Shown here piece after piece: positions 1 to 20,000 of a stretch of 20,000 bases of DNA. The notes under the pieces were generated by a model. It was given only the letters and a program-made list of their open reading frames with translations. It did not search any database and had not been told where the DNA came from. The stretch is from the IMG/VR virus record IMGVR_UViG_3300042545_001275, positions 52,099-72,098 of that record, one strand, 5' to 3'. Made by a program: the position numbers and the translations under genes. Position 1 is the stretch's first letter; each line of letters opens with the position of its first letter. This DNA comes from an uncultured virus (IMG/VR IMGVR_UViG_3300042545_001275) (lineage: Duplodnaviria; Heunggongvirae; Uroviricota; Caudoviricetes).

Positions 1-542
1 TTTCTCAATTAGACGTTGAAAATAAAATAATATATTTTTCAAAATGGTTTAATATGAATATCAGATCATTACCATTTAATTTTGAAGTTAAGTCTTGTAT
101 ATATGAGGGATATGATCTTAAATTTATTGAAAAAATTAATGCCATAGATAAAGAAAATGTAAAAGCTAGAATTGGATGGAGGTCCGTTTCAGAATCTTGG
201 AATAAAGCTTCACAATTTATAGATGCGGTTAGTAGCAGAGGATTGATTTCAACAGTATTAGACTATACAGGGGTTGATAATAAAGGTGGAGAAAGAGTAT
301 CCGATGAAATTTATAATTTAAGAAGAGAATCTTGTTTCGGGAGTTCTGAAAAAAATATTAAACCTTGTCATTTTTTGTCAAAAGATTCTGATGATATGCA
401 TTTTTGCAAAGCGTGTGGATGTGGGTCAAATAAACTTGCTGTATTAAATCCAAGACAAGAAGATGGATATTCTAAATTACATTATCCAAATTTAGAATGT
501 CCTTTGGCAAAACCAGGATTTTCTAATCATACTACACAGTAA
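1..542 (+). CDS. Cys-rich (putative metal-binding) domain protein, 5'-truncated by the window edge; paralog of 2076..3179
   Basis: The frame is open upstream of the ATG at 54 to the window edge (SQLDVENKIIYFSKWFNMNIRSL) and aligns with PQLDVENRSIYKSKYFNMQIRGL in the 367-aa ORF. The C-terminal RRESCFG..PC..FCKxCGCG..SKLHYPNLECP domain is nearly identical to the paralog. Confidence 0.85.
   Translation, partial: SQLDVENKIIYFSKWFNMNIRSLPFNFEVKSCIYEGYDLKFIEKINAIDKENVKARIGWRSVSESWNKASQFIDAVSSRGLISTVLDYTGVDNKGGERVSDEIYNLRRESCFGSSEKNIKPCHFLSKDSDDMHFCKACGCGSNKLAVLNPRQEDGYSKLHYPNLECPLAKPGFSNHTTQ
190..527 (+). repeat. Dispersed direct repeat, copy 1 (338 bp)
   Basis: Ungapped match to 2830..3167 at offset 2640. 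I count about 21 mismatches by hand (~94% identity); 414..527 is identical. Confidence 0.95.
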
Positions 543-566
543 TATTATTTGAAAATTCTTCATCAA

Positions 567-573
567 TTAAATA
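567..573 (+). promoter_or_regulatory. T4-like late promoter motif (TTAAATA)
   Basis: TAAATA core ends 10 nt before ATG 584. The same core precedes most plus-strand genes. T4 gp55 consensus is TATAAATA. Confidence 0.55.
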
Positions 574-583
574 ATTATCGACC

Positions 584-1354
584 ATGGCGAAGTGTAACGG
601 ATTAAAAATAACAGCAAGATATTCCAATTCGGAAGGTCCGTGTCCTGGTGATCATAAATGTGATAATGCAGCGTGGAATCTTTATTTAGGGAAAATTTTC
701 ATAGGAGAAATAAATTTAAATAATGCAAATGATGGCGGAAATAGAGTTAGTGAATTATATGCAACTGGTGATGACATAAACGATTATATTTCCGAATTTG
801 GATGTAATTTAAAATTTGAAGCTAAGTGCGTTAATGAATATTGCCATTCCAATATCACTTGGTATCAAGTAGAAACTGATGATGGTGAAATATTATTAGA
901 TAGTTGTGTTTTAGATTCTTTTGAATTGGATTGTTGCGGTGGAGGACCACCCCCACCACCAGTATCTACAACCACCAGAAGACCTACAACAACCACCACC
1001 AGAAGACCAACTACAACAACCAGCACAACAACTGCAACTACTACTAGAAGACCCACAACTACTACTAGAAGACCCACAACTACTACTACTAGAACTACTG
1101 ATAGGTGCGATCCATCAACACAACGACCTCCAATAATTAATGATCCAACAGACGCAGAATTAACTACTATACCTTCTACAAATTCACCATGGGACATAAT
1201 ATTGATTGATCCTAGTTTACCTTTAAATTCTGATACTATTTTAACAACTACTACTAGCAGCACTACAACAAGCACCACCACACCAAGACCTATTTTAATA
1301 CCATCCACCACAATTCAACCTTGTGAAAAAGATTGTAATAAACTAGGATATTAA
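584..1354 (+). CDS. Mucin-like Thr/Pro-rich protein with Cys-rich N-terminal domain and C-terminal CxxxCNKLGY cassette (putative virion surface protein)
   Basis: 256 aa with TTTRRPTTT repeats, a conserved C-terminal cassette shared with 1365..2057 and 3753..5873, no signal peptide and a late-promoter motif upstream. Confidence 0.8.
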   Translation: MAKCNGLKITARYSNSEGPCPGDHKCDNAAWNLYLGKIFIGEINLNNANDGGNRVSELYATGDDINDYISEFGCNLKFEAKCVNEYCHSNITWYQVETDDGEILLDSCVLDSFELDCCGGGPPPPPVSTTTRRPTTTTTRRPTTTTSTTTATTTRRPTTTTRRPTTTTTRTTDRCDPSTQRPPIINDPTDAELTTIPSTNSPWDIILIDPSLPLNSDTILTTTTSSTTTSTTTPRPILIPSTTIQPCEKDCNKLGY

Positions 1355-1360
1355 TAAATA
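1354..1360 (+). promoter_or_regulatory. T4-like late promoter motif (ATAAATA) overlapping the upstream stop codon
   Basis: GGATAT-TAA-TAAATA-ttat-ATG. Confidence 0.6.
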
Positions 1361-1364
1361 TTAT

Positions 1365-2057
1365 ATGGCTCAGGCTCAACAATCATTAATGTATAGATGG
1401 GGAGGAACATTTCCACCCGAAGCTGGTCCAAGAACAAGTTCATTAACAGTATCTGGTATTGGTGATATAGTCTTTACTGTGCAAAGGGCAGGGGCTTTTT
1501 TTGGAACTGGAAGCTACACTTTTATAGTTGAATGGAATGGAATAGTTAGGCAGTACACAGATGTCTTTGATGGCACACTTCCATACGATATGGTAATATT
1601 TAAGTCGAGCGAAGAACCATCAGTTGTAAATATAACGTTGATTGTAAATCAATCAAATTATGGAGGTTTTATCGACGCTTTACTGTCCTATCCTGAACCT
1701 GATCCTACAACTACTCCTACAACAACTCCTACAACCACAACTACTCCCACAACAACTTCAACTTCTACAACTACCCCCACAACAACTCCCACAACAACTC
1801 CAAAACCTCCAGTACCAACAACACTTCCACACCCTCCAATAGATCCCAACGATCCAATCAAATTGGATTCGATACCTTCTGAAAATTCAGATAGAGATAT
1901 AACTCTAATTGATTCGATAAATCCATTAACATCAGATGTTGTTTTGACAACAACTACCACTACAACAACTACCACTACAACAACCACAACTTCAAATCCA
2001 ACATCAACCACCATTTCTCAAATATGTAAATCGGATTGTGATAAGTTGGGATATTAA
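1365..2057 (+). CDS. Mucin-like Thr/Pro-rich protein with beta-rich N-terminal domain and C-terminal CxxxCDKLGY cassette
   Basis: 230 aa with PTTT repeats, a 15-Thr run and the shared C-terminal cassette. Confidence 0.8.
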   Translation: MAQAQQSLMYRWGGTFPPEAGPRTSSLTVSGIGDIVFTVQRAGAFFGTGSYTFIVEWNGIVRQYTDVFDGTLPYDMVIFKSSEEPSVVNITLIVNQSNYGGFIDALLSYPEPDPTTTPTTTPTTTTTPTTTSTSTTTPTTTPTTTPKPPVPTTLPHPPIDPNDPIKLDSIPSENSDRDITLIDSINPLTSDVVLTTTTTTTTTTTTTTTSNPTSTTISQICKSDCDKLGY

Positions 2058-2075
2058 TATCAACAAATAAAATAT

Positions 2076-3179
2076 ATGAATGATACAAACATTATAACAA
2101 CAGACAATGAAAACATCGATTGTATTAATCTTTTAAAGAATGCATCTGGTAAAACATATTGCAAATTTTTATCAAATAAAATTGGAAAAGAATTTCAAAC
2201 ATGTTCTGAATTATGTAAAATGCATTGTTTTGAAACTGGACCATATAACAATAAATCAATTTCAAAAGAACAAGAAAAAGATTTTATTGTAAAATCAATC
2301 AAAGAATATGATATATCTTCATTAAAATCTGTTGAAAAAATATTAGATGATTATGATTCATTTTTTGATATATCAGTTCCTATTTTTTATATTGATATAT
2401 TACAAAATTTAAAATTTTTAAATAAATTTAACGGATTTAAAAAATTCACATTAACTGGAGATTGTATTATAACTTCCAAACAATCTGATTTAAAAAATTT
2501 AGATATTGTTCTTTGGTTTGATTCTATGCAAAATTTCATCAATCAGAATGTAAAATCGGAATTACCAGAGGTTATAAATAATATAAAAACAAATTATTAT
2601 ATATATACAGGAAATATTGAAAATGTATCAGATGTTATATATCCACAATTAGATGTTGAAAATAGAAGTATATACAAATCTAAGTACTTCAATATGCAAA
2701 TTAGAGGATTGCAAGTAGGTCTTCAAATAAAAGAAAATTTAAATGAAGAAAATAATATTATTAAAATTGATAATACAGAAGATATCAACAAAGAAAAAAT
2801 AAAACCAAAACTTGGTTGGAATTTGGTTGCAGAATCTTGGAGTAAAGCTTCACAATTTATAGATGCTGCTAGTAGTAGAGGCTTGATTTCAACAGTATTA
2901 GACTATACAGGAGTTGATAATAAAGGTGGAGAAAGAGTATCCGATGAAATTTATAATTTAAGAAGAGAATCTTGTTTTGGAAATATTGAAAAGAACATAG
3001 AACCTTGTCAATTTTTGTCAAAAGATCCTGATGATATGTACTTTTGCAAAGGATGTGGATGTGGGTCAAATAAACTTGCTGTATTAAATCCAAGACAAGA
3101 AGATGGATATTCTAAATTACATTATCCAAATTTAGAATGTCCTTTGGCAAAACCAGGATTTTCTAATTATATAGAATGA
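2076..3179 (+). CDS. Multi-domain protein: N-terminal Cys cluster, possible degenerate nucleotidyltransferase-like middle, C-terminal Cys-rich (CxxCGC...CP) domain
   Basis: 367 aa with C..C..CxxxCxxxC at the N-terminus and FTLTGDCI...NLDIVLW in the middle. The C-terminal domain is duplicated in 1..542. Confidence 0.75.
   Translation: MNDTNIITTDNENIDCINLLKNASGKTYCKFLSNKIGKEFQTCSELCKMHCFETGPYNNKSISKEQEKDFIVKSIKEYDISSLKSVEKILDDYDSFFDISVPIFYIDILQNLKFLNKFNGFKKFTLTGDCIITSKQSDLKNLDIVLWFDSMQNFINQNVKSELPEVINNIKTNYYIYTGNIENVSDVIYPQLDVENRSIYKSKYFNMQIRGLQVGLQIKENLNEENNIIKIDNTEDINKEKIKPKLGWNLVAESWSKASQFIDAASSRGLISTVLDYTGVDNKGGERVSDEIYNLRRESCFGNIEKNIEPCQFLSKDPDDMYFCKGCGCGSNKLAVLNPRQEDGYSKLHYPNLECPLAKPGFSNYIE
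2830..3167 (+). repeat. Dispersed direct repeat, copy 2 (338 bp)
   Basis: Matches 190..527 at about 94% identity, ungapped. Confidence 0.95.
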
Positions 3180-3208
3180 TTGTTAATCCACTACATTTAA
3201 ATTTGTCA

Positions 3209-3215
3209 ATAAATA
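3209..3215 (+). promoter_or_regulatory. T4-like late promoter motif (ATAAATA)
   Basis: Ends 10 nt before ATG 3226. Confidence 0.6.
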
Positions 3216-3225
3216 ATAATTAAGC

Positions 3226-3756
3226 ATGGTTACATTAACTGTAAATGGTTCTCCATATTCTGCCGCTATAAGTGCGGTCAATGATGAAGATTGGTATAAT
3301 TTTACACCAAGTTCCACCAGTCTTTATACAATGAGGACATATGGAAATACAGATATGTTGATGTATCTGTATTCCAGCGATCAAACAACCCTATTAGCTT
3401 CTGATGATGATAGTGGCGGTAATGGTCAATCGTTAATAACATATAATTTAAATGCTAGTCAAATCTATTATTTAAAATTAAGAGGATATGGTTCAAGTAC
3501 TGGAAATTATGAAGTTGCTGTATTTTTACAAAATCCAAGTTTTACATCTTGTTATGGTACTACAATACTAAACGCTTGTAACTGTAATTCTGGTTCTATA
3601 AGCAGATTTTATACTGGATCATTAGGAATTAATACTGTAATATACACTGATAATAGTTTATCAAACTTTTCAGCAGATGGATTATATCGAGTAAATTCAT
3701 CAACAGTTTATGTTTTAAGTAGTGGAAATGGAACTATCAATAATATAAGATCATGA
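3226..3756 (+). CDS. PPC-like (pre-peptidase C-terminal / collagen-binding-type beta-sandwich) domain plus one 71-aa-type repeat; probably the N-terminal part of a split gene with 3753..5873
   Basis: DEDWYNF...YT.RT.G.TD...YLY.....LLASDDDSGG....I.Y.L.A...YYLK.RGY....G.Y is a typical PPC pattern. The last ~70 aa (YG.T..NAC...FYTGSL..NT.IYTD..L...ADG.YR) match the repeats of the next ORF. Confidence 0.75.
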   Translation: MVTLTVNGSPYSAAISAVNDEDWYNFTPSSTSLYTMRTYGNTDMLMYLYSSDQTTLLASDDDSGGNGQSLITYNLNASQIYYLKLRGYGSSTGNYEVAVFLQNPSFTSCYGTTILNACNCNSGSISRFYTGSLGINTVIYTDNSLSNFSADGLYRVNSSTVYVLSSGNGTINNIRS

Positions 3757-5873
3757 CCAGCGACATTTACTTATATTATGGAGCAACTTCTGGTTCTGCT
3801 TGTACTAGTAACACTGGTTCAACTGTATATTATGAAGGATATATTGATATAGGAACTGCATTATATAGTGATGTTGATTTAATTACCCCTGCATCTGATG
3901 GATATTATAATTATTATGGAACGATATATTATGTAGTTAGTGGAGTTGTTGATTCATCTTCAACTTGTCCAGATTATAGTGTTGTATATTTTGGATCTAC
4001 AGTAGGAACTTCGTGTACTAGTAATACTGAATCAACTGTATATTATGAAGGATATATTGATATAGGAACTGCATTATATAGTGATGTTGATTTAATCACC
4101 CCTGCATCTGATGGATATTATAATTATGATGGAACGATATATTATGTAGTTAGTGGAGTTGTTGATTCATCTTCAACTTGTCCAGATTATAGTGTTGTAT
4201 ATTTCGGATCTACTGTAGGAACTGCTTGTGCTGATAATACTGAAACAACGGTATTCTATACTGGTTCTTTTACTACAGGAAATACATTATATACTGATGC
4301 TGATTTAACTATAACTGTTCCTAATGGATATTATAATTATTATGGAACGATATATTATGTAGTTAGTGGAGTTGTTGATTCATCTTCAACTTGTCCAAAT
4401 TCTACTTATTTATATTTTGGATCTACTGTAGGAACTTCGTGTACTAGTAATACTGGATCGACTGTATATCATACAGGATCTTTCGAAATAGGAACTACAT
4501 TATACACCGATTTTGATTTAACTATAACTGTTCCTGATGGATATTATAAAAGTGGAAACATAGTATATCAAACAATAGATGGAGTTATTCAATCTTCATC
4601 ATCTTGTCCAACTTCATTTTTTTTGTATTTTGGATCTACTGTAGGAACTGCGTGTACTAGTAATACTGGATCGACTGTATATCATACAGGATTTTTCGAA
4701 ATAGGAACTACATTATATACTGATGCTGATTTAACTACAACAGTATCTGATGGATATTATAAATATGAAAACACAGTATATCAAACAATAGGTGGAGTTA
4801 TTCAATCTTCTTTAAATTGTCCATTATCCTCCACTCTATCATATACTTTAGATAATTCTTGTTTTACTGGAACAACATCTGTATTATATTATATCGGTTC
4901 TCTTATAGAAGGAACTTTAGTATATAGCGATTTTAATAGAACCATACCAGCAGATGATGGTTATTATAGAGAGAGTGTAAGTGTTGTTTATGTAGTGTTA
5001 AACGGCGTAATAACCAGCATTACAAAATGCAACTATCAAACAAGCACAACCTTTACAACACAACCGCCAACGCAGCTCTGTCCTGGTAGAGCTATAGTTA
5101 TACAAATTTGCAATAGCAATGCTGTAAAAGATGATAATTTTGATATTTATGTAAATGGATATTATCTAGGTGGGCTTGATTTAAATTCAGATGCTCAAGT
5201 GGGTTCTATATTTATAGGATCTGATATTCCAAATTTAACAATAGTAAATCAAGATTTTGCCTGTCCATTAAACCAAATGGTAGAATATAGATTTAATGAA
5301 AATATATTAAATCTAGGAAATAACAATAACCTGTATATGAAAAATACGCAGGATAATTTTAATGGCAATCTTGGAACAGTACAAATTAGAGCTTATGATA
5401 TTATTGGAACTCTTTTGTTAAATCCAACTGTTATAGCAGATTTAACATATAGTGGGGATGAGGGTTATGATTTTCTTTTTGAAAATGTTGATATTTTTTG
5501 CCCCACCACAACAACCACAACATCAGCTCCTACTACTACCACTACTAGCACCACAACACTTGCTCCTGTCACTACTACTACTACTACTACTACCACTTCA
5601 CCGCCAACCACTACATTACCGCCATGTCCTGTTCATACATCGCAACCCCCGCCATTTATCAATACTCCAAAAGGAATAGAATTAGAATCTATAATTTCTA
5701 CAAATTCTCCCAGAAATATAACATTAGTTGAATCTTCAGATCCTTTAACTTCTGATATTATTTTAACAACTACCACAACTACTACCACAACTACCACAAC
5801 CACGACTACAACTACAATATATCCAACAACAATATTAAATTGTAACCCATATTGCAATAAATTGGGCTATTAA
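3753..5873 (+). CDS. Large Tyr/Thr/Gly-rich repeat protein (six ~71-aa repeats, globular domain, mucin-like stalk, CxxxCNKLGY cassette); putative virion fibre/adhesin
   Basis: 706 aa with a 213-nt repeat period, Thr runs, the shared C-terminal cassette and an ATGA overlap with the upstream ORF. Confidence 0.8.
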   Translation: MTSDIYLYYGATSGSACTSNTGSTVYYEGYIDIGTALYSDVDLITPASDGYYNYYGTIYYVVSGVVDSSSTCPDYSVVYFGSTVGTSCTSNTESTVYYEGYIDIGTALYSDVDLITPASDGYYNYDGTIYYVVSGVVDSSSTCPDYSVVYFGSTVGTACADNTETTVFYTGSFTTGNTLYTDADLTITVPNGYYNYYGTIYYVVSGVVDSSSTCPNSTYLYFGSTVGTSCTSNTGSTVYHTGSFEIGTTLYTDFDLTITVPDGYYKSGNIVYQTIDGVIQSSSSCPTSFFLYFGSTVGTACTSNTGSTVYHTGFFEIGTTLYTDADLTTTVSDGYYKYENTVYQTIGGVIQSSLNCPLSSTLSYTLDNSCFTGTTSVLYYIGSLIEGTLVYSDFNRTIPADDGYYRESVSVVYVVLNGVITSITKCNYQTSTTFTTQPPTQLCPGRAIVIQICNSNAVKDDNFDIYVNGYYLGGLDLNSDAQVGSIFIGSDIPNLTIVNQDFACPLNQMVEYRFNENILNLGNNNNLYMKNTQDNFNGNLGTVQIRAYDIIGTLLLNPTVIADLTYSGDEGYDFLFENVDIFCPTTTTTTSAPTTTTTSTTTLAPVTTTTTTTTTSPPTTTLPPCPVHTSQPPPFINTPKGIELESIISTNSPRNITLVESSDPLTSDIILTTTTTTTTTTTTTTTTTIYPTTILNCNPYCNKLGY
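3774..5030 (+). repeat. Intragenic tandem repeat, six units of about 213 bp (71 aa)
   Basis: tcaactgtatattatgaaggatatattgatatagg occurs at 3819 and 4032. Units 1/2 and 4/5 are near-identical pairs; unit 6 is diverged. Confidence 0.9.
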
Positions 5874-5879
5874 TAAATA
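5873..5879 (+). promoter_or_regulatory. T4-like late promoter motif (ATAAATA) overlapping the upstream stop codon
   Basis: GGCTAT-TAA-TAAATA-tgtcaat-ATG. Confidence 0.6.
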
Positions 5880-5886
5880 TGTCAAT

Positions 5887-6816
5887 ATGAGAAAATTGAC
5901 CATTGGAATGGCGACTTATGATGATTATGATGGTGTTTATTTTACAATTCAATCAATTAGAATGTATCATAAAGAAGTTTTAAATGATATTGAATTTGTA
6001 ATAATCGATAATAATCCATCTGGAAATCATGCAAAACCAATCAGAGAATTGACTGATTGGATAAAAGAACCAGTTCAATACTTTCCATTTACTAAATTTA
6101 AATCAACCACTGTAAAAAATAAAGTATTTGAAATAGCTGACACACCATATGTGATGTGTATTGATAGTCATGTATTACTAGAACCAGGATGTTTAAAAAA
6201 ATTAATAGATTTTTATGATGCTGGTCTTGATAATGGCAATTTATTACAAGGTCCGCTTATATACGATGACTTATCAAACATCTCAACACACTTTGATTTA
6301 AAATGGAGTGGTCACATGTGGGGTACATGGGCTACCGATGATAAAGGAAAAGACATAGATTCGCCACCATTTGAAATTCCAGCACAAGGAATGGGTTTGT
6401 TTTCATGCAGAAAAAATTCTTGGTTGGGATTTAATAAAGAATTTCGTGGATTTGGCGGAGAAGAAGGATACATTCATGAAAAATACAGAAAAAACGGTAA
6501 ACAAACGTTATGTTTACCGTTTTTGAAATGGCTCCATAGATTTGGTAGACCATCAGGAGTTCCTTATGTTAATGATCTAAAAGATCGTTTTAGAAATTAC
6601 ATGATTGGATTTATTGAACTTGGTTTAGATACAACAGAACTTAAAAATCATTTTAGTCAAGCTTTATCTAAACAAGATATTGAAGCTATAGAGCAAGAAA
6701 GCATTCTTTTAAATAAAGAATTGGATAAAATTATAAATCCAACCAAAACTATAAAATGCATTGATGTTTACTGTCAAGACAAAACACCCAATTCAATTTC
6801 TGTGTTAACATCATGA
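5887..6816 (+). CDS. GT-A fold glycosyltransferase with polypeptide HexNAc-transferase-like (GT27/GT60-like) motifs
   Basis: LTIGMATYD and IEFVIIDN form a GT-A N-terminus; VMCIDSHVLL gives DxH; GMGLFSCRK...FRGFGGEEGYI...G....LP...HRFGR resembles the Gal/GalNAc-T motif. Confidence 0.85.
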   Translation: MRKLTIGMATYDDYDGVYFTIQSIRMYHKEVLNDIEFVIIDNNPSGNHAKPIRELTDWIKEPVQYFPFTKFKSTTVKNKVFEIADTPYVMCIDSHVLLEPGCLKKLIDFYDAGLDNGNLLQGPLIYDDLSNISTHFDLKWSGHMWGTWATDDKGKDIDSPPFEIPAQGMGLFSCRKNSWLGFNKEFRGFGGEEGYIHEKYRKNGKQTLCLPFLKWLHRFGRPSGVPYVNDLKDRFRNYMIGFIELGLDTTELKNHFSQALSKQDIEAIEQESILLNKELDKIINPTKTIKCIDVYCQDKTPNSISVLTS

Positions 6817-7013
6817 AGCATTGCTGGATAGCGTTCTTCGATATAATGTTCAATAGCCACTGGTTTTAAAAAATTATCAACATCCAGCTTTAATTCTTCG
6901 GCTTTCCCTTGAATAAACTCAAGGGCTTCGATTAAACACGCCCATCTAGCGAAAGAAACGCTGTTCATTTGTTCAACTGTACCATTTGCTCGTTCGATTA
7001 TTACTTTGTTCAT
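6774..7013 (-). CDS. Hypothetical helical protein (79 aa)
   Basis: ATG start 9 nt after the upstream stop, protein-like composition, 43-nt convergent overlap with the glycosyltransferase. Confidence 0.7.
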   Translation of the reverse strand: MNKVIIERANGTVEQMNSVSFARWACLIEALEFIQGKAEELKLDVDNFLKPVAIEHYIEERYPAMLHDVNTEIELGVLS

Positions 7014-7022
7014 GCCAGAATA

Positions 7023-7499
7023 TTATTCTAGTTTTTTATTAATCAAATTTTCAAAAATTGTATTATTATCAGCTGGTTGAGCAACCAATATGCTGTCATA
7101 ACTTATAAAAATTTTATATTTTTCTTTACAATTTTTACATTCTGTTAAGTTTTCAGAATTTGGGAGAAGTATCCCTTGAAATAAATCACTGCCGCAATTG
7201 CAAGGTATGTTTACAAACTGTTCATCTAATAATCTTTCATACTCTTGAATAACTTCGTCTTTTTCATTTATCAATTCTAACAATTCCTCTGAATTTACAT
7301 CATTGTTGTTGGAATTTTGAGTATTTTTAGTGAGATTTATTATAAAATAAATACCCGTTAGTAAAAAAATCAAAGAAATTAAAATAAAAAAAGAACTTTG
7401 GAATGGAATAGATAAAAAACTCAACCCATATGAAAATGCAGTTGTGAATATCAGACCAATAGCAAAGACGAAAGAATGAAATTTAATATTACTTATCAT
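7023..7499 (-). CDS. Membrane protein with two N-terminal TM helices, coiled coil and C-terminal zinc ribbon
   Basis: Two hydrophobic stretches, then CNCG...CKNCK. The start is probably ATG 7499 or 7505, coupled to the upstream stop, rather than GTG 7517. Confidence 0.7.
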   Translation of the reverse strand: MISNIKFHSFVFAIGLIFTTAFSYGLSFLSIPFQSSFFILISLIFLLTGIYFIINLTKNTQNSNNNDVNSEELLELINEKDEVIQEYERLLDEQFVNIPCNCGSDLFQGILLPNSENLTECKNCKEKYKIFISYDSILVAQPADNNTIFENLINKKLE

Positions 7500-7851
7500 C
7501 AACATCCATTTTACCACCTATAGCATGCTTGTCAAGGATGTTGTCCACATTTTTAAAAAGATACATCACCAATTTGTCCATATTGTTCTTTAATTTAGCC
7601 AATTCCTTTTTATCCTTGATATTATTAGATTCTAACAATGGTTCTATGGTTTTTGATGCTTTTATAGCATTTTCTACTATCATTGCGAAACAAATTGGCA
7701 ATTCTCTTAACTCGTAAGGTAATAAATCTGGAGATTTATGTGTTTCTTTCTCTTCTTTTTTACGTTCTTTGAAATTTCTACTATCATTAAAATCAAAATT
7801 GATATTTGCAGATAAAAAACCAGTCGCATATGGAGAATCTTTGCTTCGCAT
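7489..7851 (-). CDS. Hypothetical protein (about 120 aa), late-promoter motif upstream
   Basis: Start reassigned to ATG 7851 (MRSKDSPY), which is preceded by GATAAATA and avoids overlap with the divergent gene. Confidence 0.65.
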   Translation of the reverse strand: MRSKDSPYATGFLSANINFDFNDSRNFKERKKEEKETHKSPDLLPYELRELPICFAMIVENAIKASKTIEPLLESNNIKDKKELAKLKNNMDKLVMYLFKNVDNILDKHAIGGKMDVDDK

Positions 7852-7856
7852 ATTAT

Positions 7857-7880
7857 TATTTATCAAATAAATACTAAATA
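7857..7880. promoter_or_regulatory. Back-to-back divergent late promoter motifs
   Basis: Minus-strand TAAATA at 7857-7862 lies before ATG 7851; plus-strand TAAATA at 7868-7873 and 7875-7880 lie before ATG 7880/7886. Confidence 0.55.
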
Positions 7881-8383
7881 TGAATATGAGCAATTTATAC
7901 GCTAAGAGATTCAAAATGATGTTAGAAGCTGATGAAGACCTTTCATTAGAAAGAGACGCTATGGAAGCTTCATTGGATGATAATACAGACCCAGCTCAAT
8001 TCGATGCTAATATTGATGATTTGGTGAAAGCGCAAACTGACATAGATGATGGCATTTCAAAAAGAAATGATCAAATAGTAACTGAATTGCAAGGTTGGAT
8101 TGATAATATTGATTCATTTTTGAAAATTCTTAATAGTGGAGACAGTGCAAGTATGCAATCAAGACTCGCGAACGCTGAACCAGACACTATTTTTGATAAA
8201 ATGAAGCAGTCCCAACAAACTAAAATATCCAGAGTTGCATCAGACTTAGCTTCTCTTCATCAGGCATTCCTTGGATTTATGGCACAGACCAAAAATCCAA
8301 AATATAAATATGTAGCTATTCCATTAGCATTTGGATTGAGTATGTTGGGCATGATTGGTCAAGTATCCTCATTTTTCTGTTAA
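7880..8383 (+). CDS. Acidic helical late protein, possible head/internal protein
   Basis: TAAATA upstream, N-terminal MMLE-AD (possible prohead protease site), acidic helical body and hydrophobic C-terminal tail. The start may be 7886. Confidence 0.65.
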   Translation: MNMSNLYAKRFKMMLEADEDLSLERDAMEASLDDNTDPAQFDANIDDLVKAQTDIDDGISKRNDQIVTELQGWIDNIDSFLKILNSGDSASMQSRLANAEPDTIFDKMKQSQQTKISRVASDLASLHQAFLGFMAQTKNPKYKYVAIPLAFGLSMLGMIGQVSSFFC

Positions 8384-8395
8384 TTAATATAAAAT

Positions 8396-9490
8396 TTAAA
8401 TTTTATTAAACAATAATTTAAATTTTACAATAGCCGATGGTCCACATTGGCTATTTTTTTTGATAAAATCTATAGGAACTTGATCTATTTTCTTATCAAT
8501 ACACAATTCATTGAAATCTTTAAACTGTTTATACTTCTCAGGCCAAATAAACACACATTCATCTTGTTCTAATAACACTATACTCTTTTTTCTTGCGGTT
8601 TCATCAATCCATTGATTGTCCAACACCCAAATCTTATTAAAGAACTTAAGTTCTTCCAATTGTTCCAACTGAATCGTTGTAAACTTGTGATACCCCTCGT
8701 TGATACCCGCTACAGCTACTCCATTACGCACAAAACAGGCATCCAGCGGTCCTTCGAATATAAATACATCATCTAGTGAAGGATCCACCCTTTCTATCCC
8801 AAAAATTGATTTATCGGAGTTAATTTTTGATAAATAATTTGGTTTTTCATCCCATTTAACAACTTTTCTGGTCTGATAATGAATAAATTTACCAGAAGTA
8901 TCTAAAAATGGTATAACTAATCTATTTTTATGATTAAAATCATTTAAAGATATATAAAATGCGCTTGGTTTATTGATTGCAGTGTCTAATCTACGAGATT
9001 TTAAATAATCTAAAGCAGTTTGAACTATATTATTATCTTTATAATACTCTAATTGAATAGAATCGAATAAATTAATGCAATCATCTGGTAAAGATGGGGT
9101 TTTTTTAACTTTAACAGACTCATTTATTGACATCACATCCAATAAATCATAAGAATCATCTGATATTTCACGACGAATTTCATCATAATTCATCCCAGAA
9201 ACACGCATAATCCATTTTAAAGGATTACTACTCCATCCACAGTTATGGCAATATATTAAATTATTTTCTGGTATATAAAAACAACGTTTCTTTTTTCCAA
9301 AACTTTTACCTTCTTTGCATATTGGGCAAGAACACTGATATGTATCATTGAATCTATTATGTTTTGGATAAAATCCCAACTCAAAAAACTTAGCTATTAC
9401 ATAATCAGTAGGTAATTCTTCAAGTTTTTTCGTTTTCTTCGTGTTGAGCCCTCGCAATATTGCGGACAAATTTTGGGAGTCTTTCAACAT
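8396..9490 (-). CDS. 61: DNA primase, T4 gp61-like
   Basis: Zinc finger CPIC...CHNC, RLVIPF, TOPRIM VFIFEGPLDA / WVLDN and KDFNE. ATG at 9490 (TTG at 9496). Confidence 0.92.
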   Translation of the reverse strand: MLKDSQNLSAILRGLNTKKTKKLEELPTDYVIAKFFELGFYPKHNRFNDTYQCSCPICKEGKSFGKKKRCFYIPENNLIYCHNCGWSSNPLKWIMRVSGMNYDEIRREISDDSYDLLDVMSINESVKVKKTPSLPDDCINLFDSIQLEYYKDNNIVQTALDYLKSRRLDTAINKPSAFYISLNDFNHKNRLVIPFLDTSGKFIHYQTRKVVKWDEKPNYLSKINSDKSIFGIERVDPSLDDVFIFEGPLDACFVRNGVAVAGINEGYHKFTTIQLEQLEELKFFNKIWVLDNQWIDETARKKSIVLLEQDECVFIWPEKYKQFKDFNELCIDKKIDQVPIDFIKKNSQCGPSAIVKFKLLFNKI

Positions 9491-9686
9491 ACTCAATTAT
9501 ACCTTCGTTTAAAGCAAAGTCAAACTTATCTAATGGTACTTTTCTATTTTCCATCAGTGGAGATGCTAAAAAATCATAATCATCTTCATTTTTTGATATC
9601 AAAATAAACATTTGACCAGCATAATCACCAGTTTGGACTGCGTATACATCTCCAAATCTTGGACCTTTTTTAAAAAAGTTAAACAT
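9420..9686 (-). CDS. Hypothetical small beta-rich (possibly SH3-like) protein
   Basis: In-operon ORF with ATG at 9686, just after the upstream stop at 9689. Confidence 0.7.
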   Translation of the reverse strand: MFNFFKKGPRFGDVYAVQTGDYAGQMFILISKNEDDYDFLASPLMENRKVPLDKFDFALNEGIIEYVERLPKFVRNIARAQHEENEKT

Positions 9687-9688
9687 AA

Positions 9689-9982
9689 TCAACCATCCAT
9701 TATTTTTCTGTTCATAAAATCTCCAAATTCTTCTATGAATGCATTGTCCAAAGCTGATTTATCCAGCTTTGTTTTGCTCATAGTGAGCCTAACTGGATTT
9801 CCATCTATATCATAACCTATCAACTTAAAACAAGTTAAAAATTCACTCAGCGATGCTGTAATGGCTTGATTTAATATTACCTTAGATGGTTTTTTTCTAT
9901 CATCTTTTAATTTTATTTTTAATGAATCTATTAAAAGTTTTTTAATTTCATCATCTGAATAATTGTCATCCCCATTATCCAT
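9689..9982 (-). CDS. Hypothetical protein
   Basis: Start reassigned to ATG 9982, preceded by TTAAATAATTAT (the same 12-mer found before 584). Confidence 0.7.
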   Translation of the reverse strand: MDNGDDNYSDDEIKKLLIDSLKIKLKDDRKKPSKVILNQAITASLSEFLTCFKLIGYDIDGNPVRLTMSKTKLDKSALDNAFIEEFGDFMNRKIMDG

Positions 9983-10006
9983 ATAATTATTTAATGTCAC
10001 ACAATA

Positions 10007-10354
10007 TTAAATTGGAGATTCTTCTTTTTTAAAATATACGTGGTCATCATACTTCTGAGGAACCATTTTTTCCAACAATGTTGTGATTATAATTTCCATC
10101 GAGCTTGTTTTTAAATTATAATTTTTTGGAAAGAATGACCCACCATCATTTATTTCAAACATGAGATCTCCTTTAAATTCTTTATTTTGATAACATGTTA
10201 TCATGACGCTTCTTCCGCCAGGATCTACCATAACGCTCCATTTTCTAGGATCTTGCTGTCCATAATCTTTAAATAATTTAATTGCAATGAATCCCGAATC
10301 GCGGAGTCTTTTTAAGAAATAACTAAAGGTTGATATTTTATTTTTATTATTCAT
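10007..10354 (-). CDS. Hypothetical protein
   Basis: 115 aa, 4-nt overlap with the clamp gene. Confidence 0.75.
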   Translation of the reverse strand: MNNKNKISTFSYFLKRLRDSGFIAIKLFKDYGQQDPRKWSVMVDPGGRSVMITCYQNKEFKGDLMFEINDGGSFFPKNYNLKTSSMEIIITTLLEKMVPQKYDDHVYFKKEESPI

Positions 10355-11073
10355 TTTACTAAACTTGATATAATATAATTTAGATAAACTTTTTCAAAAT
10401 TCAAGTTTATATTAGCAACTCCAAACTTTGTATTGATTTTAAAATTAAAATCATTGTCTTCTATGAAAGTTAAAAGACGTAAATTATCTAAATTTATAAT
10501 AAAATCAGATAATTCAAAATCTACATTTCCAGATGTTATACATATAACATCACTATTTGATGATGTTTTGTCTTGCAAACTCCAATATAATTGACCATCA
10601 TTTGTATATATGTATAGTTTATTAGAATCTGAAAACGCAGAATTGGTTTTTAACAAATTTTTTATGAAATTTTTAGAAACATTAAATTCTATATCATAAG
10701 ATATGCTTTTAATTTTCTCCAAACTCATTTTTGTTTTTGCAATGAGTCCATCTTCATATAGATGATATTTAAATTTTATCTTATTGCCTCTATATTCTAA
10801 ATTATTATTGTTTAAAATTAAAGTGATATCATCCGAACCATCGCACATTTTTAAAGCGCTTGATAGTTTAGAAACCGATGGAATGTTTAATACTTTTTCC
10901 TCTTCAAAATCGATTTCTGTTCTTCCCCACAATATTAAAGATGCGTCTTCGCTGTTTGATATAAAATAAATTTCGCCATTCTTAATATTAAGAATGGCGG
11001 TATCATTTATTTTAGATAATGATTCTAATAAAAAAAGAAAGTTACTTTTGTTAAGAATTATCTTCTGGCTCAT
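10351..11073 (-). CDS. 45: DNA polymerase sliding clamp, T4 gp45-like
   Basis: 240 aa with a PCNA/gp45-type pattern (LLESLSKIND..IL; LNIPSVSKL..AL; FIINLDNLRLL..DFNFKI; YIIS at the C-terminus) in a replication context. Confidence 0.75.
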   Translation of the reverse strand: MSQKIILNKSNFLFLLESLSKINDTAILNIKNGEIYFISNSEDASLILWGRTEIDFEEEKVLNIPSVSKLSSALKMCDGSDDITLILNNNNLEYRGNKIKFKYHLYEDGLIAKTKMSLEKIKSISYDIEFNVSKNFIKNLLKTNSAFSDSNKLYIYTNDGQLYWSLQDKTSSNSDVICITSGNVDFELSDFIINLDNLRLLTFIEDNDFNFKINTKFGVANINLNFEKVYLNYIISSLVK

Positions 11074-11494
11074 GTTGTATTAATGTAAGTAATTTATCAA
11101 TTTTTTTATTTAAATCTTCTAATATTTTATTCTGTTTTCTTAACAATTCATTTGTCGTCTCTTGCTCAGATTTATTGAATTTTAATTCTAACTGATTCTC
11201 ATCAACTGTAGATTGTGGTTGAATTTGAACTAGTTGTGGTGTTTGAGGAATCACAGGTTGATATGTTTGAGCAATTTCAATAGACTGAGGCGATATTACT
11301 GGCGTTTGACGCACTTGAGAGGATCTAAAATCTCTCTCAAGTGCATTTTTAATACCGCTAGATATCCCGCCATCCCTCATGCCATCAACTTTCGGTTGCT
11401 GATCATTGAAATACATTGAGTCTATATCCTTACCCAATGCAAACATTGGACCAGCAAATTCAATCAATGCTTGTTTTTCTTCGGGAGTCAACAT
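11051..11494 (-). CDS. Hypothetical protein, Gln/Pro-rich linker and C-terminal coiled coil
   Basis: 147-aa ORF tightly packed between the ssb and clamp genes. Confidence 0.75.
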   Translation of the reverse strand: MLTPEEKQALIEFAGPMFALGKDIDSMYFNDQQPKVDGMRDGGISSGIKNALERDFRSSQVRQTPVISPQSIEIAQTYQPVIPQTPQLVQIQPQSTVDENQLELKFNKSEQETTNELLRKQNKILEDLNKKIDKLLTLIQHEPEDNS

Positions 11495-11496
11495 AT

Positions 11497-12408
11497 TCAG
11501 CTATCGAGTTGATCTAACAATGCATCGATTTCATCATCGACATCTTCGATTTGTGGTTTGGTTTTTTTAACTTCTTTCTTTGCAGGGAAATCAAAAGGGA
11601 TTTCATCTTCTTCATCTTCTTGATCATATTTCGATGCTGTAGATTTAGCTACAACTGATGATGGTTTTGTTTTTTCAGTATCTGAAGATTTCCCAAAGAA
11701 ATGAGTGTTTAAAATTTCTTCAAGCTCGTCAAATGTTTTAACTGGATAAATCTGTTCAAGATCGTGAACCTTTGAATAGATATCCTCAATTTCTTCATCA
11801 TCAAGATTTAGAACTGGCTTGTTATAAAAGCCAGAAGATTCAAATGTGGTATAATCACCACGACCTTCCGCTTTGATCTTCAAATTAGCACCTTCTGGAC
11901 CAAGATCAAAGATACGAGCGCCAAACTCATCAGCACCATCGCCAGTAAGAGCGTCATCAATAATCTTCTTAATTTGTGGTCCAATCTTCAGAACTTTAAC
12001 GGTCCCATTGTTTTCTGGATTTGATGGATCATCAATAACATAAATATTAACAAACCAATTTTCCTTACGACGAATGATTTTACCAAGTTCTTTTTCTGAT
12101 TGATCTTCAGATTTAATAAGTTTCCAAAACGTTTCGGTAATTGGATCACGATCATTAAATGTTTGAAGAGATAGTGTTGAAATATAACTACCAGTCACCT
12201 TGCTTTTCCAACCATGAGTGTAGTGGTGGAAAAATGTCTTCTCTGGATCATCCAAATTTGGAATAAGACGAACGGTATATGTTTTCCCAGCAGGGAACTT
12301 CATTACATTCGCAAATGCACTGCTTCCAGATGATTCATTTGTTTTATTAAGAGCATCTTTGATTTTTTCAAACATGCTTGCATTGAATTTAGTTTTTGTC
12401 GTTTTCAT
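11497..12408 (-). CDS. 32: Single-stranded DNA-binding protein, T4 gp32-like
   Basis: VRLIP, HYTHGW, RKENWFVNIYVIDDPSNPENNGTVKV..G..I, FDL..GANLKIK and an acidic tail DDEIDALLDQL. Confidence 0.93.
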   Translation of the reverse strand: MKTTKTKFNASMFEKIKDALNKTNESSGSSAFANVMKFPAGKTYTVRLIPNLDDPEKTFFHHYTHGWKSKVTGSYISTLSLQTFNDRDPITETFWKLIKSEDQSEKELGKIIRRKENWFVNIYVIDDPSNPENNGTVKVLKIGPQIKKIIDDALTGDGADEFGARIFDLGPEGANLKIKAEGRGDYTTFESSGFYNKPVLNLDDEEIEDIYSKVHDLEQIYPVKTFDELEEILNTHFFGKSSDTEKTKPSSVVAKSTASKYDQEDEEDEIPFDFPAKKEVKKTKPQIEDVDDEIDALLDQLDS

Positions 12409-12414
12409 AGATAA

Positions 12415-12609
12415 TTATTGTTTAATTTTTTTAATGATTTTAATTGTTAATGTTATTATTATTAATGCTAATATTGATATACCAATCAAAGTTAGGATTA
12501 AGAATAATATCGGTGACATCACCCACATCCAACTTATATTAAGGATACCAACTAATTTTAGAAAAGCAAGAGCAAATGTCAAATATATAGAAACTTTAAA
12601 TATTGTCAT
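12415..12609 (-). CDS. Small two-TM membrane protein
   Basis: The LKLVGILNISWMWVMSPI pattern is common in small phage membrane proteins; it overlaps the upstream gene. Confidence 0.65.
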   Translation of the reverse strand: MTIFKVSIYLTFALAFLKLVGILNISWMWVMSPILFLILTLIGISILALIIITLTIKIIKKIKQ

Positions 12610-13249
12610 GTTTGTTTAATGTTTGTTTTATTTTTTCTATTGCTTGTTTTCCAAAAACTTTCATTTTCTTAGAAGACTGATATTTGTTTCTTGTGACTTG
12701 AAAGGTTTTCCAAAAATCTCCAAAAGCAAAATTCAGTATGTCTGAATCTACATCAATATTTGAAAATGTCAAGGCGTGTAAAGTGTAATAATTTATTTTG
12801 TGAGATTTCAAATGATCTATAAAAGATGGTAAGGTTCCTGTAGAATATGTTTTATATTTTTCCAAAGAAATATCACAGTCTTTGCAGAATTTCAATATAA
12901 ATTTTAAAGAATTTGAAAATCTCTCCAATGATTCTGAAGAATCTGGATCTTCAGAATTTAAAATTTTCATATAATTAGTATAACAAGTGATCGCCTTTAA
13001 TGTAGTATAGTATTCCAAAGAAAAATAAGTTTCATCTGGATATATTTTATAAGGAGCAATAAAGAAATAATCAATAACTACAGTTTTATTAGAATTTAAA
13101 AATTTTTCTATTTTTTGTAAAACTATAAGTTTACTCTCTTCTAAATTATCAAAGTTTTGTTTTTGTTTAAATGGTAAATTTTTTACTTTTCTAGATATAG
13201 CTAAATGACAATTATAAATGCGCTTTTGATTATCGTTTAGTTTTAGCAT
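12596..13249 (-). CDS. Probable helicase loader, T4 gp59-like
   Basis: 217 aa, basic, upstream of gp32 as in T4. A..Y..Y...L / F...L..I..F.K / ..I..L.S..I...T...L resembles my recollection of gp59. Not verified by search. Confidence 0.55.
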   Translation of the reverse strand: MLKLNDNQKRIYNCHLAISRKVKNLPFKQKQNFDNLEESKLIVLQKIEKFLNSNKTVVIDYFFIAPYKIYPDETYFSLEYYTTLKAITCYTNYMKILNSEDPDSSESLERFSNSLKFILKFCKDCDISLEKYKTYSTGTLPSFIDHLKSHKINYYTLHALTFSNIDVDSDILNFAFGDFWKTFQVTRNKYQSSKKMKVFGKQAIEKIKQTLNKHDNI

Positions 13250-13529
13250 TTTTTTTATTTTTATTACAACTGTTTAGATATTTTGTAACATACTTGCTCT
13301 TTACAAGACTTGGATCGAATTCCAAAAACAGTTTAACAACTTCATAGTCAGTGTCAATAGATAAAATGTCTTTAAGTAAATTTTTCATTTTTTCATTTTG
13401 TAATGTGAAAACGAAGACGTTCTGCACTGACATTTTCTTACCTTGGATATTCATAATAAACGTGCAGTAACACATAAACAAATGCATTTGTTCATTTTCA
13501 ATGAGTGTGGTGTACGGGGGAGCTATCAT
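13230..13529 (-). CDS. Hypothetical protein
   Basis: 99 aa, overlaps both neighbours in the operon. Confidence 0.7.
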   Translation of the reverse strand: MIAPPYTTLIENEQMHLFMCYCTFIMNIQGKKMSVQNVFVFTLQNEKMKNLLKDILSIDTDYEVVKLFLEFDPSLVKSKYVTKYLNSCNKNKKNAKTKR

Positions 13530-14383
13530 AATTCAATTAATGTTGTTGTAAAATCTAAAAATTTTTGAGTAAGTTTCCCACCAGAAGAATTGACACTTCC
13601 TCCTCCGTTGCAAATATTTTCTGCCATGAATTTTATATCAGCTGATGAGTTTCTTTTCTTTCTAAAAGAAACAAACTGAGTATTAACATTTACTATGATT
13701 GCAATTTCATAATCATAATTATCCAATAACGAATTGGCTATTTCATTAGCGCTTCCTTTAGCAAAAGTAGCAATTACACTGTGACCTTTGTACTCTCCTT
13801 GATATAAACATAAATTCTCAAGTTCAGAATTTAAATCTTTATAAAAAGATGATGATAATCTTAATTCAGATTCTGACAACTCTTGATAACCAGACCAGAA
13901 CTTGTTTACAAAGTTATAAAATCTATTATTTCCACTTTTTCTAAAAAGACCATTTAATATTTTAGCCTCTCTTGTTTTTAATTCATAACTATTATAATCA
14001 TCTACATAAACTATTAATTTTTTAAGGTCTGATGAAAATTCAAATTTATCTTTAAATTTTTTGTATAATAATTTCGTACATGATGTTGTATCGTCATCTA
14101 TCAATGTAGAATCATATACCTTTATATTTTCTTTTTTATCAGAAATAATAATAACTTTTTTATCATCAATTTTATTAATGGTATTTTGATCTAATGGAAT
14201 CCCAACTATGAATATTTTATCATATTTATTCGAATTCTCATTGAACCATTCTGTGTATTTCTTTTCAAAGTCTCCGAAAAATACACATTGATAATCAAAA
14301 TTGGATTTAGCAAACGCATTACCCAAAATAATAGTAGATGCAACTCCATCTAAATCACAGTTTGTCCATAAAAATACATTCAT
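13526..14383 (-). CDS. DHH/DHHA1-family phosphoesterase-like protein with degenerate catalytic motifs
   Basis: Motif I DLDG is kept, along with SCT.LLY and VSFR. Motif II D is replaced by G (IFIVGI), DHH by DKK and GGGH by GGGS. Confidence 0.8.
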   Translation of the reverse strand: MNVFLWTNCDLDGVASTIILGNAFAKSNFDYQCVFFGDFEKKYTEWFNENSNKYDKIFIVGIPLDQNTINKIDDKKVIIISDKKENIKVYDSTLIDDDTTSCTKLLYKKFKDKFEFSSDLKKLIVYVDDYNSYELKTREAKILNGLFRKSGNNRFYNFVNKFWSGYQELSESELRLSSSFYKDLNSELENLCLYQGEYKGHSVIATFAKGSANEIANSLLDNYDYEIAIIVNVNTQFVSFRKKRNSSADIKFMAENICNGGGSVNSSGGKLTQKFLDFTTTLIEL

Positions 14384-14400
14384 GTATTATATGATTTAAT

Positions 14401-15717
14401 TTAATTTGCAAATTTTTCAAGTAATGAAAGGTCTTCTTCGTTGATCATTTCTTCTTCTTCATCAGATTGAACGATACTCAATGTAGAATAATCAATTTTC
14501 ATGGGTTGAACCATTCCTCTCGGACCGTATCTATTTTTCATCATGCCCAATCTAATCAATCCCAATTCTTGATCTTCTTCATTTTGGAAAATAGATACAA
14601 TAACATCAGCGGTGGCTGCTAATCCTACAGATTCTGAAATTGTAGCCAAATCTGGATTGTCAGTATTGAAACCTGACTTGTTAAGCTGTGTAGCACTAAT
14701 AATAGGACATTTAAATATATAACTCATAGCACGAACCTGCTCACATATGTATTTCACACGTTCATAAGAATTAGAACCTATAGTGGAATGAAGCAAGTTA
14801 ACATAATCTATAACAATAGCATCTACTTTCTCGCCAGAATCTTGGAATTTTTTGACAAATGCTGTGAGTTGTTTCGGAGTAACTGTACTAGGAGGAAATT
14901 CTTTAATAAAAATTTTACTCTTTGGAAATTTCTCTTTCTCAGATTTCAAAAAATGTTGTAAAGATTTACAAGAAGATTGAAATTCTTTAAGTGGAATTTT
15001 TGTTATATTTGAACATATTCTTTTTGCGTATAACATTTCACTCATTTCAAGTGAAATGACAAGAACCGTTTTATTTTGTTTAGCAATGTTTGCTGCTATA
15101 TTACCAAGAAATATACTCTTGCCAATGTTTGTCTGTCCAGCGAAAATATATAATGATTTTCCATCTTCTCTAAAGCCTCCACCCAATGCATTATCTAACC
15201 ACTCCCACTTCGATGGAATTGTTTTTTCAACATTTGTAATATCGTCAATGATACGATCAGAATCTGAAAATATTTCTAATCCATTGTCAGTTACTAATTT
15301 AATATTGCATGATTTTTCAAACTGCTCAAGTATATTTGATGTGTCTACAACACCATCAGATACATCATTTGCAACTTTTAATAAAGTATGATAAACGCTC
15401 TTCTCTTTTAAGAAAATTTCAGTGTTTTCATATAATTCATCAATATCTAAATTTTTATCTAGATCTTTAAAAGATGATACGAGTTGTTTAAATCCTTCTT
15501 TTAAAGAATCTTCAACTAAGTATGACTTAATTTCTGTCATACTTGGCAATTTTTGCCTTTTATCGTAAAAATTTCTAACTATTTCAAAATATTTCGAAAT
15601 TCTTTTGTCTTCAAAATATTCGGGATTTATATAATCTGCAATTGCATTTAAGTAAGTTGCATCAATTAGGCATTGTCTTGCTAATATTTTTTCAAAATGT
15701 TCTAAATCAAGATTCAT
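14401..15717 (-). CDS. 41: Replicative DnaB-family helicase, T4 gp41-like
   Basis: Walker A AGQTNIGKS, SLEM, Walker B VIDY, SATQLN and KNRYG. Confidence 0.95.
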   Translation of the reverse strand: MNLDLEHFEKILARQCLIDATYLNAIADYINPEYFEDKRISKYFEIVRNFYDKRQKLPSMTEIKSYLVEDSLKEGFKQLVSSFKDLDKNLDIDELYENTEIFLKEKSVYHTLLKVANDVSDGVVDTSNILEQFEKSCNIKLVTDNGLEIFSDSDRIIDDITNVEKTIPSKWEWLDNALGGGFREDGKSLYIFAGQTNIGKSIFLGNIAANIAKQNKTVLVISLEMSEMLYAKRICSNITKIPLKEFQSSCKSLQHFLKSEKEKFPKSKIFIKEFPPSTVTPKQLTAFVKKFQDSGEKVDAIVIDYVNLLHSTIGSNSYERVKYICEQVRAMSYIFKCPIISATQLNKSGFNTDNPDLATISESVGLAATADVIVSIFQNEEDQELGLIRLGMMKNRYGPRGMVQPMKIDYSTLSIVQSDEEEEMINEEDLSLLEKFAN

Positions 15718-16369
15718 ATTTGTTCAAAAACCACTTTTCGGCTGCTTTCCACTCATCTGTAAACTCTTTTAATCCTGGAGATTCATGATTTATATAAATA
15801 TCTCCAACACCAACCTTATGACCCATATTATGGCAATTTAAAGAAAAGTCAAGATCATAAAAATGAGCCTTCGCTGGATTTGCAGTATCAAATCTTGCAG
15901 TTTCAATCACTTTACGATTCATTGCCATAAAAACACCATCCAACATAACCACTCTATGTGGGTATGGTCCAAAACTTGTCATATTTTTAATCGTTTCGTT
16001 TCCATGTGCTACCGCACCATGAAGATTCCCTCCTCCAAAACCACCACCCATGATGTGCCATAATGCTGGACTTTTTAAGTTTATTTGAGATGTTCCAGCC
16101 ACTCCAATCAAATCATATTTTTCAAATAATTTTATTAGTTTTGGAGTAGGGTCATATTCTAACCAAATATCATCATGAGCTAATACCAAAGCGTCCCAAT
16201 CTTCTTCTAATGCCTTATCTATAGCTTTATTATACGCCTTCGGTAATCCTTCACTATTGTTTAAATCAAAAGCTATATTTATATCTAAATTTATTTCTTT
16301 TATGCTTTTTAATAAAGCGGTATCTTTAGGGTCGGTTTTTCTAGTTGCTGAAAAGAACGCAATTCTCAT
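15707..16369 (-). CDS. GT-A glycosyltransferase-like protein (Glyco_tranf_2_5-like)
   Basis: GL..AYN.AI, LVLAHDDI, LIGVAG, LDGVFMA, HFYDLDFSL and HESPG. Confidence 0.8.
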   Translation of the reverse strand: MRIAFFSATRKTDPKDTALLKSIKEINLDINIAFDLNNSEGLPKAYNKAIDKALEEDWDALVLAHDDIWLEYDPTPKLIKLFEKYDLIGVAGTSQINLKSPALWHIMGGGFGGGNLHGAVAHGNETIKNMTSFGPYPHRVVMLDGVFMAMNRKVIETARFDTANPAKAHFYDLDFSLNCHNMGHKVGVGDIYINHESPGLKEFTDEWKAAEKWFLNKYES

Positions 16370-16375
16370 ATTTAA

Positions 16376-16403
16376 ACGATATCAGATCTATTTAATTTGT
16401 CAA
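16376..16403 (-). promoter_or_regulatory. Sigma70-type (early) promoter for the GT-helicase operon
   Basis: TTGACA-16 nt-TATCGT with TGn extension; the -10 ends 6 nt before ATG 16369. Confidence 0.65.
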
Positions 16404-16407
16404 TTTG

Positions 16408-16414
16408 CTAAATA
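16408..16414 (+). promoter_or_regulatory. T4-like late promoter motif (CTAAATA)
   Basis: Ends 5 nt before ATG 16420. Confidence 0.55.
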
Positions 16415-16419
16415 TATTC

Positions 16420-18255
16420 ATGAATTTGTTTAATTTTGAATATTTTACAGAAAGAGCTGAAATATTGACTGAAATGGCGAGACCGTTTGTATTGTTTGGT
16501 GCTGGAACACCAGCCAATGTGAAATATAAAGAATTAATGAACCAATTAGTTCAAGAATATCCAGGAAAACCTCCCACATCATATAGAATAATATTAGATA
16601 AATATTTTCTAGACAAATTTAATAAAAAGTTTGAAATTTATAAATTTTCAAAACAAGATTTATCAGATTATATAGAATCTAATTTAAGAAAAATAGCTTC
16701 TATAATGTTTGATGATGAAAATGCTTTAGATTTGACCGATGAAGATATGAAAAACTTTGAATTAAATTCAGATTCATCATTGCTAGGCGATATTTTATAT
16801 CATTTTGAAAAGAAATTGAATAAAAGTGGTTATAAAGCATTTAATAAGAATTTTTCAACTATGATTAAAAACAACAATAAGTTGAAAATGTCTTTACAAA
16901 TAATCAAATCATTGATTACAGAAGATAAAAATGAATATGTTCTAAGTGGAAATGAAATTGTCAGGTATGAATCTGACGGTTTGAGTGATGCATCTGCATC
17001 TAGATCTACTTTAGAAAAAGTTTCAAGTGAAAATAAAGAACAATTTAATAATTCCGATTTTATAAATTCACTAAATTCAGAAGAGGCAATTTCTTATGCT
17101 GAAACCGCTTCAGAAAGATCAATAAGATCCAAGGGAATGGAAAAAGCCAGAGTGGAGACCACTGGTATAAAATTTAAAGATTTTTCTCAACTTGAAAATT
17201 ATTTGAAACCCACTTTAAAACAATTGAATCGTGATATGCACACACGAAACATAAGCATTGGAAGAGGTGGAAAAGGAGGAACAAGATCAGAATCAGAAAC
17301 ATTTGATTCACAAGAATCTGATATTGGATTACCATTTTCTACTTTATATATAGATAACATTTTAGATATTTTATCTACATTGATATCAGAAAGAAAAAAA
17401 TTACCAACAGAAACATCTAATGATATATGGGGTAAAAGAGATCAACAACTTGGACCATCTAATATTTCAATAAATCCGCGATATTTAAATTATGAAATTT
17501 CTATTCCATCACAATTATTAAAATCATTCTCTCCTAAAGAAATAGAAGATGTATATACAGCATTTGAAAACATATATGATAAATTTGAAAATGATCAATT
17601 GGAATATACAGAAGCTGATTTATCCAAATTAATAGATAGAGTTAAAGATAAAAATCCTAAATTATCAAATCTTTTAGAATTTTTCAAAACATCATTATCT
17701 GGAGTTGAAAAACAAAAAGATGAAATTCAACAAGATCAATCTTTCATAGGATATGATGATGATTTAGTTAGAAAATATTTTCCAGATACTAACAGTGAAG
17801 AATTTAAAAATTTCACAGACTGGTATACAGCTAAAACAAAGTATGAAGAAAAATTAAAGAATGATCTTTTGGAAAGAATAATTAATTATCTTGCTAGTAT
17901 GAAGGAAAGAGAAGTTCCAGAACCTGACAAGAATGAATTTGAAGGAGTTAATTCTGATTTAATGAAAAAATTACAAACTTATGAAAATAAAATCAGAAGT
18001 TTAGAAAAAGCATACAAATATAGACCAACCGATCAATTAAAATCCGAAATAGATAATTTAAAAGAGATTATAGATTCAATTAAATCCAAGTACAACACGG
18101 AAGAACCACAACAAGATGAAGAAGAATTAGTTGTTATGGATTATATGACAGAACAAGTTAAAAAAGATAAATTATTAAATTCAAAAGGGCAATTTGTTGA
18201 AAAAATGAACAAAAAACCATTAAACTATTGGCATTGGAGCCAAATAAATGGATAA
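16420..18255 (+). CDS. Large charged helical late protein of unknown function, possible internal head protein
   Basis: Start reassigned to ATG 16420 (MNLFNFEYFTERAEILTEMARP). Late motif upstream, ILTE-MA resembles a T4 gp21-type cleavage site, coiled-coil C-terminus. Confidence 0.75.
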   Translation: MNLFNFEYFTERAEILTEMARPFVLFGAGTPANVKYKELMNQLVQEYPGKPPTSYRIILDKYFLDKFNKKFEIYKFSKQDLSDYIESNLRKIASIMFDDENALDLTDEDMKNFELNSDSSLLGDILYHFEKKLNKSGYKAFNKNFSTMIKNNNKLKMSLQIIKSLITEDKNEYVLSGNEIVRYESDGLSDASASRSTLEKVSSENKEQFNNSDFINSLNSEEAISYAETASERSIRSKGMEKARVETTGIKFKDFSQLENYLKPTLKQLNRDMHTRNISIGRGGKGGTRSESETFDSQESDIGLPFSTLYIDNILDILSTLISERKKLPTETSNDIWGKRDQQLGPSNISINPRYLNYEISIPSQLLKSFSPKEIEDVYTAFENIYDKFENDQLEYTEADLSKLIDRVKDKNPKLSNLLEFFKTSLSGVEKQKDEIQQDQSFIGYDDDLVRKYFPDTNSEEFKNFTDWYTAKTKYEEKLKNDLLERIINYLASMKEREVPEPDKNEFEGVNSDLMKKLQTYENKIRSLEKAYKYRPTDQLKSEIDNLKEIIDSIKSKYNTEEPQQDEEELVVMDYMTEQVKKDKLLNSKGQFVEKMNKKPLNYWHWSQING

Positions 18256-18258
18256 AAT

Positions 18259-18283
18259 AAAACCCCGCTTTCGCGGGGTTTTT
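18259..18283. terminator. Bidirectional rho-independent terminator
   Basis: AAAACCCCGC-TTTC-GCGGGGTTTTT hairpin between convergent stops at 18255 and 18288. Confidence 0.9.
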
Positions 18284-18287
18284 GTTA

Positions 18288-19415
18288 TTAATCTTCTAAT
18301 ATCTCATCTTCATCTTCTTCAATTTCTTCTAAAGGAGGTTCTCCAACTTTATTACCATATGACCATTCTTGTTTTAAACGAGATTCAAGTTCTGGAAGAA
18401 GTTTATCCCATACAGATTGATCCTTTCTCCATGATTTATAAAATCCCAACTTTTCACCATTCCAGTCTGTATATGTAGATCCATTGGAAACTACAACCCC
18501 CATTTCTTTCATGATATCAAGTAGACCATGATGTTTGTCCAAACCTGTGGCGAATGAAAGATACATCTCACCTTCAAGATATTGCTTGATAAAGCGATTT
18601 TTAACAGTAAGTGCTCTAATAATAACACCAGAGTAATTTTTCTGTCCAGCTGCTTTTGTATCCTCGATTGTTTTACCTCCATCATCTTTAACTGGCTTTC
18701 TAGCTAATTGAACCGTTACAGAAGGTAAATAAATTGCAGCTTTGCCACCAGTAATTTCTTTTTCAAGAGTTGGATACATTTGACCAGGATTATCATAAAC
18801 ATGATTTGTCATTAAAATAGGAGTCTTGGTCAGTGTTGACATGTTTGTACATGTTTTCAACAAACTCTTGATACTTTTAGCAAAAGTTCCCATATCAGAA
18901 GAAGTATTTTCTTTATCCATTCTACTGATTTCCAATTCACTTTGCAGGTTAGCCAAAGAATCAATTGCAATAATGAACTTACCTTCTAATCCTTTTTCTT
19001 TTACTGATTTTAAAAGTTTGTAAATTGAATTTCTTGTATTTTCAGCAGTTTGAACATTTACTTTTTTTACTTTAGTGGTATCAAGACCCATTTTAGATGC
19101 GGTTTCGTCATCAATAGCACCCTCTGTATCATAAATTACAACTTGCATTCCTTTTTTTTGAGCATTTGCTAAGATTTTAAGAATAAAACCTGTTTTAAAT
19201 GTCTGACTAGGACCTACAAATTGTGTTACTCGACCTCTTGGAACACCACCATACAATGAACCAGAGATCAGCCCATTCAGCACCATCGATCCAGTGTCAA
19301 TCCAATCATCAATTCCAGTTAACTTACTGTCACTTAGATATGATGAGTATGGTGTAATATCATCGATGCTGCTTAACACATCATCAATGTCTTTTTGACT
19401 GCTATCTTTAGCCAT
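18288..19415 (-). CDS. uvsX: RecA-like recombinase UvsX
   Basis: IDTGS..LN..ISG...GGVP.GR, Walker A GPSQTFKT (T4 UvsX-type FK), YDTE, IDSLANL, NHVY, GG and KNR. Confidence 0.95.
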   Translation of the reverse strand: MAKDSSQKDIDDVLSSIDDITPYSSYLSDSKLTGIDDWIDTGSMVLNGLISGSLYGGVPRGRVTQFVGPSQTFKTGFILKILANAQKKGMQVVIYDTEGAIDDETASKMGLDTTKVKKVNVQTAENTRNSIYKLLKSVKEKGLEGKFIIAIDSLANLQSELEISRMDKENTSSDMGTFAKSIKSLLKTCTNMSTLTKTPILMTNHVYDNPGQMYPTLEKEITGGKAAIYLPSVTVQLARKPVKDDGGKTIEDTKAAGQKNYSGVIIRALTVKNRFIKQYLEGEMYLSFATGLDKHHGLLDIMKEMGVVVSNGSTYTDWNGEKLGFYKSWRKDQSVWDKLLPELESRLKQEWSYGNKVGEPPLEEIEEDEDEILED

Positions 19416-19416
19416 A

Positions 19417-19761
19417 TTATAGATCGTTAATAGAAATTACCTTTGGATTATTCTGAGATACTGTGTCTTGAGGGGTATTAATCTTTTGATATTGAGAAAC
19501 GATGCGATCATCTAGTTCAACATCTGAAATAGCGACGTTCGATTTAGTATATGTCCAAATATTCTTGTCACGGCTTTCTTTACTGATAAATTCAAAAAAG
19601 AATAGAGGAAATGTTTGGACTTGAAGTTGACCAGATGGTTCTGGTTGAACATGAATAATAACAGGATTATTAATACTAACGGTAGCTGCATCTTCAGATG
19701 CCAAAATACCCATGATTGTTCTTCCGATTTGGTCTTGAATTACGATATGTTTTTCTTTCAT
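19417..19761 (-). CDS. Hypothetical protein, possible Sm/LSm-like fold
   Basis: VIQDQIGRTIMGIL..ED...VSINNP resembles the Sm1 motif; 1 nt upstream of uvsX. Confidence 0.7.
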   Translation of the reverse strand: MKEKHIVIQDQIGRTIMGILASEDAATVSINNPVIIHVQPEPSGQLQVQTFPLFFFEFISKESRDKNIWTYTKSNVAISDVELDDRIVSQYQKINTPQDTVSQNNPKVISINDL

Positions 19762-19768
19762 ATGATTT

Positions 19769-19796
19769 AATTTACCATATCTTATTCTGAAGTCAA
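19769..19796 (-). promoter_or_regulatory. Sigma70-type (early) promoter for the uvsX operon
   Basis: TTGACT-16 nt-TAAATT with TGn extension; the -10 ends 7 nt before ATG 19761. Confidence 0.65.
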
Positions 19797-20000
19797 CATC
19801 TTTCGATGTTCTTTTAAAATTTTATTAAATGCTTTTCCGACATTGTGTTTTTTAGAAGCTAATAATATAAAATGTTTCATTAAAGATTCGAACGTTTTTA
19901 TAATTAAGTTATGTTTTTGTGAAAATTCTTTAATTTTAGTATATTTTTTTCCAAAAATAATATCTTCAAATATTTCTAATGTATATTCCATATTTTCAGA
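19782..20000 (-). CDS. Hypothetical protein, possibly 5'-truncated by the window edge
   Basis: The frame stays open upstream of ATG 19991 to the window end. Confidence 0.55.
   Translation of the reverse strand, partial: SENMEYTLEIFEDIIFGKKYTKIKEFSQKHNLIIKTFESLMKHFILLASKKHNVGKAFNKILKEHRKMLTSE

Follow-up and report, generated by a model that had tools for sequence, protein, structure and literature searches.

The glycosyltransferase (GT) encoded at 5887-6816 in DNA of an uncultured T4-like phage is proposed to be an initiating polypeptide O-glycosyltransferase. Judging from sequence and structure models, it appears reasonably likely that this enzyme is soluble and cytoplasmic and acts on the poly-Thr proteins encoded upstream of it, which are themselves likely displayed on the virion. 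Because three mucin-like proteins are found together with an enzyme shaped like a GalNAc-transferase, the phage probably adds sugars to its own proteins. The best fold matches of the GT are GT27 polypeptide GalNAc-transferases and its gene is tightly linked to Thr-rich genes; comparative evidence thus lends good support to the core idea of an enzyme encoded next to the poly-Thr proteins it acts on.

Cassette layout and genome context

The window (the whole stretch of DNA that was analysed, 20,000 nt) contains the following features:

3-542, plus strand: 3' portion of a gene for a 370-aa protein (complete at L002:1544-2656; locus L002 is the same phage)
584-1354, plus strand: Thr-rich protein 1, 256 aa, 51 Thr (ORF and translation)
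1040-1354, plus strand: shared C-terminal module, copy 1 (alignment A2 of the Thr-rich proteins)
1365-2057, plus strand: Thr-rich protein 2, 230 aa, 55 Thr (ORF and translation)
1743-2057, plus strand: shared C-terminal module, copy 2 (alignment A2 of the Thr-rich proteins)
2076-3179, plus strand: 367-aa protein with a core at aa 97-229 and a Cys-rich, GT-associated domain in the C-terminal ~125 aa
3226-3756, plus strand: 176-aa PPC (pre-peptidase C-terminal) beta-sandwich protein (PF04151, E 6.3e-8)
3753-5873, plus strand: Thr-rich protein 3, 706 aa, 131 Thr (ORF and translation)
5559-5873, plus strand: shared C-terminal module, copy 3 (alignment A2), ending 13 nt before the GT gene
5872-5879, plus strand: AATAAATA motif, 7 nt upstream of the start codon of the GT gene (motif match)
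5887-6816, plus strand: GT-A glycosyltransferase, 309 aa, predicted soluble (PF00535, E 9.2e-11; model pLDDT 91.9)

The sequence-only reading had described three proteins with long Thr/Pro tracts, followed 13 nt later by a co-oriented GT gene. These ORFs are as claimed, all four are co-oriented and the third Thr-rich gene stops at 5873, but the set is not contiguous, as the genes at 2076-3179 and 3226-3756 separate the second Thr-rich gene from the third. Each of the three Thr-rich proteins contains two Thr tracts. In protein 1, a Cys-rich N-terminal domain precedes a PTTTTRR-type tract (aa 122-169); a linker leads on to the second Thr tract (221-234), and the chain ends in CEKDCNKLGY. The N-terminal ~110 aa of protein 2 may form a beta-sandwich, with weak structural matches for its ESM Atlas model (TM 0.37 or less); its PTTT tract spans 114-146 and, past a linker, its poly-Thr tract spans 195-216, with CKSDCDKLGY as the last residues. 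Protein 3 contains six tandem repeats of ~71 aa (213-nt spacing in the DNA), a domain of no known kind at aa ~430-580, Thr tracts at 584-621 and 672-693 and the C-terminus CNPYCNKLGY. The module common to all three comprises a Thr tract, a Pro-containing linker, poly-Thr and a Cys-x4-Cys-[ND]-K-L-G-Y end. Within the tracts, Thr is encoded by a mixture of ACT, ACA and ACC codons, which indicates that it is the protein sequence of the tracts that is maintained. Neither the N-terminal domain of protein 1 nor that of protein 2 is significantly similar to the uncharacterised domain of protein 3 (E 0.32 and 4.9), and residues 1-580 of the 706-aa protein retrieved just two matches when used as a homolog query. 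None of the three proteins matches a virion protein family in Pfam or PHROGs, and the PHROGs search returned no family for any cassette protein. In agreement with the sequence-only reading, their N-termini, judged by eye, lack signal peptides.

Besides its PPC domain, the 176-aa protein carries one copy of the 71-aa repeat of Thr-rich protein 3 (E 1e-6), and its stop codon overlaps the start of the gene at 3753-5873 (ATGA). The gene at 3-542 is a paralog of that at 2076-3179 (DNA repeat D4, 75% identity over 300 nt), and its 370-aa product bears a C-terminal Cys-rich domain which is elsewhere fused to glycosyltransferases; the 367-aa protein has this domain too, and in metagenome proteins it is joined to a GT2 or a GT90 domain. 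The structure model of the 367-aa protein (pLDDT 66.9) weakly resembles the nucleotidyltransferase fold in its core (aa 97-229; rows of the VIA structure search at Z 5.5 or less), Foldseek returned no match at E 1e-3 or less, and the ESM Atlas search gave neither model nor match. Since its consensus reads ...IDIV... and contains no DxD/E pair, the protein is not called an enzyme and that assignment was set aside.

UvsX of this phage is about 32% identical to cyanophage UvsX. Neither the GT nor the 706-aa protein had a tblastn match in 50,697 phage records, and no cultured relative was found. In locus L002 of the same phage, a Gp10_C baseplate/fibre protein is encoded upstream of the cassette. 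A complete relative has a Gp10_C and two Mtd_N proteins followed by a poly-Thr gene and then the GT, past which the replication module lies on the opposite strand. As the cassette genes close this baseplate/tail-fibre operon, display of the encoded proteins on the virion is the most likely fate. Elsewhere in its genome, a near-identical strain carries an island of ~11 kb with about 13 glycan genes, including GT2, GT11 (fucosyltransferase-like), GT17 and GT7C-like enzymes, sugar methyltransferases, an aminotransferase and a dehydratase.

Late motifs had also been attributed to the cassette genes. The canonical T4 late motif TATAAATA lies upstream of no cassette gene (8 matches versus 5.3 expected), and a canonical late promoter at that place was rejected. 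AATAAATA is not over-represented overall (6 copies versus 7.2 expected); of its five plus-strand copies, four end 4-10 nt before plus-strand starts (1365, 3226, 5887 and 7880). Motifs like that at 5872-5879 also occur at 1353-1360 and 3208-3215, and two of the start-proximal copies are not independent, as both lie within the duplicated module ending in ...KLGY and stop. AATAAATA at 5872-5879 is listed as a candidate, either a late-promoter-like element or an initiation-region motif.

Sequence and predicted fold of the glycosyltransferase

The GT matches the PF00535 family (Glycos_transf_2) over residues 6-135 with 42.4 bits (gathering cut-off 23.3), as do all 38 members of the GT alignment A1. 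Every one of the strings reported earlier (CIDSH, AQGMGLFS, FRGFGGEE, LP, HRFGR and PY) is found in it. Residues D93, H95, F189, G190, E193, P211, H217, R218 and F219 are invariant in the 38 homologs, so that both the D93-S-H95 motif and the downstream H217 are fully conserved; a metal-binding DxH motif and a downstream His define GT27, and these phage residues are candidate counterparts. FRGFGGEE may correspond to the WGGEN-like Gal/GalNAc-transferase motif (Pfam Glyco_transf_7C region), with a weak PF02709 match in 6/38 members (best E 0.056).

In the AlphaFold (AF2) model, the first strand begins at residue 4 and helices extend to residue 283 past the catalytic domain, followed by a disordered tail; there is no membrane segment. 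Best matches to polysaccharide or DNA glycosyltransferases had been named beforehand as an outcome that would refute the sequence-only reading, but GT27 enzymes took that place. Each of the 31 Foldseek matches listed (down to rank 50) is a GT27 GalNAc-transferase, with 2d7i_A at the top of those listed (E 4.3e-14, TMq 0.66). VIA, a structure search independent of Foldseek (48,161 chains), ranked mouse GalNAc-T1 first (8v9q_A; Z 23.2, 265 residues aligned, rmsd 3.4) and Toxoplasma GalNAc-T3 second (8uhv_A; Z 22.6). The next match after GT27 was RmlT (Z 19.6, 202 residues aligned), and other GT-A enzymes acting on teichoic acid or polysaccharide reached Z 19.0 (K4CP), 18.0 (TarS) and 17.0 (TarP). 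As these enzymes score at Z 17-19.6, the acceptor cannot be fixed by fold alone.

The kinship with GT27 suggested earlier holds for the fold and fails for the sequence. Structural alignments of the GT with GT27 enzymes have 13-18% identity, and a profile of the 38 homologs, run against the whole set of PDB sequences with a cut-off of E 10, retrieved no GT27 chain; its matches were TarP, K4CP (chondroitin synthase), TarS, DPMS and 3bcv, over the N-terminal half. A phmmer search with the single GT sequence gave 0 matches in PDB sequences at E 1 or less. Since CAZy families rest on sequence and no similar GT27 sequence was found, membership in GT27 was rejected; going by the model, the GT is GT27-like in fold only. 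Moreover, it has no ricin-type lectin domain (Pfam) and no N-terminal membrane anchor (model). A predicted complex of the GT (residues 1-290) with the shared C-terminal module scored 0.00 with controls absent and is evidence neither way.

Linkage to poly-Thr genes in phages and bacteria

Poly-Thr ORFs were defined by 9-10 Thr in 20 residues and called from ATG starts only, both being our own choices. Among the six-frame ORFs of the phage loci, 53/2209 reach 10 Thr in 20 residues. The complete relative (197.7 kb) contains a single poly-Thr ORF among 496 six-frame ORFs, and a 143.9-kb contig of the near-identical strain a single one among 297; in both cases it is the neighbour of the GT. Given frequencies of 53/2209 and 1/496, the signal is far above chance. 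Where the GT is at least 67% identical, a poly-Thr ORF lies directly upstream in 34/35 phage loci, and these 34 ORFs end in C-x(4-5)-C-[NK]-x-L-x-[YF]; the 35 loci are not independent, as many represent strains of few phages. The gap to the GT is 10-13 nt in the 33 loci measured. In a tree of 140 GT sequences, the clade of the window (26 rows, SH-aLRT 98) has the partner in 25/25 scorable rows.

The association extends to partners of other kinds. In a second phage clade, poly-Thr proteins of unrelated architecture flank the GT in four subclades, among them FGE-sulfatase-domain proteins in loci L065 and L069, and some phage partners are nearly pure Thr/Ser/Pro and headless (e.g., 149 aa in locus L014). 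In the more distant phage clade, 23/30 scorable sequences have no poly-Thr neighbour, and most of these GTs adjoin a PD-(D/E)XK nuclease or other glycosyltransferases. Lack of linkage to Thr-rich genes had been set in advance as the other refuting outcome for the sequence-only reading; this test too came out in its favour, as the GT is tied to such genes in the close phage loci, in further subclades and in many bacterial loci.

Among the bacterial loci (GTDB), a co-oriented poly-Thr ORF lies within 1.2 kb of the GT in 31/79, and in the tree, 37/71 scorable bacterial rows have no poly-Thr ORF inside this distance. Like the phage cassette, these bacterial cassettes place poly-Thr partners beside the GT; they combine an HprK-related kinase A (TIGR04352), PqqD and a GT domain which is 46-58% identical to the enzyme of the window. 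Precursors with a conserved W-x-K/R-P-V...P-A-H-A leader occur in 34/79 loci, with a Thr-rich tail in 29 and in some cases 2-5 copies. These are small proteins in which a twin-arginine-signal-like leader (RRxxLK...W.KPVV..V.VPAHA) precedes the poly-Thr tail, and by sequence they look exported. They adjoin PqqD/kinase/GT fusion proteins, the PqqD fusion being present in 4/20 bacterial GT homologs scanned. PqqD is the peptide-binding domain of RiPP pathways. Unlike the phage GT, the bacterial enzymes are multidomain proteins with kinase, PqqD, GT25, methyltransferase or sulfotransferase domains; no window protein matches PqqD or a kinase, and the GT domain alone is shared with the bacterial cassettes. 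Conversely, there is no W.KPVV...PAHA leader on the Thr-rich proteins of the phage, which carry the Cys-x4-Cys-NKLGY C-terminal module instead. A literature search yielded no publication that describes the bacterial poly-Thr system with its kinase, PqqD and GT domains.

Proposed acceptors, alternatives and related systems

In the proposed mechanism, the GT would move the first sugar from a nucleotide sugar onto Thr (possibly Ser) in the poly-Thr tracts, presumably in the cytoplasm and ahead of assembly. Each Thr-rich protein may be viewed as its own N-terminal globular "head", a Thr/Pro "stalk" and the common C-terminal module, which could act as a virion anchor or as a docking site for the enzyme. 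Once glycosylated, the Thr tracts would form mucin-like stalks that are stiff and resist proteases. Synteny, with the genes at the end of the baseplate/fibre operon, points to products on the virion, and their glycans might be extended by other glycosyltransferases of the lineage. A far-reaching version of this proposal, which we regard as tentative and rather doubtful, is that an aquatic T4-like lineage has a complete eukaryote-style mucin pathway with GT27-like initiation on head-stalk-anchor proteins (three heads here), a separate island extending the glycans into elaborate, decorated chains and a virion glycocalyx of interchangeable fibres, the enzyme family being sister to or source of the eukaryotic GT27 and GT60 families.

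The GT might instead act on a non-protein acceptor (a host envelope polysaccharide, LPS, a teichoic-acid-like polymer or a phage-built oligosaccharide), with the poly-Thr tracts as bare flexible linkers and the adjacency due to a hot spot of accessory genes at the operon end. The strong structural matches to wall-teichoic-acid and polysaccharide GT-A enzymes (RmlT, K4CP, TarS and TarP), which are also the sole matches at the sequence level in the PDB, are in line with this, as are the ~11-kb glycan island in the near-identical strain and the missing poly-Thr neighbour in most of the distant phage clade. However, two GT27 representatives exceed every polysaccharide enzyme by 3.0-3.6 Z with 22 or more extra residues aligned, and the GT lies apart from the glycan island, yet 10-13 nt from a poly-Thr gene to which it is linked in 34/35 loci. 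Furthermore, in phages and bacteria the GT family is repeatedly found with poly-Thr partners of three kinds that have no structural relationship, the partners include PqqD fusions and leader-bearing precursors, and the GT model is free of membrane segments, so that this explanation is considered unlikely.

Glycosylation of the Thr-rich proteins as soluble or host-surface mucin-like products outside the virion (as decoys, as an adhesive matrix or to protect the infected cell, either released by lysis or intracellular), with the C-terminal module as a docking tag for the enzyme, has a comparably low probability. It would fit the lack of a virion family match in Pfam and PHROGs for any of the three proteins, the resemblance of the bacterial counterparts to exported peptides with twin-arginine-signal-like leaders, and the headless Thr/Ser/Pro phage partners such as that in L014. 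On the other hand, the genes end a baseplate/tail-fibre operon in two related phages, adhesin-type domains are encoded next door (PPC here, Mtd_N and Gp10_C in relatives), and the phage proteins are without signal peptides by eye. Modification of phage DNA would be a further role for a GT of a T4-like phage. T4 glucosylates hydroxymethylcytosine, and T4-like phages glycosylate DNA. The GT adjoins the replication module, but it is encoded on the late-operon strand in close translational coupling to the poly-Thr gene, no DNA glycosyltransferase is found among the top structural matches listed, and poly-Thr linkage in bacteria has no rationale in DNA modification, which makes such a role highly improbable.

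With glycosylation of the poly-Thr proteins as the preferred reading, the closest known counterparts are the eukaryotic GT27 enzymes (mouse GalNAc-T1, 8v9q; human GalNAc-T10, 2d7i; Toxoplasma GalNAc-T3, 8ujg), the best structural matches, over a near-whole catalytic domain. They share with the phage GT the DxH in place of DxD, the conserved downstream His and the tie to Thr/Pro-rich mucin-like acceptors, which for the phage is one of gene linkage. In contrast to GT27, the phage GT is a soluble and presumably cytoplasmic protein of 309 aa with neither lectin domain nor anchor or stem. GT60 polypeptide GlcNAc-transferases (Dictyostelium Skp1 Gnt1) are soluble, cytoplasmic relatives of GT27 which modify protein hydroxyls. 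Several BFVD matches of the GT are "Glycosyltransferase, GlcNAc" proteins of uncultured phages (E about 1e-9, TMq about 0.5); no GT60 chain is among the matches listed in the PDB structure searches (Foldseek, VIA), and none of the 38 GT members has a Pfam GlcNAc-family match at E 1 or less. The glycocin S-glycosyltransferase SunS (GT2; 7msp, 7msn) is also a GT-A enzyme with a peptide substrate encoded beside it, and a much weaker structural match (Z 13.4). Unlike the proposed poly-Thr acceptors, the target of SunS is a Cys of a helical-hairpin bacteriocin.

In mycobacteriophages, phage-encoded glycosyltransferases modify the phages' own structural proteins, with capsid and tail-tube subunits reportedly bearing glycans at their C-terminal ends, and experimental knowledge of protein glycosylation on phage particles is reported to come from mycobacteriophages only (Freeman et al., 2023, Cell Host Microbe, as cited in PMC12619734). 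By that account, the mycobacteriophage acceptors are major capsid and tail-tube subunits in siphophages of actinobacteria, whereas the predicted acceptors here are dedicated poly-Thr mucin-like proteins of an aquatic T4-like phage with a GT27-like enzyme. The window itself contains no capsid or tail-tube genes. A literature search, mainly of titles and abstracts, found no T4-like or aquatic phage for which a GT27-like or mucin-type system is described.

If the proposal is correct, mucin-like glycoproteins would be made by T4-like phages that abound in fresh and marine waters, using an enzyme similar in shape to the transferases that initiate animal mucins, which would bear on phage adhesion, resistance to proteases or grazers and host recognition. 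It would also tie the enzyme of the phage to a bacterial system that is widespread but uncharacterised and seemingly glycosylates leader-bearing poly-Thr peptides, and make a prokaryotic ancestry of eukaryotic mucin-type O-glycosylation testable. A polypeptide glycosyltransferase as small (309 aa), soluble and lectin-free as this one would be potentially useful for bacterial glycoengineering. Among sequencing runs listed as containing the region, none is of RNA and 20 are of DNA (19 studies), 17 of which are labelled lake water.

Gene order and architecture of the cassette

The window phage is uncultured and T4-like, with a low GC content (about 30%). The sequencing runs listed as containing it are DNA runs, among them runs from lake water, with no RNA run among those listed. 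Its plus-strand genes at 3-6816 form one co-oriented run, in which the gene arrangement described by the sequence-only reading was recovered: three Thr-rich ORFs, the third of which is followed after 13 nt by a co-oriented glycosyltransferase (GT) gene. The cassette observation itself is confirmed.

Genes of the co-oriented run (window positions)
3-542, plus strand: 3' end of a 370-aa gene (full copy at L002:1544-2656)
584-1354, plus strand: Thr-rich protein 1
1365-2057, plus strand: Thr-rich protein 2
2076-3179, plus strand: 367-aa protein, paralog of the 370-aa gene product
3226-3756, plus strand: PPC-domain protein (PF04151)
3753-5873, plus strand: Thr-rich protein 3
5887-6816, plus strand: 309-aa glycosyltransferase, 13 nt after Thr-rich protein 3 (PF00535, E 9.2e-11)

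The N-terminal parts of the three Thr-rich proteins differ, and their pairwise comparison gives no significant similarity. In Thr-rich protein 3, this part begins with six repeats of ~71 aa (213-nt period), a single copy of which is also found at the end of the PPC protein. Common to all three is a C-terminal module of ~105 aa, where a Thr/Pro tract is followed by a Pro-containing linker, a run of about 15-18 Thr and a Cys-x4-Cys-[ND]-K-L-G-Y terminus. The Thr tracts are encoded by a mixture of ACT, ACA and ACC codons. Tract lengths and repeat numbers vary among near-identical strains: the large Thr-rich protein has 814 aa at locus L001 (L001:978-3422) compared to 706 aa in the window, and Thr runs differ by a few residues, yet the GTs of the two are 100% identical. 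Repeats and Thr tracts therefore evolve quickly. As judged by eye, none of the Thr-rich proteins carries an N-terminal hydrophobic signal, in line with the absence of signal peptides suggested earlier.

Over the stretch that it shares with the window, locus L002 has the same phage sequence (GT 100% identical, ORF lengths equal). It extends further upstream, where the cassette is preceded by a gene for a Gp10_C baseplate/fibre protein (PF21939, E 1.6e-20). In the complete related phage genome G005 (locus L018), a Gp10_C protein is followed by two Mtd_N proteins, the poly-Thr protein and the GT, beyond which primase, clamp and gp32 are encoded on the opposite strand. From the gene order in these two phages, the cassette closes a baseplate/fibre operon, and it is only because of this position that display on the virion is proposed. 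The minus strand of the window encodes a primase (PHROG 47), gp32 (PF08804), a DnaB-type helicase and a RecA/UvsX-like protein with only about 32% identity to cyanophage UvsX. A second glycosyltransferase-like gene (15707-16369, minus strand, 220 aa; PF13712 Glyco_tranf_2_5, E 1.6e-10) is flanked by the DnaB-type helicase and a 616-aa ORF of unknown function.

Copies of AATAAATA, a candidate late-promoter-like motif, lie 4-10 nt ahead of the starts at 1365, 3226, 5887 and 7880. The motif is not over-represented overall, and two of these copies are part of the duplicated module. None of the cassette genes has the canonical TATAAATA placed upstream.

Fold and family of the glycosyltransferase

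The AF2 model of the GT, built from 38 homologs, reached a pLDDT of 91.9, with disorder confined to residues 293-309. All PDB matches listed by Foldseek for this model are GT27 polypeptide GalNAc-transferases (best E 4.3e-14, TMq up to 0.70). In a VIA search of 48,161 chains, which is independent of Foldseek, GalNAc-T1 came first (Z 23.2 with 265 residues aligned), ahead of Toxoplasma GalNAc-T3 (Z 22.6); RmlT (19.6), WrtF, K4CP, B4GALNT1, TarS and TarP rank behind both. In BFVD, a single viral protein is a clear homolog (E 3.6e-27), and the remaining matches are generic GT-A proteins. The motif strings on which the likeness to GT27 had originally been based were all found in the window protein, and most of them are invariant among homologs.

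This likeness holds for structure, where the top matches are GT27 enzymes, but not for sequence: the GT family profile retrieved no GT27 chain and reached only TarP, K4CP and TarS, over the nucleotide-binding half. Furthermore, both the lectin domain and the membrane anchor of GT27 are absent from the phage enzyme. Membership in GT27 was rejected on these grounds, and the GT is instead described as GT27-like in its predicted fold and in its probable mode of action.

Distribution of Thr-rich partners in phages and bacteria

The GT family is large, with 3062 matches in a word-indexed search and 1767 cluster representatives at an E of 1e-3 or less. Relatives are encoded on 127 IMG/VR stretches, of which 80 loci were kept. 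Co-occurrence with Thr-rich genes, which had been put forward as a check, is borne out in the close phage loci. At 33 of the 35 loci with a GT at least 67% identical, a Thr-rich ORF with a C-x(4-5)-C-[NK]-x-L-x-[YF] terminus ends 10-13 nt before the GT gene. Such an ORF also lies upstream at L030, in a frame without an ATG start, and was missed by ORF calling. The single exception of the 35 is L035, where a radical-SAM/SPASM gene (L035:6949-8004) takes the place of the poly-Thr gene upstream and two Thr-rich ORFs directly follow the GT (L035:8939-11608). Some partners are nearly pure Thr/Ser/Pro (e.g., the 149-aa protein of L014). Across the whole of G005 (197,682 nt), six-frame translation gives 496 ORFs of at least 60 aa, of which a single one reaches 10 Thr in 20 residues, namely the gene adjoining the GT. 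Likewise, the GT's neighbour is the only such ORF among 297 in G002, a 143,932-nt contig of a near-identical strain (GT 99% identical).

A quick maximum-likelihood tree was built from 140 GT sequences, leaving out those below 240 aa and exact duplicates; 11 rows with too short a flank were not scored for neighbours. The window's clade comprises 26 rows (SH-aLRT 98), and a poly-Thr neighbour is present in 25 of 25 scorable rows. Conversely, in a second phage clade such a neighbour was found in seven rows, spread over four subclades, and in none of 23 others; this is the chief finding that speaks against GT and poly-Thr genes being universally coupled. Most GTs of this clade come after a PD-(D/E)XK nuclease or other glycosyltransferases. 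Its partners are unrelated in architecture to those of the window: the upstream neighbours L065:6142-7986 and L069:6335-7993 combine an FGE-sulfatase-type domain with Thr tracts (up to 17 Thr in 20 residues), and the former has an additional glycine-rich domain. L082 is a 3.6-kb contig in a MAG labelled Flavobacterium, whose GT shares 73% identity with that of the window and groups inside the phage clade; its DNA probably comes from a phage and was put into a bacterial MAG during binning.

In GTDB genomes, 425 GT relatives were found, and 79 loci from many phyla were kept (46-73% identity). Cultured strains with the homologous cassette include Bradyrhizobium diazoefficiens SZCCT0138, Oricola indica JL-62, Paenochrobactrum glaciei JCM 15115 and Desulforhopalus singaporensis DSM 12130. 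The bacterial GT domain is usually part of proteins of 450-1300 aa, fused to PqqD (4 of 20 proteins scanned), GT25 (9 of 20), methyltransferase, sulfotransferase or HprK-related kinase A domains. At 31 of the 79 loci, a co-oriented ORF that reaches at least 10 Thr in 20 residues is located no more than 1.2 kb from the GT. Another count found 34 loci that contain small ORFs, one to five each, whose conserved leader resembles a twin-arginine signal (RRxxLK...W-x-K/R-P-V-V...P-A-H-A); in 29 of these loci the leader is followed by a Thr-rich tail. As background, 52 of 2758 ORFs are Thr-rich. In many bacterial phyla, precursor-like arrays with a W.KPVV..V.VPAHA motif and poly-Thr tail adjoin HprK-related-kinase/PqqD/GT fusions (e.g., L106:7439-8231, L092:4158-4896 and L154:3305-4143); a literature search found no published account of such a bacterial precursor/kinase/PqqD/GT system.

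Proposed O-glycosylation and associated glycan enzymes

The poly-Thr partners found in phages and bacteria thus fall into three structurally unrelated kinds that accompany one GT family, and the Thr tract as acceptor would be the simplest factor common to them. The best explanation, in which we place moderate confidence on the basis of gene neighbourhood and the predicted fold, is a phage polypeptide O-glycosyltransferase: the putative enzyme would glycosylate the Thr tracts of the mucin-like proteins encoded beside its gene, which are probably virion appendages. A literature search found no published description of a phage poly-Thr/GT27-like cassette.

The 367/370-aa paralogs, whose genes are interleaved with the Thr-rich genes, share a C-terminal Cys-rich domain of ~125 aa with 38 invariant columns (...SRG...G.RVS...SCFG...FC..CGC..N.LA.L...GYSKLHYP.LECPL..GFSN); the remainder of the protein gives only weak nucleotidyltransferase-like matches. 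In other metagenome proteins, the Cys-rich domain occurs in fusion with GT2 domains and with a GT90 domain, and it therefore seems to be an undescribed module associated with glycosyltransferases. About 28 kb from the cassette, G002 contains a glycan island of ~11 kb (contig 30.9-42 kb; L173:11893-19487 and L174:492-3964) encoding three GT2, one GT7C/GT2-like, two GT11 and one GT17 glycosyltransferase, as well as two sugar-type methyltransferases, DUF5672 and DUF3431 proteins, a DegT aminotransferase and an epimerase/dehydratase. The island enzymes could extend the glycan or serve another target. The island is interrupted by a GIY-YIG/NUMOD3 homing endonuclease gene.
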